Below, piece by piece: positions 1 through 64,000 of a stretch of 64,000 nt of DNA (its first letter is position 1; the number at the start of each line of letters is the position of its first letter). Below the pieces are notes generated by a model. That model worked only from the letters and a program-made list of their open reading frames with translations, had not been told where the DNA came from and did no database searches. This stretch comes from Spirochaetia bacterium. GTDB lineage: Bacteria > Spirochaetota > Spirochaetia > SZUA-6 > Bin103. Location: assembly GCA_965198005.1 (NCBI GenBank), contig CBDAOI010000003.1, positions 480,001 through 544,000 of the forward strand, in the 5' to 3' direction. The position numbers and the translations under genes were made by a program.

Positions 1-545
1 CGGCTGTTCGCGCCACGGCTGCCGGCAGAGACCGTCGGTCGGTTGTGGACCATGCTGGCCCATCTTCAGGGCGCGCCACTGAACAAGCACCTGCTGGCGA
101 TCAGTCTGGAAGTGTCGCCCGCCGCGGTGCAGCGCTACCTGGAGTTGCTGGTCGGGCTGCTGCTGGTGCGGCTGCTGCGAGCGCCGAGGACGTACGTGCG
201 CGACAGCGGGCTGCTGCACGCGTTGCTGGACCTGGGCGACCATGAGCGGCTGCGCGGGCATCCGGTGGCGGGGCCGAGGTGGACTTGGTGTTCGAGCGCA
301 CGGGAATGGTGGAGCTGGCGATTGCGATCCGGCGCTCGGCGACGGCGCCGCTGGCGCGCGGTTTCCACGCCGGCTGCGCGGTACTGCGCCCGCGCGAGAA
401 GTACTTGGTGCACGGGGGCGAGGAACGCGGGCAGGCGGCCGCCGGGGTATCCGTAATCGGCGTGCCGGCGCTGTGCGAACGGCTCGCGCGGCTGGGCGCG
501 GTTACCGGCCTGCGCGGACTTGCCGAGCGGCTCGCCCGCGGCTGA
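1..545 (+). pseudogene. 3' remnant of an AAA_14/DUF4143 ATP-binding protein (internal deletions and frameshift)
   Basis: Family-like segments RLWTMLAHLQG..LN and PRTYVRDSGLLHALL lie in one frame; EVDLVFER..LAIAIRRS follows in another frame after about nt 270. Runs off the window start. Confidence 0.7.
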
Positions 546-623
546 CAGTCACATCCTGTCGGCGTCCCCAACGAGTCGTAGAACGAAGGGGATATTTCGC
601 AACGACACTCGCTTGGAGGATCC

Positions 624-2177
624 ATGAAACGACCCATCGCCCTCGGCCTGTGCGCGCTCGTTCCGATGCTGCTCCTGGCGGAAGGTCAGCCGGAGGAGAT
701 GCACGCGGGGATGTACCCGAAAGCAGCGACCAGGCAGGACGGAGAGGTCTACTTCGTCGACGGCCAGCGGGAACTGCAGCGGCTGCTCGGCATGAAGCTC
801 AACACCAACCGCGCCAGCAACGTGATCCTGTTCGTCGCGGACGGCAACGGCGTGGCCACGGTCACCGCGACCCGCATCCTCGACGGCCAGCTCCGCGGGG
901 AGTCGGGTGAGGAGAACTCGCTGGTCTACGAGCGGTTTCCGTTCATGGGCTTGGTGAAGACCTACACCATCGACATGCAGGTCCCCGATTCAGCCGGGAC
1001 CTCGACCGCCATGCACACCGGCATCAAGACCGACTCCGGCGTGATCGGCGTCGGCCCCGGCGTCGAGCGCGGCGACCACGCCACCGTGGCCGGCAACGAG
1101 CTGACCTTGATCCTGGGGCTGGCCGAGATGGCCGGCATGTCCACCGGCGTCATCTCGACGGCGCGCATCACGCACGCGACCCCCGCGGCCGCCTACGCCG
1201 TCTCCGCCGAGCGCGGCTGGGAGGCCGACAAGGACATCCCCGAGGAGCAGCTCGCTCTCGGTGCCGTGGACATCGCCCGCCAGCTCATCGAGTACCCGTA
1301 CGGCGACGGGCTGGAAGTCGCCCTCGGCGGCGGCCGCCGCAGCTTCCTGCCCGGCTCCATGGGCGATCCGGAGGACGAGGGCCGCACCGGCGAGCGCCTG
1401 GACGAACGCAACCTGACGCGGGAGTGGGTGGATCGGTATCCCAACGCCGCCTTCGTCTGGAATGCCGAGCAGTTCGCGGCCATCGATCCGGCCCGCACCG
1501 ACCACCTGCTCGGACTGTTCGAGCGCTCGCACATGGAGTACGAGCACGACCGCCCGACGGACGCCGGCGGGGAGCCCTCGCTGGCCGAGATGACCGGGAA
1601 GGCGATCCGCATCCTTTCCAGGAACCCCAACGGCTTCTACCTGCTGGTGGAGGCGGGGCGCGTCGACCACGCCCACCACGACGTCAACGCCTACCGAACC
1701 CTGACCGACGGGCTGGCGTTCGCCGACGCCGTCGCCACCGCGGCCAGCATGACCAGCGAGCAGGACACCCTGCTCGTGGTCACCGCCGACCACGGCAACG
1801 TGCTGACCATCGCCGGCTACCCCGCGCGCGGCAACCCGATCCTGGGGCTGTCGCGCAACGCCGCCGGCGAGCTGAACCTGGCCCTGGATGGCAAGCCGTA
1901 CACGACGCTGGGGTATGCCAGCGGCGCCACCGGTCTCATCGACGCGCCGCGCGCAGACCTGACCGAGGTCGACACCACCGATCCGGACTTCGTGCAGCAG
2001 GCGCTGGTGCCGCTGTCCAGCGAGACCCACTCCGGCGAGGACGTCGCGGTCTACGCCCGCGGCCCGTGGGCGCACCTGTTCCGGAACACCATCGAGCAGA
2101 GCTTCATCTTCCAAGTGATGGACTACGCGGCCGACATCCGCGGTCGCGCCGCGGCGGCGACGGCAGATGAGCTTTAG
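624..2177 (+). CDS. phoA: Alkaline phosphatase (PhoA family), secreted
   Basis: NVILFVADG, PDSAGT (catalytic Ser), THATPAA, GRVDHAHH, TADHG and ETHSGEDV motifs; signal peptide; GGAGG RBS. Confidence 0.92.
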   Translation: MKRPIALGLCALVPMLLLAEGQPEEMHAGMYPKAATRQDGEVYFVDGQRELQRLLGMKLNTNRASNVILFVADGNGVATVTATRILDGQLRGESGEENSLVYERFPFMGLVKTYTIDMQVPDSAGTSTAMHTGIKTDSGVIGVGPGVERGDHATVAGNELTLILGLAEMAGMSTGVISTARITHATPAAAYAVSAERGWEADKDIPEEQLALGAVDIARQLIEYPYGDGLEVALGGGRRSFLPGSMGDPEDEGRTGERLDERNLTREWVDRYPNAAFVWNAEQFAAIDPARTDHLLGLFERSHMEYEHDRPTDAGGEPSLAEMTGKAIRILSRNPNGFYLLVEAGRVDHAHHDVNAYRTLTDGLAFADAVATAASMTSEQDTLLVVTADHGNVLTIAGYPARGNPILGLSRNAAGELNLALDGKPYTTLGYASGATGLIDAPRADLTEVDTTDPDFVQQALVPLSSETHSGEDVAVYARGPWAHLFRNTIEQSFIFQVMDYAADIRGRAAAATADEL

Positions 2178-2554
2178 GCAACGACATCGCGAACTACGAG
2201 GGGTACTACGCGAGCGTGTTCTACTCGTACTTCGCGGCGCTGGGGTACGAGATCGTGGTGGAGGAGTCGAGCAGCCACGGGCGGTTGGACCTGGCGGTGC
2301 GCGCCGGCGGGCAGGTGTATCTGTTCGAGTTCAAGGTGGCGGAGCTGGCGCCGCCGGGGTCTGCGCTGGCGCAGTTGCAGGAGCGTGACTACGCGGCGAA
2401 GTACCGGGGCGGGGGCGAGCCGATCCCGATGGGAGGCAACCGACCCCGCGCGGAGGGAGCCGGTCTCGGCGAGGGGCAACCGATCCACCTGGTCGGAGTG
2501 GAGTTCAGCCGCGACACCCGCAACCTGACCGCGTTCGAGGTGGCGCCCGGCTGA
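2178..2554 (+). pseudogene. C-terminal remnant of an AAA-ATPase-like/PD-(D/E)XK (PDDEXK_9-type) protein
   Basis: NDIANYEGYYASVFYSYF...GRLDL...YLFEFKV...ALAQLQERDYAAKY...LVGVEFS. It begins abruptly at the phoA stop with no ATPase domain. Confidence 0.75.
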
Positions 2555-2556
2555 CG
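2501..2556 (+). repeat. About 55-bp imperfect direct repeat, copy 1 (copy 2 at 4411-4464)
   Basis: gagttcagccgcgacacccg...gaccgcgttcgaggtggcgcccggctgacg is seen at both positions. Confidence 0.9.
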
Positions 2557-2594
2557 GCACCCGCGCGCCCCTTCCGGCTCGGGCTCCAAAGGCG

Positions 2595-3689
2595 TTAGGG
2601 GCCGGTGGTGGCGGGGATCGTCGAGTCGAAGTCGTCGTATCCGGCCGCCAGCTCTTGCGCCCTGTTGATGGCGTTCTCCGGATCGAGCAGGCCGTATCCA
2701 TAGACCGCGTCGACGCCGGGCGCGCCAAGGTCACGAGCCGACTTCAGCAGAATGTACGCCAGTTGCTCCGGGGACAGCGTAGGGCACTTCTGACCGAGAA
2801 TCGCAAGCGCTCCCGTCACGCGCGGCGCCGCAAACGAAGTGCCGGCGAAGCCGCGTCCTCTATTGTCATCCGGAGCCACGATGAAGGCGTTGCGAGCGGC
2901 CCCCGCCCGGGCTGAGTGAGCAACTTCACCGTGCGAGAGCACCCACGTGTCTCCCGTCGGGGCGTAGTCGACGGCGCCTACCACCAGCACGGCGCTCTTG
3001 GCATGCAAGTACCCGCGGTCGCCGACCGGCAAGCCGCTGGCCAAGGACTCGACGAATCCGTTGGCGCGGATCGTGGGCTCGGCGCGGGCGGGATCGCCGC
3101 CCGGCAACGCGGTCGGGAAGTTTCCGGCTCCGTACACGTCCAGGCCCGCATACCTGCCGAACGTTGAGTCGTCTCTGAGGGCCCGCGATTGCGCGACCGG
3201 AAGCTCATCCTCGGCGTCCGGACTCAGCACCCCAAAGGACTTGTTGACGAGGTGGAGCCTGGTGTGATCCACGCCGGCCGGCAGGCTGTCGGACTGCCCG
3301 ATTAAAAAGAACGTCGCGTTGGGCGCGTACCGGCGCGCGATGCTGGCAACTCCCGTACCGTGGCTGGCGCTGCCGTCGGGGTAGAAGACGTCCGCTATGA
3401 CGACCTTGACACCGTGGCCGTTCCAACCCCGGGCATGCAGCCGTCGCAGTGCACGGCGTTCATGGTCGGTGAAGTCCAGCGCTTCATCGCCTCCCGAGTC
3501 GATGTCGTAGTTCCAGTCGCGCGTCGTCGGAGCCGGTTGACCGGCACAGACCTCCGGAGCCGCGGGCGCCGCGGGCGCCGGCGCCGACCCCGACGCCGAC
3601 ATGTCACCCATTTCACAACCGGCGATCGTCAGGATCGCACTGAGAGCCAACGCCACGCTGCCACACCGTGAACACCTGGTCGAACACAT
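2595..3689 (-). CDS. S8 (subtilisin-like) serine peptidase, probable lipoprotein
   Basis: Catalytic motifs VVIAD, SHGTGVAS and GTSFAAP; oxyanion GAGN; lipobox-like LTIAGC. Start placed at ATG 3689 (uncertain). Confidence 0.8.
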   Translation of the reverse strand: MCSTRCSRCGSVALALSAILTIAGCEMGDMSASGSAPAPAAPAAPEVCAGQPAPTTRDWNYDIDSGGDEALDFTDHERRALRRLHARGWNGHGVKVVIADVFYPDGSASHGTGVASIARRYAPNATFFLIGQSDSLPAGVDHTRLHLVNKSFGVLSPDAEDELPVAQSRALRDDSTFGRYAGLDVYGAGNFPTALPGGDPARAEPTIRANGFVESLASGLPVGDRGYLHAKSAVLVVGAVDYAPTGDTWVLSHGEVAHSARAGAARNAFIVAPDDNRGRGFAGTSFAAPRVTGALAILGQKCPTLSPEQLAYILLKSARDLGAPGVDAVYGYGLLDPENAINRAQELAAGYDDFDSTIPATTGP

Positions 3690-3867
3690 AGTCGACGGCA
3701 ACGTACACAAACCGGATCCCGCATGCAAGGACAATACCCCACGAGCGATGATTGCCAACGAAGACCAAGCGGGCCGGACAAGGACGGAGATCTCGACCGC
3801 GAGGTCTGCGCTGGTAGTTCGCATGCTCCGTGGCAGCACGACCAAAGTCCTGAACCCATGGACCTTA

Positions 3868-3990
3868 GGGGCCAGCACGTCGGCGAAGATGCGAAGATCG
3901 CCACCAGAATCAGTGCCGGCACGACCACGCCGCCGACGGTGCCGAGCGGCTTCTCGCGCCACAGCCGGACCAGGAAACCGACGCCGACCG
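3868..3990 (-). pseudogene. N-terminal fragment of a DppC/OppC-type permease
   Basis: FLVRLWREKPLGTVGG...IFADVLAP resembles the start of the intact gene at 25690. An 8-bp duplication (atcttcgc x2) shifts the frame. Confidence 0.75.
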
Positions 3991-4410
3991 CTTTAGCCAA
4001 CGGTCAACCCAGTCCGTCGAGCAAGTCGTGCAACCGGCAAGACCGGCAAGCAAGGTTGATGCACTGACGCCCTGCTGCCATGATGCTCTCATGCGAACCA
4101 CCGTCACGATCGATGATGGCTCGGAAGACGAGCGTGCTCATTTCACCGGTACCGGCGGGCGCTCAGTTCCAGCAAGTAGGGATCAGCCACGTCCCGATGG
4201 ATGCGGGAAGAGCGTGCTGCGGTTTTCTCGGGGCGTCGGCCCACTTCGAGTTCGTGTGCGCCGAAGCTACGTCGGCGACGTCACGCTCACGGCCATTGTC
4301 GACGGGAGCAATCGCACCTTCGAAGCGTCTGTAATCTCCACGTGTCAGTGACCCCGGCCGTGCTGCCGCGCTGCGCTCGAAGCGCTACCCCCGACCGGCG
4401 GATCGGGCTG

Positions 4411-4464
4411 GAGTTCAGCCGCGACACCCGACGTGACCGCGTTCGAGGTGGCGCCCGGCTGACG
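4411..4464 (+). repeat. About 55-bp imperfect direct repeat, copy 2 (3' tip of the PD-(D/E)XK gene)
   Basis: Near-identical to 2501-2556. Confidence 0.9.
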
Positions 4465-4573
4465 ATCGCGGCCGGGAGCGGACTTGGCGACAACCGGCGC
4501 TCGCACCGCCGGAATCCACGCGCGCCCTGGCCGGCGTTCCGCTGCCGCCGGCGCCGTGGAAGCGGATTGAGGT

Positions 4574-5692
4574 ATGGAGACCACCCGACACCAAATCCAG
4601 TTCGCCGACGCGCGCCGTATGGCCGCCGTCCCTGACACCACGATCGCGCTGGTGGTGACCTCGCCTCCCTACCCGATGATCGAGCTGTGGGACGAGCAGT
4701 TCGCCGCGGCGGACCCGCAGATCGCGCAGGCGCTGGCGGACGCGCACGGGAATCGGGCGTTCGAGCTCATGCACGGGCGCCTCGACGCGGTCTGGCGCGA
4801 GTGCCATCGCGTACTCCGGCCCGGCGGGCTGGCGTGCATCAACGTCGGCGACGCCACCCGCAAGATCGGCGGCGAGTTCCGGCTGTTCTCCAACCACAGC
4901 CGCATCCTGCAGGCGCTGACGGAGCTGCGCTTCTCGGTGCTGCCCGACATCCTGTGGCGCAAGCCGACCAACGCCCCCAACAAGTTCCTCGGCTCCGGCA
5001 TGCTGCCGGCCGGCGCCTACGTGACCTACGAGCACGAGTACGTCCTGATCGCCCGCAAGGGCGCCCCGCGGACGTTCGCACCGGCCGACAAGGCCCGGCG
5101 CCGGCGCAGCGCCTTCTTCTGGGAGGAACGCAACGAGTGGTTCTCCGACCTGTGGCTCGGTCTGGTCGGAACCCGGCAGCTCCTCGGCGACGCGGGGTCC
5201 GACGATCCCGACGCCCGCGCGCGCAGCGCCGCGTACCCGTTCGAGCTGGCCTACCGCCTGATCCAGATGCACTCGCTGATCGGCGACACCGTGCTCGACC
5301 CGTTCCTCGGCACCGGCACCACCACCGCCGCCGCCATCGCAAGCGGCCGCTCCAGCATCGGATTCGAGATCGAGCACAGCTTCGAGCAACCGATCCGCAC
5401 CACCATCGAGACCGCCGTCCCGCTCGGCCGCGCCTACGCCCAGCGCCGGCTGGAAGCACATCTGGACTTCGTACGCTCCCGCGAGGAGGCGGGACGCCCC
5501 TGTCGCCACGTCAACCGCCACTACGGGTTCCCGGTAGTGACCGGCCAGGAAGCCGACCTGCAACTCGTCGCCCCCGGCGTGATCGAAGCCGAGTCGGCAG
5601 CAACATTCACCGCCCGACATGAACCCGCACCGCTACCTGTCCACTCGTCTCAGATCGAGCTACCCTTCGCGAACGGCCATGCAGCGCGATGA
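4574..5692 (+). CDS. Site-specific DNA methyltransferase, beta class (probably N4-cytosine)
   Basis: Catalytic VVTSPPY is N-terminal to SAM-binding VLDPFLGTGTT; also RVLRPGG and ILWRKP. Confidence 0.9.
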   Translation: METTRHQIQFADARRMAAVPDTTIALVVTSPPYPMIELWDEQFAAADPQIAQALADAHGNRAFELMHGRLDAVWRECHRVLRPGGLACINVGDATRKIGGEFRLFSNHSRILQALTELRFSVLPDILWRKPTNAPNKFLGSGMLPAGAYVTYEHEYVLIARKGAPRTFAPADKARRRRSAFFWEERNEWFSDLWLGLVGTRQLLGDAGSDDPDARARSAAYPFELAYRLIQMHSLIGDTVLDPFLGTGTTTAAAIASGRSSIGFEIEHSFEQPIRTTIETAVPLGRAYAQRRLEAHLDFVRSREEAGRPCRHVNRHYGFPVVTGQEADLQLVAPGVIEAESAATFTARHEPAPLPVHSSQIELPFANGHAAR

Positions 5693-6977
5693 ATTGGCGG
5701 GTCTGATTGGCTCAGGCGAGAACTCCGGTATCGAGTTCAAGCGGGATGACCTTCGCCCCGAGCGGGTCGCAAGAGAGATCGCTGCCCTGCTCAACCTGGA
5801 AGGCGGCCACCTTCTCATCGGGGTAGAGGACAATGGTGTGGTTTCGGGACTCTCCCGTGATCGCCGGCAGGCCGAGGAGTGGGTGATGGAGGTCGCCCGC
5901 ACCCACGTACGCCCGGCTACGATTCCCTACTGGGAAACGGTTGAATGGCGCGAGGGGGTGATTGTCGGCGTCGTGTCGTTGCCGGCGGACGCCCCGGACA
6001 AGCCCTACAAGGCGAAGCGTGGGTCGGCCTGGGTCACTCAGGTGCGTGTCGGAACTATCACCCGCGACGCCACCGATGAGGATGAGATGCGCCTCTATCA
6101 GCAGTCGGGGCGGCTGCAGTACGACCGAAAGCCGGTGCCGGGCACGTCGTTCGCCGATCTTGATCGGCGCCGTCTGATCAACTACTTCCGCGACCTGCGA
6201 CAGCAGGACTTTCCCGATCCGGCGGACGAGCACGCTTGGGCCCGGCTGTTGGTCAACACCGAGATAATGGTAGAGAGCCGCGGCCGGCCGATTACGAGTG
6301 CGGCGGGACTGCTCCTGTTCGGGAAGAACCCTAATCGCTATCTGCCGCAGGCGGGGGTCAGTGCAGCGGCCTATTGCGGAGTAGAGAAGGACTACGACGC
6401 AAAGGAGCGGGCCACGGTGCGGGGACCGGCGGTGTCGCTCGCGTTCCAACGGACCGACGCCGACGGATCACGCTACCCCAAGCAGCCGCGCACGTTCTCC
6501 GAGAACCTCGAGTGGGTCGAAAGCGGCGTGGTCGAACGCACGCTCGAGTTCGTGCGCCGGAACATCGGCCTGGAGGCATGGATCGATGCCGGCGGTCGCC
6601 GGCAGGAGCGCTGGGAGTACCCGCTCGAAGCGGTGCGGGAGGCGGTCGTGAACGCCATAGCTCACCGGGACTACACGATTACGGTGAGCGACATCGAGCT
6701 TTCGATGTACCCCGACCGCATGGAGATCATCTCCCCCGGCCGGCTCCCCAACACGGTCACGGTGGCCAAAATGCGCGCCGGCTACCGCGCCACGCGCAAC
6801 GAGCTGGTGAAAGAGGTGCTGCGCGACTACCTCTACGTCGAGGCTACGGGCCTGGGTGTGCCGCGCAAGATCGTCCGCGGCATGCGCGAGCACAACGGCA
6901 CCGAACCCGATCTGATCGAGGAGGACGACCGCTTCACCGTCCGGTTGTGGAAGCGCGGTCCATCGGTGGGCCGATAG
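5679..6977 (+). CDS. Schlafen/AlbA_2 domain plus HATPase_c_4-type ATP-binding protein
   Basis: GENSGIEFK, ALLNLEGGHLLIGVEDNG, YPLEAVREAVVNAIAHRDY, EIISPG, RNELV and GLGV motifs; overlaps the MTase end by 14 nt. Confidence 0.88.
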   Translation: MQRDELAGLIGSGENSGIEFKRDDLRPERVAREIAALLNLEGGHLLIGVEDNGVVSGLSRDRRQAEEWVMEVARTHVRPATIPYWETVEWREGVIVGVVSLPADAPDKPYKAKRGSAWVTQVRVGTITRDATDEDEMRLYQQSGRLQYDRKPVPGTSFADLDRRRLINYFRDLRQQDFPDPADEHAWARLLVNTEIMVESRGRPITSAAGLLLFGKNPNRYLPQAGVSAAAYCGVEKDYDAKERATVRGPAVSLAFQRTDADGSRYPKQPRTFSENLEWVESGVVERTLEFVRRNIGLEAWIDAGGRRQERWEYPLEAVREAVVNAIAHRDYTITVSDIELSMYPDRMEIISPGRLPNTVTVAKMRAGYRATRNELVKEVLRDYLYVEATGLGVPRKIVRGMREHNGTEPDLIEEDDRFTVRLWKRGPSVGR

Positions 6978-7048
6978 ATAGGGTGGGACTGCGTCGGGCA
7001 TACCGTGCACGATGGCGGAGTCTCTCTGATGGATTGAAGGAGTGCTTC

Positions 7049-9352
7049 TTGGCTACAGCGACCAATCTCGGGTTCCCTCGCATCGGTCCGCGCCGTGAAC
7101 TGAAGTGGGCGGTGGAAGCCTACTGGCGCGGGAAAATCGATCAGGACGAGCTGCGGGCGCGGGCGGCGGAGATCCGGCGCGCGAGCTGGCTGCTGCAGCA
7201 GCGGGCCGGCATCGCCCACGTCCCGTCGAACGACTTCTCGTTCTACGACCAGGTGCTGGACACGACCGCAATGGTCGGGGCGGTACCGGAACGCTACGCC
7301 GCGTCCGCCGCCGGCGGCGTGGACCTGGACACCTACTTCGCCATGGCGCGCGGGCGGCCCGCGTCCGCCGCGGTGCCCGGGGTCTCCGCCATGGAGATGA
7401 CCAAGTGGTTCGATACCAATTACCACTACATCGTCCCCGAGATCGACGCGGGCCAGCGGTTCGCCCTGCGCTCACGCAAGCCGGTCGAGGAGTTCACCGA
7501 GGCGCTGCGGCTGGGCGTCCGGACGCGGCCGGTGCTGCTCGGGCCGGTTACCTACCTGCTGCTCTCCAAGTCGTCCGATCCCGACTTCGATCCGCTCTCG
7601 CTGCTCGGCGAGCTGGCGGAGGTGTACGCGCAGGTGCTGGCCGAGCTGGCGGTCGCGGGCGCCGACTGGGTGCAACTGGACGAGCCGGCGCTCGGCCTCA
7701 CCCTCGACGACCCGCAGCGCGCGGCCTTCGGACGCGCCTATGCCCGGCTGGCCGCCGCGGCCCCCGGGCTCAACCTGCTGGTCGCGGTCTACTTCAGCGA
7801 CCTGCGCGACAACTTGGCGACGGCGCTGGCCCTGCCGGTGCAGGCGCTGCACCTGGACCTGGTGCGCGGGCCGGCCGACCTGGACCGGGCGCTGGCCGGG
7901 CTGCCGGCCGGGGTTGCGCTCTCGCTCGGCTTGGTGGACGGCCGCAACATCTGGATCACCGACCTGGCGGCCGCCATCGCCACCGCCCGCACCGCCACCG
8001 CGGCGCTCGGCAGCGACCGCGTGTTGATCGGCCCCTCCTGCTCCCTGCTGCACGCGCCGGTCGATCTTGACGGCGAGACCGAGCTGGACCACGTGATCCG
8101 CTCCTGGATGGCCTTCGCGAAGCAGAAGGTCGAGGAGATCGCCGCCATCACCCGGGCGGTCAACGGCGCCGAGGCGCAGGTGCGCGCCCTGCTCGACCGC
8201 AACGCCGCGGCCGTGGCGCGCCGGGCCACGTCGGTGCGCATCCACAACCCGGCGGTGCAGGAGCGCAGCCAGGCCGTGACCCCGGCCATGACCGAGCGCG
8301 CCCGCCCGTTCCCGCAGCGGCGTCAGGCGCAGCAGCAGGCGCTGCGGCTGCCGCCGTACCCCACCACCACCATCGGGTCGTTCCCGCAGACCGCGGAGAT
8401 CCGCAAGGCCCGCACCGGCCGCAACCGGGGCGTGCTCAGCCAGCAGCAGTACGAGCGGTTCCTGGAGCAGGAGATCGCCCGCACCATCCGCTTCCAGGAG
8501 CAGACCGGGCTCGACGTCCTGGTGCACGGCGAGCCGGAGCGCAACGACATGGTGGAGTACTTCGGCGAGCAGCTCGACGGCTACGTCTCGACCGCCAACG
8601 GTTGGGTGCAGAGCTACGGCTCGCGCGCGGTCAAGCCGCCGGTGATCTTCGGCGACGTGCGCCGCCGCGGGCCGATGACGGTGCGCTGGATCACCTACGC
8701 CCAGTCGCTGACCAGCCGGCCGGTCAAGGGCATGCTCACGGGACCGGTCACCATGCTGCAGTGGTCGTTCGTGCGTGACGACCAGCCGCGTAGCGAGACC
8801 TGCCGCCAGCTCGCGCTGGCGATCCGGGACGAGGTGCGCGACCTGGAGCAGGCGGACATCCGCACCATTCAGGTGGACGAGCCCGCGCTGCGCGAGGGAC
8901 TGCCCCTGCGCCGCGAAGACTGGGGCGCGTACCTCGACTGGGCGGTGGAATGCTTCCGCCTGGCCACCACCGGGGTCAGCGACCGCACGCAGATCCACAC
9001 CCACATGTGCTACGCCGCGTTCGACGACATCATCGACTCGGTGGCGGACATGGACGCGGACGTGATCTCCATGGAGAACGCGCGCAGCGACGGTGCGCTG
9101 CTGGAGACGTTCCGGCAGCACCCCTACCCGAACGAGATCGGGCTGGGCGTGTATGACATTCACTCCCCGCGCGTGGCGGAGACGGAGGAGATGCGCGCGC
9201 TGCTGGTGCGCGCGAGCGCGGTGCTGGCGCCGGAGCAACTCTGGGTGAACCCCGACTGCGGACTCAAGACTCGGCGCTGGGAAGAGGTCGCGCCATCGCT
9301 GCGCCACATGATCGAGGCCGCCCGCGCCCTGCGCGCCGCCGCCGCCGGCTGA
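7049..9352 (+). CDS. metE: Cobalamin-independent methionine synthase
   Basis: GFPRIG, MTKWFDTNYHY, PTTTIGSFPQT, HGEPERNDMV, HTHMCY and WVNPDCGLKTR motifs; TTG start after GAAGGAG. Confidence 0.97.
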   Translation: MATATNLGFPRIGPRRELKWAVEAYWRGKIDQDELRARAAEIRRASWLLQQRAGIAHVPSNDFSFYDQVLDTTAMVGAVPERYAASAAGGVDLDTYFAMARGRPASAAVPGVSAMEMTKWFDTNYHYIVPEIDAGQRFALRSRKPVEEFTEALRLGVRTRPVLLGPVTYLLLSKSSDPDFDPLSLLGELAEVYAQVLAELAVAGADWVQLDEPALGLTLDDPQRAAFGRAYARLAAAAPGLNLLVAVYFSDLRDNLATALALPVQALHLDLVRGPADLDRALAGLPAGVALSLGLVDGRNIWITDLAAAIATARTATAALGSDRVLIGPSCSLLHAPVDLDGETELDHVIRSWMAFAKQKVEEIAAITRAVNGAEAQVRALLDRNAAAVARRATSVRIHNPAVQERSQAVTPAMTERARPFPQRRQAQQQALRLPPYPTTTIGSFPQTAEIRKARTGRNRGVLSQQQYERFLEQEIARTIRFQEQTGLDVLVHGEPERNDMVEYFGEQLDGYVSTANGWVQSYGSRAVKPPVIFGDVRRRGPMTVRWITYAQSLTSRPVKGMLTGPVTMLQWSFVRDDQPRSETCRQLALAIRDEVRDLEQADIRTIQVDEPALREGLPLRREDWGAYLDWAVECFRLATTGVSDRTQIHTHMCYAAFDDIIDSVADMDADVISMENARSDGALLETFRQHPYPNEIGLGVYDIHSPRVAETEEMRALLVRASAVLAPEQLWVNPDCGLKTRRWEEVAPSLRHMIEAARALRAAAAG

Positions 9353-9406
9353 GGTCCGGCCAACGGCTTCCGACGGTTGACCGCCTACTGAGATCTGATA
9401 CGACGA

Positions 9407-9946
9407 CTAACGACGACTATCGAATATCCGCGATGCATCGAGTTCTTTGACGGCCGCTGTTGCCAGCCCCACGGAAACGTGCGGTTTCAACTTGTTTATG
9501 CGTTTCGCACGAACGTCTACGGATTCATCACCATGTGCGACAGTGACATAGAGGGCTGTAGACATCCTCTCCAGGTTCGCCACGCCGCGCGTACCCACAA
9601 ACCCAACGGTGCGAGCGACGTCATCCAAGTGACGGTGAATCGCTTCGCTGTAGCGGGTGATGTGATTCTCCATGATCGTGGTAGCACGCAGTCGAGGACC
9701 GTACGGCGGAGGGGAAGGCTCCTGCTTCAACATTCGGCGGCCCAATAGTCTCGAAATATCCAAACCTAGGTCAAAAGAATACGGACCATGTTTGTACAGC
9801 ACAAATGAATATCCCATCCCTATCCGACAGGCTGTCTGCAGAATGTAGATCGCCTTCTGCACGTGCGTCTCACCGCACCAGTTTTCTGCGTTTCGCAACT
9901 GCAAAACCAATTGACCCAAGAGTGCAACCCTGCTTGATTCTATCAC
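9407..9946 (-). CDS. YwgA-like/winged-helix protein partnered with an HD-domain gene
   Basis: GETHVQKAIYILQ...FVLYKHGPYSFDL pattern; lower GC; overlaps the end of the upstream HD remnant. Confidence 0.6.
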   Translation of the reverse strand: MIESSRVALLGQLVLQLRNAENWCGETHVQKAIYILQTACRIGMGYSFVLYKHGPYSFDLGLDISRLLGRRMLKQEPSPPPYGPRLRATTIMENHITRYSEAIHRHLDDVARTVGFVGTRGVANLERMSTALYVTVAHGDESVDVRAKRINKLKPHVSVGLATAAVKELDASRIFDSRR

Positions 9947-10610
9947 ACTATTCCTCCATAGGACGATGACTCTTCAAGTATCCTTTCGGTGTGTGTTCTT
10001 ATATACTCAAGCACATGAGAAGCCATCTCAGGCGCCACATATACGGAATCGAAACTGAGAGGCATATGCTGTTGCAACACATCGGACACGGATAAGGCAG
10101 ACGTTATGGAGCCGTCCTCCAAGAGCACCGGGAAGTCATGCACTCCACCGCTGTCGTAATTGACATCATGCTTGACGTTCGCCGGAAGAGCTTGGAAGAC
10201 GCTTCTCCCGGGTAAGATCGAATCGACCGTACGCAACGCCGGTATGGTGGGAGTCGCGGAGCAGGTAGTCCATTCGGTCAGCGCCAAACACCGGTCCCGA
10301 AACAATCTCGGTACTATTGCTTCCCATTCGGCAGTGTACTCTGGATTCCTGATTCACGTCGAGACGGTCCCTCACGTCTGAGGTTGTCCTCGCGTAACGG
10401 CATTGAATATCCTGTCGCTACGTCAGCAACCCCCAAAGAATTCTCGAAACGGGAGTCGCACCCGGGTAGACCATGAACGTAGTTGCAAGCTGATGGATAT
10501 GGCGGAGTCGCTGGATTACGGGTGAGTCGATGAGGCCCCGTTCCCGAGTAGTCAATCGCACGAATCCGTGAATGGCATCGCGTATCTCATGGTCTGAAAA
10601 GTCCTGGGCC
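9943..10610 (-). pseudogene. Decayed HD-domain dNTP triphosphohydrolase (SAMHD1/YwfO-like)
   Basis: Manual translation gives HEIRDAIHGFV...IQRLRHIHQL...VYPGAT, a frameshift, RFENSLGV, and later ADRMDYLLRDSHHTGVAYG. There are several frameshifts and deletions and no start codon. Confidence 0.85.
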
Positions 10611-10681
10611 TACACTACCCACGTTGCTGATGATACATATGATACGAGGATCGTCAAGTAGCGAAAGCAGGGAAAGCGGTT

Positions 10682-11557
10682 CTACCGGTCGGGGGAGGCG
10701 CTGCGGTCGGCCGTGCCGCTGAGCCGGGTCAGGGCGCTGTCCAGGCTGCGCACCTGCGCGCGGGTCTCGTCGTGGCTGCGGCCGAGTTGCAGGAGTTGGC
10801 TTGCCATGCGCTCGCCGGTGGCGGCCAGGTCGGTCACCTCGTCGCGCGCCCGCTGCAGGGTGTCGGCCAGTTCCAGACCGGCCGCGGCCAGCCGCAGGCC
10901 GCGCACGGCGTGGCCCACGGTGTGCAGGTAGAGGTAGAGGGCGGAGGGGCCGACCGGCACCACGCGCCGGCGCAGCGCAGCGCTCAACAGCGCCCCCTGG
11001 GCGTCGGCGAAGCAGCGCAGGTAGAGGGCGTCGCTGGGCACGTAGAGCAGCGCGAAGTTGTAGGTGCCCGCGTCCGGCAGCACGTACTTGTCCGCCACCG
11101 CCGCCACGTGCCGGCCGACGGCGCGCGCTGCGGCCTTGGACAGCGGCGCGTGCACCGCCCCCTCCTCCACCGCCTCGAACGGGAACTTGGCGTCGATCGG
11201 CACGCCGCGCGCGCCCAGCCGGACCACCGCGTCCACCCGCGCGCCTCCCGGCAGCGTCACCTGGGTGGCGTAGCCGGAGCGCGGCAGCCAGGTAGCGAGC
11301 AGGTCCTCCAGCAGCCGCTCCCCCAGCGCGCCGCGCTGGCGCGGCACGGTGAGCGCCTCCTCGAACCGCAGCAGCCGGCGCGCCAGCTCCTCCAACCGTT
11401 GCACGGGCTGCCGCAGCGGTCCGGCGCGGCGCGCGTACAGCAACACCACGATCACGATCAGCACCTCGCACACCAGCAGCACCGCGCCCCCGGCCAGCAG
11501 CAGCACTGCCGCGCCCGGCGAGAACGCGCCGCCCACCAACGCCTGCATCGCTTCCAT
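10682..11557 (-). CDS. rmuC: DNA recombination protein RmuC
   Basis: N-terminal TM segment; RGALGE..LE.LL, VDAVV, PIDAKFP and FALLYVPSD motifs. Confidence 0.85.
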   Translation of the reverse strand: MEAMQALVGGAFSPGAAVLLLAGGAVLLVCEVLIVIVVLLYARRAGPLRQPVQRLEELARRLLRFEEALTVPRQRGALGERLLEDLLATWLPRSGYATQVTLPGGARVDAVVRLGARGVPIDAKFPFEAVEEGAVHAPLSKAAARAVGRHVAAVADKYVLPDAGTYNFALLYVPSDALYLRCFADAQGALLSAALRRRVVPVGPSALYLYLHTVGHAVRGLRLAAAGLELADTLQRARDEVTDLAATGERMASQLLQLGRSHDETRAQVRSLDSALTRLSGTADRSASPDR

Positions 11558-11754
11558 CACTTGCTTCCAGTATCGGAATGCCGGCGGAATGCCGGCGGAC
11601 GCCGGCGGCTGGCGGAAGGCGGGAGCACCGGGTGGCCGATTGCACGCCGCGTGACGAGTACCCGCGGCACCCACTGGGCACCCTGCGCGAACCGGGGGAG
11701 CTACGGTACTATGGAAACCAGCAAGCAGCACGCAAGGGGCACGCAAGCAGCACG

Positions 11755-13100
11755 ATGGAAGACACCGGCGAGACCTACACCACGCGGGCGGCCTATGAAG
11801 CGGCCCTGGCGGCGCGCGCGCTGGTGCCGCGCGGATTCCGGTTTGCCGCCGCCACCGCCAGCTTCACCCCCGGCGAGCTCGGCGCCGACGCCGCGCCGCG
11901 GCCGATCAACCTGGCCGCGATTCTGGCGCCGGCCGCCACCCGCGCCTGGAGCGCGGTCCTGACCAGCAACCGGGTTACCGGCGCCCCGGTGGAGCTGGTG
12001 CGCAGCCGCCGCGACCGCGGCCTGCCGGTGCGCGGCATCGTGGTCAACAACCGGGTGGCCAACGTGTGCGCGCCCGACGGCGCCGCGGCCGCCCGGGCCG
12101 TGCTGGACGCGGTCGGCCGGAGCTGCGACCTGCCGGCGGCGGAGCTGCTGCCCGCCTCCACCGGCGTGATCGGCTGGCAGCTTCCGGTGCCCGCGCTGGC
12201 CGCCGCCGCGCCCGCGCTGGCCGCCGGCTTGGCCCACGGCACGCCGCTGGACGTGGCGCGGGCGATGATGACCACCGACGCCTATCCCAAGCTGCGCAGC
12301 GCGCACCTGCCCGGCGGCTGCCGGCTGCTGGGCGTCGCCAAGGGCGCCGGCATGATCGAACCCAACCTCGCCACCATGCTGGCATTCCTGGTCACCGACG
12401 CCCCGGCCACCGCCGCCGAGCTGCAGGACGCACTGCGGCGGGCGGTGGAGACGACCTTCAACCGGGTCACGGTCGACGGCGACCAGAGCACCAGCGACCT
12501 GGTGCTGCTGCTCAGCGCGCGCGAACGGGCGCCGGGCGCGCCGCCGGCGACCGGACTCGCGCCCGCGCTGGAGCAGGTCTGCGGCGCCCTGGCCGCCGAC
12601 GTCGTGCGCAACGGCGAGGGCACGCGCCACGTGATCGAGATCACCGTGCATTCGTCGCTGCCGGCGGCGGCGGCGGCCGCGCTCGGCAAGGCGGTGGCCA
12701 ACGCGCCGCTGGTGAAGACCGCGGTGTACGGCAACGACCCGAACGTGGGCCGGATCGCCGGCGCCGTCGGGGACTTCCTCGGCAACCGGCCCGCGCTCGA
12801 CCACGTCCGCCCGGCGGACCTGACGCTGACCATCGGCGACCGCGAGGTGTTTGCCGGCGGCACCTTCGCCATCGGTCCGGCCACCGAACGCGAGCTGAGC
12901 GACTACCTGCGCGCCTGCCGGAGCGACACCGGCGGCGGCTTCCCGCCGCACGACCGGCGGGTGCGGATCGGGATCCACCTCGCTCCCCGCGCCCGAGTTC
13001 CCGGCACCCGCATTCCCGCCACCGCCCCGGTGTCCGCGGTGCGCGTGCTGGGGTCGGATCTCGGCTACGAGTACGTGCGCGAGAACGCCGACTACCGCAC

Positions 13101-13104
<4 letters not shown>
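11755..13104 (+). CDS. argJ: Ornithine acetyltransferase/N-acetylglutamate synthase
   Basis: STGVIG, MMTTD, AKGAGMIEPNLATML, VDGDQSTSD, NGEG and GNDPNVGR motifs. Confidence 0.93.
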
Positions 13105-14090
<986 letters not shown>

Positions 14091-14200
14091 CGGTCAAGCG
14101 ACCACCCCGGCGCGCCCGCCGCGAGCGCCGCCCCGAGCCGCACCCTCGCGGCCGCGGCGAGGCGCTGCCGCCGCCGCACCGGCCGCCGCTGGAACTCGAG

Positions 14201-15049
14201 GTGCGCCGCCTCGAGGTGTTCGCGCGCGAGTTGGTGGCCAGCCTGATGGCCGGCCGCCACCGGAGCGTGTTCCGCGGCCAAGGCATGGAATTCGACGAGG
14301 TGCGCGAGTACGTCGCCGGCGACGACGTGCGCCTGATCGACTGGAACGTGACTTCGCGCATGGGCACCGCGTTCACCAAGCTGTTCCGCGAGCAACGCGA
14401 GCTCAACCTGGCATTGCTGGTCGACGTGTCCGCCTCGATGCTGCACGCCAGTGCCGGGAAGCGCGAGCTGGCGGCGCGGGTGGTGGCGATACTCGCCCTG
14501 GCGGTCGAGCGTACCGGCGACCTGGTGAGCGCCTACCTGTTTTCGGACCGCCTGGAGCGGTGGCTGCCGGCACGGCGCGGCCGCGGCCACGTGCTGCGCC
14601 TGATCGAACAGGTGGTCGCCGTCCAGCCACGCGGGCAGGGCTCGGATCTGGCACTCGCGCTGCGCACCGCGGCCGCCACCCTGCACCGGCGCCGGACCTG
14701 CGTGCTGATTTCGGATTTCAAGACCGACGGCTTCTGGCCGCAGTTGGGGGTGCTGGCGCGCCACCACGAGGTGCTGGCGTTGCGGATCGCGGACGAGTAC
14801 GACACCAGCTTTCCGCCCGCCGGATGCATGGAGCTGCGAGATCCGGAGACCGGCCGGGTAATCTACGCCGACGCCGCCTCGCACCGGTTTCGCGCCGCCT
14901 ACCGGGAGCACGCCGAACAGCACCTCGCAACCCTGCGTTCCCGCTGCCGGCAGCATAACGTCGACCTGGTGGAGATCGCCGTGGGCGACGACCCGGCGGC
15001 GGTGCTGGCCCGTTTCTTTCGCCGCAAAGGGCGGCTTCGGCGCGCGTGA
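14201..15049 (+). CDS. DUF58 domain protein
   Basis: GQGMEFDEVREYVAGDDVRLIDWNV, DVSASM and ISDF motifs; the true start may be further upstream. Confidence 0.92.
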   Translation: MRRLEVFARELVASLMAGRHRSVFRGQGMEFDEVREYVAGDDVRLIDWNVTSRMGTAFTKLFREQRELNLALLVDVSASMLHASAGKRELAARVVAILALAVERTGDLVSAYLFSDRLERWLPARRGRGHVLRLIEQVVAVQPRGQGSDLALALRTAAATLHRRRTCVLISDFKTDGFWPQLGVLARHHEVLALRIADEYDTSFPPAGCMELRDPETGRVIYADAASHRFRAAYREHAEQHLATLRSRCRQHNVDLVEIAVGDDPAAVLARFFRRKGRLRRA

Positions 15050-16011
15050 ACGCCCGTCTCACCGTCGGCCGCACCGCGACCACGCTGCTCGGCCTTGTCC
15101 TGCTGCTGATTGCCGCCGCCGCGGCCGGGCAGCAGCCGCAGCGGGTAACCGGCCTGACCCTCACGCCGGAGCTGTTCCACGTCGGTGACCGGGTGGTGGC
15201 GAGCATCGTGGTCGACGCCGGCTCCGCGCGCGTTCCGGCGCCGCCGGCCGTGCTCCCCGAGGACGACTGGGTGGTGGTCCACGCCGTCGAGGTGCTGCCG
15301 CACGGCGACGGGCGCTGGGAGGTACGCGTCGCCTTCAGCAGCTTTCAGCCCGGCGCGCTTACCCTGCCGGCGATCGACGTCGGTGCGTTCGAGCTGCGCG
15401 GTATCCGGGTCCAGGCGACCTCCCTGCTGCCGCAGGAGGGCGCCGCGCCGCTCGTGCTGCGCCCGTTGCGCGGCCCGCTGCCGCTGCCCGGCACCGCCGC
15501 CCGGCTGCTGGCCGCGGCAGTTGCCCTGCTGGCCGTACCCCATCTCCTGGTCAGCGCCGTGCTGGCGCTGTGGCGCCGGGTCCGCCGCTGGCAGGTGGAG
15601 CACGCCCGCAACCTGCCGCGGCAGCGGCTGCGGCAGGCGGTGCAGCGGCTGCACGGCGGCGCCACGCCGCCGGGGGCGCGCTCGTTTCACGTCCAGCTCG
15701 CACGGATCGTGCGCACCTACCTCTCGCAGCGCCTGCAGATCCGCGCGTACGCCGCGACCACCCGCGAGCTGCGCGCGGCACTGCCGTCGCTGGGGCTGCC
15801 GCCCGGCCTGGGGTCGGAGCTGACGGCGATCCTCGAAACCGCCGATCGCGTGAAGTTCGCGGGGCAGCGCGCCGAACCCGCCGAGATGCGGACCTTGTCC
15901 GAACGGCTGGTTGCCCTGGTGGACGCCATCGACACCGACCTGCAACGGCGCGAGCGCGGCGCCGGCCGGGCGCCCGGCGCACCCCAAGGAGCGGCCCGTG
16001 TGGAGCTTTGA
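15046..16011 (+). CDS. bat-operon membrane protein (Ig-like periplasmic domain, TM, helical C-terminus)
   Basis: Signal peptide, central TM segment, RTYL...TTREL and ADRVKFA motifs; lies between DUF58 and BatA. Confidence 0.7.
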   Translation: MNARLTVGRTATTLLGLVLLLIAAAAAGQQPQRVTGLTLTPELFHVGDRVVASIVVDAGSARVPAPPAVLPEDDWVVVHAVEVLPHGDGRWEVRVAFSSFQPGALTLPAIDVGAFELRGIRVQATSLLPQEGAAPLVLRPLRGPLPLPGTAARLLAAAVALLAVPHLLVSAVLALWRRVRRWQVEHARNLPRQRLRQAVQRLHGGATPPGARSFHVQLARIVRTYLSQRLQIRAYAATTRELRAALPSLGLPPGLGSELTAILETADRVKFAGQRAEPAEMRTLSERLVALVDAIDTDLQRRERGAGRAPGAPQGAARVEL

Positions 16012-16999
16012 TCGGCCGCTGGTCCTGGCCGCGCTGCTGCTGCTGCCGCTCGGCATCTACTTTCTGCACTACCACCCGCGGCGTGGCGCCATCCCCCAAC
16101 TCACCTTCGATATCTGGGGCGGCGCGGGCCTCAGGGTACGGCTGAGCCCGGCCCGGCTGGCCGCGGTGGCGGCGCGTTGGCTGTTCTGGCTGGCCGTGGC
16201 GGCGCTCATCGTCGCCGGCAGCGGGCCGGTGCGCCTGCAGCGGGAACGGGTGTTCCTGACCCCCGGTCTCGACCTGATGATCGTGCTCGACGAGTCGCCG
16301 AGCATGTCCGCGCGCGACTACGGCGATACCACCCGGTTCGCGGCCGCGCGCGCGGTCATCCACGACTTCGTGCGCGGGCGCGAGAACGACGCGGTGGGAG
16401 TCGTCAGTTTCAGCGAGCAGGCGGTGCTGCGGGTACCCAAGACGCTGGACCGGGCCGCGGTGGTCGACGCCCTGGAGGAGTTGCGCGTGATGACGCTGGG
16501 AGATGCGACCGCGATCGGGATGGGGATCGCGGTGGCGCTGCTGCACCTGCCGGACCGCGGCGCCGCCGGCCGGGTGATCGTGCTGCTCACGGATGGCGAG
16601 AACAACGCCGGGGAGATTCCGCCCGAGACCGCCGCCGAAATGGCTGCCGACCGCGCGGTGCGGATCTACACCATCGGTATCGGCAGCGAGGGCGACGCCG
16701 TGCTCGAGTTCACTGATGCCGCCACCGGGCGCACCCACCGCGGCATCTACCACGGCCGGTTCGATCAGGCCCTGTTGCGGCGGATCGCCGAGCTCACGGG
16801 CGGACGCTACTTCTCCGCCGCGGAGCCAGGAGCGCTGAGCGCGGTGTTCCGGGAGATCGACGCGCTGGAGCGGATCGAGCAGCGCACCCGCATCGACGTG
16901 GTGCGCGAGCCCCGGCACGGTGCGCTCCTGCTGGCGGCCCTGGTGCTGCTGGTGATCGAGCTGCTGGTGCGGCGCGCCGTGCTGGGCGAGCTGTTCTGA
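15998..16999 (+). CDS. batA: BatA-like VWA domain protein
   Basis: MIDAS motif DESPS, TAIGMG, LLTDGENN, IAELTGGRYF; TM segments at both ends. Confidence 0.88.
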   Translation: MWSFDRPLVLAALLLLPLGIYFLHYHPRRGAIPQLTFDIWGGAGLRVRLSPARLAAVAARWLFWLAVAALIVAGSGPVRLQRERVFLTPGLDLMIVLDESPSMSARDYGDTTRFAAARAVIHDFVRGRENDAVGVVSFSEQAVLRVPKTLDRAAVVDALEELRVMTLGDATAIGMGIAVALLHLPDRGAAGRVIVLLTDGENNAGEIPPETAAEMAADRAVRIYTIGIGSEGDAVLEFTDAATGRTHRGIYHGRFDQALLRRIAELTGGRYFSAAEPGALSAVFREIDALERIEQRTRIDVVREPRHGALLLAALVLLVIELLVRRAVLGELF

Positions 17000-18009
17000 T
17001 GCTGGTCGACGCCCCGGCCAACCTGGTGCTGCTGGTGCTGCTGCCGCCGGTGATCCTGTTGTTGATACTGTCCTATCGCCGCGCGCGGCGGGATCTGGCC
17101 GCCCTGCAGGGCATGGCCCGGTTCACGGCCGGCAGCCCCCGCCGCGCGCGTACCGTGTTTCGCGCCAAGCGCATGGCGGACGCGGCGTTGGTGACGGTCG
17201 CTCTGACCTGCGTGATTCTGGCAGCCGCGGGACCGCGCTGGGGGGAACGGCTGCGCGAGGACACCCGCACCGGCACCGAGCTGGTTGCGCTGATCGACCT
17301 GTCGCGCAGCATGGCGGCGCGCGATACCGGGATCAGCCGCCTGGAGCAGGGCCTGACGGCGCTGCGCGGCGCGCTGGAACGGCTGCCCGAAACCCGGGTC
17401 GCGCTGGTCGGATTCAGCGACGCGCCGCATCTGTTGCTGCCGTTCACCGACGACCGTGAGGCCGTGCTCCGGCAGCTCGAAGCGGTCGGCGCGACCGCGA
17501 TCACCCTGGGAGGTTCGGACCTCGAGGCGGCGCTCCGGTTCGCTGCGGCGGACCTCTCCGGCCGGCCGGGCGCCGCGCGTGTGATCCTGCTGGCATCCGA
17601 TGGCGAGGCCAGCCGCGGCTTTCCGCTGGCCGCGGCGCGCATGGCCGGCCTGCGCGGCGTACCGATCGCCGTGCTGCCCGTGGGCAGCGCCGCCGGCGCC
17701 CCGGTCCCGGACGCCCCCGGCACCCGGTCGGATGCGTCCGACGGCGCGATCGCGGTGTCGCGGCGGGACGATCGCGTGCTGCGTGCGATCGCGCGCATGA
17801 GCGGCGGCACGGTGGTGGATCCGCGACGGCCGGAGACCGGTGATGAGTTGGCAACCTACCGCAGACCGCCCGCCGCCGGCGCCCCGGCCGCCGCCCGCGC
17901 GGTGCGGGTCGAGTTGCGCGCGCGCTACCCGCTGCTGGTGCTGGGCGCCCTGCTGGCCCTGGGCGGCGTGGCCCTGAACCGGGCGTTGCGATGGCGCGAT
18001 ACCTTCTGA
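16999..18009 (+). CDS. batB: BatB-like VWA domain protein
   Basis: GPRWG, DLSRSM.A.D, SRLE and SDGE motifs; follows batA. Confidence 0.8.
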   Translation: MLVDAPANLVLLVLLPPVILLLILSYRRARRDLAALQGMARFTAGSPRRARTVFRAKRMADAALVTVALTCVILAAAGPRWGERLREDTRTGTELVALIDLSRSMAARDTGISRLEQGLTALRGALERLPETRVALVGFSDAPHLLLPFTDDREAVLRQLEAVGATAITLGGSDLEAALRFAAADLSGRPGAARVILLASDGEASRGFPLAAARMAGLRGVPIAVLPVGSAAGAPVPDAPGTRSDASDGAIAVSRRDDRVLRAIARMSGGTVVDPRRPETGDELATYRRPPAAGAPAAARAVRVELRARYPLLVLGALLALGGVALNRALRWRDTF

Positions 18010-18590
18010 CCACGGCCGCCGTGCTGGCGCTGGCGCTGGCTGCCGCGCTGTGGTTGGGGCTGGGCCGGGAGCCGCCGATCGCCACCGTGGCGGGCAACTA
18101 CGCGTTCGTCCGCGGCGACTACGTTGCCGCCACCATCCACTACCTGGCCGCCGCCGCGGGCGGCGCGGCCGGGGCGGAACCATCCCGGCAGCCGTACCTC
18201 GACTACAACCTGGGCAGCACCTACCTGGCGCTGGGGGAGGCGGCGGCCGGCATGGAGCTGCTGCGCGGCGCGCGCGCGACCGACCACCGCCTGCGCGGGC
18301 GGGCGGCGTTCAACCTGGGCAACGCCCACTACGAGTCCGGAAATTACCGCGCGGCGGCGCTCAGCTACCGCGACGCCCTGCTGCTGGCGCCCGACTCGGT
18401 CGACGCCAAGATCAACCTGGAGCTGGCCCTGCGCCGGCTGCAGACCAGCTCGCCGGCCGCCGCCACGCACCGGCGGCCCGCGGCTGCCGCGGGCGCCGCC
18501 CAGACCGCCCGCATCCTCGAATTCATTCGCCGCCGTGAACCGCCGCCGCCCGTGCGCCTCCCCCGGGATGCCGATGCCGCCGGCTACTGA
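17991..18590 (+). CDS. BatC-like TPR protein
   Basis: YNLG, FNLGNAHY and DAKINLELA motifs. Confidence 0.8.
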   Translation: MARYLLTTAAVLALALAAALWLGLGREPPIATVAGNYAFVRGDYVAATIHYLAAAAGGAAGAEPSRQPYLDYNLGSTYLALGEAAAGMELLRGARATDHRLRGRAAFNLGNAHYESGNYRAAALSYRDALLLAPDSVDAKINLELALRRLQTSSPAAATHRRPAAAAGAAQTARILEFIRRREPPPPVRLPRDADAAGY

Positions 18591-20694
18591 GCGGCCGTGT
18601 CCGCGAGCGTGCCGGCGGGCGGGGCGCTTGGGCACGGCGCTGCTGAGCGCGGCGGTGCTCGCCGTCGCCGCGGCCGCGGTCCAGGGGCAGGCCGGCCCCC
18701 GCGCCTGGACCGAGCTGTCGCCGCCGCAGCCGATGGCCGGGGAACCGTTCCGGGTCCTGCTCCACGTGCGCGGCATCGGATTGGATGCCATCCGCGTGCT
18801 GGAGCCGAGACTGCCGGCCGGAGTCGAGTGGGCCGGTGGTCCCGAGTTGCTGCCGCCCGCGGACGGTGCCGCGCATCCGCCCGCACGGGTGATTGCCTAT
18901 ACGCTGCGCGCACGCCGCACCGGACGCTACCTGCTGGACGGATTTCTCGTCCGGCTGACGGCACGGTCGCTGTACACCCGCGCCACCGAGCTCGAGGTGG
19001 TCGAGGCGGCGGCGGCCCCGCCTGCCAGACCGGCGGTGGCCTGGATTCCCGGCCGGCGCCGCGCCGTGGCCGGGGAAACGGTGAGCGTCCAGCTCGTCCT
19101 GCTGCAGGCGCCCGCGCTGCAGCTCCCGGATCGGATCGAGGTCCGCCCGCCGCGTGACAGCCGGTTCGAGCGGTACCGGGGCGAGGTCGCAATCAGCGAG
19201 CAGATGAGTGGCGGCCGCCGCGTCTACCGGGTGCCGCTCGCCGCCTATCTGCTCACGCCGACCGCCGCCGGAACCGTTACCCTGCCCGCGGCCCGGGTGA
19301 CGCTGCCGGCGGCGGAAGGCCCGCTCGTGCTGCAGTCCGAGGCAATGACCCTGGAAGTAACGGCCGCGCCGCCGGACATTGCGGCGACCGGCGCCGTGGG
19401 GACGCTCCGGGTCCGCTCCTGGATCGATGAACGGCGGCTGCCGGAGGGGCTCGAGGTCACGGCCAACGTAACGGTCACCGGAACCGGCAACCATCGATTC
19501 ATCGAGCCGCCGGAACCACGCGCCGCGGGAATGACCCTGGTGGACCGCACCGTGCATCAGGACCTGACGCTGCACGACGCCGGGTACCGCGGCCGGATCC
19601 ACGGCGTCTATCGCTACCACGTCACCCGACCCGGCACCTACTCCATCCAGGTGCCCGAATTCGCCTACTACGACACCGGCCGCGCAACCGTGGTGCGCGT
19701 TCCCGGCCGCGCCCACGTGGTCCGGTTCAGGGGCGCCCAGGCCGCCGCCGCGGCCGGCGCCGGTGGCGGCCCGGGGCGCGCGCTGGCGCCGCCGCCGCCG
19801 GGGTGGATCATGCGGCGTGGCTGCGTACCGCCGTGGCGGTTCTGGCCCCACTATCTGCTGCTGCTGCCGGGCGGGCTGCTGGCGGCCGCGGCCCTGCGGA
19901 CTGGCCCCCGCGGCGCCGGCGGCGAACGCGGACCCGGGCGCGCACTGCCGCTGGCGGGCGCGCTGGCGGTGGCCGCCGCCGGCAGCGGCGTGACGGCCGC
20001 GCTGCCCGCCGTCACGCTCGAGCCGCGGGAGCAAGCGCAGGCCGCGCTGGCGCACGCCGCACAGGCATACCAACGCGAGGACTATGCCGCCGCCGGCGCC
20101 GCCTTCGCCGCGGTGCAGCGGCGGTTCGACTGTTTCGCCGGGGTCAGCTACAACCGCGCGCTGGCCGAACGGGCGCTCGGCGACGACGCCGCGGCGATCG
20201 CGGCCGTGCGCGCGGCGGTCCGAGCCGCGCCGCTTACCGGCGCCTACCGCAACCTGCTCGGCGAGCTGGAGAGCGCCGCCGGGCTCGACACGCAGCACCG
20301 GCCGCCGCCGTTCCTGCCCCCCGCGCTGCCGTTCTACGGGCTCCTGGCGGTCGCCAACGGCGCCGGCCTGGCGGCCTGGATCGCCGCCCGCAACCCCGCC
20401 GGCCGAGCGCGCGTCAAAGGCACCCTCTGGCTGGGAGCGGCCGGCGGCGCCTGCATGGCGCTGCTGCTGGCCGGGGCAACCCTCGACCGGTCGCGCGAGC
20501 TGGTGGTGGCGCGCGCGACGGAGCTACGCCGCATCCCGGTGGCGGCGGCGCTGCCGTGGGTGCCGCTTACGCCCGGCTCCACGCTGGAGGTGCGCGGCGC
20601 GCACCGGGATCATCTCCTGGTGCGTACGGCCTACGGACTCGACGCCTGGGTCGACCGCGCTGCGGTCGTGGAAATCAACGCTCGCGATAGATGA
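18568..20694 (+). CDS. BatD-like protein with C-terminal TPR/SH3-like (BatE-like) region
   Basis: Signal peptide, repeated beta-rich domains, GAVG...VTGTGN, TM segments, TPR-like YNRALA and terminal GLDAWV. Start is uncertain. Confidence 0.7.
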
Positions 20695-20893
20695 TGCGCC
20701 CGCGATTCAGGTCGTACGGGGACAGGGCAACGCGGACCCGGTCGCCCGGCACGATCCTGATGTAATGCCGGCGCATCTTCCCCGACAGATGGGCGAGCAC
20801 CAGATGGCCGTTCTGGAGCTCGACCCGAAACATGGTATTGGGCAACGATTCCCGTACCGTCCCTTCTATCTCAATGGCCTCTTCTTTCGCCAA
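20675..20893 (-). CDS. infA: Translation initiation factor IF-1
   Basis: [35 protein letters not shown]...GD.V.V.LSPYDL.RGRI; TTG start. Confidence 0.97.
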
Positions 20894-21231
20894 AACAATC
20901 CTGGTGCGCCAGTACACGCGGCCGGGACGGTTTTGTCAACCGAACGCCACCCCGAGCGCCCTCCCCCAACACTCTGAACACCACCTAACGCCCCGAGACC
21001 GCGGCGCGGGCGGCCACGCTGTTGGCCCAAGCCGTCGATTCGCCGCTAACCGCTCAGGCCGGCCAGTGCCCACAGCGCCGGCGCTGACGCCCGGGTTACC
21101 AGCAGACATCCACCCCCAGCGCACGACGCTGCTCGCGGGTGGGACCGGTAGCCCGCCCGTGCCCCTGCGCAGCGCTCCAGCACCGCGGCCTGCTCTGCGC
21201 CGTCCGCGTCGAGCGCCGGGGTCGCAGGGCC

Positions 21232-21583
21232 GGCGCGCGGCTGTCGATGGTCGTCGGTCTGGCCGCGACCGCGCTCAATGTCGTGGTTGCTCTCCTGATC
21301 GGCGGCACGTCGGGATTCTTTGGCGGCAAGTTGGACCTGGTGGTGCAGAGATTCGTCGATGCCTGGATGGTTATTCCGGGGCGCCATGCTCAGCCGGGAA
21401 GGGCGTGAGTACATGCAGCAGGCGCCGTGGCTGGCGCTCTGGCCGGGCCTGTGCCTGACGATCGTGGTCTACAGTCTGAACATGTTCGGCGATGCGGTGC
21501 GCGACCTGCTCGACCCGCGGTGCGGGGTGGCGGCGGTCGTCTCGATGCCGCCGCCGCCGCCTGAGGACTACCACCGGCGGGCG
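21232..21583 (+). pseudogene. Internally deleted dppC-like fragment; direct-repeat copy of 27522-27978
   Basis: Near-identical DNA to the downstream remnant, including the post-stop tail gcctgaggactaccaccggcgggcg. Confidence 0.88.
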
Positions 21584-21716
21584 TGGCGCCGCCCCTACGG
21601 AGAAGAGAAGCGCTCGCTCTGCAACGGGATGGTGCTGCAGCAGGTCGGTCACGGACTGGGCCTCGTCGAGTGATGCCCATAATCGTCTCGGCGCATTCAT
21701 GCGAAACTTCGAGAGA

Positions 21717-21756
21717 TTGACCAACACGCCGGCTACTTGTACGGTTTTGCTGTACT
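21717..21756 (+). promoter_or_regulatory. Putative sigma70 promoter with a YefM-type operator
   Basis: TTGACC-17bp-TACGGT, overlapped by two TGTAC boxes (21738 and 21751) like those of yefM-yoeB operators. Confidence 0.5.
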
Positions 21757-21769
21757 GGAAGAACTTCCG

Positions 21770-22417
21770 ATGATCTACGAAACCACCTACAGCAACGCGC
21801 GTGCCCACTTGGCGTCGCTCATGGACCAAGTGACGGATACCCGCGAACCGATCCTGATTCGTCGGCGCGGGGCGGAATCCGTCGCGCTGGTCGCAGCCGA
21901 TGAGCTCGCCGGCTGGATGGAGACCGCCTATCTGCTCCGTTCGCCCAAGAATGCGCAGCGCCTGTTGGACGGCAGCCGCCGTGCCGCCGCCGGGGAAGGC
22001 ATTCCGTTGAGCGTCGAACAACTCCGCGTGCGCTGCGCGGACAGCTTGCCGGCGCCTGGTCCCGGCGTATCGACCAGGAGCACCGTCTGGTCTATCGAGT
22101 CGAACCAGCCTGCGTACGATTCATCGCAGCCCGGTACCACTACTGAGCAGCGCCCTGAACCGGCTCTGCCACTGGCGCGCATGGTTCACCAGTGGCACGC
22201 TAGCTCGCGGGCGCTGGCTGAGCCGCCACGGCGCCGGCTGTCTCAGTTGTCAGATTTCTTCGACGCAGGTGGTTGCCCCGAGTCCGGGTCCGTGCTACGG
22301 TCGCACGGTAGAGCCATGGACGGTCCCTGTAGCGCCCACAACAAGTTAGCGGTCTACCGTAGAGCCATGGACGGTCCCCCCCCCCCCACAACTTTCATAC
22401 ATCCTGTAGATCACTAG
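21770..22417 (+). CDS. Phd/YefM antitoxin (homology to about 22030) with a read-through tail; no toxin gene
   Basis: [16 protein letters not shown]...[16 protein letters not shown]. The ORF continues into unrelated sequence. Confidence 0.8.
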
Positions 22418-22700
22418 CCGCTCGGGCTCGCCGCGCCGCGGGCGCCTTCGCCTTCAACACCGGGGTCAGGGCCGGCTACACGTGGCGCGTGCTCGGACTC
22501 TCAAACCAAACATACGGTCCACGTCCCGACCACCGGCGTTGCCGGTCAATTACATCCACTACAACCCTGCCGGTATCCCGGCGCACAGGAGGTGCAAGTG
22601 ATACTCAAAGAACCGCACGCGCGCGGGGCGTGAGCCCCGATTGCCGTCTCTGTCTGGCCGCCTGCGTTGCGGGCGCGAGAGTAGGCAGGGCCCGGCAATT

Positions 22701-22774
22701 CGTTACTCGATACTCTCAAACCAAACATACGGAGTTACGTTACTCGATACTCTCAAACCAAACATACGGAGTTA
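22701..22774 (+). repeat. Perfect 37-bp tandem duplication (third partial copy at 22497-22517)
   Basis: cgttactcgatactctcaaaccaaacatacggagtta occurs twice, immediately before ATG 22778. Confidence 0.95.
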
Positions 22775-22777
22775 CGT

Positions 22778-24601
22778 ATGAACATTATGAACATCGTAAG
22801 AATCAGAATGACCTTCGCGGTTGCGCTGGTCCTGGTTCTGACCGCCACCGGCCTGTGGGCCGCTGGCGCAGAAGAGGAGCCGGCAGCCGCCGCCGAGAAG
22901 GAAATGGTGCTCGACCCCACCACCGGTGAGATGGTGACCGCGCCGGAGTACGGCGGGACAATTACTACCAAATGGTGGGCGACCTCCGACCCTGCGCATG
23001 GTGACACCTGGTATGGGGCACTCTATTATCATATCGGTAACCTCGTGTTAGAGACCCTGGGTATCGGGGACTGGGGACTAGACAGGGATGTATTTGACTT
23101 TAAATCGACCTATGTTACTCTGGCTGTCACTAAACCCCACCTAGCTGAAGGCTACGAAACGCCCGACCCGTTCACCACTATCTTCCACATCCGCAAGGGC
23201 GTTCGCTGGCATGATAAGGCACCGATGAACGGACGGGAGCTGACTGCTTATGACGTTGAACATTCCTTTCACCGATTTCTGGGTTTCGGCGATTTCGCTG
23301 AAGCCGGGCCAAGTCCTTTTGTACCCAGCCTTACCGGTCTGCCAATAGAATCGGTGACGGCGACTGACAAATGGACGGTTGTCTTCAAGATGTCGAGTTT
23401 CAGCTTTAATACGCTGGATACGATTTACTTCTCAAGTGCGGATGGTAGCTGGATACAGCCCCCCGAGGTGATTCAGCAGCATGGAGACCTTCAGGATTGG
23501 AGGAACTTGGTCGGCACCGGCCCGTATGAGCTGACTGACTGGATCAAGGGGAGCTCTATCACTTACACCAAGAATCCTGACTACTGGGGCTATGATGAAA
23601 AATACCCAAAGAACCGCCTGCCCTATGCTGACAAGATTAAGTTTCTGGTAATATCGGATGAAGCGACACAACTGGCGGCACTGCGCTCGGGCAAGATTGC
23701 TACGATGCTGGCTTCTGAGGGCGCGCTTGACCTTGACCAGGCAGAGAGCATGCGGCGTGCGTACCCAGAAATCGTGCTAGACGCCGCGTATCTCAAGATG
23801 AACGATTTTGGAATGGACGTGCGCAAGCCGCCCTTTGACGACATCCGGGTGCGTCAGGCAATGCAGTTGGCATTAGACAACGAGACAATCGCCAGAACCC
23901 TATATAGGGGCCATGCAGACCCGACACCTTATGGGATTATGGGGCCGGCGGCCGTCGGGTACTACGTCCCGTATGAGGAGTGGCCGGAAGAGGTCAAGGA
24001 AGGCTATCGCTATGACCCGGCAGGGGCAGAAGCGTTGCTTGAGGCGGCCGGGTATAAACGCGGCGCCGACGGCATTAGATTCAAGACTACCTTAGACTTC
24101 AGCGACGGCGCGCCGTATATGGATGTAGACTATGTACAAGTAAGCAAAGCCTATTGGGCTGAGATTGGCGTTGATGTCGAGCTTAATGTGATAGATACTG
24201 CTACTTTTAACGCCCGTATAAATGACCATACTTATGAAGGTATTACCACCGGGTTGAGAGGCGGGGATTGGGCGTTCACTTTCTTAAGAATCCTGGGTCA
24301 TTCGACCTCAGTGTGGAACATGCACGGAGGGCAGGACCCCGAGTACGACGCCATGGTTGAAGCTGCCGAAGCCGCTACCACCCTTGAGGAGCTGATGAGG
24401 CTGAGCAGAGAGGCAGATATGTATTTCATAAAGAAGCAATGGCAGACATGGGGTGTTCGACCTGCTCAGTTTAGCGCTTATTGGCCATGGCTCGGTGGTT
24501 TCAATGGAGAAACCGGTCTGGGAGGCGGTATGCGTCAGACCGTTCTCTCCCGGGTCTGGGTTGACTCAGACCTCAAGTACGAGCTGACGGGACAGAGGTA
24601 G
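22778..24601 (+). CDS. Peptide/nickel ABC transporter substrate-binding protein (family 5)
   Basis: Signal peptide; PEYGG, IRKGVRWHD, VGTGPY, KNPDYW and PPFDDIRVRQAM motifs. Confidence 0.92.
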   Translation: MNIMNIVRIRMTFAVALVLVLTATGLWAAGAEEEPAAAAEKEMVLDPTTGEMVTAPEYGGTITTKWWATSDPAHGDTWYGALYYHIGNLVLETLGIGDWGLDRDVFDFKSTYVTLAVTKPHLAEGYETPDPFTTIFHIRKGVRWHDKAPMNGRELTAYDVEHSFHRFLGFGDFAEAGPSPFVPSLTGLPIESVTATDKWTVVFKMSSFSFNTLDTIYFSSADGSWIQPPEVIQQHGDLQDWRNLVGTGPYELTDWIKGSSITYTKNPDYWGYDEKYPKNRLPYADKIKFLVISDEATQLAALRSGKIATMLASEGALDLDQAESMRRAYPEIVLDAAYLKMNDFGMDVRKPPFDDIRVRQAMQLALDNETIARTLYRGHADPTPYGIMGPAAVGYYVPYEEWPEEVKEGYRYDPAGAEALLEAAGYKRGADGIRFKTTLDFSDGAPYMDVDYVQVSKAYWAEIGVDVELNVIDTATFNARINDHTYEGITTGLRGGDWAFTFLRILGHSTSVWNMHGGQDPEYDAMVEAAEAATTLEELMRLSREADMYFIKKQWQTWGVRPAQFSAYWPWLGGFNGETGLGGGMRQTVLSRVWVDSDLKYELTGQR

Positions 24602-24638
24602 GGTTTAGTAGGGATAATTGTTACTCGTGAGGGGAAAG

Positions 24639-24672
24639 AAGGGGCTGGGGGCTTAGGCGCTCAGCCCCTTTA
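24639..24672 (+). terminator. Intergenic stem-loop (weak terminator or mRNA stabiliser) after the SBP gene
   Basis: aaggggctg...cagcccctt stem with a short T tail. Confidence 0.55.
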
Positions 24673-24705
24673 CTGAGCGACCTCGCAATGACGAGAGAGG
24701 GTGAC

Positions 24706-25671
24706 ATGCGAACCTACGTAATTAGAAGAATATTGCTAATAATTCCCACCGTGTTGATAGTGTCTATGATAGTCTTCCTCTCGGTACGTCTCATCCCTGG
24801 CGACGTAATAGACATGATGATGGCTTTGATGGGGCCTGAGGCTACCTCGGGGCTTGGCCTTGACCGTGAAGCGATTGAGCATATGCTGGGATTGGACGTG
24901 TCCATCCCGATCCAGTATGGACGCTGGATGGGAGACATTATTCTGCGCGGCAACCTCGGGGAATCGCTGCGTGGCGGTCCGAACGTGACTGACCAGCTGT
25001 TCAGTAGATTGCCAGTGACCATTGAGCTCGGCGTCTTGGCGGTGATTGTAGGACTACTAATAGCTTTGCCTATCGGTATCTATTCGGCGATACGGCAGGA
25101 TACACTTGGTGATTATGGAGGGCGTACTGTCGGCATTCTCTTTCTCTGCATTCCCAACTTCTGGTTGGGCACTATCGTAATGATTTACCCCTCAATCTGG
25201 TGGGGTTGGACGCCACCAATGGAGCTTGTCAAATTTGCCGACGATCCACTGGGTAACCTCGGAATGTTCACAATTCCAGCGGTCATTCTGGGCGCATCCA
25301 TGGCGGGAGTGACCATGAGAATGACACGCACCACGATGCTTGAGGTGTTGAGGCAGGACTATGTCAGAACTGCCTGGTCAAAGGGACTCAAGGAGAGGGT
25401 GGTCATCATGAGGCACACCCTGAAGAATGCGTTCATCCCAGTAATTACCATAGTCGGCATGCAGTTGCCTCTTCTAGTTGCCGGTGCGGTTATTATGGAG
25501 CAGATATTCGGCCTGCCCGGGGTAGGCCGTCTGTTTATAGGCGCTCTCATTGAGAGAGACTATACGATGGTCTCCGGGATAAACTTGTTTATCGCCACCG
25601 TGGTAATAGGCATCAATCTGCTGGTTGACCTCACCTATGGTTATTTGGACCCCAGGGTTCAAAACAGATAG
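24706..25671 (+). CDS. ABC transporter permease, DppB/OppB-like
   Basis: RLIPGD, QYGRW, RLPVTIEL, EVLRQDYVRTAWSKGL and YLDPRV motifs. Confidence 0.93.
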   Translation: MRTYVIRRILLIIPTVLIVSMIVFLSVRLIPGDVIDMMMALMGPEATSGLGLDREAIEHMLGLDVSIPIQYGRWMGDIILRGNLGESLRGGPNVTDQLFSRLPVTIELGVLAVIVGLLIALPIGIYSAIRQDTLGDYGGRTVGILFLCIPNFWLGTIVMIYPSIWWGWTPPMELVKFADDPLGNLGMFTIPAVILGASMAGVTMRMTRTTMLEVLRQDYVRTAWSKGLKERVVIMRHTLKNAFIPVITIVGMQLPLLVAGAVIMEQIFGLPGVGRLFIGALIERDYTMVSGINLFIATVVIGINLLVDLTYGYLDPRVQNR

Positions 25672-25689
25672 GAGGAAGGAGCCGGGTGA

Positions 25690-26721
25690 GTGACGTTACA
25701 GATACATCTAGGAATTGAGGCGCACAAGAGACGTGGCCTGCTGGGCGATTTCTTTATCAGGCTGGTAAGAGAGAAGCCGCTCGGTACCGCCGGTGGGCTT
25801 GTCGTGCTGGTGCTGCTTTGCGCCGGCATCTTTGCCGATGTCCTGGCTCCTTATCCATATGCCGAGATCCACCTTGAGAGTATTCTGGAGGGCCCATCAG
25901 GCCAGTATCTTCTGGGTACCGACCAGTTAGGGCGGGATGTCCTCAGCCGCATTATCTATGGGGCTCGTGTTTCCGTGATTGTCGGTCTCGCGGCGACCAC
26001 TATTAGTGTATTGGGAGCTACAGCATTAGGTGGTCTTTGCGGATTCTTAGGCGGCAAACTTGACCTGATAGTCCAGAGGTTGGTCGATGCCTGGATGGCT
26101 TTCCCGGGATTGCTCGTATTGTTGACGATAATGTCCGTAGTGGGGCGGGGTGTGCCACAGCTGATAGTGGTCCTGGGGATAATAGGCTGGTTCGGTGGTT
26201 CAAGGGTATCCAGAAGCGCCGTTATTGGTATCAAGGAGAACATGTATATGATGGCGGCGAAGTCAATTGGCAGCCCAGCCTGGAGAACCCTTATACGGCA
26301 TGTCCTGCCCAATATGTTGGCTCCCGTAATCATCATGTTTACCACCGGGATAGGTGGTGTAATCCTGGCTGAGGCCTCTCTGAGCTTCCTCGGATATGGT
26401 CTGCCCCCCGATGTTCCCAGCTGGGGAGGTATGCTGAGCGGCGAAGGGCGTCGATTCATGGAGATGGCGCCACGGCTGGCTCTCTGGCCCGGTTTTTGCC
26501 TGAGTATTGTCGTCTACGGGACAAACATGTTTGGTGATGCACTGAGGGACCTGCTTGACCCGAGGCTCAGGGGCGGCGTCGGGCGTATGGGTGCCTATGG
26601 CGCGAAGTCGGTTAAGAACGCCATCAGGGGAACAAGACAGCACCAACCAAAAAATAACGACCAACTCAATCAAGTGGACCCTGCCACGCAACGGCTCATG
26701 GCGCCCAGGTTCCCATATTAG
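25690..26721 (+). CDS. ABC transporter permease, DppC/OppC-like
   Basis: LGTDQLGRDVLSRIIYGAR, RHVLPN, EASLSFLG and FGDALRDLLDPR motifs; the C-terminal ~35 aa may be non-native. Confidence 0.92.
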   Translation: MTLQIHLGIEAHKRRGLLGDFFIRLVREKPLGTAGGLVVLVLLCAGIFADVLAPYPYAEIHLESILEGPSGQYLLGTDQLGRDVLSRIIYGARVSVIVGLAATTISVLGATALGGLCGFLGGKLDLIVQRLVDAWMAFPGLLVLLTIMSVVGRGVPQLIVVLGIIGWFGGSRVSRSAVIGIKENMYMMAAKSIGSPAWRTLIRHVLPNMLAPVIIMFTTGIGGVILAEASLSFLGYGLPPDVPSWGGMLSGEGRRFMEMAPRLALWPGFCLSIVVYGTNMFGDALRDLLDPRLRGGVGRMGAYGAKSVKNAIRGTRQHQPKNNDQLNQVDPATQRLMAPRFPY

Positions 26722-26735
26722 CGGGGGGCCCATAA

Positions 26736-27033
26736 TGGCTGAAAGCGGGGGTGCTCGAAGAAAGCACGTTGAAACGAGCCGATACCGGAGCTCCTCAAGG
26801 CGGAGTGCTCAGCCCCATGCTCTCCAATATATTCCTGCACCATGTGCTGGATGAGTGGTTTGAGCGTGTGGCGAAGCCGCGGCTGAGCGGTTCGTGCCGA
26901 TTGGTGCGATTCGCTGACGATTTTGTGATGACCTTCGAAGACGACCACAGCGGCAAGCGCATGCTGGCCGTCCTGGGAAAACGGCTTGGCCGTTACGGGC
27001 TGGTCCTGCATGCGACCAAGACCCGGTATGTGG
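26736..27033 (+). mobile_element. Internal fragment of a group II intron-type reverse transcriptase
   Basis: WLKAGVLE...GAPQGGVLSPMLSNIFLHHVLDEWF...RFADDF...GLVLHATKT (RT4-RT7 region); truncated at both ends. Confidence 0.9.
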
Positions 27034-27360
27034 GTGCTGCGGCAGGACTACATCCGCACGGCCTGGTCAAAGGGGCTGAGGGAGAGAGCGGTCGTTGTCA
27101 GACACGCCATCAAGAACGCCCTCATCCCGATCGTCACTCTGGTTGGACTGCAGTTGCCCATCCTGGTGGGCGGCTCCGTTATCATGGAGAACATATTCAA
27201 CCTGCCGGGGTTGGGTCGTCTCATGCTGGCCGCGCTCACCGACAGGGATTACCCGATGGTCTCCGGAGTGAACCTGGTGTTCGGCACGGCGGTGGTCGGG
27301 GTGAATCTCATGGTCGACCTGCTCTATGGCTACCTGGATCCGAGGGCCCGTTATCAATGA
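27034..27360 (+). pseudogene. 3' fragment of a second dppB-like permease
   Basis: VLRQDYIRTAWSKGL...YGYLDPR; the 5' two-thirds are missing and it is fused to the RT fragment. Confidence 0.9.
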
Positions 27361-27958
27361 GCGACCCCACCGCGGCACCGGGAGCCGCTTCTTTCTTCGT
27401 CAGGCTGTGGCGGGAGAAGTCACTCGGCACGATCAGCGGGATCATCATCCTGGTCGTGATCCCGGTGGCTATCCTGGCCGATGTCCTGGCCCCGTATGGA
27501 CCTGTTGAGCCGCGTCATCTACGGCGCGCGGCTGTCGATGGTCGTCGGTCTGGCCGCGACCGCGCTCAATGTCGTGGTTGCCCTCCTGATCGGCGGCACG
27601 TCGGGATTCTTTGGCGGCAAGTTGGACCTGGTGGTGCAGAGATTCGTCGATGCCTGGATGGCTATCCCGGGACTGCTCCTGCTGTTGACGATCATGTCCA
27701 TCGTGGTGGGGTGATCATCAGTGAGGCTTCGCTGAGCTTTCTCGGCTTCGGTCTGCCGGTCGGCGTTCCGAGCTGGGGTGCCATGCTCAGCCGGGAAGGG
27801 CGTGAGTACATGCAGCAGGCGCCATGGCTGGCGCTCTGGCCGGGCCTGTGCCTGACGATCGTGGTCTACAGCCTGAACATGTTCGGCGATGCGGTGCGCG
27901 ACCTGCTCGACCCGCGCCTCGGCGGTGGCGGCGGTCGTCTCGGTGCCGCCGCCGCCTG
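27357..27958 (+). pseudogene. Second dppC-like permease with internal deletions
   Basis: RLWREKSLG, LSRVIYGAR and EASLSFLG...DLLDPR occur in different frames. Confidence 0.88.
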
Positions 27959-28089
27959 AGGACTACCACCGGCGGGCGCGACCTGCTGCTGGGCCGGGCT
28001 GCGCCGAGGTTGACAAGGCCAGACAATTGCCCCATATATGCGCAGCCCCGGTCACCGGCCGGGACCAAACGGACTGGGAGTCGAGGTAC

Positions 28090-28455
28090 GTGGATAGGCG
28101 TCTCACCGAGGACATGAAACAACGGCTGTTGGTGCTCAAGGAGGAAATCCTGGGTCACCTGGCCCAGGAGAACGCTGAGTTCCGGGAATTCTGGGAAAAC
28201 ATGGATCCCAAGGATCTGGTGGATGTCGCCGCGGAGGGCATCGACCGCAAGACCCTGGAAGCACTCGGCGCTCAGGAGACCCGGCGCCTCAACTTGGTGG
28301 AGTCTGCGCTCGCCCGCATTTCGAGCGGACACTACGGAGTATGCATGAAGTGCGGGTCGCGCATTCCAGTGGCGCGCCTGGAGGCGATACCCTACGCGCT
28401 GCTCTGCATCGGTTGTCAGTCCTCCGAGGAGCGGCGCGAGCGGCGCAACCGGTAG
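28090..28455 (+). CDS. TraR/DksA C4 zinc-finger protein
   Basis: ALARI..G.YG.C..C...I...RLEAIP.A..C..C; DLVDVA coiled-coil tip; GAGG RBS; TTGACA at 28010. Confidence 0.9.
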   Translation: MDRRLTEDMKQRLLVLKEEILGHLAQENAEFREFWENMDPKDLVDVAAEGIDRKTLEALGAQETRRLNLVESALARISSGHYGVCMKCGSRIPVARLEAIPYALLCIGCQSSEERRERRNR

Positions 28456-28537
28456 GGAGGGCCGGCCGCGGCGCCGGTGCGGCGGCTACCGCCCCAAGAC
28501 CGCCGCCCGGGATGGGCCAACAGCGGCACCCGGGGCG

Positions 28538-29068
28538 CTAGCGGGCCGCTTGCCGGATCGCGGTGGCGTGCAGGATCTCCTTGCCCAACGCCGCCAGGCG
28601 CGGGCCGTACCGGGACAGGCCGGTGTCCGCCTGCACCAGCGGCGGTGCCTGCACCGGATTCCGACTCAGCGTCAGATCGGGGTGCAGGAGAAACAGAACC
28701 ACCGCCTGCAGGTAGTAGTCGAAGAAGTCGGTCACGAGATGGATGGCGCCGCCCGGCCGCAGCCGGCAGGCCAGATCGGCCACCACGTCGCGGCGCAGCA
28801 GACGCCGGCGCCGGTGACGGCGTTTCGGCCACGGGTCGGGAAAGTAGACGTGCACGGCATCCAGCGCCGCCGGCGGGAGTTGCGCAAGCACCTCCTCGGC
28901 CCGGCCGCGGATGACCAGCCCATTCCGCGCGCCGGCCGCCGTCAGTTTGCGCGCGGCCTTGCGGCAGCGCTCGAGCTTGATCTCGGTGCCGATCGTCAGG
29001 GTCGTGGGATGCGCGCTGCAGTGGGCGGCCAGGAACTGTCCGCCGCCGCTGCCCACCTCCAACTCCAC
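28538..29068 (-). CDS. trmB: tRNA (guanine-N7)-methyltransferase
   Basis: LEVGSGGGQF, YFPDPWPKRRH..RRL and LVTD motifs. The frame is open upstream to about 29170, so the start is uncertain. Confidence 0.88.
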   Translation of the reverse strand: MELEVGSGGGQFLAAHCSAHPTTLTIGTEIKLERCRKAARKLTAAGARNGLVIRGRAEEVLAQLPPAALDAVHVYFPDPWPKRRHRRRRLLRRDVVADLACRLRPGGAIHLVTDFFDYYLQAVVLFLLHPDLTLSRNPVQAPPLVQADTGLSRYGPRLAALGKEILHATAIRQAAR

Positions 29069-29169
29069 GCGCGCAGCACGTTCCAGCGCGGGCTGCAGGC
29101 GCGGAAGCTCGGACGGCGACCAGACGGTGCCTGCCTCGGCGGGGTCCAGCAGCGGTTGGAGCGTCGCGA

Positions 29170-29793
29170 CTAACCTTGGTTGCGGGCGAAGTCGACCGTT
29201 ATGCGGCGGCCCTTGAAGTTGGTTCCCGAGAGTAACGCGATGGCGTTCTGGGCCATCTGATCCGGCACCTCGATGAACGAGTAACTGTCCAGAATCCTGA
29301 TCGCCCCGAAGTCGGACGGCTGCACCGCTATCTTGGAGCTGAACAGTTCGGTCAACTCCTCGGGCTGGAGCTTGCGGTTGCGGCCCACGCTTACGAACAG
29401 GCGGCGCATGCCCTCCGGCGGCGCCGAGGTGTCGCGCGGCCGCGGCCGCCGCTCGGCGCGCGCCTCCCGTTCCGGGCGGCTGCTCCGGTAGGCGCGCGCG
29501 GACCGCTCGGGCCGCTCGGTGCGCGTGGCCGGGCGTGCGGCCACGGTACGCCGCGCGGCCGGCGCGGCATCGGTCAGCAGAGCCTTGATCATGTGTGCCG
29601 TCACGTAACCACGGAGATTGAACGGCACGTGCTTCCTGAACAGCTTGCGGTACTCTTTCAGTTCCTCAGGGTCATCCTGCTCGCGCACGGTCCGCACCAT
29701 GCGCTCCACTGCGGCCGTGACTTCTTCGGGCGATAATGGGGTGGCTTTCAACGTGACAGGTCTCCGGTACGAGTCTTCAGTATATAAAAGCAT
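29170..29793 (-). CDS. Stand-alone DbpA-type RNA-binding domain protein
   Basis: RLFVSVGR...[14 protein letters not shown]...[12 protein letters not shown]; no helicase domain. Confidence 0.8.
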
Positions 29794-29829
29794 AGCACGG
29801 GTCGCGGGTTACTGCTATGCTCTCGGGGC

Positions 29830-30846
29830 ATGAAGGTTCACTACGAGGACGACATCGAACGGGAGTGGATCGCGGACCGGAAAGTCGCGGTCATCGGCTA
29901 TGGCAGCCAGGGGTTCGCGCACGCCAACAACTTGCGTGACTCGGGCGTGGAGGTGGCCGTGGGACTGCGCCCGGACAGCCTCAGCGCCGCCAAGGTGCGG
30001 GAGACCGGCATTCCCGTGCTCGAAACCGCCGAGGCCGCCGCCTGGGCCGACGCGGTCATGGTGCTGGTGCCCGATCACCTCCAGGCCGAGATCTACGAGC
30101 GTGACCTCAAGCCGGGCCTGACGGCCGGCAACAACCTGATGTTCGCGCACGGCTTCAACATCCACTTCGGTCTGATCGAGCCGGATGCCGACGTCGACGT
30201 CACGATGGTCGCCCCCAAGGGGCCGGGACACACCGTGCGCCGCCAGTTCGAGCTGGGCTATGGCGTGCCGTGTCTGGTGGCGGTCGCCAACGACGCCAGC
30301 GGCCACGGCAAGAATCTGGCGCTGGCCTACGCCGCCGCCATCGGCGGGGCCCGCGCCGGCGTGATCGAGACCAACTTCCGGGAGGAGACCGAGACCGATC
30401 TGTTCGGCGAGCAGTCGGTGCTGTGCGGCGGCCTCACCCACCTGATGCAGGCCGGTTACGACACGCTGGTGGAGGCCGGCTACGCGCCGGAGATGGCCTA
30501 CTTCGAGACCATCCACGAGGTCAAGCTGATCGTCGACCTGATCTACGAGGGCGGTATGTCGCTGATGCGCTACTCGGTGTCGGATACCGCCGAATACGGC
30601 GACTACGTGTCGGGCGCGCGCCTCATCGATGACCGCATCCGGGGCGAGATGAAGCGCATCCTGAGCGAGATCCAGGATGGCTCGTTCGCGCGCCGGTGGA
30701 TGGAGGAGAACCGCTCCGGGCGCGGGCGCTTCCTGCAGATGCGGTCGGAGCACGCCGGACACCAGCTCGAGCAGGTCGGCGCCCAGCTCCGTGCCATGAT
30801 GCCGTGGATCGCCAAGGACCGGCTGGTCGACAAGTCCCGGAACTGA
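29830..30846 (+). CDS. ilvC: Ketol-acid reductoisomerase
   Basis: [32 protein letters not shown] and SDTAEYG motifs. Confidence 0.98.
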
Positions 30847-30864
30847 AGTGCCGCCGAGTGCCGC

Positions 30865-31965
30865 CTACGGGAGGTAGACGCGCGGCACCCGCGCGGCCAC
30901 TGCGCAGGTGATCTCGTACGGGACGCTGCCAACCAGGCGGGCCAGGTCGGCCGCGCTGGGACCTGCCGGGTCCGGCCCGAACAGCACCGCCCGGTCATAG
31001 CGGGCTACCTCGGGATCGGGGCCGAGATCCACCATGCACTGGTCCATGCACACGCTGCCGACTACCGGATAACGGCGGCCGCGGATCAGCACCTCGGCGC
31101 GGTTCGACAGGGCGCGCGCGTAGCCGTCGCCGTAGCCCACCGGCAGGGTGGCGATGACGGTCGCCGTGCGCGGCCGGTAGGTCAGGCCGTAGGAGATGCC
31201 GGTGCCGGCCGCCACCCGCTTCAGGAACACCACCCGGGTCGCCAGTTCCATGACCGGCGTGACCGCGACCGTGCGCGGCTGGCAGTCGCCGGGGTAGTAG
31301 CCATAGGCGAGGATTCCCGGCCGTACCAGATCGAGATGGGCCGCCGGCAGGCCGGCGATGGCGGCCGAGTTGGCCGCGTGCCGCACCAGCCGCCGGTGGC
31401 CGGGGATCGCCTCGACCGCGGCCGTGAACGTGGCGAGCTGGGCCCGGGATGCGTTCTGATCCCGATCGGTCACGGCGAAGTGGGTGCAGACGCCGGTCAG
31501 CCGCAGGCCGCTCTGGTCGCGCAGCGCCTGCGCCACGGCCGGCGCGGCGCGCGGCGCACAGCCGATCCGGCCCATCCCGGTGTCGATCTTGAGGTGTACC
31601 TCCAGCGTGCGGTTGCGCCGGGCAGCGGCGCGCGCCAGATCGCGCCCCAGGGCGGCATCGGCGCACAAGCAGGTGAGGCGGGCGTCCACGATCGCGTCCG
31701 CCTCCTCCGGCAGCGGCAGGCTGAACAGCAGGATCGGTACGCTGATCCCCGCGTCGCGCAGCTCCACCCCCTCGGCCACGGTGGCCACGCCCAGGCAGGT
31801 CACGCCCGCCCGCAGCGCCGCGCGCGCCACCGGCACCGCCCCGTGTCCATAGGCGGCGGCTTTGACCGCGAGGCAGGTGCCGACCCGCGGCGGCAGCAGG
31901 CGGCGCAGGCGGTCGAGGTTGCGGCGGAGCTGCTCCAGGTTGATGGTCGCGCGCGTCGCCCGCAT
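30865..31965 (-). CDS. alr: Alanine racemase
   Basis: AVKAAAYGHG, HLKIDTGMGRIG, HAANS, GYGDG and VCMDQ motifs. Confidence 0.96.
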   Translation of the reverse strand: MRATRATINLEQLRRNLDRLRRLLPPRVGTCLAVKAAAYGHGAVPVARAALRAGVTCLGVATVAEGVELRDAGISVPILLFSLPLPEEADAIVDARLTCLCADAALGRDLARAAARRNRTLEVHLKIDTGMGRIGCAPRAAPAVAQALRDQSGLRLTGVCTHFAVTDRDQNASRAQLATFTAAVEAIPGHRRLVRHAANSAAIAGLPAAHLDLVRPGILAYGYYPGDCQPRTVAVTPVMELATRVVFLKRVAAGTGISYGLTYRPRTATVIATLPVGYGDGYARALSNRAEVLIRGRRYPVVGSVCMDQCMVDLGPDPEVARYDRAVLFGPDPAGPSAADLARLVGSVPYEITCAVAARVPRVYLP

Positions 31966-31974
31966 GGCGCCTGG

Positions 31975-32937
31975 TCAGCCCGGGCTCAGGCCGAGTGCCG
32001 CGGCCAACTGCGCGAAGTCGGTGAGCAGCAGATCCGGCGGCCGGCCGGGGGCGGGATCGTCGTCCCGGAGCAGCAGCGAGGACGCGTCGCCGGCGAACAG
32101 GGCCGCGTGCAGCCCCGCCTGCTGCGCCGCCCACACGTCGTTGCGCAGGTCGTTGCCGACCATCAACAGTTGCTGCGGTTGCAGCCGGTGGTGCCGCGCC
32201 ATGCGCGCCGCGGCGGTGTGGTACAGCCGCGGTGACGGCTTGGCCTCGCCCTCGGCGAACGACCACACCGCCAGACGCGGGTCGAGCGCTACCTGCGGCA
32301 GCAGCGCCTGCAGCACCAGCGGCGTGATGAACTGGGCGTTGGAGACGATGCCCACCGCCAGCCGCCGCCGCTTGAGCGCCGCGATCGCGGCCGCGGCGCC
32401 GGGCATCGGCCATACCGGGTTGACGCGGCATTCGTAGCCCACCGCAACCCGCTCCACCTGTGCCACCTGTGCCACCTGTACGCCGGAGAGCGCTGCGCTC
32501 CACCGGCGGCGCACGTCCACCTCGGGCCACGTGAGGCCGCGTGCGCGGGCGGCGGCGTGCTGCGCCCGAACTCCCGCCTCGAAGCGGCCTACCAGCTCGG
32601 CCGCGGCGCCGGGCGCGGCCACGCCGGCGTCGGCCAGCGCCTGCTCCAGCGCCGCCGCCTTGGCGCCGTCGTCCGGCACAATCCTGCCGCTGGTGGCGGC
32701 GGACAGCAGCAGCGTGCCGTAGACGTCGAACAGCACCCCGCGGATGCCGCGCAACGGCCCGAGCCGCGGCACAATCGGCCCGCTACCGTCCCGCTCCGGC
32801 GTCACCGGCCGCGGGCAAAGCGGCCGTGACAAGCGCCGGATGTCGGCGCGCAGCGTACCCCACCGGTCGCCGGCCGGACCGGCTGCCGCAACCGCGCACC
32901 GCCCGGCGCCGGCAGTGGAGTCGCTCATGGTCGCCAT
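31975..32937 (-). CDS. HAD-family hydrolase
   Basis: FDVYGTL, IVSNA, AKPSP and MVGNDLRND motifs; start uncertain. Confidence 0.85.
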   Translation of the reverse strand: MATMSDSTAGAGRCAVAAAGPAGDRWGTLRADIRRLSRPLCPRPVTPERDGSGPIVPRLGPLRGIRGVLFDVYGTLLLSAATSGRIVPDDGAKAAALEQALADAGVAAPGAAAELVGRFEAGVRAQHAAARARGLTWPEVDVRRRWSAALSGVQVAQVAQVERVAVGYECRVNPVWPMPGAAAAIAALKRRRLAVGIVSNAQFITPLVLQALLPQVALDPRLAVWSFAEGEAKPSPRLYHTAAARMARHHRLQPQQLLMVGNDLRNDVWAAQQAGLHAALFAGDASSLLLRDDDPAPGRPPDLLLTDFAQLAAALGLSPG

Positions 32938-33021
32938 CGCGCGCCTGCATCGTAGCACATCGTCCGCGCCGGTTGCGCCGCGCTGCGCCGCGCTGCCGGC
33001 GCACCGTATAATCGGCGTGCG

Positions 33022-34122
33022 GTGACAGTGACCCTGCACCAGGGGTTGATCGTGCACGCCGACGGGCGCTTCGTGGCCGATCTCGAACTGGCCGACGGCG
33101 TGGTGCGCGCGTTGCGGCTGCCGGCGGTCACGCCCGCGGCCGACCCGGCGCTCGAGCTCACCGGCCGCATCGTGTTTCCGGGGCCGATCGTAGTACACCG
33201 GCCGGCCGGCGCCGGGTCGGTCACGGGCACGGCGGCCGGTGTGCAGGAGCCCGGCGCCACCGGTGGCGGCGTGGTGCTGCCGCAGCTCGCGCCCGCCGCC
33301 CGGCCGGCCCGGCCGCCGGCCGGCGCCGTGGACGCGGTGGCGGTGCCGGTGCTGCACCGCCCGATGCGCCAGCTCGAGGCACTGCCGGAGGCGGTATTCG
33401 GCAGCGGGCGGGCGGCGTTCGCGGTGGACGATGCGGGCGTGGCGGCCTGCGGCCGGCGCTCCGGCGGCCTGGACCTGCTGTGCCGCCTGCTGGCCGAATG
33501 CGGCGCCACCCTGCTGGTCCTGAGCGACCGGCAGGCAACCATGACCAGGGTCGCGGCGGCCGGCGCCGCGGCGCCTGCCTGCCGGGTCCTGCTCGCGCCC
33601 GCACGCGGGCCGGGCGTCGAGAGCGCGGTCGCCGTGACCGCCAGAGCCACCGGCGCCGGGACCAGCCGCGCGACCGGTGCCGCGGCCGGCGCCGCGGCCG
33701 GCCGCGGCCCGGCGGTGGCGGCGCCGTGGGAAGTGCTCGGCCGCTGGTGGCACGCGGTGCGGAGCGGCTCGATACAGGCGGTGAGCATCGCGGGCGCGGC
33801 CGCGCCGCCGTCGCTCCTGGCGGAGCTGTGGTGGCAGGGGGTGGCCAGCGGCTGCATCACCCTCGAACAGCTTGCCGCTCTGCTCGGCTGGCACCCGGCA
33901 CGCCTGCTCGGCCTTGCCGGCAAGGGCCGGCTCTACCCCGGCTACGACGCCGATCTGGCGGTGCTGGACCCCGAAGCGCGGGTCGGCGAGCGGCGCGGCC
34001 TGGTCACGCGGCTGCTGCGCCGCGGCGCCGACGCCCACCGGCAAGCCGGCCGCTGGATCGACGCCGTCGCCGTTCCCGAGCCGCGGCCAGCGGCCGCCGT
34101 CAGTCCCGCAGCCGGCGCTTGA
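33022..34122 (+). CDS. Degenerate amidohydrolase-superfamily (dihydropyrimidinase-like) protein
   Basis: N-terminal ...LTGRIVFPG and C-terminal HPARLLGL.GKGRL.PG.DADL.VLDP are retained; metal ligands are not evident. Confidence 0.6.
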   Translation: MTVTLHQGLIVHADGRFVADLELADGVVRALRLPAVTPAADPALELTGRIVFPGPIVVHRPAGAGSVTGTAAGVQEPGATGGGVVLPQLAPAARPARPPAGAVDAVAVPVLHRPMRQLEALPEAVFGSGRAAFAVDDAGVAACGRRSGGLDLLCRLLAECGATLLVLSDRQATMTRVAAAGAAAPACRVLLAPARGPGVESAVAVTARATGAGTSRATGAAAGAAAGRGPAVAAPWEVLGRWWHAVRSGSIQAVSIAGAAAPPSLLAELWWQGVASGCITLEQLAALLGWHPARLLGLAGKGRLYPGYDADLAVLDPEARVGERRGLVTRLLRRGADAHRQAGRWIDAVAVPEPRPAAAVSPAAGA

Positions 34123-34549
34123 GCGCCTCCAACTCGGCCGCGGCGCGCTGCTCGCTGTCGGCCCGCTCCAGTTCCTCGGCCAGCTCGTCGCGTTCGCCGG
34201 CCAGGGCCTGCAGCTCGGCCAGGAGCTGGTCCAGGTCTGCCGTCCGCGGCGCCTGCGCGCGCAACGACCGGAGCTGACTGCCGAGCACCTCGACCTGGGC
34301 CGCCAACTCCTGCTCCTCGGCCAGCAGCGTCCCGAGCTGCTCCTGCACCCGCGCCAGTTCCGCGCGGGCGGCGTCCCGCAACTGCGGCCGGCCGGCCGCC
34401 ACGGCCCGCCGGATCCGCTCCTCCCAGGTGCGCCGGACGTTCTCCAACTCGCGCTGCCGCTTGCGGGTCAGGCGCAGCGTGGTGAGGAACCCCAGCACGT
34501 AGCTGCGCGCCGCGGCCGGATCCATCCCGCTGAGGTCGGTCGCTTCCAT
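34100..34549 (-). CDS. Coiled-coil protein, PspA/IM30-like
   Basis: Helical; WEERI..A...GR..L..AA and ELEALKRRL patterns. Confidence 0.6.
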   Translation of the reverse strand: MEATDLSGMDPAAARSYVLGFLTTLRLTRKRQRELENVRRTWEERIRRAVAAGRPQLRDAARAELARVQEQLGTLLAEEQELAAQVEVLGSQLRSLRAQAPRTADLDQLLAELQALAGERDELAEELERADSEQRAAAELEALKRRLRD

Positions 34550-34592
34550 ATCCGCGCTATCCTACACCATCAGCCCTCACCGCCGACAGGTG

Positions 34593-34621
34593 TTGACTCG
34601 AGGCAACGTCTCTAGTAGCAT
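34593..34621 (+). promoter_or_regulatory. Putative sigma70 promoter
   Basis: TTGACT-17bp-TAGCAT followed by a GGAG RBS. Confidence 0.5.
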
Positions 34622-34636
34622 TTGGAGATCCAGCAT

Positions 34637-35173
34637 ATGTCGGTTTATCAGTTTACGTTGATACTGGAAGGGCCGGACCTGCAGGGCGACGCGGCCATTG
34701 ACGCTCTGTTTGAAGCCGGTTGTGATGATGCTCTGGTCGGCCGCACCGACGGAGTACAGTACGTTGACTTCGACCGCGAGGCGCCGGGTCCGGAAAGTGC
34801 TTTTCTGTCGGCGATCTCCGATGTGGAACGAGTCAAGGGAGTCGAAGTGATCCGGCTTGCCAATGAAGGACTCGTCTCCATGGCGGAAATTGCAGCCCAC
34901 GTGGGACGGACCCGCGAAAGTGTTCGGCTACTGGTCAGGGGTGAGCGGGGACCGGGAGGATTCCCGGCCCCGGTGACCGACCCTCGTACGCGCTACCGGC
35001 TTTGGCGCTGGTCGGAGGTCAGCCGCTGGTTCGAGACCAACTACGACGAACAGCCCATGCGTCGAGATGCGCATATTGCCGCTGCCGTTAACGCAGGTCT
35101 GGAGTTGCGTCGCTACGGCCGCTTGGCAAGGGCGGAGCAGCGCGCAGAACTGAGTCAGCTTATCGGCTTCTGA
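34637..35173 (+). CDS. Putative DNA-binding/antitoxin-like protein
   Basis: LFEAGCDDA..DFDREA N-domain and HTH-like VSMAEIA..VGRTRESVRLL followed by GFPAP; lower GC than neighbours. Confidence 0.65.
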   Translation: MSVYQFTLILEGPDLQGDAAIDALFEAGCDDALVGRTDGVQYVDFDREAPGPESAFLSAISDVERVKGVEVIRLANEGLVSMAEIAAHVGRTRESVRLLVRGERGPGGFPAPVTDPRTRYRLWRWSEVSRWFETNYDEQPMRRDAHIAAAVNAGLELRRYGRLARAEQRAELSQLIGF

Positions 35174-35227
35174 CGCGCTGATTCACCAGGGGTCTGTCAC
35201 AAGCGGTCCGCGAGGAGGGGGTGGAAA

Positions 35228-35962
35228 TTGACCGTACGCGGCGGGGGCCGACGACAGCAGCAACGGAGCGCAGCACCGGCTGCCGTAACCGCCGAAGAGC
35301 TCCTGGACGACGGCCTGCGGCGGTTGCGGCTGGCAGGGGAGCCGCCGCTCGCGCGGCCGCTGTTGCGGTTCATCGATCTGATCGAGGGCGCCAACCCGGT
35401 GTACCGGCTGGTCGATGCCGATCGGACCCGCCTGGTGACCCATCACGTACTCGACAGCCTGGCTGCCGTCCCCGTGCTGCGCACCTTCGAGCCGCGCGCC
35501 ACGCTGCTGGACGTCGGCAGCGGCGCCGGGTTGCCCGGCGTCCCGCTGGCGCTGGCGCTGCCCGAAGTACGGGTGACGCTGCTTGAGCGCAGCACGCGGC
35601 GGGCGGAGTTTCTCCGGCACGTACGCCGCGAGTTGCCGCTGCCGGGTGTCCGCATCGTCGACCGGCCGCTGGCCGCGGCCGGAGCCGAGACCTACGACCT
35701 GATCGTCTGCCGCGCGGTGGCGCCGCTGGCCCGCCTGCTGCCCGACCTGGCGCGGCTGGCGCGCCGCGGGCACGCGCTGCACGCGCGCACGACCGTGGTC
35801 GTCTATCAGGGGACCGCCGCCACCGTGCGCGCCGAGTTGGCCCGCCCCGAGCTCCAGGCTCGAAGGTCGCTGCGCGTCCGCGTGGTCGCGCTGCAGGTTC
35901 CCCAGCTCGCCGCGGAGCGCCACCTGATCATGCTCACCGGGTTCGCCCCGGGCCGGTCGTGA
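35228..35962 (+). CDS. rsmG: 16S rRNA m7G527 methyltransferase
   Basis: HVLDSL, DVGSGAGLPG, LLE...RR..FL and RAVA motifs. Confidence 0.9.
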   Translation: MTVRGGGRRQQQRSAAPAAVTAEELLDDGLRRLRLAGEPPLARPLLRFIDLIEGANPVYRLVDADRTRLVTHHVLDSLAAVPVLRTFEPRATLLDVGSGAGLPGVPLALALPEVRVTLLERSTRRAEFLRHVRRELPLPGVRIVDRPLAAAGAETYDLIVCRAVAPLARLLPDLARLARRGHALHARTTVVVYQGTAATVRAELARPELQARRSLRVRVVALQVPQLAAERHLIMLTGFAPGRS

Positions 35963-36783
35963 CGCTTACCTGGTGGCAGTCGCTGGCGCTGGGCGCACTC
36001 CAGGGCGCGACCGAATTCCTGCCGGTCTCCAGTTCCGGCCACCTGATCCTGCTGCGCGCGGTGCTCGGCATGGGCGAGGTGCCGTTGCTGTTCGACGTGT
36101 TGCTGCACGTCGCGACGCTGGCGGCGGTCGGCGTGGTGTTTCGCCGGCGGCTGGGGGAGCTGGCCTGTGCCGCGCTCGATCTCGCCCGCCCGGAGCCGCT
36201 CCGCCGCGGCCGCGCCGCCGACCGCCGGCTGCTGTTGTTGCTGCTGGTGGCCACGGTGGTCACCGCCGGCATCGGCCTGCTGCTGGGCCGGCTGGGCCTG
36301 CCGCGCGAACCGCGCCTGGCGGCGGCGATGCTGCTGGTCACCGCCGCTCTGCTGGTGGGCGCGCGGGTGCTGCGCGGTCAGGCGCTGCCGCGCCGCGGCT
36401 GGCAGCCGGGCTGGCGCTGGGCGCTGGTCGTGGGAATCGCCCAGGGACTGGCCGTGCTGCCCGGCCTATCACGCTCGGGCGTGACCATGGCCACCGCGAT
36501 TCTTGCGGGAGCCGACCGGGAAGCCGCGGCCGAGTTCTCGTTCCTGGCCGCGATCCCGGCAATCGCCGGCGCATTGCTGGTTACGCTGCCCGATCTGCCG
36601 GCGCTGGCGGCGGGCGGCGGCGGTGTCGGGCCCCTGGTGGCGGGCATGGCCGCGGCGTTCGCGGTGGGGTGGGGCGCCCTGGCCCTCCTGCTGCGGATCG
36701 TGCGCCGTGGCCGGCTGCACCTGTTTGCCCTCTACCTGGTACCGGCCGGCGTGCTCGCCCTGGCATTGATCGGCCCCGGCTGA
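35959..36783 (+). CDS. uppP: Undecaprenyl-diphosphate phosphatase
   Basis: QGATEFLPVSSSGH, PGLSRSG.T and EFSFL motifs. Confidence 0.95.
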   Translation: MTLTWWQSLALGALQGATEFLPVSSSGHLILLRAVLGMGEVPLLFDVLLHVATLAAVGVVFRRRLGELACAALDLARPEPLRRGRAADRRLLLLLLVATVVTAGIGLLLGRLGLPREPRLAAAMLLVTAALLVGARVLRGQALPRRGWQPGWRWALVVGIAQGLAVLPGLSRSGVTMATAILAGADREAAAEFSFLAAIPAIAGALLVTLPDLPALAAGGGGVGPLVAGMAAAFAVGWGALALLLRIVRRGRLHLFALYLVPAGVLALALIGPG

Positions 36784-36877
36784 CGGCTGCTTCGACCGCG
36801 CACTGCAGGGGGCGGTGGCCGCCCTTAGGCCCTTCAGGCCACTCCGCCCGCGCGCCTCGCCTGCCGATACTGAGGGT

Positions 36878-39249
36878 ATGGCAGACGAGCCGCTTGCCGA
36901 CGGCGCCCCGCCGGCGGGGACAGATGCGCCCTGGTACGCTTGGCTCCCGGGCAACGGCCTGCAGCGCTGGCTGGCGGTGGGGCTGGCGGCCGTGGCTACC
37001 CTGCTGCTCGCCTCGCTCGTTCCGTTCCTGGCCGCAGGGCGGCCGCAGGCGGCTCGGTTTCCGCTGACGGTAGTCTACGCTCCGGCGTGGTTCCTGTTCG
37101 ACGCGTTCTTCTGGCTGGCACTGCTGATCCCCGCACTGTGCTATGCCTACGTGTACGTGCTGCTCAGCCGCCAGGTGCGGCGGGAAGTGATGACCGTGCT
37201 GATCCCCGCCGGGTTGATCATCCTCACCGTAAGCACGCTGTTCCACGTTGTGGCCGCCGGCAGCCAGACCCGGGCCGCGCCGGTCGCGAGCGCGCTGGTG
37301 CTGTTCTTCGGCCGCGTGCCGGCCGCGGTCCTGGTGGCGCTCGCCGCCCTGCTCGAGGCGCTCGCGATTGTCGCCCTGTGCGTGCGCTTGGCGCGTGCTC
37401 CGGCTCCGGCGCCGCTCCCCTTCACCCGACCGCAGGCGGGCGCGGCCGAGTCCGGCGTGGCCGATCAATCGGCCGCCGTGCAGAACGGAACCCACGCGCC
37501 TGATCCGGAGCCGAGCGAACCCTGCCCGGACGACCTGAGCGCCATGGCAGCATCGGAGGTCGGTCGGCCGGACCCGGAACCCGCCGCACCCGACGCTGCC
37601 GCAGCCGACGCTGCCGCACCCGACGCTGCCGCACCCGACGCTGCCACACCCGACGCTGCCGCACCCGACGCTGCCGCACCCGACGACGCCGCGCCCGCCG
37701 CACCCGACGCTGCCGCACCCGACGCGACGCCGCCGCCGCCCCCCCCGACGACGACGCCACCGCCGCACCCGCGCCCGTCGCGCGTTCGGCCGCCTCCCGC
37801 ACCGCCCGCAGTCGGCGCCGCGGCTACCACGTCCCGCTGGAGGTTCTCGACGAGTACCGGACGGAAGAGCCGGCGCGGGTTGAGCAGGACACCAGCGCCG
37901 CCGCCGACACCCTCATGGCGACCCTGGCGGAGTTCAAGATCGACGCCGAGGTCACCGGCATCCGGCGCGGTCCGGTCATCACCATGTTCGAGATCCTGCC
38001 GGCGCCGGGAGTCAAGATCTCCCGCATCGTCAACCTGGCGGACAACATCGCGCTCCGGCTGGCGGCATCGCGGGTGCGCATCGTGGCGCCGATCCCGGGC
38101 AAGCACGCGGTCGGGATCGAGGTGCCCAACCGGCACCGGGCCATCGTCTCGTTCCGCGAGATCGTCAGCCTGCCGCAGTTCAAGCCGGCTCCGAGGAAGC
38201 CCTCCGCGGGCATCCCCATAGTCCTCGGCAAGGACATCACCGGCGAGGCGCAGATCGTGGACCTCGCCGCCACTCCGCATCTCCTGATCGCCGGCGCGAC
38301 CGGGTCCGGCAAGTCGGTGCTGGTCAACTCGCTGATCTGCTCGATTCTGTATGCCCGTACCCAGGAACAGGTGCGCCTGCTGCTGATCGATCCCAAGATC
38401 GTCGAGCTCAAGCTCTACAACGACGTGCCGCATCTGCTCACGCCGGTGATCACCGATCCCAAGCGCGCGTTCCAGGCGCTGCAGTACTGCCTGTACGAGA
38501 TGGAGCGCCGTTACGCCTTGCTCGACGGGCTCGGCGTGCGCGACATCACCTCCTTCAACCGCAAGGTTACGGGCGGGGACGTGCAGCTCACCACCGGCCC
38601 CCTGCCCTACCTGGTGATCGTGATCGACGAGTTCGCGGACCTGATGGCCACCACCGGCAAGGAGCTGGAGTCGACCCTGGCGCGGCTGGCGGCGATGGCA
38701 CGGGCGGTGGGAATCCACATCGTGCTCGCCACCCAGCGCCCCTCGATCGACGTGATCACCGGTCTGATCAAGGCCAACATCCCCTCCCGCATCGCCTTCA
38801 TGGTGGCCGGCAAGTTCGACTCGCGCATCATCATCGACGCCGTGGGCGCAGAAAAGCTGCTCGGCCGCGGCGACATGCTGTTCGCGCCCGCCTGGGACGC
38901 CAACCCGGTGCGCATCCAGGGGGCGTTCCTGTCCGAGGATGAGGTCGAGCGGATCGCGGCGTGCGTGCGCGAGCTGGGCGAGCCGGACTACATCGACGAA
39001 GACCTGCTGTTCGACGAGGAAGCCAGTCCGAACCTGGAGCCGGGCGGCAACGATCCGTTGATGGAGGAAGCGCTGGAGGTGGTGATAGCCGCCGGCAAGG
39101 CCTCGGCCTCCTATCTCCAGCGCAAGCTCAAGATCGGCTACAACCGGGCCGCCCGGATGGTGGAGGAGATGGAGCAGCGCGGCATCGTCGGTCCCGCCTA
39201 CGGCAGCAAGCCGCGCGAACTCCTGCACGTACCGAGCCGCGGCGAATGA
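36878..39249 (+). CDS. ftsK: DNA translocase FtsK, with a frameshift in the linker at about 37721-37746
   Basis: TM domain in one frame; motor (HLLIAGATGSGKS, IDEFAD, ATQRPS) and gamma domain (LQRKLKIGYNRAAR) in another. Confidence 0.92.
37583..37725 (+). repeat. 15-bp coding tandem repeat (PDAAA) in the FtsK linker, about 9 imperfect units
   Basis: cccgacgctgccgca is repeated. Confidence 0.92.
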
Positions 39250-39253
39250 TCGA

Positions 39254-39952
39254 TCATTCCTGGGCTTCCATGGCGCGCACCGCGGCCGCGATCGTCGCGG
39301 CCGCCATCGCCAGGGGCATCACCTCCGAATTGATCACCAGATGGTAGAGGGCGTTGCTGTTCCAGTCGACGTGATAGTTGCGATGAATGAACGCCGCCCG
39401 CCGCCGGTCACTCAGCCGCACCTGCTGCAGGGCATCGCGAAACGACAGGTTCTCCTCGGCCGCGTGGCGCTCGGCCCGCGCCTCCTCCGCGGCGACGATC
39501 CGGACCCGGATGGTGTGCGGATCGTCGCGCAGCAGCATCATGCCGCCGCGGCCGACGATGATCACCCGCCCGCGCTCGGCCAAGCGACGGATCGTCTGCT
39601 GAATCACCCGATGGTAGCCCTGGCGGTCGAGGAAGTGCATCTCCTCGCTTACGTCGGCGTCGGCCGGCGGCACGAAGATCCCACCGGGGCCGTGATAGGA
39701 GAGATCGACCAGCGATGAGGAGGGCATGCTGACGAGGTTCTCCATGCTGAACCAGCGGCCCAGGAAGCCGCGGATGCCGGGCTCCTCCACCTCGTCGATC
39801 TCGGCCACCTCTTCCTCGGCTACGCGGGCACTCCTGGCCACCTCGGTGATCAGCCCCTTGTCGACGACTTCGTAGTTCAACAACTCCGCCGCCCGTACGC
39901 CGATGGCGCGCGCTCCGCTCCCGAGCTGACGGGATATGGTCACTACTGCCAC
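39254..39952 (-). CDS. Cytidylate kinase-like family protein
   Basis: VTISRQLGSGA, IIVGRGG, DRRR..F and YHLVINS motifs; GGGAGG RBS. Confidence 0.88.
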   Translation of the reverse strand: MAVVTISRQLGSGARAIGVRAAELLNYEVVDKGLITEVARSARVAEEEVAEIDEVEEPGIRGFLGRWFSMENLVSMPSSSLVDLSYHGPGGIFVPPADADVSEEMHFLDRQGYHRVIQQTIRRLAERGRVIIVGRGGMMLLRDDPHTIRVRIVAAEEARAERHAAEENLSFRDALQQVRLSDRRRAAFIHRNYHVDWNSNALYHLVINSEVMPLAMAAATIAAAVRAMEAQE

Positions 39953-39968
39953 GGTCAACCTCCCGCTC

Positions 39969-40042
<74 letters not shown>

Positions 40043-40074
40043 CCGTTCCAATGAGCAGCATCACCGGCCGGCTG

Positions 40075-41406
40075 TCAATGCCCCCCTGCTCCCCCTGCCT
40101 CGGCCGTCCCGGCCCCGAGCGTCGCCGCGTGCCGGCGAATCGCGCGTACCCGCTCCACCAGCGTGGGATGCGAGTAGTGATAGCCGCTGTACCACGGGTG
40201 GGGGTGCAGATTGCTCAGGTTGTCGGTGCCGAGCTTGACCAGCGCCCCTTCCATCCCGTGCGCGCCGCCGGTGGCGGTCACCGCGTAGCGGTCGGCCTCA
40301 TATTCGTGGCGGCGCGACCAGCCCGTGAGCACCGGACTGAGCAGGAACAGCGCCGGCCCCGAGACCAGGGAGAGGATGATCAGCGCAGCGTGCGAGCTGG
40401 GTGCGCCGGCGCCCGCGGCGTCGACGAATCCGAACGCCGCGAACCACGCCGGTTGCTGCAGCAACACGCTCATCAGCCAGAGGCCGGCCAGCGTCAGCGT
40501 CAGGCTCAGCGCGAGGTGCTTGCCTACGTGGCGCCGTTTCTCGTGGCCGATCTCGTGCGCCAGCACCGCCTCCACCTGCGGCTCGTCCAGCGCGCTGAGC
40601 AGGGTGTCGAACAGCACGATCCGCTTGGCGCGGCCGAACCCGGTGAAGTAGGCGTTGCTGTGGCGCGAGCGGCGGCTGCCGTCCATCACGAGGATGGCGC
40701 GCACCTTGAACTGCAGGCGGAAGGCCAGCCCCACCAGCCGCTCGCGCAGGGAGCCCGCCTCCAGCGGCTGGAAGCGGTTGAACAGCGGCGCGATCAGCGG
40801 CTGGTAGAGGTAGGTCATCACGAGCTGGAAGGCGGCGATGAAGGCGAACGCGTAGATCCACCACAGCGCCCCGGTCGTGGCCATGAACCAGAACAGCCCC
40901 AACAGCAGCGGCACGCCGAGAACCAGGGACAGCAGCGTGCTCTTGACCAGGTCGAGCACGAAGGTGCGTCCGTTCATGCGGTTGAACCCGAACCGCTGCT
41001 CGATCACGAACTGGCCGTAGACGCGGCCGGGCAGCGCCAGCACGATGCCGGCGGCTCCCAGCAGAAACAGCAGCACGACTCCGGCCAACGCCGGTGACGC
41101 GATCCCCCATCCCTGCAGCGTGCCGGTGACCCACCGGTCGAGGATGCCGAGGACACCGCTGGCGATCACGGCCAGGGTAACCGCCACCTTCACCGCGCGC
41201 GTGACCAGAGCCAGCCCGCTGCGGGCGCGCAGGTAGTTGCCCATGCGCGCGGCGGTGGGGGCATCCACCACCCCGGTCAGCTCCGGCGGCGGTTCGGCGT
41301 GGCGGGCGGCGTGGCGCAGGTTGAGCAAAGTCAGGAACGCCTCCCACGCCTGCTGCACGGCGTACAGGACGATCCACGCGGTCAATACAGTAGCGGCCGA
41401 CATCAC
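40075..41406 (-). CDS. M48 (Ste24-like) membrane zinc metallopeptidase
   Basis: NAYFTGFG..KRIVLFDTL, AHEIGH, EYEADRYA and YSHP motifs. Confidence 0.95.
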   Translation of the reverse strand: MMSAATVLTAWIVLYAVQQAWEAFLTLLNLRHAARHAEPPPELTGVVDAPTAARMGNYLRARSGLALVTRAVKVAVTLAVIASGVLGILDRWVTGTLQGWGIASPALAGVVLLFLLGAAGIVLALPGRVYGQFVIEQRFGFNRMNGRTFVLDLVKSTLLSLVLGVPLLLGLFWFMATTGALWWIYAFAFIAAFQLVMTYLYQPLIAPLFNRFQPLEAGSLRERLVGLAFRLQFKVRAILVMDGSRRSRHSNAYFTGFGRAKRIVLFDTLLSALDEPQVEAVLAHEIGHEKRRHVGKHLALSLTLTLAGLWLMSVLLQQPAWFAAFGFVDAAGAGAPSSHAALIILSLVSGPALFLLSPVLTGWSRRHEYEADRYAVTATGGAHGMEGALVKLGTDNLSNLHPHPWYSGYHYSHPTLVERVRAIRRHAATLGAGTAEAGGAGGH

Positions 41407-41598
41407 GCCCAGAGTGTACGCCGCGACCTGCCGCCACGGCTACGCACCTCTGAATCTGAAGCAGCAGCGAAACGCCACCGTCGTAACCAGTACGGTCCCC
41501 CCGGACGACCCCAGGGCGATGGCGGCGCGGCACGGGCGACACCCCAGCCCGCTCCGTGGTAGGCTCGCAACGGGGAAAGGGGCACCGCAGAGGTGTAC

Positions 41599-42285
41599 AT
41601 GAGCGTAGAGTTGATCGGCATCATTGCGGCAGCGGTAGGTCTCGGCACCGTCATGCTCACGTCGATGCGCGGCGTTCGCCGAGAGGTGCACGACCTGCGC
41701 GGCGAGGTGCAGGCGGTTGAGCGCGGACTCCGCGGCGAGATGAAGGCACAGTTCCAGGAACTGCGAGACGAAACCAAGGCGGTCGGCGCCGGGCTCTGGA
41801 AGGACATCAAGGCGGTCGATGGCCGGCTCAGTGACCAAATCAAGGCGGTGGATACCGGCGTCAGGAATGAGTTCAAGGCGCTCGATAGCCGGCTCAGTGA
41901 CCAAATCAAGGCGGTGGATACCGGCCTCAGGAATGAGTTCAAGGCGCTCGATGGCCGGCTCAGTGACCAAGTCAAGGCGGTGGATACCGGCCTCAGGAAT
42001 GAGTTCAAGGCGCTCGATGGCCGGCTCAGTGACCAAATCAAGGCGGTGGATACCGGCGTCAGAGATCAGGGCGCCGAGTTGCGGGACGAAATCAGGGCGG
42101 TCGATACCGGGCTTCGGGGCGAAGTCGGAGGATTGCGCGCCGAAATGCGGGCCGGCTTCAAGGAACTTGCGGCGCGGCTCGTCAACGTCGGAGACCGGCT
42201 ATCGAAGGTCGAGGGGATCATCGAAGGAATGTTCTGGGGCGTGCGCAACGGGCCACCGGAAAAGCCGCGGCAGGGTGTCGCGTAG
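41599..42285 (+). CDS. N-terminally anchored coiled-coil repeat protein
   Basis: Hydrophobic N-terminus, 11-aa periodic repeats, terminal RLSKVEG.IEG; GAGG RBS. Confidence 0.8.
   Translation: MSVELIGIIAAAVGLGTVMLTSMRGVRREVHDLRGEVQAVERGLRGEMKAQFQELRDETKAVGAGLWKDIKAVDGRLSDQIKAVDTGVRNEFKALDSRLSDQIKAVDTGLRNEFKALDGRLSDQVKAVDTGLRNEFKALDGRLSDQIKAVDTGVRDQGAELRDEIRAVDTGLRGEVGGLRAEMRAGFKELAARLVNVGDRLSKVEGIIEGMFWGVRNGPPEKPRQGVA
41818..42062 (+). repeat. 66-bp tandem repeat, about 3.7 copies
   Basis: Units start at 41818, 41884, 41950 and 42016 and encode DGRLSDQIKAVDTG(V/L)RNEFKAL. Confidence 0.95.
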
Positions 42286-42298
42286 CTGGTCACGCGGC

Positions 42299-42586
42299 GT
42301 GGCGAACATCATCAATCTGACTTCCACCGAGCTGGCCGACGACTGTTACGTCTACAAGCACTCCACCCAGTGCTCGCTGTGCGCGATGACGGCCGAGGTG
42401 GTCCGTGCGCATCCCTTCGACCGGCCGGTGTACTGGGTCAACGTGATCGAGCAGCGGCCGCTGTCGAACTGGATCGCGGACACCTGCGGCGTGCGCCATC
42501 AGTCGCCGCAACTGATCAAGATCAGCGGCGGACAGGTGGAGCGGCACTGGAGCCACTTGGACATTGATCCGCGCAACCTGAGCTGA
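42299..42586 (+). CDS. YtxJ/BrxC (DUF2847) thioredoxin-fold protein, copy 1
   Basis: YKHSTQCSLC, EQRPLSNWIA, VRHQSPQ and WSH motifs; no clear RBS. Confidence 0.8.
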   Translation: MANIINLTSTELADDCYVYKHSTQCSLCAMTAEVVRAHPFDRPVYWVNVIEQRPLSNWIADTCGVRHQSPQLIKISGGQVERHWSHLDIDPRNLS

Positions 42587-42633
42587 CGGCGAGTCGGAGC
42601 GGCCGCTGGGCACGGCCCTGGCCGGGCGGCGCC

Positions 42634-42851
42634 GCCGTGATAGGAGAGATCGACCAGCGATGAGGAAGGCATGCTGACGAGGTTCTCCATGCTGAACCAG
42701 CGGCTGAGGAAGCCGCGGATGCCGGGCTCCTCCACCTCGTCGATCTCGGCCACCTCTTCCTCGGCTACGCGGGCGCTCCTGGCCACCTCGGTGATCAGCG
42801 CCTTGTCGACGACGTCGTAGTTCAACAACTCCGCCGCCCGTACGCCGATGG
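42634..42851 (-). pseudogene. 218-bp near-identical duplicate of 39689-39906 (cytidylate kinase-like gene fragment)
   Basis: Direct sequence match with few substitutions. Confidence 0.92.
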
Positions 42852-42899
42852 TATCCACGAGTCCAACGCGACCGGAAAGACCGGCTCAGAAGGCCGTCG

Positions 42900-43433
42900 A
42901 TGGAGGATGAAGAGATGTCACTACCAACCTCGGAGCAGGCGAATGCCCTGCTCGCAGCTCGGTGGACGCCGGAGCAATTGTGCGAGAGCAAGAAGGCCGG
43001 CCTTGCAGTCAGCCTGTATCGGGACGGACCGGCGTCGCTCGACGACGCCGCCGAGTTTGCCGCCGTGCCGAAGGCGCGGTTATTGGAGATGATGACGGGC
43101 GACGAGCCCACACCGCTACCGTCCAAGGTAGAGCTGGGAAGAGATGCGGAGCGCTACGTTACGATAGACCCTCGCATCCTCTCGGGGACTCCTTGTCTGA
43201 AGGGGACCCGAGTGCCTGCCCACTACATCGCTGACATGGTAGAAAACGGTGACGCCGTACACCAGATCCTAGCCGCGTATCCTTCCCTTACCGAAGGACG
43301 GATCAGTGCCGCGGTCGCGTACACGCAGGCCTTTCCACGGCGTGCAAGACCGGAGAGGGAACCAGCCTGGCGAGAGCAACAGCCCATTGTCTCACGTGAG
43401 ATTGCGTTCGATGACCTGCCTCCGCCGTCGTGA
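42900..43433 (+). CDS. DUF433 antitoxin-like protein with a UPF0175-like N-terminal domain
   Basis: IDPRILSGTPCLKGTRVP...ILAAYPSLT..I.AA..Y; N-terminal LAVSLY..G..SL..AAE.A. Confidence 0.8.
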   Translation: MEDEEMSLPTSEQANALLAARWTPEQLCESKKAGLAVSLYRDGPASLDDAAEFAAVPKARLLEMMTGDEPTPLPSKVELGRDAERYVTIDPRILSGTPCLKGTRVPAHYIADMVENGDAVHQILAAYPSLTEGRISAAVAYTQAFPRRARPEREPAWREQQPIVSREIAFDDLPPPS

Positions 43434-43689
43434 AGCTTTTGATCGACGAGTGCCTGAGTCCCGACCTGTCACCGATCGCATGGAAGCGTGGACTGCTTTG
43501 CACGCACGTCACACGACTTGGGCTGAAGTCGGCGCACGACTGGGTTGGCGAGAGCATTCGGAACGCCCGATATCACGGGCGGACCTGAAGGCGATCGGGC
43601 GTGACGCAGTCGACATTACGTTTCGTGTGATTAACGCGGTAACGTCGAACAGGATTCAGTTTCCGGGCTCCGAGAGCCCCGGCGAGTAG
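43430..43689 (+). pseudogene. DUF5615 PIN-like toxin remnant
   Basis: GTG overlaps the DUF433 stop; (M)KLLIDECLSP...THV..LGL....D is followed by a deletion/frameshift and an early stop. Confidence 0.7.
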
Positions 43690-43722
43690 TCTTGTCGACG
43701 TGACTATATCGGTGAGACCGGG

Positions 43723-43941
43723 ATGCCAAACACCATGACCCTCGTCTACTACGTCGGCGGGGGAGCGAGCGCAAAGTCGTTGCCGATCGTAAGCAATACT
43801 CCCGAGCGTATGAGTGCGCTCGCTGACCAACTCGGGAACGGTGAGTGCAGTATGCGTCCTTCCGAAGAAGATACTCTCAAACAGCTCATTGAGGAAATGC
43901 AACCTTTTGGCCAAACGGGCGGACTCCAGCCCATCGATTGA
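43723..43941 (+). CDS. Short ORF, possibly the N-terminal remnant of a SIR2-like protein
   Basis: VYYVGGGASAKSLP resembles the GAGAS Rossmann loop; lower GC. Confidence 0.3.
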   Translation: MPNTMTLVYYVGGGASAKSLPIVSNTPERMSALADQLGNGECSMRPSEEDTLKQLIEEMQPFGQTGGLQPID

Positions 43942-44171
43942 TGTGCGGCTGTCCCGCTCGAGCCGAGCTGAACAGGGCGGCAACGCTCGGTGATCGGTCG
44001 CGGAGCTGCCGCTGGCCAGCCACGTGCCCTCCGCCTTCCGCAGCGCCGCTTCGGACGACTTCCCCAACGGCGCGGCGGCAGTCTGATGGAGCCGGAGCCG
44101 GAGCCCCGCACTTCCGCGGCTCTGGATTTATCCGACACGGGGGCGTACCTTCTTACCGCGGGAGAGGTGCC

Positions 44172-44459
44172 GTGGCGAACATCATCAACCTGACTTCCAC
44201 CGAGCTGGCGGACGAGTGCTACGTCTACAAGCACTCCACCCAGTGCTCGCTGTGCGCGATGGCGGCCGAGGTGATCCGCACCTACAGGTTCGACCGGCCG
44301 GTGTACTGGGTCAACGTGATCGAGCAGCGGCCGCTGTCGAACTGGATCGCGGACACCTGCGGCGTGCGCCATCAGTCGCCGCAGCTCATCAAGATCAGCG
44401 GCGGCCGCGTGGAGCAGCACTGGAGCCACTTGGACATCAGCCCCCGTAACCTGAACTGA
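44172..44459 (+). CDS. YtxJ/BrxC (DUF2847) thioredoxin-fold protein, copy 2
   Basis: Same motifs as copy 1; GGAGAGG RBS; directly upstream of the aldo/keto reductase. Confidence 0.85.
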   Translation: MANIINLTSTELADECYVYKHSTQCSLCAMAAEVIRTYRFDRPVYWVNVIEQRPLSNWIADTCGVRHQSPQLIKISGGRVEQHWSHLDISPRNLN

Positions 44460-44468
44460 CCGGCAGCC

Positions 44469-45536
44469 ATGGAGTATCGACGCATGGGGCGTACCGGGCT
44501 GAAGGTGTCCGAGCTGTGCCTCGGCACCATGACCTTCGGGGTCAGCGCCGACGAGGCGGCGGCGGCGCGGATGGTGGACGCCGCCATTGACGCCGGGGTG
44601 AACTTCTTCGACACCGCCAACTCCTACGCCGGCGGCGAGTCGGAGCGGCTGCTGGGCACGGCCCTGGCCGGGCGGCGCCAGGAAGTGGTGGTGGCCACCA
44701 AGTTCTTCAATCCCATGGGCGGCGGCGTCAACGACTCGGGCATGTCGCGGGTGCACGTCATGCGCGCCATCGACGCCAGCTTGCGGCGCCTGGGCACCGA
44801 CTGGGTGGACCTCTACTACGTCCATCACGTGGACGTGGAGACCGAGCTGGAGGAAATGCTGCACGCGGTCGACACCCTGGTGCGGCAGGGCAAGGTGCGC
44901 TACGCCGCGTGCAGCAACTACGAGGCGTGGCGGCTGAGCGAAGCGCTGTGGCTCAGCGACCACGCCGGCCTGGCCCGGTTCGAGTGCTACCAGCCGCAGT
45001 ACAGCCTGGTGGTGCGCGACGTCGAGTTGGAGTTGCTGCCGCTGTGCGCCTACAAGCGGCTCGGGGTGGCGGTATGGGCGCCGCTGGCCGGCGGCTTTCT
45101 GGGCGGCAGGTACCGGCCGGGCGTGCCGGTGCAGGAGGGCACCCGTTCGGCCGAGGGCTGGGCCTTTCCGCGTCCCTTCTTCGCGCCGTCTGCCGACGCC
45201 ACCCTGAAGCTGCTGCTGGAGCGCGCGCCCGACACCGGCCGGACGCCGGCGCAGGTGGCGCTGCGCTGGGTCCTGGAGCGGCCCGGCATCACCTCGGCCA
45301 TAGTGGGCGCGCGCGATGTCGAGCAGTTGAGGGAGAACCTTGGCAGCGTCGGCTGGCGGCTCGACCCCGAGCTGGCGCAGGCCCTTACTGCGGTGAGCGA
45401 ACCGCCGCCCCGCTACCCGCAATCGATGGAACAGAGCATGGCGCAACGGCGGGCCGCGGCGGTCACCGCGCCGCAACCGTACGGGGCGCCGGGCCCGGCT
45501 GAGGAGCCGAGGCGCAAGCCCGCCGGAAGCCCGTAG
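44469..45536 (+). CDS. Aldo/keto reductase
   Basis: GLKVSELCLGTMTFG, FDTANSY, ATK, SLRRLGTD.VDLYYVH and PLAGG.L motifs. Confidence 0.95.
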   Translation: MEYRRMGRTGLKVSELCLGTMTFGVSADEAAAARMVDAAIDAGVNFFDTANSYAGGESERLLGTALAGRRQEVVVATKFFNPMGGGVNDSGMSRVHVMRAIDASLRRLGTDWVDLYYVHHVDVETELEEMLHAVDTLVRQGKVRYAACSNYEAWRLSEALWLSDHAGLARFECYQPQYSLVVRDVELELLPLCAYKRLGVAVWAPLAGGFLGGRYRPGVPVQEGTRSAEGWAFPRPFFAPSADATLKLLLERAPDTGRTPAQVALRWVLERPGITSAIVGARDVEQLRENLGSVGWRLDPELAQALTAVSEPPPRYPQSMEQSMAQRRAAAVTAPQPYGAPGPAEEPRRKPAGSP

Positions 45537-45686
45537 CGCCGTCGGCCACGCCACGGGCGGCACCCGGGTGCCGCCGCCGAACTGGTAAACCGCGTTGCGC
45601 GTTTAGGGTTTAGGATGTCGTGATCGACCTTACCGCACACGGCGGCGGCACGGGCTTGGCTGCCGACCACGCCGGAGGCAGCCCGG

Positions 45687-46442
45687 TCAGGTACGGTGGT
45701 CTTCCGCGGCGCCGGTGGGCACGAAGCCGAGCACGGAGCGGCCGTGCTCCAGGTCGCGGTAGCCCCAGCGGTTGTTCGACGTCACGTAGAACACGTCGTA
45801 CTTGAGGTCCGCCGGGGCGTCGAGGCAACGCTCCACCATCTGCGCGATGTCCGCTTGGCTGCAGTAGACCGAGAACTGGCGCGGCAGCGTGGGCTTGTCC
45901 TCTGCCACCACGTTGCCGATGCGCAGGCAGAGAATCGACAGCTCGGTGGTATCGGTGAAGTGCCGGGCCAGCGCCTCGCCGAACACCTTGCTGCAGCCGT
46001 ACAGGCCGCGCGGCCACACCGCCGACTCGTGCGTGAGCCGGTCCCAGGTGGCGGGCGCCGCCTGGTAGCGGCCTTCGACGAGCGCCCGGTAGGGCATCAC
46101 GTTCTCCCACCCGGCGGTCGCCATCCCGCTGCTGGCGTACACGATGCGCCGTACCCCGGCCCGGCGCGCCGCCTCGAACACGTTGTAGGTGCCGACGATG
46201 TTGTCGTTGAGGATCGTCTCCCAGCTTTCTGACGGGCGGGCGAACGCAGCCAGGTGCACGACCGCGTCGATCCCGTCAAACGCGGGCCGAATCGCCTCCA
46301 GGTCGCCGACGTCGGCCGTAACGCACGGCACGCCCGGCAACGCGCGCCGGTTCAGCGCGCGCAACGCGAACCGCCCCTGCAGGTGATCCCGCAGCACGCC
46401 GCCGATCAGGCCGCTCATGCCGGTAATCAGAACGTTCTTCAT
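45687..46442 (-). CDS. NAD-dependent epimerase/dehydratase (uronate dehydrogenase-like)
   Basis: ITGMSGLIG, VVHLAA, YASS, YGCSK and LRIG motifs. Confidence 0.9.
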   Translation of the reverse strand: MKNVLITGMSGLIGGVLRDHLQGRFALRALNRRALPGVPCVTADVGDLEAIRPAFDGIDAVVHLAAFARPSESWETILNDNIVGTYNVFEAARRAGVRRIVYASSGMATAGWENVMPYRALVEGRYQAAPATWDRLTHESAVWPRGLYGCSKVFGEALARHFTDTTELSILCLRIGNVVAEDKPTLPRQFSVYCSQADIAQMVERCLDAPADLKYDVFYVTSNNRWGYRDLEHGRSVLGFVPTGAAEDHRT

Positions 46443-46500
46443 GTGTGTCGGAGCCGCGCGGCGCCGCACACAACGGCACCGCGCATCTCGGCACCAAGCC

Positions 46501-47204
46501 TCAGAACGCCACGTCGATGCCCAGGTTGACCCGGTGGGTGAGCATCAGCCCCGGGGATACGGTTACGTATTCGTCGCCGACAATTTCCTTGGTCGACTTC
46601 AACTGCGGGTTGACGATCCCGAACAGCCGGTAGCCGAGGTCGAGCCCGATGGCGTCGGTAAGCTGGTAGACCACGCCGGCGCCGCCCTGGAAGGCGAACA
46701 CCCATCCGGAGAAGACCTTCTCGCTAAGGGACAATCAAATCGGAAGGTGTCCGCCCTTAGGTGCCGTCGCGCTGATGAGCCGCCGCCGCCGCCGACCCCG
46801 ATGTAGGGAACGAACGCGGTGCCGGTGTCGACGTCCAGCCAGACGTTGGCGGTGCCGCCGAACAGCGTGAAGCCCCCCTTCGGAGTCCTTGTCCCCGGCG
46901 TCGTCACCGGCCTCAGTGACGGCAAACCCCGCGTTCAGGTAGGAGACCTCGGCGTCGACGCGGAAGTCGCCGAAGTCGTAGCCCACGCCGCCGGCGAAGC
47001 CGAAGCCGAACGAGAACGACCAGTCGGTGTCCTCCTTCCGCCGAGCCCATGCTTCGCCTTGACCTTGCTCGCGTCGCCGACCAGATTGGCGCCGACGTCG
47101 AGCGAACCATAGAGGCCGGTGCCGCCCATTCCCAGCTGCGCGAAGGTGGCCACCGATTGCGCGGCCAGCAAAACCACAGTGCAGAGCACCGCATAGATAC
47201 GCAT
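46501..47204 (-). pseudogene. Outer-membrane beta-barrel protein (opacity/P44-like), multiply frameshifted
   Basis: Signal peptide, GYDFGDFRVDAEVSY, PYIGVGGG, FQGGAG...LDLGYR and terminal F are spread over four ORF pieces. Confidence 0.8.
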
Positions 47205-47280
47205 GTGTCAGATCCCTCCCAGATGGATCGAATAGTATTCTCTACCTTACTACACAAGAAAAAGTTGTGCAACTGCTTAT

Positions 47281-47301
47281 CCGGTAACATCCCGGTAACA
47301 T
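47281..47301. promoter_or_regulatory. Direct repeat with 11-bp period; possible OmpR/PhoB-family binding site
   Basis: ccggtaacat-c-ccggtaacat in an AT-rich divergent intergenic region. Confidence 0.4.
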
Positions 47302-47331
47302 TTCGCCAGCAGCAGTATATTGTATCCGCGC

Positions 47332-48282
47332 ATGTCTGTCCGCGGCGATTTGCCCCGACTGATTCCCGTCGCCGCGGCGGTGGCGGTGATCGCCGCGGGG
47401 CTGGCCGCCTTCCTCGCCGTGCGTGGTCCCGCGCCGGAACGGGTGGCGGCGGACTTCCTGCGCGCCCGCTACGTCAACGACGCGCGTGCGGTGTACGCGG
47501 TGGCCTCGGCCGCCGACCGCCGCTACCGCTCGCTCGAAGAACACCTGCAGAGCCATCCCCCGTTTCCGGCCGACTACCAGGAACTGATCGACGAGCTGGC
47601 GCGATTCATCGAGATCCGCGCCACCGACGTGGCGCTGCAACCGGACCGCGGCCTGGTGACCGTGCGCGGCTCGGTCCCGAACGCCAACCACCCGGAGTTG
47701 GCGGGCCTGCTGCACGGCACGGGCGCGGAGGCGGCGCCCGCCTCCCTGCCTGAGCGCCGGTCCGCGCTCCGCGCGCGGGGCCGGGACGGCGCGCTGCCCG
47801 TGATCGAGTTCACCGAGCAGGTGGAGCTGGTGCGCGAGCCGGACGGCTGGCGGGTGTTCCTCGACTGGGCGGTGGGCCACACCATCACCTTCGCCGCCGA
47901 GGTGCGCGAGCAGCTCCCGTTCGAGTTCAGCGTGCAGCCGGCCAGCGTCACGCTCAAGCCGGGCGAGGTCGCAGCGGCGCTGTTCCGCGCCCGCAACACG
48001 TCAGACCGCACCGTCAAGGCCAAGGCCGGGCACCTGTTCGACCCGCCCGTGGCGTTCCTGCACACCGAGCTGGTGCAGTGCTTCTGCTTCTTCGAAGACA
48101 CGTTCGCCGCGGGCGAGGAAAAGGAACTGCCGGTGGCGGTCCGGCTCGGCTGGGACATTCCACCCGACCTCACCGAGATCACCATGACCTACGAGTACTA
48201 CCCGCTGGAGCGGTTCCAGGACCGCCGGCCCGCCGTGACCGGTGCCCCGGCCGACCAGGCTGGCCGCGGCGCCGCCGACTGA
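47332..48282 (+). CDS. CtaG/Cox11-domain copper chaperone with an extra N-terminal domain
   Basis: C-terminal VTLKPGE...ARN...QCFCF....A.EE.ELPV; N-terminal TM segment. Confidence 0.75.
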   Translation: MSVRGDLPRLIPVAAAVAVIAAGLAAFLAVRGPAPERVAADFLRARYVNDARAVYAVASAADRRYRSLEEHLQSHPPFPADYQELIDELARFIEIRATDVALQPDRGLVTVRGSVPNANHPELAGLLHGTGAEAAPASLPERRSALRARGRDGALPVIEFTEQVELVREPDGWRVFLDWAVGHTITFAAEVREQLPFEFSVQPASVTLKPGEVAAALFRARNTSDRTVKAKAGHLFDPPVAFLHTELVQCFCFFEDTFAAGEEKELPVAVRLGWDIPPDLTEITMTYEYYPLERFQDRRPAVTGAPADQAGRGAAD

Positions 48283-48418
48283 AAGCCGGTCAGCGGCTGC
48301 CGGCAAGTGTCTTGAGTCGGCAAGGACACTCCGTGGAAGACCATGAAAATCGATGTTCAGGCATCGCCGGTTGGCCAGCATTTTCGGGTTAGTGATCGGG
48401 GCCTGGACGACCCGTGGG

Positions 48419-49000
48419 TCAGGCGATGTCGTACGGAACGGCGATGATGATGGCGATCAGCATGCCATCCCGCTCGAGCACCAGATCGACCTCCGTGCCG
48501 GAGTGCACGCGCCAGTGATGGGCGCGCGGCGGATGCCGCATCGTCTGAGCCTGCTTGAGCAGATCGAGGACGACGTGAGTTTCGAACAGAGCGCCCTGAA
48601 TCGGATTCGACAGCAGGGCCGTGGGGCTGGAGATTCGCTGGGTCCACGCCGCCAGGCCGGTGTCGGCGCACAGGCCGACGAGACGCGCAAACAGATCCGC
48701 GTCTTCGACCGCGGCAACCCGGCGCACGTCGCGTTCGACGTAGGTCCGCAGGTAAGAGAAGAACAGATCGGGGAGAATCTCGTCGTCGTGGTCCAGGTGA
48801 CCGGGGAACCCGCCCCGCCAGAGGCGGCTTGCCAAGGTGGGCTCGATAGCGCGTTGCGGCAGCCGGTCGCACCCGCGCAACTTGGCGAGCGGGTTGGCGG
48901 CGAACAAGTCTTCAACCCACGTCCCCTGTGTCGTCCCCCGGTGGCAGCGCTCGGCCAACGCGAGAAACGGAAGATCGAGCACAGCCACTCGTCCGGCCAT
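48419..49000 (-). pseudogene. AAA_14/DUF4143 ATPase remnant
   Basis: AGRVAVLDL, RGGFP, YLRTYVERDV, DTGL, GALFET.V and EVDLVLE motifs; internally deleted and 5'-truncated. Confidence 0.82.
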
Positions 49001-49381
49001 GGGCGTAGGTCTCAAATTGACCGGTCGAGGCAGCACGGCCGTGTGCCAGCTCGACCATGCGCGGGCGCGGGCGCATCCCGCCGGCAGGTGGCGCGGCCGT
49101 CATGAACCGCCGGCCGGCGGCGGTTCCCAAAGCACGTCGAGCGCCGCCGCCAGGTCGAGCGACTCCCCGTACCACTCCGGCGTCGCCGTATGCGGGCCGA
49201 TCGTGATCCCCGCCTGCCGCAGCCGCGCCTCGGTCGGCTCCAGCGGCGCCCCCTCCCAGCGAGGCGCCACCGGCACCGCCGGCAGCGGCGCACCATCCGG
49301 CCGCCGGAACACAAGCTGCCCATCCGCGCCAGAGACCACCTGCAACCCCTCCTCGTGCACCGCCCGGTGGTGGTAGCGACA
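49000..49381 (-). repeat. 382-bp inverted repeat, left copy: 3' end of an HNH endonuclease gene plus 3' flank
   Basis: Reverse complement of 52772-53153 with about 4 mismatches; encodes CRYHHRAVHEEG...FRRPDG. Confidence 0.95.
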
Positions 49382-49470
49382 CACGAGAACTAATGCGGTG
49401 CCCGGGGTAATGCGGAGTCACATGACCTAATTCCTTTAGGAATGGCTCTTGAGGCCCAGATCGCTGTGCA

Positions 49471-50463
49471 TTATCCCGGGGCCAGAAGCGAGGCGATCAG
49501 CGCGTCGGGCGCCTTGAATCGCCCGCGCCGCAGTTCCGGCGGCAGTACAGCTTCGACGGCCTCCAGCTTTTCGGTGGGGTCCACGCGCAGATAGACTTCG
49601 GTGGTGCGCACATCGGCGTGTCCCAGCCATAGGGCGACCTTGCGGATATCGCCGGTAGCCTGAAGCATGGTGAGAGCGCAGCTATGGCGTAACTGGTGGG
49701 GCGAGATCGGGCGTCCCGCCAGCGAGGGACATGCCGTCGCGGCTGCCCGCACGTGCTTGTCCAGGACGTACTCGAATCCGGCGCGGCTCATGGGCCTGTC
49801 GGTGGCGTTCAGGAACAGCTCCGGCACTGGATTCTCGCCGCGGACGGCGAGCCAGGCACGGAGGTCGGCGGCGGTTTGTTTCCACAGCGGGAGACAGCGC
49901 TCACGGCGGCCCTTGCCAAGCACTCGGAGACTCGCAGTTCCGCGCAGCGACAGATCTGCCACCTGCGCCGTCACCAGTTCGGACACGCGCAGAGCAGCAG
50001 CGAAGCAGAGATGGAGCATGGCGCGGTCGCGGATGCCGAACCGGGTGGTGGTATCGGGAGCGTCCAGGAGCGCGCTGATCTCGTCCATGGTCAGGTGGCG
50101 GACGAGCGGCTGATCATGGCGTTTGGTCGGGATGGCAAGGATCTGTCTGGCTTGGTCGAGCGCAGCCGGGTGGCGGAACTCGACATAGCGCATGAAGGCT
50201 TTCACTGCTGCCAGTCGGATGTTGCGGCTGGCCGGGCTGCCACCACGATCCACCTCGAAGTGGGTGAGGAAAGCCAGGATGAGCGGGGCGTCGAGGTGTT
50301 TGAGGTACAGCTGCGATGGTCTGATGCCGAGGCGATCGGCAGCGAAGATGAACAACAGCCGGAAGGCATAGGCGTAGCTCTCACAGGTATGGGGGCTATA
50401 GCCGCGCTGCACGGGGAGGTAGTCGCGCAGGAAGTCGGTGATCAGGGGAGCGATAGGAGTCAT
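49471..50463 (-). CDS. Tyrosine recombinase, RitC-like
   Basis: LRVSE, GKGRRER, PHQLRH, LGH and TEVY motifs. Confidence 0.93.
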   Translation of the reverse strand: MTPIAPLITDFLRDYLPVQRGYSPHTCESYAYAFRLLFIFAADRLGIRPSQLYLKHLDAPLILAFLTHFEVDRGGSPASRNIRLAAVKAFMRYVEFRHPAALDQARQILAIPTKRHDQPLVRHLTMDEISALLDAPDTTTRFGIRDRAMLHLCFAAALRVSELVTAQVADLSLRGTASLRVLGKGRRERCLPLWKQTAADLRAWLAVRGENPVPELFLNATDRPMSRAGFEYVLDKHVRAAATACPSLAGRPISPHQLRHSCALTMLQATGDIRKVALWLGHADVRTTEVYLRVDPTEKLEAVEAVLPPELRRGRFKAPDALIASLLAPG

Positions 50464-51371
50464 GCCAACCTCCCGGCAACCAGGTTCTCGCCGGCCGTGG
50501 CGATGTCGGCCATCAATTCCGGCGTCGCCTCCAGGTACCAGTAGGTGTAGGCGGGGTTGGCGTGGCCGAGGTAGGTGGAGAGCGCGACCAGGTGGCGCGC
50601 CACTGATTCACGTCGGACCGCACAGCGTTGCAGGGATCTGGTGGCAAAGGTGTGGCGCAGATCCGCCAGGCGCGGGCGGCGCTGGCGGCCAGGAGCGATG
50701 CCTGTGAGCCGGATCACTTTTTGGAAGGTGGTACTGGCCATCGGGGTGGGGATGCGCCGGTGGTTCGCCGACACGAACAGATGGTCGTCGGCGATGGCGA
50801 CCCGCTGGCGCTCCTGCAAGTACGCAGTCAGAGCGTCGACCGAAGTCGCATGCAGCGGCACCAGGCGGCTCTTGGCGAACTTGGTTTGGCGGATGCGCAG
50901 GACAGCGTTGGGGAGCAGGTCGTCGAAGCGCAGGTCGAGTGCCTCCGAGACCCGCAGTCCGGTGGCCGCGATGAGCCCGATCAGGGTCGCATAGACGGGC
51001 CGGCGCAGCGCGTAGGAGCATGGCAGACGGTGCGCCGCCGCCAGCAGTTGGCCGATCTCAGCAGGCGTGTAGATGTAGGGTGGCTGGCGCACCACACGGA
51101 CATGGAAGTAGCGAGCTGGGGGTATCTCGTGGGTGGTGTCCTCGGCGTACAAGAAGCGGGCCAACAGGACAACGTCATGCAGTCGAACATGGCGCATGTG
51201 CGGCGAGGACGCCTGCGCTGCCCACGCCACGGCGGTAGTGGCGCGGACATGGGTGTCGCCCCTGTCGATGGCGAAACGTGCGTACGCCTGGAGATTGCGG
51301 GCTGTGTCCCGTAGCTTGTAGCCGAGGGTTCGCCGCAGTGCGAGATAGCGCTCTACGTGGTCGTTCAGCAT
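50460..51371 (-). CDS. Tyrosine recombinase, RitB-like
   Basis: TGLRVSEA, TKFAKSR, RLADLRHTFA, YLGH and TYWYL motifs. Confidence 0.92.
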   Translation of the reverse strand: MLNDHVERYLALRRTLGYKLRDTARNLQAYARFAIDRGDTHVRATTAVAWAAQASSPHMRHVRLHDVVLLARFLYAEDTTHEIPPARYFHVRVVRQPPYIYTPAEIGQLLAAAHRLPCSYALRRPVYATLIGLIAATGLRVSEALDLRFDDLLPNAVLRIRQTKFAKSRLVPLHATSVDALTAYLQERQRVAIADDHLFVSANHRRIPTPMASTTFQKVIRLTGIAPGRQRRPRLADLRHTFATRSLQRCAVRRESVARHLVALSTYLGHANPAYTYWYLEATPELMADIATAGENLVAGRLA

Positions 51372-52605
51372 GATGGTGCCTCCGGCCACGGCTGGGCGAC
51401 CTCGCCCAGCAGGTCGAAGTCGATCTTGGCGTAGTGCGCGGTCGTGTTCGGGGAGCGGTGCCTCAGAACACTGCCGATACCGGCCAGGGACACCCCGCTG
51501 CGCAGCATGGCGGTGGCAGCTGAGTGGCGCAGCAGATGTGCGCCGTGGTGGGGCGCGTTGAACCTGCGCGACGTAGAGCTTTGCACACGACACCGGACAC
51601 GGCTTGTCGAGTCATCGGGCGGCGCGGTGCCACAGCCGAGATGAACACCCGTGCCACCGGCAACGGCGGTCGTCCGCGGCGCAGGTAGATCACGATGGCG
51701 TCGCCGACCTGCTGGGGAAGCGGCAGCCAGTATTGGCGCCGACCCTTGCCGCAGACGGCGATGCGCCCGTTCTGCCAGTCGATGGCATCGAACGTCAGCT
51801 CGGCGACCTCGCTGGCGCGCAGACCCAGCCGAGCGAGCAGGAGTACTACCGCCCGATCTCTGGCCCCAACTGCATCCTCATCGCTGCAGGCGTCGATCAG
51901 CTTCTCCAGATCCTCAGGCTCAAGGAACCGAGGCGTGGCGGCGAGTTGGTAGCACGCGAAGCGTGGCACCGCGTGCCGCAGGCCGTCGGAGCACTGCCCG
52001 GTGGCAGCGAGGAACCGCAAGAAGGCGCGCACTGCCGTAGCGATCAACTGAGCCGTTGCGACCTTATGACCGTCACACCGCGTTATCACGAAGCCGCGAA
52101 CAGCCGCGGCGCTGTAGTTCGCCGGAACAACTCCCAGAGCCTCGACGAAATCGGCTACGTAGCATTCGTAGCGGTCCATGGTGCTGTGTGTCACGCCCTG
52201 GTGTTGCAGCGTCCACTTCCGAAACTGCTTCAGCAACGGCCAGCGTTCGCTCGGCGGCAGTGGCTGCTGGGCAACCGCCAGGACGCCTCGCTCCCGCAGG
52301 AACCGGATGAACACCGCAGCGGCCGCCAGTGAGTTTCGGTTGGGACCCCGCTGATAGCGCACACGACCGTGCTCGGATAGCGAGGTCCGGCACGCCTCGT
52401 ATCCCGCCACGAACTCCTTATCAGTGAACGACTCCTCGGTGAGCCAGTCCGTCCATGCGGCCAAACAGCGCAAGATGAAACTGCGCGAGTTAGCCGGATA
52501 GCCGCGTTCCTGCAGCCAGTCTGCAAAGTCGTCGATGTAGGCGATCGCGGGTCCGGAACGGAGTCGCCGGCAAGTGATCGCCAACTTGAGGTGGTCTTCA
52601 AGCAT
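51365..52605 (-). pseudogene. Tyrosine recombinase, RitA-like, with an apparent 1-bp deletion near 51562
   Basis: LGLRASEV and GKG are in one frame; HLLRHS..LRH..TAHYAK are in another. Confidence 0.88.
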
Positions 52606-52771
52606 GGATGCCTCCTTGCTTGAAGGAGCGCGATAATGCGGAGTCTTGGCTACTGCAACTACCGGCTAGAACCGCCTGAACCCCATCAGATCAGCCATGC
52701 CCGCCATCTACTCCGCATTATCCCCGGCTCCGCATAGAGAACTAATGCGGTGCACCGCATTACTCAGTCTT

Positions 52772-53153
52772 TGTCGCTACCACCACCGGGCGGTGCACGA
52801 GGAGGGGTTTCAGGTGGTCTCTGGCGCGGATGGGCAGCTTGTGTTCCGGCGGCCGGATGGTACGCCGCTGCCGGCGGTGCCGGTGGCGCCTCGCTGGGAG
52901 GGGGCGCCGCTGGCGCCGACCGAGGCGCGGCTGCGGCAGGCGGGGATCACGATCGGCCCGCATACGGCGACGCCGGAGTGGTACGGGGAGTCGCTCGACC
53001 TGGCGGCGGCGCTCGACGTGCTTTGGGAACCGCCGCCGGCCGGCGGTTCATGACGGCCGCGCCACCTGCCGGCGGGACGCGCCCGCGCCCGCGCATGGTC
53101 GAGCTGGCACACGGCCGTGCTGCCTCGACCGGTCAATTTGAGACCTACGCCCA
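52772..53153 (+). repeat. 382-bp inverted repeat, right copy (HNH gene 3' end)
   Basis: Reverse complement of 49000-49381. Confidence 0.95.
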
Positions 53154-54017
53154 AGCGAAGCTGAAGCGACGGCAGGAGGGAAGCCGCCGCAGGAGCCGGA
53201 AGCAGGACCGAAAGACAAGGACCAAGTGAACTTCACGGATGAAGAATCACGGATCATGCCGGGCGCGAACGGGGAGTTCATACAGGATTTCAACGCGCAA
53301 GCGGTGGTGGAGCAGGACAGTCACATGGTGGTGGGCAACCACGTCAGCCAAGCGGCCAACGACAAGCAGGAAGTGGCGCCGGCGCTGAACGAGTTGGGAA
53401 AGGTGGCAGACGAGCTGGGCAAGCCGGAGGCGCTGGTGGCGGATGCCGGGTACCACAGCAAAGAGAACGTGGAGCGGTGCGTGGAACAGGACATCGAGCC
53501 GTATATCGCGGGGAGCCGGGAACGCCACAACCGGCCGCTGGAAGATCGTCTCAAGGCACCCCCGGAGTGTCCTGCTGATGCGGATGCGGTGACGGCAATG
53601 CAGCATCGTTTGCAGACGGCTGAGGGGAAGGCGATCTATAGCAAGCGGAAGTCCACGGTGGAGACGGTGTTCGGGGTGATCAAGGAGGTGCTGGGATTCC
53701 GCCGCTTTCATCTGCGCGGGTTACGCGGCGCCGAGGGAGAATGGAGTCTGGTGTGCACGGCGTGGAATCTGAAGCGGATGTATGCTCTGGCAGGAGGATA
53801 AGTGGGATCAGTGGGTCCCGATGGTCGAGTTGTGGCGCCGGAACGGGCGCCGGAGCCACCTTGGAGGGTGTTGCTGGCATCACGACCTCCCGCAGGGCCT
53901 GCTTTGGGCACTCGACTGAGCGCAACCAAGCGCTGGCGAGCTAGGCGGCCGCCTACGGCGTTCCACTGGGCTCGCTCACTTCGTAACCCCGCGACCATGA
54001 CTCCGACAGGCTCCTAG
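53154..54017 (+). mobile_element. 5'-truncated IS1182-family element (transposase remnant ending 53801)
   Basis: DQVNFTDEESRIM, FNAQ, ADAGY, RKSTVETVFG.IK..LGFRRF.LRG and NLKR motifs; probable right end ccgacaggctcctag. Confidence 0.85.
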
Positions 54018-54071
54018 CGCCCCAAGACCGCCGCCGGTCGGCGCCGCGCTTGGCACATCCGGTCGGTTCGC

Positions 54072-54599
54072 CTACGAGTCTGTCGCACTCCGACACACTC
54101 CGAGGCGGGCGCGGATCTCCGCGGTCACCTGCTGCGGGGTGCGGCCGTCGGTGGCGATGGCGGTCCCCACCTGCGCGTACCAGCGGCGCCGTGCCGCCAG
54201 CAGTTCCTCCACTCCCGCCGCGCTGCCGGCCAGCAGCGGCCGCTCGCTGCTCCCGCCGATCCGCCGCACCACTTCCGCCGCGCTGGTCTCCAGATAGAAC
54301 GTGCGGCACTGATGCCGCAGGAAGCTGCGGTTGGCGGCGCGGGTCGGGGCGCCGCCGCCGGTGGCGATAACCAGCCGCCGGCTGCCGGCCAACCCCAGTA
54401 GCAGGCGCGATTCCAGGCGCCGGAACGCCGCTTCGCCGTCACGGAGAAAGATGTCCGCGATCGGGAGGCCGGCCTGCTCGACGGTCAGCTCATCGACGTC
54501 CACGAACCGGTAGCCGAGCGCGGCGCCCAGCAGCATCCCCACGGTGCTCTTGCCCGACCCCATGAACCCCACCAGCGCGACTCGATCCGGCAGCTCCAT
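54072..54599 (-). CDS. aroK: Shikimate kinase
   Basis: GFMGSGKSTVG, GEAAFRRLE, ATGGG and RPLL motifs. Confidence 0.95.
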   Translation of the reverse strand: MELPDRVALVGFMGSGKSTVGMLLGAALGYRFVDVDELTVEQAGLPIADIFLRDGEAAFRRLESRLLLGLAGSRRLVIATGGGAPTRAANRSFLRHQCRTFYLETSAAEVVRRIGGSSERPLLAGSAAGVEELLAARRRWYAQVGTAIATDGRTPQQVTAEIRARLGVCRSATDS

Positions 54600-54762
54600 C
54601 TGCTCGTGCGGAGCCTGCCGCATTCGACGCGGCTGGACAAGACCGCACCCGCTGCACCTGCACCTGCACCTGCGCGCGCTGTACCGCAGCCCCTGCCGGG
54701 TGCGGCGCTACCGGGTCCGGCGCGCGGTAGCTGCGCGGGCGCCCGCGGGGTAGCATGGCCGG

Positions 54763-55656
54763 GTGTCGCACGCGCCGCTGGTATCGGTGGTGATCCCGAC
54801 CTACAACCGCGCGCACTTGGTGCGCGCGGCGGTGGAGTCGGTGCTGGCCCAGACCTACCGGCCGCTCGAGCTGATCGTGGTCGACGACGGCTCGACCGAC
54901 GCGACCGGCCGCGTGCTGGCCGCCTGCGGCAGCGTCCGGGTGGTGCGCCAGACCCATACCGGGATGCCCGGGCAGGCGCGCAACGCGGGCGCCCGGCTGG
55001 CGCGCGGCGAGTACCTCGCCTTTCTCGATTCCGACGATCTATGGCTGCCGCAGAAGCTGGAGCTGCAGGTGGCGGCTGCCACGGCCGGGGGCGAGGTGCT
55101 GCACCACACCCGCGAGCGGTGGGAACGGTCGGGGCGGGTCGTGTCGCAGCGCGCGCAGCGCCACCGGCGGTGCGGCGACCTGTTTCTCGACTCGCTGCGC
55201 AAGTGCGTGATCGGCCCGTCGACCGTGCTGCTGCGGCGCGCGGTGTTCGCGGCGGCCGGCGGGTTTCGCGAACACCTGCAGATCGCCGAGGACTATGAGC
55301 TGTGGCTGTGGCTGACGGCGCGCTACCCGGTCGGGTACCTGGAGCGCGCGCTGGTGATCAAACGGGCCGGGCACGGCGACCAGCTCTCGGAGCGGTACGG
55401 GCAGATCGAGATCTTCCGGCTGCAGGCGTTGCGCGCGCTGCTGGAGGGCGGCCGGCTGCCCGCGCACCGGCAAGCGGCCGCGGGCGCGGAGCTGGCGCGC
55501 AAGGCGCTGATCTACGCCGCCGGCTGCCGCAAGCGCGGTCGTCCGCAGGAGGCGCGCCGCTACGAGGAGCTGGCGGCGCGCTGGTCGCACCACTCCCGGA
55601 GCGTGCCGCTCAGCTCCGGCAGCGCGGCCGCGAACGCCGGCGCCGCCTGCAGGTAG
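54763..55656 (+). CDS. Glycosyltransferase family 2
   Basis: VSVVIPTYNR, VDDGSTD, ARNAG, FLDSDD and EDYELW motifs. Confidence 0.92.
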   Translation: MSHAPLVSVVIPTYNRAHLVRAAVESVLAQTYRPLELIVVDDGSTDATGRVLAACGSVRVVRQTHTGMPGQARNAGARLARGEYLAFLDSDDLWLPQKLELQVAAATAGGEVLHHTRERWERSGRVVSQRAQRHRRCGDLFLDSLRKCVIGPSTVLLRRAVFAAAGGFREHLQIAEDYELWLWLTARYPVGYLERALVIKRAGHGDQLSERYGQIEIFRLQALRALLEGGRLPAHRQAAAGAELARKALIYAAGCRKRGRPQEARRYEELAARWSHHSRSVPLSSGSAAANAGAACR

Positions 55657-55742
55657 CCGTCCGGGGCGCCGGTGTCGGAGCAGCCTGTGCGGCCAGCGCC
55701 CTCCCGTTGACCGCATCGCCCCGGCAGGCGACCCTGAGCCCA

Positions 55743-56972
55743 ATGAAGATCTGGCTCAAGACCCTGCTGGCCGCCGGCGCCGGTATCGGGCTCGGAATCG
55801 TCCTCGGTCAGCGCGACACCATCATCACCGGACTGCTCCCGACCGCGGCGGAACTCGCGCTCCGGATCGGCCGGTACGCGGTGTTCCCCAGCGTCTTCTT
55901 CGGTCTGGTGATCGGCACGCACGAGTTGCGCGCGGGCGGCACCGGACTGCGGGTCTACGGCCGCCTGCTGCTCTATCTGGTCTGCAGCAGCGCGCTGCTC
56001 ACCGTGCTCGGCCTGGTGTCGGTGCTGGCCCTGGGCCCGAGCCGCATCCCCATCGGCATCGTCGAGCAGCCGTCGATGGACGTTCCGGGCGTGCTCGACG
56101 CAGTTGCCGCCACCATCCCGACCAACCTGTTCCAGGCGCTGGTGGCTGACGGCTCACTGCTGCTGCCGCTGGTGGTGCTGGCCGTCATCCTGGGTCTGCA
56201 CCTCGACCTCGACGGCGAAGTCACCCGGCCGGTGAGTGACCTTGCCGACGCGCTGTCGCGCATCTTCTTCAATCTCAATGCATTCCTGGTCGAAGTGTTC
56301 TGGATCGCGGCCGTGGTGATCGCCGCCGCCACCGTAGCCGGGCTCGGGGCGGTGGAGCTGGCGCTCTACCGGGAGCTGATCATCATCCTCGTGATCGACG
56401 TGATCGTGCTGTACATGGGCGTGTTCCCGGGGCTGCTGTACCTGCTCGGGGAACGCACCAACCCGTTCCGCTGGATCTACGCCGCGCTCGGGCCGGCGCT
56501 CACCGGCGCCGTCACCGGCGATCAATACGTGGGGCTCGGCTCGCTGGTGGTGCATGGGCACGGCACCTTCGGGCTGCCGCGCAAGCTTTCGTCCGCGGTG
56601 TACCCCTGGTGCGCGCTATTCGGCCGCAGCGGTACCGCCCTGGTGACCGCGGTGAGCTACATCATGATTCTTCGTTCCTACTCCAGCCTGGAGGTAAGCG
56701 CGGCTCAGGTGCTGTGGGTGGCGCTGTTCACCTTCCTGACCTCGTTCGCGCTGGCCGGCGTGCCGGGACTGGGGGTCACCGTCAGCCTGTCGATGCTGTG
56801 GGCGTTCGCCGGTCAGGGCGTACAGGAGGGATATCTGATCCTGCTGCCGATCGCGCCGCTGCTGATCAGCATCGGCGCCCTGCTCGACATTACGACCGCG
56901 GCGCTGATCGGACACGTGGTGGCCCGCGGCGAGCGCGGCGTGCGCCCGATTTCCGTGCGCGACTGGGTGTAG
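55743..56972 (+). CDS. Dicarboxylate/amino acid:cation symporter family protein
   Basis: Multiple TM segments; IPTNLFQAL, GRSGTAL and AGVPG patterns. Confidence 0.78.
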   Translation: MKIWLKTLLAAGAGIGLGIVLGQRDTIITGLLPTAAELALRIGRYAVFPSVFFGLVIGTHELRAGGTGLRVYGRLLLYLVCSSALLTVLGLVSVLALGPSRIPIGIVEQPSMDVPGVLDAVAATIPTNLFQALVADGSLLLPLVVLAVILGLHLDLDGEVTRPVSDLADALSRIFFNLNAFLVEVFWIAAVVIAAATVAGLGAVELALYRELIIILVIDVIVLYMGVFPGLLYLLGERTNPFRWIYAALGPALTGAVTGDQYVGLGSLVVHGHGTFGLPRKLSSAVYPWCALFGRSGTALVTAVSYIMILRSYSSLEVSAAQVLWVALFTFLTSFALAGVPGLGVTVSLSMLWAFAGQGVQEGYLILLPIAPLLISIGALLDITTAALIGHVVARGERGVRPISVRDWV

Positions 56973-56976
56973 CGGG

Positions 56977-58191
56977 TTACAGGTAGGGGTGGTCGATCGC
57001 GGTCACTTCGCGCAGTCGGGGCGGCGCGGCGACCGGCGCGCGGCCGAAGCACACGCCCAGCGCCTCGTAGAACGACACCGTGTCCAGTGACACCTGGCGC
57101 TGGGCGATGGCCGCGGCGGTGGGCAGGTAGCGGACCTCGCCCGCGTCGCCGCCGGCCACGGTTACGCCGGAGATGCCGGCTGCCAGCAGGCGCACGGCGC
57201 CGGCGCCGATCTGGAGGCCGAAGTTGACGTCGAACGCGGTGGTCGCGCCGGAGCGCACCAGGTGGCTGGGAGCGAGGTCGCGCACCTCGGGGGTCTCGTA
57301 GATGCCGTCGACGTACTGGCCGGTGGCGCGCATGAAGGCGGCGGCCGCCGGATCGTCCCGCAGGCGCTGCTCCAGGGCGCGGCGCACGTACCTCCCGGCG
57401 CCGGCCAGCTTGCCGTGGCCGAACGCGTCCGTTCCGGCGCCGGCGTCGGTGATCAAGCCGCCCCCGGCGTCGCGCAGCCCTTCGGCCACCACGATGGTGC
57501 AGGTGCCGGCGCGCACGTCGCTCGTCCGCACCCGTTCGAACAGCCGCCCGGTGGCGTGCCGGTAGACGACGTCCAGGTCGGCCGCCACTTCCGGAATCAG
57601 GATGCAGTCGGCGTCCGCCGCGAGACCGCCGCGCAACGCGGTATGGCCGGCGTAGCGGCCGAACACCTCGGTAATCATGATCCGGTTGTGGGTCGCCCCG
57701 GTGGTCTTGGCGTCATTCACCAGGGCCGCGATCCGGTTGACCGCGGAGTCCCCGCCCACCGAGTAGGTCTGCAGATCGAGATCCATGGTCTTGGGCGCAT
57801 GCACGCAACGGATGCCGTGCGCGACCAGATCCACCACCACGTTGCCGGTGTCGTCGCCGCCGGAGATCACCAGCCCATCGAGGTCGTGGCGGGCGAGGCC
57901 GCGCGCGATGCGCGCATACTTGTCGGCATCCTCGATCCGGGAGATCTTCACCCGCGAGTGACCCGCCTCGGACCCGGCGCGCGCCGACTCGATCCGGTCG
58001 ACCCGCGGCCGGTCGAGGCGCACCAGACGGGCGAACTGCTCCAGGTTGTAGAGACCGGCGTACCCGTTGGGAATGACGTACGCCCCGATGCCGAGGTGCC
58101 GGCACGTCAGGGCAGCCCCGCGGATCACGCCGTTGAGCCCGCCGGCGTCGCCGCCGCTGGTAATGATGCCGACGTTGCGGAACTCCCGCAT
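56977..58191 (-). CDS. 6-phosphofructokinase (PfkA family, probably PPi-dependent)
   Basis: TSGGDAGGLN, GGDDT, PKTMDLD, EVFGR.AG, LIPE, VAEG and DAFGH motifs. Confidence 0.88.
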   Translation of the reverse strand: MREFRNVGIITSGGDAGGLNGVIRGAALTCRHLGIGAYVIPNGYAGLYNLEQFARLVRLDRPRVDRIESARAGSEAGHSRVKISRIEDADKYARIARGLARHDLDGLVISGGDDTGNVVVDLVAHGIRCVHAPKTMDLDLQTYSVGGDSAVNRIAALVNDAKTTGATHNRIMITEVFGRYAGHTALRGGLAADADCILIPEVAADLDVVYRHATGRLFERVRTSDVRAGTCTIVVAEGLRDAGGGLITDAGAGTDAFGHGKLAGAGRYVRRALEQRLRDDPAAAAFMRATGQYVDGIYETPEVRDLAPSHLVRSGATTAFDVNFGLQIGAGAVRLLAAGISGVTVAGGDAGEVRYLPTAAAIAQRQVSLDTVSFYEALGVCFGRAPVAAPPRLREVTAIDHPYL

Positions 58192-58344
58192 GCGATGACC
58201 TTGCCGGCGCTCCCGCCGGCTGTCAACCGTGCGCCTGCGGCGTGCGTGACCTCGGTCCGGTGGCGCGCCGACTTCCACACCTACCGCGTCGACCGGCGGC
58301 GCCGGTTTCGGATCGTGCCCGACCGCTGGTAGATCGGTGGGCAC

Positions 58345-58457
58345 AAGAAACTTTATGCAGGACGGCCGCCGCTCTCCTGGAAGCGACCCCCGTGCGCGAC
58401 GGCGACAACCTGATCCTGCCGCTGGGCGTCGGCCTGGTCGCCTCGCTGCTGCTGTAG
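58345..58457 (+). pseudogene. Possible C-terminal remnant of a phytol/dolichol kinase-like membrane protein
   Basis: AALLEATP...DNLILPL motif only. Confidence 0.4.
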
Positions 58458-58542
58458 GTGCCCGGCGCCGCGCTGCCGGCGCTCGCGCGCTGCCCTGTGC
58501 GGTCGTTGATCGCCTGTCGCCTGCCGGGCGCCCCGGGCGCCA

Positions 58543-58571
58543 TTGACAGGGCCCGCGGATCCGGTTAGCGT
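58543..58571 (+). promoter_or_regulatory. Sigma70 promoter of tRNA-Val
   Basis: TTGACA-17bp-TAGCGT, then a GC-rich discriminator. Confidence 0.6.
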
Positions 58572-58598
58572 GGACGGTGCCGCGCGGCTGGCCACGGC

Positions 58599-58670
58599 GG
58601 GCGATTAACTCAGCGGTAGAGTGCTACCTTCACACGGTAGAAGTCACTGGTTCGATCCCAGTATCGCCCA
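58599..58670 (+). tRNA. tRNA-Val(CAC)
   Basis: GGGCGATTAACTCAGCGGTAGAGTG-CTACC-TTCACAC-GGTAG...GGTTCGATCC...ATCGCCCA. Confidence 0.95.
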
Positions 58671-58671
58671 T

Positions 58672-59721
58672 TCACCGCAGCTTCTTGCGCATCCGCCGCA
58701 GCATCTCCCGCCGCGCGTCGTTGTCGTTCGCCTTCGGTCCGGTCCGGCCGCGCTCCACCGCGGCTGGACCGGCGCCGAGGATGAGCAGCAGCGCCAGCCC
58801 CGCGATCACCATCACCGCACTGAGAATCTGGCCGGTGGTGAAATTCCAGAGGCTGAACTGCGCGGGAGTTCCCATCTGTACCAGCGCAATCGGGTACCCG
58901 AGGCCGACGTCGGGCTCCCGCAGGTACTCCACCGCGAACCGCGCCACGCCGTACCCGATCATGTACGTCACCAGCAGGAACCCGGGGAAGGGACGGTGCC
59001 GGCGCAGCACGAACCAGAGCAGCAGCCAGAGCACCACCCCCTCGAACAGCGCCTCGAACAGTTGCGACGGAAAGCGCGGCAGGTTGACCATCGACGTGTC
59101 CGCGTCGAGCGGCAGGCCGGCCGCGGTCGCCACCTCCCGCACCCACGGCTCGTCCACCGGATAGGAGGGAGCCTGGGGGAACACCACCCCGATCGGGGAG
59201 CTGGTGATGCGGCCGTACAGCTCACCGTTGATGAAGTTGCCCAGTCGCCCGAAGGTGTAGCCGAGCGGTGCGCTCGCCGCCAGCAGGTCTGCCACCTGCA
59301 GCACTTCCAACCGTTGCACGCGGCAGTAGATCAGCACCGCCGCCAGCGCTCCCACCAGGCCGCCGTGATAGGACATGCCCTGCAACCCGGTGAAACGCAA
59401 CGCGCCGTCGACCCGCTCGAACGGGAACACGATCTGCAGCGGGTTGCGCGCGTAGTATCCGGTCGGATCATAGATCAACACCGAAAACAGGCGCCCGCCG
59501 AGCAGCACGCCGATGATGCCCCAGAAGAACAGGTTGAGCACCGTGTCCTTGTTCATCTGAAGGTCACCGCGATCGGCCGCCGTGAGATGGCGGAACAGAC
59601 CGTAGGTGAGCGCGAACGCCACTAGGTACATCACCCCGTACCAGCGAATCGGCAGCCCCGGGATCACCTCCGGCCGCAACCAGGCGGGAAAGTTCACATA
59701 ACTAAGCACTTGTTCTCTCAT
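58672..59721 (-). CDS. lgt: Prolipoprotein diacylglyceryl transferase
   Basis: IRWYGVMY, GGRL, GMSYHGG, GRLGNFINGELYGR and PSQLFEA motifs. Confidence 0.96.
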   Translation of the reverse strand: MREQVLSYVNFPAWLRPEVIPGLPIRWYGVMYLVAFALTYGLFRHLTAADRGDLQMNKDTVLNLFFWGIIGVLLGGRLFSVLIYDPTGYYARNPLQIVFPFERVDGALRFTGLQGMSYHGGLVGALAAVLIYCRVQRLEVLQVADLLAASAPLGYTFGRLGNFINGELYGRITSSPIGVVFPQAPSYPVDEPWVREVATAAGLPLDADTSMVNLPRFPSQLFEALFEGVVLWLLLWFVLRRHRPFPGFLLVTYMIGYGVARFAVEYLREPDVGLGYPIALVQMGTPAQFSLWNFTTGQILSAVMVIAGLALLLILGAGPAAVERGRTGPKANDNDARREMLRRMRKKLR

Positions 59722-59791
59722 TGTATCCCGATGCGGGCTATACTTCCTATACCACGCGTGCACCGGCCGGTGCGGCGGCCGCCGCCGCGAG

Positions 59792-61255
59792 GTGCAGGAG
59801 TTACCGATGCCACAGCCACGCCCTCAGCCGACCGTCCGGTTGACCCGCCATTTGGTGACCGTTGCCGTGGCCGGCGGACTGCTGCTGCTGCTGACCCTGT
59901 CGCCGGGGGCGCAGGCGACCAACGAGCAGGCCGACGCGGAACAGTTCGTCGACCTGTTCACCGAAGTGTTCGACTTCGTCCGCAACCACTACGTCGACGA
60001 GAGCCGGGTCGACCCCGAGACCCTGATCCAGGGTGCGCTGGACGGCATGTTCGCGACCCTGGACGACCCGCACTCTTCCTACGTCCCGCCGGAAGAGATC
60101 GGCGACCTGCTGGACATGACGCGCGGTGAATTCGGCGGCGTGGGCCTGCAGATATCCGTGGACCCCGGGGTGGGGGTCGAGGTGATTTCCCCGCTGGAGG
60201 GCCAGCCGGCGTACCGCGCGGGCGTCCGCCCCGGGGACGTGATCGTCGCCGTCGACGGTGAATCGGCGCTCGAGTTCGACGCCAACGACGTGGTTACGCG
60301 CTTGCGCGGCGAGCCCGGCACCTCGGTTTCGATCCGGTTTCGCCGCGGCAGCGGCATCAACTTCGAGGTGGTGATCGAACGCACCCTGATCGAGGTGCCG
60401 ACGGTGCGCTACGATACCATCGGCGACGACCTGGGCTACCTGCGCGTCAGGCAGTTCACCATGCTCACGCCCGGCCGGGTGGGAGAGGCGCTCGACGAAC
60501 TGCAGCGGCATGACCTGGCGGGGCTGATTGTGGATCTGCGCAGCAACCCGGGTGGAGTGCTCGGGGCCGCGGTCGAGGTGGCCGACTACTTCCTCTCTTC
60601 CGGCGTGATCGTGTCGACCCGTTCGCGCCACGACACCGACGGGCACGCATACCACGCGTCGCAGCGCACGCGCGTCGACCCGCAGCTCCCGATCGTGGTG
60701 CTGATCGACCGCGGCTCGGCCTCCGCCTCCGAAATCCTGGCCGCCGTGCTCCAGGACAGCGCGCGCGGCTACCTGCTGGGCGAGCAGAGCTACGGCAAGG
60801 GTTCGGTGCAGCAGGTGCGTCACTTCGGCGAGGGGGCGGTGAAGCTCACCACGGCCCGCTACTTCACCCGCCGCAACGTCAACCTGGACGACGGCGGCGT
60901 GCTGCCCGACTGGGACCTGCGCGAGCCGGACCTGAGCGAGGAGGCGGAGGAGGAGTTGTCCGAACTGCTCGACGCGGGACGTGTCCGGGCCTTCGCGCGC
61001 GCCACTCCCAACGCCGGCGACGCCCAGATCGAGGAGTTCGTCACCGAGCTGCAGCGCTCCGTGGTCGCGCTCGATCGCCACTATCTGCTGGAGCTGGTAC
61101 ACGAGGTAGTGGCGCGGCGCCAGCCGTCGCCGCCGGCGTATGACCTGCGCTTCGACGACGTGCTGGTGGAGGCGGTGGGGCTGCTCGACCGCGGCGAGGT
61201 GCCGGCACCGGACACCGGCCCGCTGCGCGAACCAGCCGCCGTGTCGGTGTCGTAG
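59792..61255 (+). CDS. ctpA: S41 carboxyl-terminal processing protease
   Basis: LDDPHS, PDZ domain, DLRSNPGG, SASASEI and GKGSVQ motifs. Confidence 0.92.
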   Translation: MQELPMPQPRPQPTVRLTRHLVTVAVAGGLLLLLTLSPGAQATNEQADAEQFVDLFTEVFDFVRNHYVDESRVDPETLIQGALDGMFATLDDPHSSYVPPEEIGDLLDMTRGEFGGVGLQISVDPGVGVEVISPLEGQPAYRAGVRPGDVIVAVDGESALEFDANDVVTRLRGEPGTSVSIRFRRGSGINFEVVIERTLIEVPTVRYDTIGDDLGYLRVRQFTMLTPGRVGEALDELQRHDLAGLIVDLRSNPGGVLGAAVEVADYFLSSGVIVSTRSRHDTDGHAYHASQRTRVDPQLPIVVLIDRGSASASEILAAVLQDSARGYLLGEQSYGKGSVQQVRHFGEGAVKLTTARYFTRRNVNLDDGGVLPDWDLREPDLSEEAEEELSELLDAGRVRAFARATPNAGDAQIEEFVTELQRSVVALDRHYLLELVHEVVARRQPSPPAYDLRFDDVLVEAVGLLDRGEVPAPDTGPLREPAAVSVS

Positions 61256-61259
61256 GGCC

Positions 61260-62042
61260 GTGCGCCAGTTTCTGCTGGCGGATGCCGCGCCCGGCATGAC
61301 CCGCGACCTGGCCGGCGCCGACTACCACTATCTGGCGCGCGTCCGGCGATTGCGCCCCGGCGCGCGGCTCACGGTGGTGGACAGCGCGGGCATTCGCTAC
61401 GCGGCGCAGGTGACCGAGGTCGGCGGCGACCGCTTGCGGCTGGTGGTGGGCGCGCGCGCGGCGGACGGCGCGGACGGCGCGGCGGGCGGCGTGGCGCGCA
61501 CCCTGACTCTGATTCAGGCTTTGCCCAGGGCTGCCCTGATGGATCGGATCGTGCGCCAGGCCACCGAGCTGGGGGTGCGCACCATCGTGCCGGTGGTCGC
61601 GGAGCGCTGCCAGGGCCGGCACCCCGGCGGGGAGCGTGAGGCGGAACAACGCAGATGGTCGCGCTGGCAGCGCATCGCCCGCCAGGCCGCGCAGCAGAGC
61701 GGGGCCGCGCCGCCGCAGGTCGAGCGACCGCTGCCGCTGGCGGCGTTTCTGGCCCGACCCGCGTGCGCCCACCTGCAACTGGTATTCGAGCCGGGCACGG
61801 AACCGCTGCACCGGTTGCTGCAACGGGATGCGGCCGCGGCCACGGCCGAGAGCGTGCACTGTGCGATCGGCCCGGAGGGGGCGTATTCGCCGGCGGAGCT
61901 GGAGCTGTTCGCCGCGCATGGGTTTCACCTGGTCGGCCTGGACGCACCGGTGCTGCGCGTCGACACCGCCGCCGCGGCGGCACTGGCGGCCACCCGGCAA
62001 CTGCTGGCGGAAGCCGCCGCGCGCAGCGCCCGCGGGAGCTGA
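61260..62042 (+). CDS. rsmE: 16S rRNA m3U1498 methyltransferase
   Basis: HY..RV.R, ATELGV, AAQQSG, IGPEG and VLRVDTA motifs. Confidence 0.9.
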   Translation: MRQFLLADAAPGMTRDLAGADYHYLARVRRLRPGARLTVVDSAGIRYAAQVTEVGGDRLRLVVGARAADGADGAAGGVARTLTLIQALPRAALMDRIVRQATELGVRTIVPVVAERCQGRHPGGEREAEQRRWSRWQRIARQAAQQSGAAPPQVERPLPLAAFLARPACAHLQLVFEPGTEPLHRLLQRDAAAATAESVHCAIGPEGAYSPAELELFAAHGFHLVGLDAPVLRVDTAAAAALAATRQLLAEAAARSARGS

Positions 62043-62046
62043 TCGC

Positions 62047-63264
62047 GTGATCCGCCTGCTGTTCATCGACGACGATCGGCGCGCCCACGACACGCTGGAA
62101 CTGGTGCTGCCGCCCGAGTTCGAGCTGATTTCGGCTACCACGCTGGCGCACGGCGCGCGCCTCGCCGCCGCCGGCGAGGTCGACCTGGTGCTGCTCGACG
62201 TCAACTTTCCGGAGGGCAGCGGCCTGGATCTGCTGCCCCGGATCACCGCGCAGCCGGCGCCCCCGCCGGTGGTCATGCTGACCGCCGTCGACGACGTGCG
62301 TCAGGTGGTGGCGGCGGTGCAGGCCGGGGCCAGCGACTATCTGGTCAAGCCGTACGAATTGCCGACCCTGCTGGCGACGCTGCACGCGGCGCTTGCCAAC
62401 GGCGCCGCCCGCCGCGCCGCGGGCGCCCAGCCCCGCTCCGACGACGGCCTGGTGGGGGAGAGCCCGGGGCTGCGGCAGGTGCGTGAGCTGATCCGGCTCT
62501 ACGCCGACTCGGATGCGCCGGTCATGGTGACCGGCGAGAGCGGTACCGGCAAGGAGCTGGTGGCACACGCCGTGCACCGGCTCTCGCACCGCACCGCGGC
62601 ACCGTTCGTCGCCATCAATTGCGGCGCCATTCCGGACACGCTGGTCGAGAGCGAGCTGTTCGGGGCGGAGGCGGGCGCCTTCACCGGCGCCGTGGCGCGC
62701 GCCGGGTGCTTCGAGCGGGCCGAGGGCGGAACCCTGCTGCTCGACGAGGTGGCCGAGATGCCGCTGCCCGCGCAGGTCACGCTGCTGCGCGTCCTGGAGA
62801 CCCGCGAGGTAACCCGGGTCGGCGGCCGCCAGCCGATCCCGCTCAACGTGCGCGTGGTCAGCGCCACCAATCGCGATCCGGAAGGCCAAGTGGCGGCCGG
62901 CACTCTGCGTCTGGACCTCTGGTACCGGCTGGCCGTGCTGGCGATTCAAGTGCCGCCGCTACGCGATCGCAGCCCGGACATTCCGTTGTTGGCGGACGCC
63001 CTGTTGCGCGAGCGCGCGCCGGGCAGCGCCGGCGCCGCCGCCGGAGTCCGGCTCAGCGGCGCGGCGGCCGAACGGCTGCGTGCCCATCCGTGGCCGGGCA
63101 ACGTGCGTGAGCTGCGCAACGTGCTGGAGCGGGCACGCCTGCTGGCGCGGCGGCGCGCGGCCGGCGGCGGGGCGGTGGTGATCGAACCGTCCGACATCGC
63201 CCTGGGCCCGCCCAAACCGGCGTCCGCGCACGGCGCCGGCCCCGCCGGCGCCGCCGGTTTCTGA
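62047..63264 (+). CDS. Sigma54-dependent response regulator (REC plus AAA+), no evident HTH
   Basis: IDDD/LLDV/KP receiver motifs; GESGTGKE, ESELFG, GAFTGA, LDEV and WPGNVRELRN. Confidence 0.92.
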   Translation: MIRLLFIDDDRRAHDTLELVLPPEFELISATTLAHGARLAAAGEVDLVLLDVNFPEGSGLDLLPRITAQPAPPPVVMLTAVDDVRQVVAAVQAGASDYLVKPYELPTLLATLHAALANGAARRAAGAQPRSDDGLVGESPGLRQVRELIRLYADSDAPVMVTGESGTGKELVAHAVHRLSHRTAAPFVAINCGAIPDTLVESELFGAEAGAFTGAVARAGCFERAEGGTLLLDEVAEMPLPAQVTLLRVLETREVTRVGGRQPIPLNVRVVSATNRDPEGQVAAGTLRLDLWYRLAVLAIQVPPLRDRSPDIPLLADALLRERAPGSAGAAAGVRLSGAAAERLRAHPWPGNVRELRNVLERARLLARRRAAGGGAVVIEPSDIALGPPKPASAHGAGPAGAAGF

Positions 63265-63314
63265 GCGCTGGGCGCGGGCGTGCGTTTGGCGTTATATTGC
63301 AGCAGGATTGAAGT

Positions 63315-63695
63315 ATGGCAGACCCAGCGAGAATCGAAGGCCTTCTGCTCTCCCTGTCGCTCACCTACGAGGATGTCGGTGATCAGACCTGGGTGATCAA
63401 CGATAGCGAAAACGGCCTTGAGAACGTCGTCGTGATCCTTGCCGACCCGGTGGTGATCGTGCGCGTCAAGGTAATGAAAGCTCCGGCGGCCGGCCGCGAG
63501 GAGTTCTTCGAGCAGCTCCTGCGGCTCAACCAGTCGGACATGATCCACGGCGCGTACGCGCTGGACGGGAATGACGTCATCCTGCTCAACACCTTGGTGG
63601 GCGACACGCTCGACCTGGAGGAGCTCCAGGCGACCCTTGACGCTATCGGCTTGGCCCTTGCACAGCACTATGAAACGCTCTCCAAGTACCGTTAG
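63315..63695 (+). CDS. YbjN/CesT-like chaperone-fold protein
   Basis: Small acidic protein with LLRLN..D..HGAY and LDLEEL patterns; upstream of pspA. Confidence 0.75.
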   Translation: MADPARIEGLLLSLSLTYEDVGDQTWVINDSENGLENVVVILADPVVIVRVKVMKAPAAGREEFFEQLLRLNQSDMIHGAYALDGNDVILLNTLVGDTLDLEELQATLDAIGLALAQHYETLSKYR

Positions 63696-63725
63696 AACAA
63701 GGTTTTATGTAACGGAGGTCAGCTA

Positions 63726-64000
63726 ATGGGGTTGTTTGACCGCTTTCGGCGCGTGGTGCGCTCCAACATCAACGAAATGATCAGCAAGGCGGAGAATCCC
63801 GAGAAGATGCTGAACCAGCTGATCGTGGACATGAACGAGCAGTTGATCGAATCCAAACGCAGCGTCGCGGCCTCGATCGCGGACGAGAAGCAGCTCGAAC
63901 GCCAGCTCATCGAGCAGCGCCGCAACGCCGAGAAGTGGGAACAGAACGCCATGGCCGCGGTCCGCGCCGGCAAGGACGAGCTGGCCAAGAAGGCGCTGAT
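63726..64000 (+). CDS. pspA: PspA/IM30 family protein (partial)
   Basis: MGLFDRF...SNIN....KAENPEKML.Q...DM; GGAGG RBS; absent from the ORF track because the window edge truncates it. Confidence 0.93.
   Translation, partial: MGLFDRFRRVVRSNINEMISKAENPEKMLNQLIVDMNEQLIESKRSVAASIADEKQLERQLIEQRRNAEKWEQNAMAAVRAGKDELAKKAL

Follow-up and report, generated by a model that had tools for sequence, protein, structure and literature searches.

In the window, the 64,000-nt stretch of DNA from a Spirochaetia bacterium analysed here, we identified an RIT element of a lineage that appears to insert into the nuclease motif of HNH genes, and the window copy is probably a recombinant of two oppositely oriented insertions.

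Between two inverted arms, three minus-strand ORFs in the order ritA-ritB-ritC (51463-52605, 50460-51593 and 49471-50463) match the Pfam profile Phage_integrase, with E-values of 8e-30 for ritC and of 6.5e-21 and 3.4e-18 for the other two. ritC (49471-50463, minus strand) encodes a tyrosine recombinase of 330 aa with a SAM-like N-terminal domain and the Phage_integrase match at 8e-30, and ritB (50460-51371, minus strand), which also matches Phage_integrase, encodes 303 aa when read from MLNDHVERYL. The matches cover positions 4-169 (RitB) and 2-170 (RitC) of the 172 in the profile, whereas that of RitA, in the assembly frame, stops at 130. ritA (51365-52605, minus strand) has an assembly frameshift near 51561: the frame 51463-52605 is without the catalytic C-terminus, and it is the frame of ORF 51365-51586 that encodes this part. 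Public-run contigs carry one additional T after 51561, giving a single open RitA frame of 413 aa that regains ...HLLRHSAAT...HYAKIDF...; RitA of the relatives is uninterrupted and about 412 aa long. The ritB and ritC genes overlap by 4 bp (50460-50463), and ritA, read in its C-terminal frame, overlaps ritB by 7 bp (51365-51371). RitC matched 585 plasmid records, and its identity to trio genes from plasmids of Bradyrhizobium, Rhizobium and Agrobacterium was 68-72%, with 99% of its length aligned; a rhizobial plasmid trio with identical layout is annotated integrase / y4rB / y4rC. RIT elements, including the y4rA/B/C-type trios of rhizobial plasmids, were reportedly treated by Ricker and co-workers in 2013. 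The gene trio, the overlaps, the terminal repeats with the palindrome described below and the similarity of RitC all fit, and on these sequence features we identify the window element as an RIT element.

With a body of 3346 bp and the palindrome included, the RIT element spans 49391-52762. Its left end is IRL, the terminal inverted repeat on the ritC side (TAATGCGGTGCCCGGGGTAATGCGGAGT, 28 bp, 49391-49418, plus strand), where the matches of the relatives' copies start; IRL carries two direct copies of the motif TAATGCGG, and a third, inverted copy lies near 49465-49485. The repeat on the ritA side is IRR (ACTCCGCATTATCCCCGGCTCCGCATA, 27 bp, 52710-52736, plus strand), and the two are imperfect inverted repeats of 27/28 bp. 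Between IRR and a perfect palindrome of 20 bp (TAATGCGGTGCACCGCATTA, 52743-52762), in which the terminal motif is repeated in inverted orientation, stands the 6-bp inner spacer GAGAAC (52737-52742). Outside the element, the 6-bp left spacer GAGAAC (49385-49390) corresponds, in reverse complement, to the HNH codons GTT CTC and recurs as a direct repeat at 52737-52742; a 17-bp direct repeat, GAGAACTAATGCGGTGC, is present at 49385-49401 and 52738-52754. The 6-bp right spacer CTCAGT (52763-52768, plus strand) corresponds to the codons Leu-Ser of the right-hand HNH gene, HNH-B, which come next after Asn-Leu in an intact gene. The junctions are unequal, the left one having the 28-bp terminal repeat and the right one the other terminal repeat, a 6-bp spacer and the 20-bp palindrome. 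The first-pass annotation had seen the same RIT end, ccgcatta, at both; this sequence is indeed present twice, but not as one and the same part of the element, since on the left it ends the 28-bp terminal repeat and on the right it is the outer half of the palindrome, 6 bp beyond IRR.

The palindrome occurs in three exact copies in the 4.9-Mb genome, each directly adjoining an HNH 3' fragment, and the GAGAAC spacer with the palindrome is also found at contig 4:1899450-1899475. Within a genome the inner spacer is fixed: it was GCCTTA in 3/3 copies in relative G007, CAACTC in 3/3 in G001, and CGATTG (3/3) or GAGCCT (3/3) in G020, depending on which terminal repeat adjoins the palindrome. Given that the inner spacer is constant per genome, that the outer spacers vary among related RIT copies, and that across genomes each half of the palindrome changes along with the terminal motifs (TAATGCGG versus TTATGTGA), the palindrome belongs to the RIT element, as an accessory site.

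The arms were returned by a repeat search as a single inverted pair (49000-49401 and 52752-53153) of 402 nt, 97% complementary and 3350 nt apart. Pairwise alignment outward from TGTCGC, which holds the Cys codon, gave 4 mismatches over 382 nt, confirming the 382-bp inverted HNH 3' ends with about four mismatches that the first-pass annotation had described around the RIT. The 9 nt preceding TGT are unlike (left, in minus-strand reading, GTTCTCGTG; right, CTCAGTCTT), and CACCGCATTA stands before them in both arms. The arm ORF reads ...CRYHHRAVHEEG..., and the arm ORFs alone matched no Pfam family. An intact copy of the arm gene at contig 4:75384-77366 (661 aa between stop codons) scored 59.5 bits for DUF222 and 22.1 bits for HNH, against cut-offs of 24.4 and 21.4 bits, in agreement with the DUF222/13E12-like target suspected earlier. 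This gene is the sole long ORF of an IS-like element of 2.2 kb, and a Pfam profile search of this ORF found no known transposase domain. The element has terminal inverted repeats, with the ends GGGTGTAGGTCTCGTATTGA... and ...TCAATTTGAGACCTACGCCC, and is bordered by target duplications of 8-9 bp: TAAACATT (C4:75269/77471), GTATCAATA (C4:1536898/1539316) and TTTCCTTT (C4:2300442/2302601).

By alignment, arm A (49001-49384, minus strand) is the last ~385 bp of this element, with the 3' terminal repeat at 49001-49022 and the HNH C-terminal coding part, which begins one codon before Cys, at 49100-49384. Arm homology sets in at 49000-49001, and the 3' end of HNH element A there cuts a DUF4143 ATPase gene, of which the C-terminal half is left (48419-49000, minus strand); ORF 48419-49036 matched Pfam DUF4143 with an E-value of 1.7e-16 at profile positions 82-155 of 160. 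Arm B (52769-53153, plus strand) holds the final ~385 bp of another copy of the element, its coding part ending at the stop codon 53051-53053 and its 3' terminal repeat lying at 53131-53152. Beyond it, the 3' part of the DDE transposase gene of an insertion sequence (53154-53801, plus strand; Pfam DDE_Tnp_1, E-value of 7e-21) is interrupted by HNH element B between TACG and AAGCGAAG, a break point seen by comparison with four other copies of the same insertion sequence. The outer limit of each arm coincides exactly with the terminal repeat of the HNH element. Since the outer flanks are unlike and arm A is closer to the copy at contig 4:1899066-1899470 (98.8% identity) than to the right arm (97.3%), the comparison shows that the arms are the ends of two separate HNH-element copies, once inside the DUF4143 ATPase gene and the DDE insertion sequence, and the earlier reading as two distinct HNH alleles is borne out.

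RIT-derived sequence occupies one same codon position in 5/11 site-keeping HNH copies of the window's genome. The five junctions are the left and right ones of the window, C4:1899456, C4:1168153, where the palindrome adjoins an HNH 3' half, and C4:818287, where the IRL of a 1040-bp RIT fragment (99.7% identical) adjoins an HNH 5' half across a spacer of 3 bp rather than 6 bp. Four uninterrupted alleles (C2:622, C4:77, C4:1538 and C3:421) read N-L-V-L-(V/C)-C across the site, with the DNA AAC CTG GTT CTC GTG TGT or AAT CTC GTT TTG TGC TGT; they serve as proxies for the empty site, reading through Asn-Leu.

Twenty-one related RIT copies, 85-89% identical in nucleotide sequence, were listed in five genomes, and 20 were analysed. 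An HNH gene was present at at least one junction in 18/20 (five relatives), at the same codon position and always just after Asn-Leu. The HNH 5'-side junctions reading ...GGxxxxNL/xL numbered 17, and the palindrome-adjacent flanks read xLxCxxHH in 16/17, the remaining one, L041, reading RLLCRESPKP. The targets belong to two HNH families, the DUF222 type (L035 and L048) and a second type. Ordinary 5'/3' insertions made up 13/20. The body lay one way in 8 copies and the other way in 8, and the palindrome was always on the HNH 3' side, with the body in either orientation. Specificity for HNH genes is not absolute: L032 (G003) has a non-HNH setting, between 1281-bp perfect inverted copies of a unit, and three more junctions (L031 right, L039 right and L041 left) are with unrelated DNA. 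With five broken and four uninterrupted alleles here and 18/20 related copies at HNH genes, the site-specific insertion into the HNH motif that had first been proposed has held, and targeting of a fixed codon position by this RIT lineage is well supported.

The same junctions bear on two other readings of the arms. That they belong to the RIT itself as long terminal inverted repeats, with the HNH fragment as a passenger that moves along, is very improbable: some distant RITs do hold whole DUF736 genes in inverted arms of 600-800 bp, but here the arms end exactly at the terminal repeat of an independently existing 2.2-kb HNH element with its 8-9-bp target duplications, in the C4:818 copy (99.7% identical) the corresponding end adjoins an HNH 5' half, and the collected junctions, in which related copies are flanked by many HNH alleles, 5' and 3' halves alike, contradict it. 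HNH nucleases are frequently homing enzymes, and the HNH element could for that reason be imagined to home into RIT ends. The probability of this is slighter still, because the frame that is split is that of the HNH gene, at one codon position, while the RIT ends are intact; complete HNH elements free of RIT sequence are present in the genome, and the intact alleles contradict such an order of events.

Among the 13 complete insertions, the outer 6-bp spacers were identical on both sides in 6/13 and unequal in 7/13, one of which matches at 5 of 6 positions. A simple crossover at an identical overlap is insufficient to explain all copies. We propose that the RIT lineage enters HNH-motif-encoding DNA through site-specific recombination by its tyrosine recombinases, directly after the Asn-Leu codons, and that the next two codons (6 bp) would act as crossover or coupling spacer; the 6-bp crossover and the chemistry of excision and integration are what we infer from the junctions. 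With the Cys codon one codon beyond the spacer, such an insertion splits the nuclease motif. The left junction of the window (HNH-A 3' half, spacer, IRL) would derive from an insertion in the HNH element within the DUF4143 ATPase gene. The right one (IRR, spacer, palindrome, spacer, HNH-B 3' half) would go back to an insertion of opposite orientation, in the HNH element of the DDE insertion sequence. The two RIT copies may then have recombined, by homologous or RIT-catalysed exchange, with deletion of the intervening DNA as the simplest outcome. In the assembly we found neither an HNH 5' half with a matching flank (ATGGCCGG or AAGCGAAG) nor a reciprocal 5'/5' RIT, which fits a deletion; as the genome is 90% complete, the absent 5' halves could also be unassembled rather than deleted. 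Of the earlier suggestion that two insertions were later fused, the separate origin of the arms stands, and insertions occur in HNH genes both ways; recombination, probably with deletion, between oppositely oriented insertions is the most probable model of the 3'/3' bracket.

An alternative, to which we give a low probability, is that the bracket is intrinsic to RIT chemistry and no later accident, the two-fold symmetric sites (two terminal repeats and the palindrome) leading the recombinases to connect corresponding halves of two targets. 3'/3' and 5'/5' brackets would then arise routinely, by inversion of an occupied site against a further copy of the target or by way of a hairpin or fold-back intermediate. 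Inverted brackets do recur: L036, in the one-contig genome G018, is another bracket of the 3'/3' kind, with two different HNH genes at its sides, and the 1281-bp arms of L032 are 100% identical. Distant RITs (RitC 69-75% identical) had inverted flanks of at least 250 bp with 72-100% identity in 22 of the 46 loci whose flanks were long enough for comparison, and at L129 the palindrome and the same DUF736 3' half stand on both sides. A perfect palindrome within inverted arms is also the expected look of a replicated hairpin end, and hairpin intermediates have been proposed for RITs from exonuclease-resistant, non-circular molecules (accessible part of PMC5737581). However, ordinary 5'/3' insertions account for 13/20 related copies, and the reciprocal 5'/5' product expected of an inversion is absent from the assembly. 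Moreover, the window arms differ at 4 positions and in the 9-bp junction codons, and their outer flanks are unrelated; they are therefore not a fresh inverted duplication.

Somewhat less probable again is an assembly chimera, in which the 3.3-kb RIT copies of two ordinary insertions were collapsed and one insertion's left flank was joined to the other's right flank. The structure lies at a repeat in a four-contig, 90% complete assembly, and the public-run contigs that align to it are 137-444 bp long; as there is no spanning read or contig, its long-range arrangement is known from the assembly only. Where relatives have the genes on either side of the bracket on one contig (G001, G003 and G007), 0.42-0.62 Mb separates them, but synteny with these three, at a nucleotide identity of 72-77%, is already poor over 3 kb, so that this break says little. 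Against a chimera, a 4.9-Mb assembly in four contigs was presumably built from reads long enough to cross ~4.2 kb, the partner junctions (an HNH 5' half at either terminal repeat, with matching flanks) are absent from the assembly and the contig ends, and the one-contig relative has a 3'/3' bracket as well.

Recombination between two oppositely oriented insertions remains our preferred reading, and the element can be set beside known systems. Fim-type switches and Rci shufflons are invertible DNA segments run by tyrosine recombinases. In G018 the two spacers that border the RIT body are exact reverse complements of each other (AGATTG / CAATCT), which, with a body lying either way between fixed flanks, is the layout of an invertible segment; unlike in those systems, it is the mobile element itself that inverts, and no regulated gene is evident. 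A second likeness, in the type of repeat occupied, is to phiRv1, an element of about 10 kb. phiRv1 of Mycobacterium tuberculosis integrates into REP13E12, a multicopy repeat of the 13E12/DUF222 type (PMC9317374, accessible text), so that both are mobile elements in such repeats; phiRv1 is prophage-like with a serine integrase, whereas the RIT has three tyrosine recombinases.

Among RITs, the ritA-ritB-ritC element of Cupriavidus metallidurans CH34 was described by Van Houdt et al. (2012; PMC3414803), with reading frames that overlap by 4-8 bp as far as the accessible text goes, and RITs are described with a pair of core-binding domains in RitA and an additional helix at the C-terminus of RitC (PMC8138268). 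Described RITs share with the window element an identically ordered set of three overlapping tyrosine recombinase genes, a size of ~3.3-3.5 kb and, for CH34 by description in the available excerpts, an inverted repeat of 28-29 bp with an 'overlapping palindromic sequence' and multiple copies per genome; the window RitC is ~70% identical to the y4rC-type proteins of rhizobial plasmid trios. They differ in that those excerpts give no defined target, whereas here it is a fixed codon position in HNH genes, and in that here the palindrome lies 6 bp from one end, always on one target side, with the body in both orientations. In the sections available, Idola et al. (2023; PMC10214605) list target specificity and movement of RITs as untested and report no laboratory mobility for any RIT. 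The TnpA/B/C, IntA/Tfp/IntB/Srap and GinA-D systems covered there are site-specific and carry a 6-bp flank from the donor to the new site; a carry-over of this kind could account for the unequal outer spacers in 7/13 RIT copies. Compared by description, their gene sets are unlike ritABC, and terminal inverted repeats with a palindrome are not described for them in those sections.

At this site, the RIT would be a mobile element inserted into copies of another selfish element, splitting its HNH nuclease gene.

Three tyrosine recombinase genes lie on the minus strand between two inverted HNH gene fragments: ritC (49471-50463, 330 aa), ritB (50460-51371, 303 aa), which overlaps ritC by 4 bp, and ritA (51365-52605), whose assembled sequence contains a frameshift. 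RitC shares 68-72% identity with y4rC-type genes in the recombinase trios of rhizobial plasmids, and 585 plasmid records match it. One of these plasmid trios, annotated integrase, y4rB and y4rC, equals the window trio in sizes and overlaps. Given this gene layout and the identity of RitC to plasmid trios, the element is a recombinase-in-trio (RIT) element, as the first-pass annotation had it, in the sense of the passages of Van Houdt et al. 2012 (PMC3414803) that describe such trios. RitA of the relatives occupies a single frame of about 412 aa. Contigs of four public sequencing runs carry an extra T after position 51561, at all depth in two runs and at about half in the other two, and scripted translation with this T gave back a 413-aa ritA frame with the HxxR and Tyr motifs. 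The frameshift may be a one-base assembly error or may mark a dead copy in the strain.

The flanking arms were recovered by a repeat search as 49000-49401 (left, HNH-A) and 52752-53153 (right, HNH-B), 402 nt each and 97% complementary. Counted outward from the Cys codon (TGTCGC), 382 nt with four mismatches are common to both arms, in agreement with the earlier count, and the 9 nt upstream of that codon are indeed unlike, GTTCTCGTG versus CTCAGTCTT. Thirteen matches to the arm sequence occur in the genome of the window (GCA_965198005.1; 4.9 Mb, 4 contigs). Full copies define a 2.2-kb HNH unit (reference copy, contig 4:75266-77471, positions 3267-5472 of fetched locus L018) with terminal inverted repeats of about 20 bp, GGGTGTAGGTCTCGTATTGA... 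and ...TCAATTTGAGACCTACGCCC, and the genome holds about nine copies or more. Target duplications of 8-9 bp flank the copies at contig 4:75266-77471 (TAAACATT), 1536898-1539316 (GTATCAATA) and 2300442-2302601 (TTTCCTTT). The guess that the gene is DUF222/13E12-like was right: the single long ORF of the unit (661 aa, stop to stop) passes the Pfam cut-offs for DUF222 and HNH. No known transposase domain was found in this sole long ORF, and the unit looks like a transposable element with a DUF222/HNH nuclease as its only protein.

The 3' terminal repeat of the HNH unit forms the exact outer end of both arms. Outside the left arm a DUF4143 ATPase gene is represented by its C-terminal half, and outside the right arm a DDE insertion sequence by its 3' part, with the break at TACG/AAGCGAAG. 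The left arm matches the copy at contig 4:1899066 at 98.8% identity and the right arm at 97.3%. Since the outer flanks differ and the left arm is nearer to the contig 4 copy, the arms are two separate HNH-element copies, as had been suspected from their junction codons, and not a local inverted duplication.

The insertion point was read against uninterrupted alleles of the same genome, AAC CTG GTT CTC GTG TGT CGC at contig 2:622 and AAT CTC GTT TTG TGC TGT CGC in three other copies. At the left junction (minus strand, ...GGGCACCGCATTA/GTTCTC GTG TGT CGC), the 28-bp terminal repeat on the ritC side (IRL, 49391-49418) is fused to the HNH gene directly after Asn-Leu. The right end runs from the terminal repeat on the ritA side (IRR, 52710-52736) through GAGAAC, a perfect 20-bp palindrome, TAATGCGGTGCACCGCATTA (52743-52762), and CTCAGT to CTT TGT CGC. 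Thus, the first-pass claim that both HNH copies are broken at the same codon position holds, but the right copy touches the palindrome, at a point 26 bp beyond the terminal repeat, and not the repeat itself.

The palindrome has three exact copies in this genome (the window, contig 4:1168153 and contig 4:1899456), each adjoining an HNH 3' fragment. The two contig 4 sites were considered as empty targets and rejected: both retain an inner spacer (the 6 bp between IRR and palindrome; GAGAAC or GAGGAC), which is element-borne, and beyond it each is interrupted by one end of an IS1595-like element, so that both are remnants of insertions. Copies of the IS1595-like element adjoin the inner spacer at contig 4:1899476-1899482 and 1168173-1168185. 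At contig 2:910100-911230, another copy sits exactly in the spacer between terminal repeat and palindrome in a different RIT family, with a duplication of 8 bp (ATCAAGGA), making three hits in total on the same few bp of RIT ends.

At contig 4:817248-818287 lies a RIT fragment of 1040 bp that matches the window copy at 99.7% identity, and its IRL adjoins an HNH 5' half (...CTT TCT AAC TTG GTT/TAATGCGG), which is the opposite orientation. The neighbouring segment (contig 4:819000-821400) belongs to a very abundant repeat family, with hundreds of matches at 72-93% identity on all four contigs. Eleven HNH copies in the genome keep the site region: four are intact, five carry RIT-derived sequence at the site, one is cut by another element 4 nt upstream of the junction at contig 4:818287, and one, otherwise complete, lacks 4 nt exactly where the RIT inserts (contig 1:255497-255515, AAC CTT ATC TG/TGT CGC). 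This deletion may be coincidental or a scar left by excision.

Of 40 related genomes searched at the DNA level, five (G001, G003, G007, G018 and G020) held a total of 21 related RIT copies at 85-89% identity. Twenty of the 21 were fetched with 2-kb flanks and read in the HNH sense. Their common architecture is an HNH 5' half, 6 bp, the RIT between its terminal repeats, 6 bp, the palindrome, 6 bp and an HNH 3' half. Among these 20 copies, 17 5'-side junctions read ...GGxxxxNL/xL, the RIT body lies one way in eight and the other way in eight, and none has its palindrome towards the HNH 5' half; in one copy, L046, the palindrome is absent. The motif xLxCxxHH is found in 16 of 17 palindrome-adjacent flanks, the remaining one (L041) having RLLC only. 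At least one such HNH junction is present in 18 of the 20 copies, L041 being ambiguous, which bears out the proposed site-specific targeting. Two HNH families serve as targets in the relatives, one of DUF222 type (L035, L048) and a second that reads ...IEIDHILPYALGGxxDPxNL. A related RIT at L032 (G003, contig 5:5303400-5310664) lacks the palindrome and lies between 1281-bp, 100% identical inverted units that encode a tyrosine recombinase and an IS91-like transposase.

The spacer between palindrome and terminal repeat is constant in each genome, and the outer spacers, which adjoin the HNH gene, change with the target. The palindrome halves co-vary with the terminal motif, which is TAATGCGG in G001, G007, G020 and the window's genome and TTATGTGA / TTATGCGA in G018. 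Because the inner spacer is constant per genome and the halves change with the terminal motif, we take the palindrome as part of the moving unit. In G018 the spacers flanking the body are exact reverse complements (AGATTG and CAATCT), the layout of an invertible segment, which is consistent with the two body orientations.

The size of the crossover region of tyrosine recombinases is 6 bp. Pairs of the putative binding motif, and likewise pairs of motif and target arm, lie exactly 6 bp apart. By eye, no in-register resemblance was found between the HNH 5' arm and the RIT binding motif; the 3' arm has TG(C/T) in common with it, and one HNH family reaches about 7 of 10 positions at most. The 6-bp arrangement suggests, as the most likely course, that the two outer junctions recombine with each other, which would free a circle and restore the HNH gene. 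In the circle, a full site would be formed by a terminal repeat and half of the palindrome with 6 bp between them, and integration would be the reverse reaction. The outer spacers are identical on both sides in 6 of 13 complete insertions and unequal in 7, which fits either 6 bp carried from a previous site or exchange among copies; the sections of a comparison of tyrosine-recombinase transposons that treat Tn554 and SEs describe 6 bp taken along from the previous site (PMC10214605).

On this architecture, the right part of the bracket (IRL to IRR, GAGAAC, palindrome, CTCAGT and the HNH-B 3' half) is a normal insertion of one orientation missing its HNH-B 5' partner, and the left junction (HNH-A 3' half, GAGAAC, IRL) a normal junction of the opposite orientation without the palindrome, comparable to L046. 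The presumed starting point is two RIT copies of the same direction inside HNH elements inverted relative to each other. A single recombination between the two RITs would remove the 5' halves of HNH-A and of the ATPase gene, the intervening DNA, the 5' part of the insertion sequence and the 5' half of HNH-B. The same product could arise by a RIT-catalysed exchange between the 5'-side junction of one locus and the palindrome-side junction of another. The partner pieces of the deletion model are absent from the assembly of the window's genome, where none of 10 HNH 5' ends has an 8-bp flank matching either arm (ATGGCCGG, AAGCGAAG). Another 3'/3' bracket occurs at L036 in G018, a one-contig genome; it involves two different HNH genes and has a palindrome on each side. 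The first-pass observation is confirmed, and its reading of RIT insertion into HNH genes is supported with corrections such as the palindrome at the right junction.

An assembly chimera would also place two HNH 3' halves around one RIT, and we consider it improbable, even though nothing spans the bracket region. The contigs of the four public runs, from samples with several related strains, are 137-444 bp at the bracket and none bridges an arm; being so short, they neither decide the long-range structure nor give a view of inversion isomers. Genes on either side of the bracket (45600-48350 on the left, 54050-56970 on the right) were also sought in 12 relatives, and lie 0.42-0.62 Mb apart in the three that hold both on one contig. 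Synteny is broken already inside the 3-kb left query, and deletion, inversion and chimera are therefore not told apart by it.

A distant set of loci (L065-L129), whose RitC is 69-75% identical, comes from Alphaproteobacteria, Acidobacteriota and other groups; the palindrome there is TTATGCGGTGCACCGCATAA or closely similar. In the 24 distant loci in which the palindrome was found, its outward flank reads AEFER... of a serine recombinase in 8, (A/V)E(I/F)GAAW... of DUF736 in 12 and other sequence in 3, and is too short in 1. By Pfam, the AEFER start corresponds to position 121 of 145 of the Resolvase profile and the EIGAAW start to position 49-50 of 99 of DUF736; one of the serine recombinase targets is a large serine recombinase. 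Inverted flanks of at least 250 bp and 72-100% identity occur in 22 of 46 distant loci with a comparable flank, and whole DUF736 genes lie within the inverted arms in one case. The window's genome also has at least six recombinase trios of other RIT families, 27-52% identical in amino acids (contig 2:907100-909937; contig 3:708275-711163, 787436-790273 and 906548-909388; contig 4:271297-273981 and 1783786-1786701). Terminal repeats are about 90 bp in four of these, three of which (contig 4:271297, contig 3:787436 and contig 3:906548) have their own palindrome beside one end.

The targets observed are thus HNH after Asn-Leu in the window lineage, and the serine recombinase at AEFER and DUF736 at EIGAAW in the distant lineages. 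It is conceivable, although we would put it somewhat below an even chance, that RITs are 'motif hunters', each lineage using one fixed, protein-constrained motif in a gene of another mobile element, with a three-part site set and the palindrome as a pivot. The set would comprise a pair of terminal repeats plus a palindrome that consists of two end-motif copies, with 6 bp between each. Around such a pivot the body would flip and occupied targets would recombine with one another, yielding the inverted 3'/3' brackets as well as deletions or inversions of large segments.

RITs are common in bacterial genomes and plasmids, and for the window element, a RIT, both the target and the architecture of the site are defined. 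In the relevant passages, Van Houdt et al. 2012 give a 28-29-bp inverted repeat with an 'overlapping palindromic sequence' and mobility still to be demonstrated (PMC3414803), Nielsen et al. 2017 describe palindromic ends of 47-51 bp and propose hairpin intermediates (PMC5737581), and the comparison of Idola et al. 2023 lists RIT target specificity, empty site and movement as untested (PMC10214605). Among the papers searched, none links RITs to HNH genes, and an earlier mention elsewhere may exist. The nearest precedent is phiRv1, in the part of its description that covers a 13E12/DUF222 repeat as the site of a mobile element (PMC9317374); unlike the window RIT, phiRv1 uses a serine integrase.

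The junction set provides candidates at the base-pair level for the target site, the 6-bp crossover or coupling region and the accessory palindrome, and together with natural copies in both orientations these make a defined integration or inversion assay designable. If the reading of fixed protein-constrained motifs were true, three site pairs for three recombinases would account for the trio requirement. In the window's genome, one selfish element disables the nuclease of another, with 5 of the 11 site-keeping HNH copies affected, and RIT copies may flag spots of past large rearrangement.
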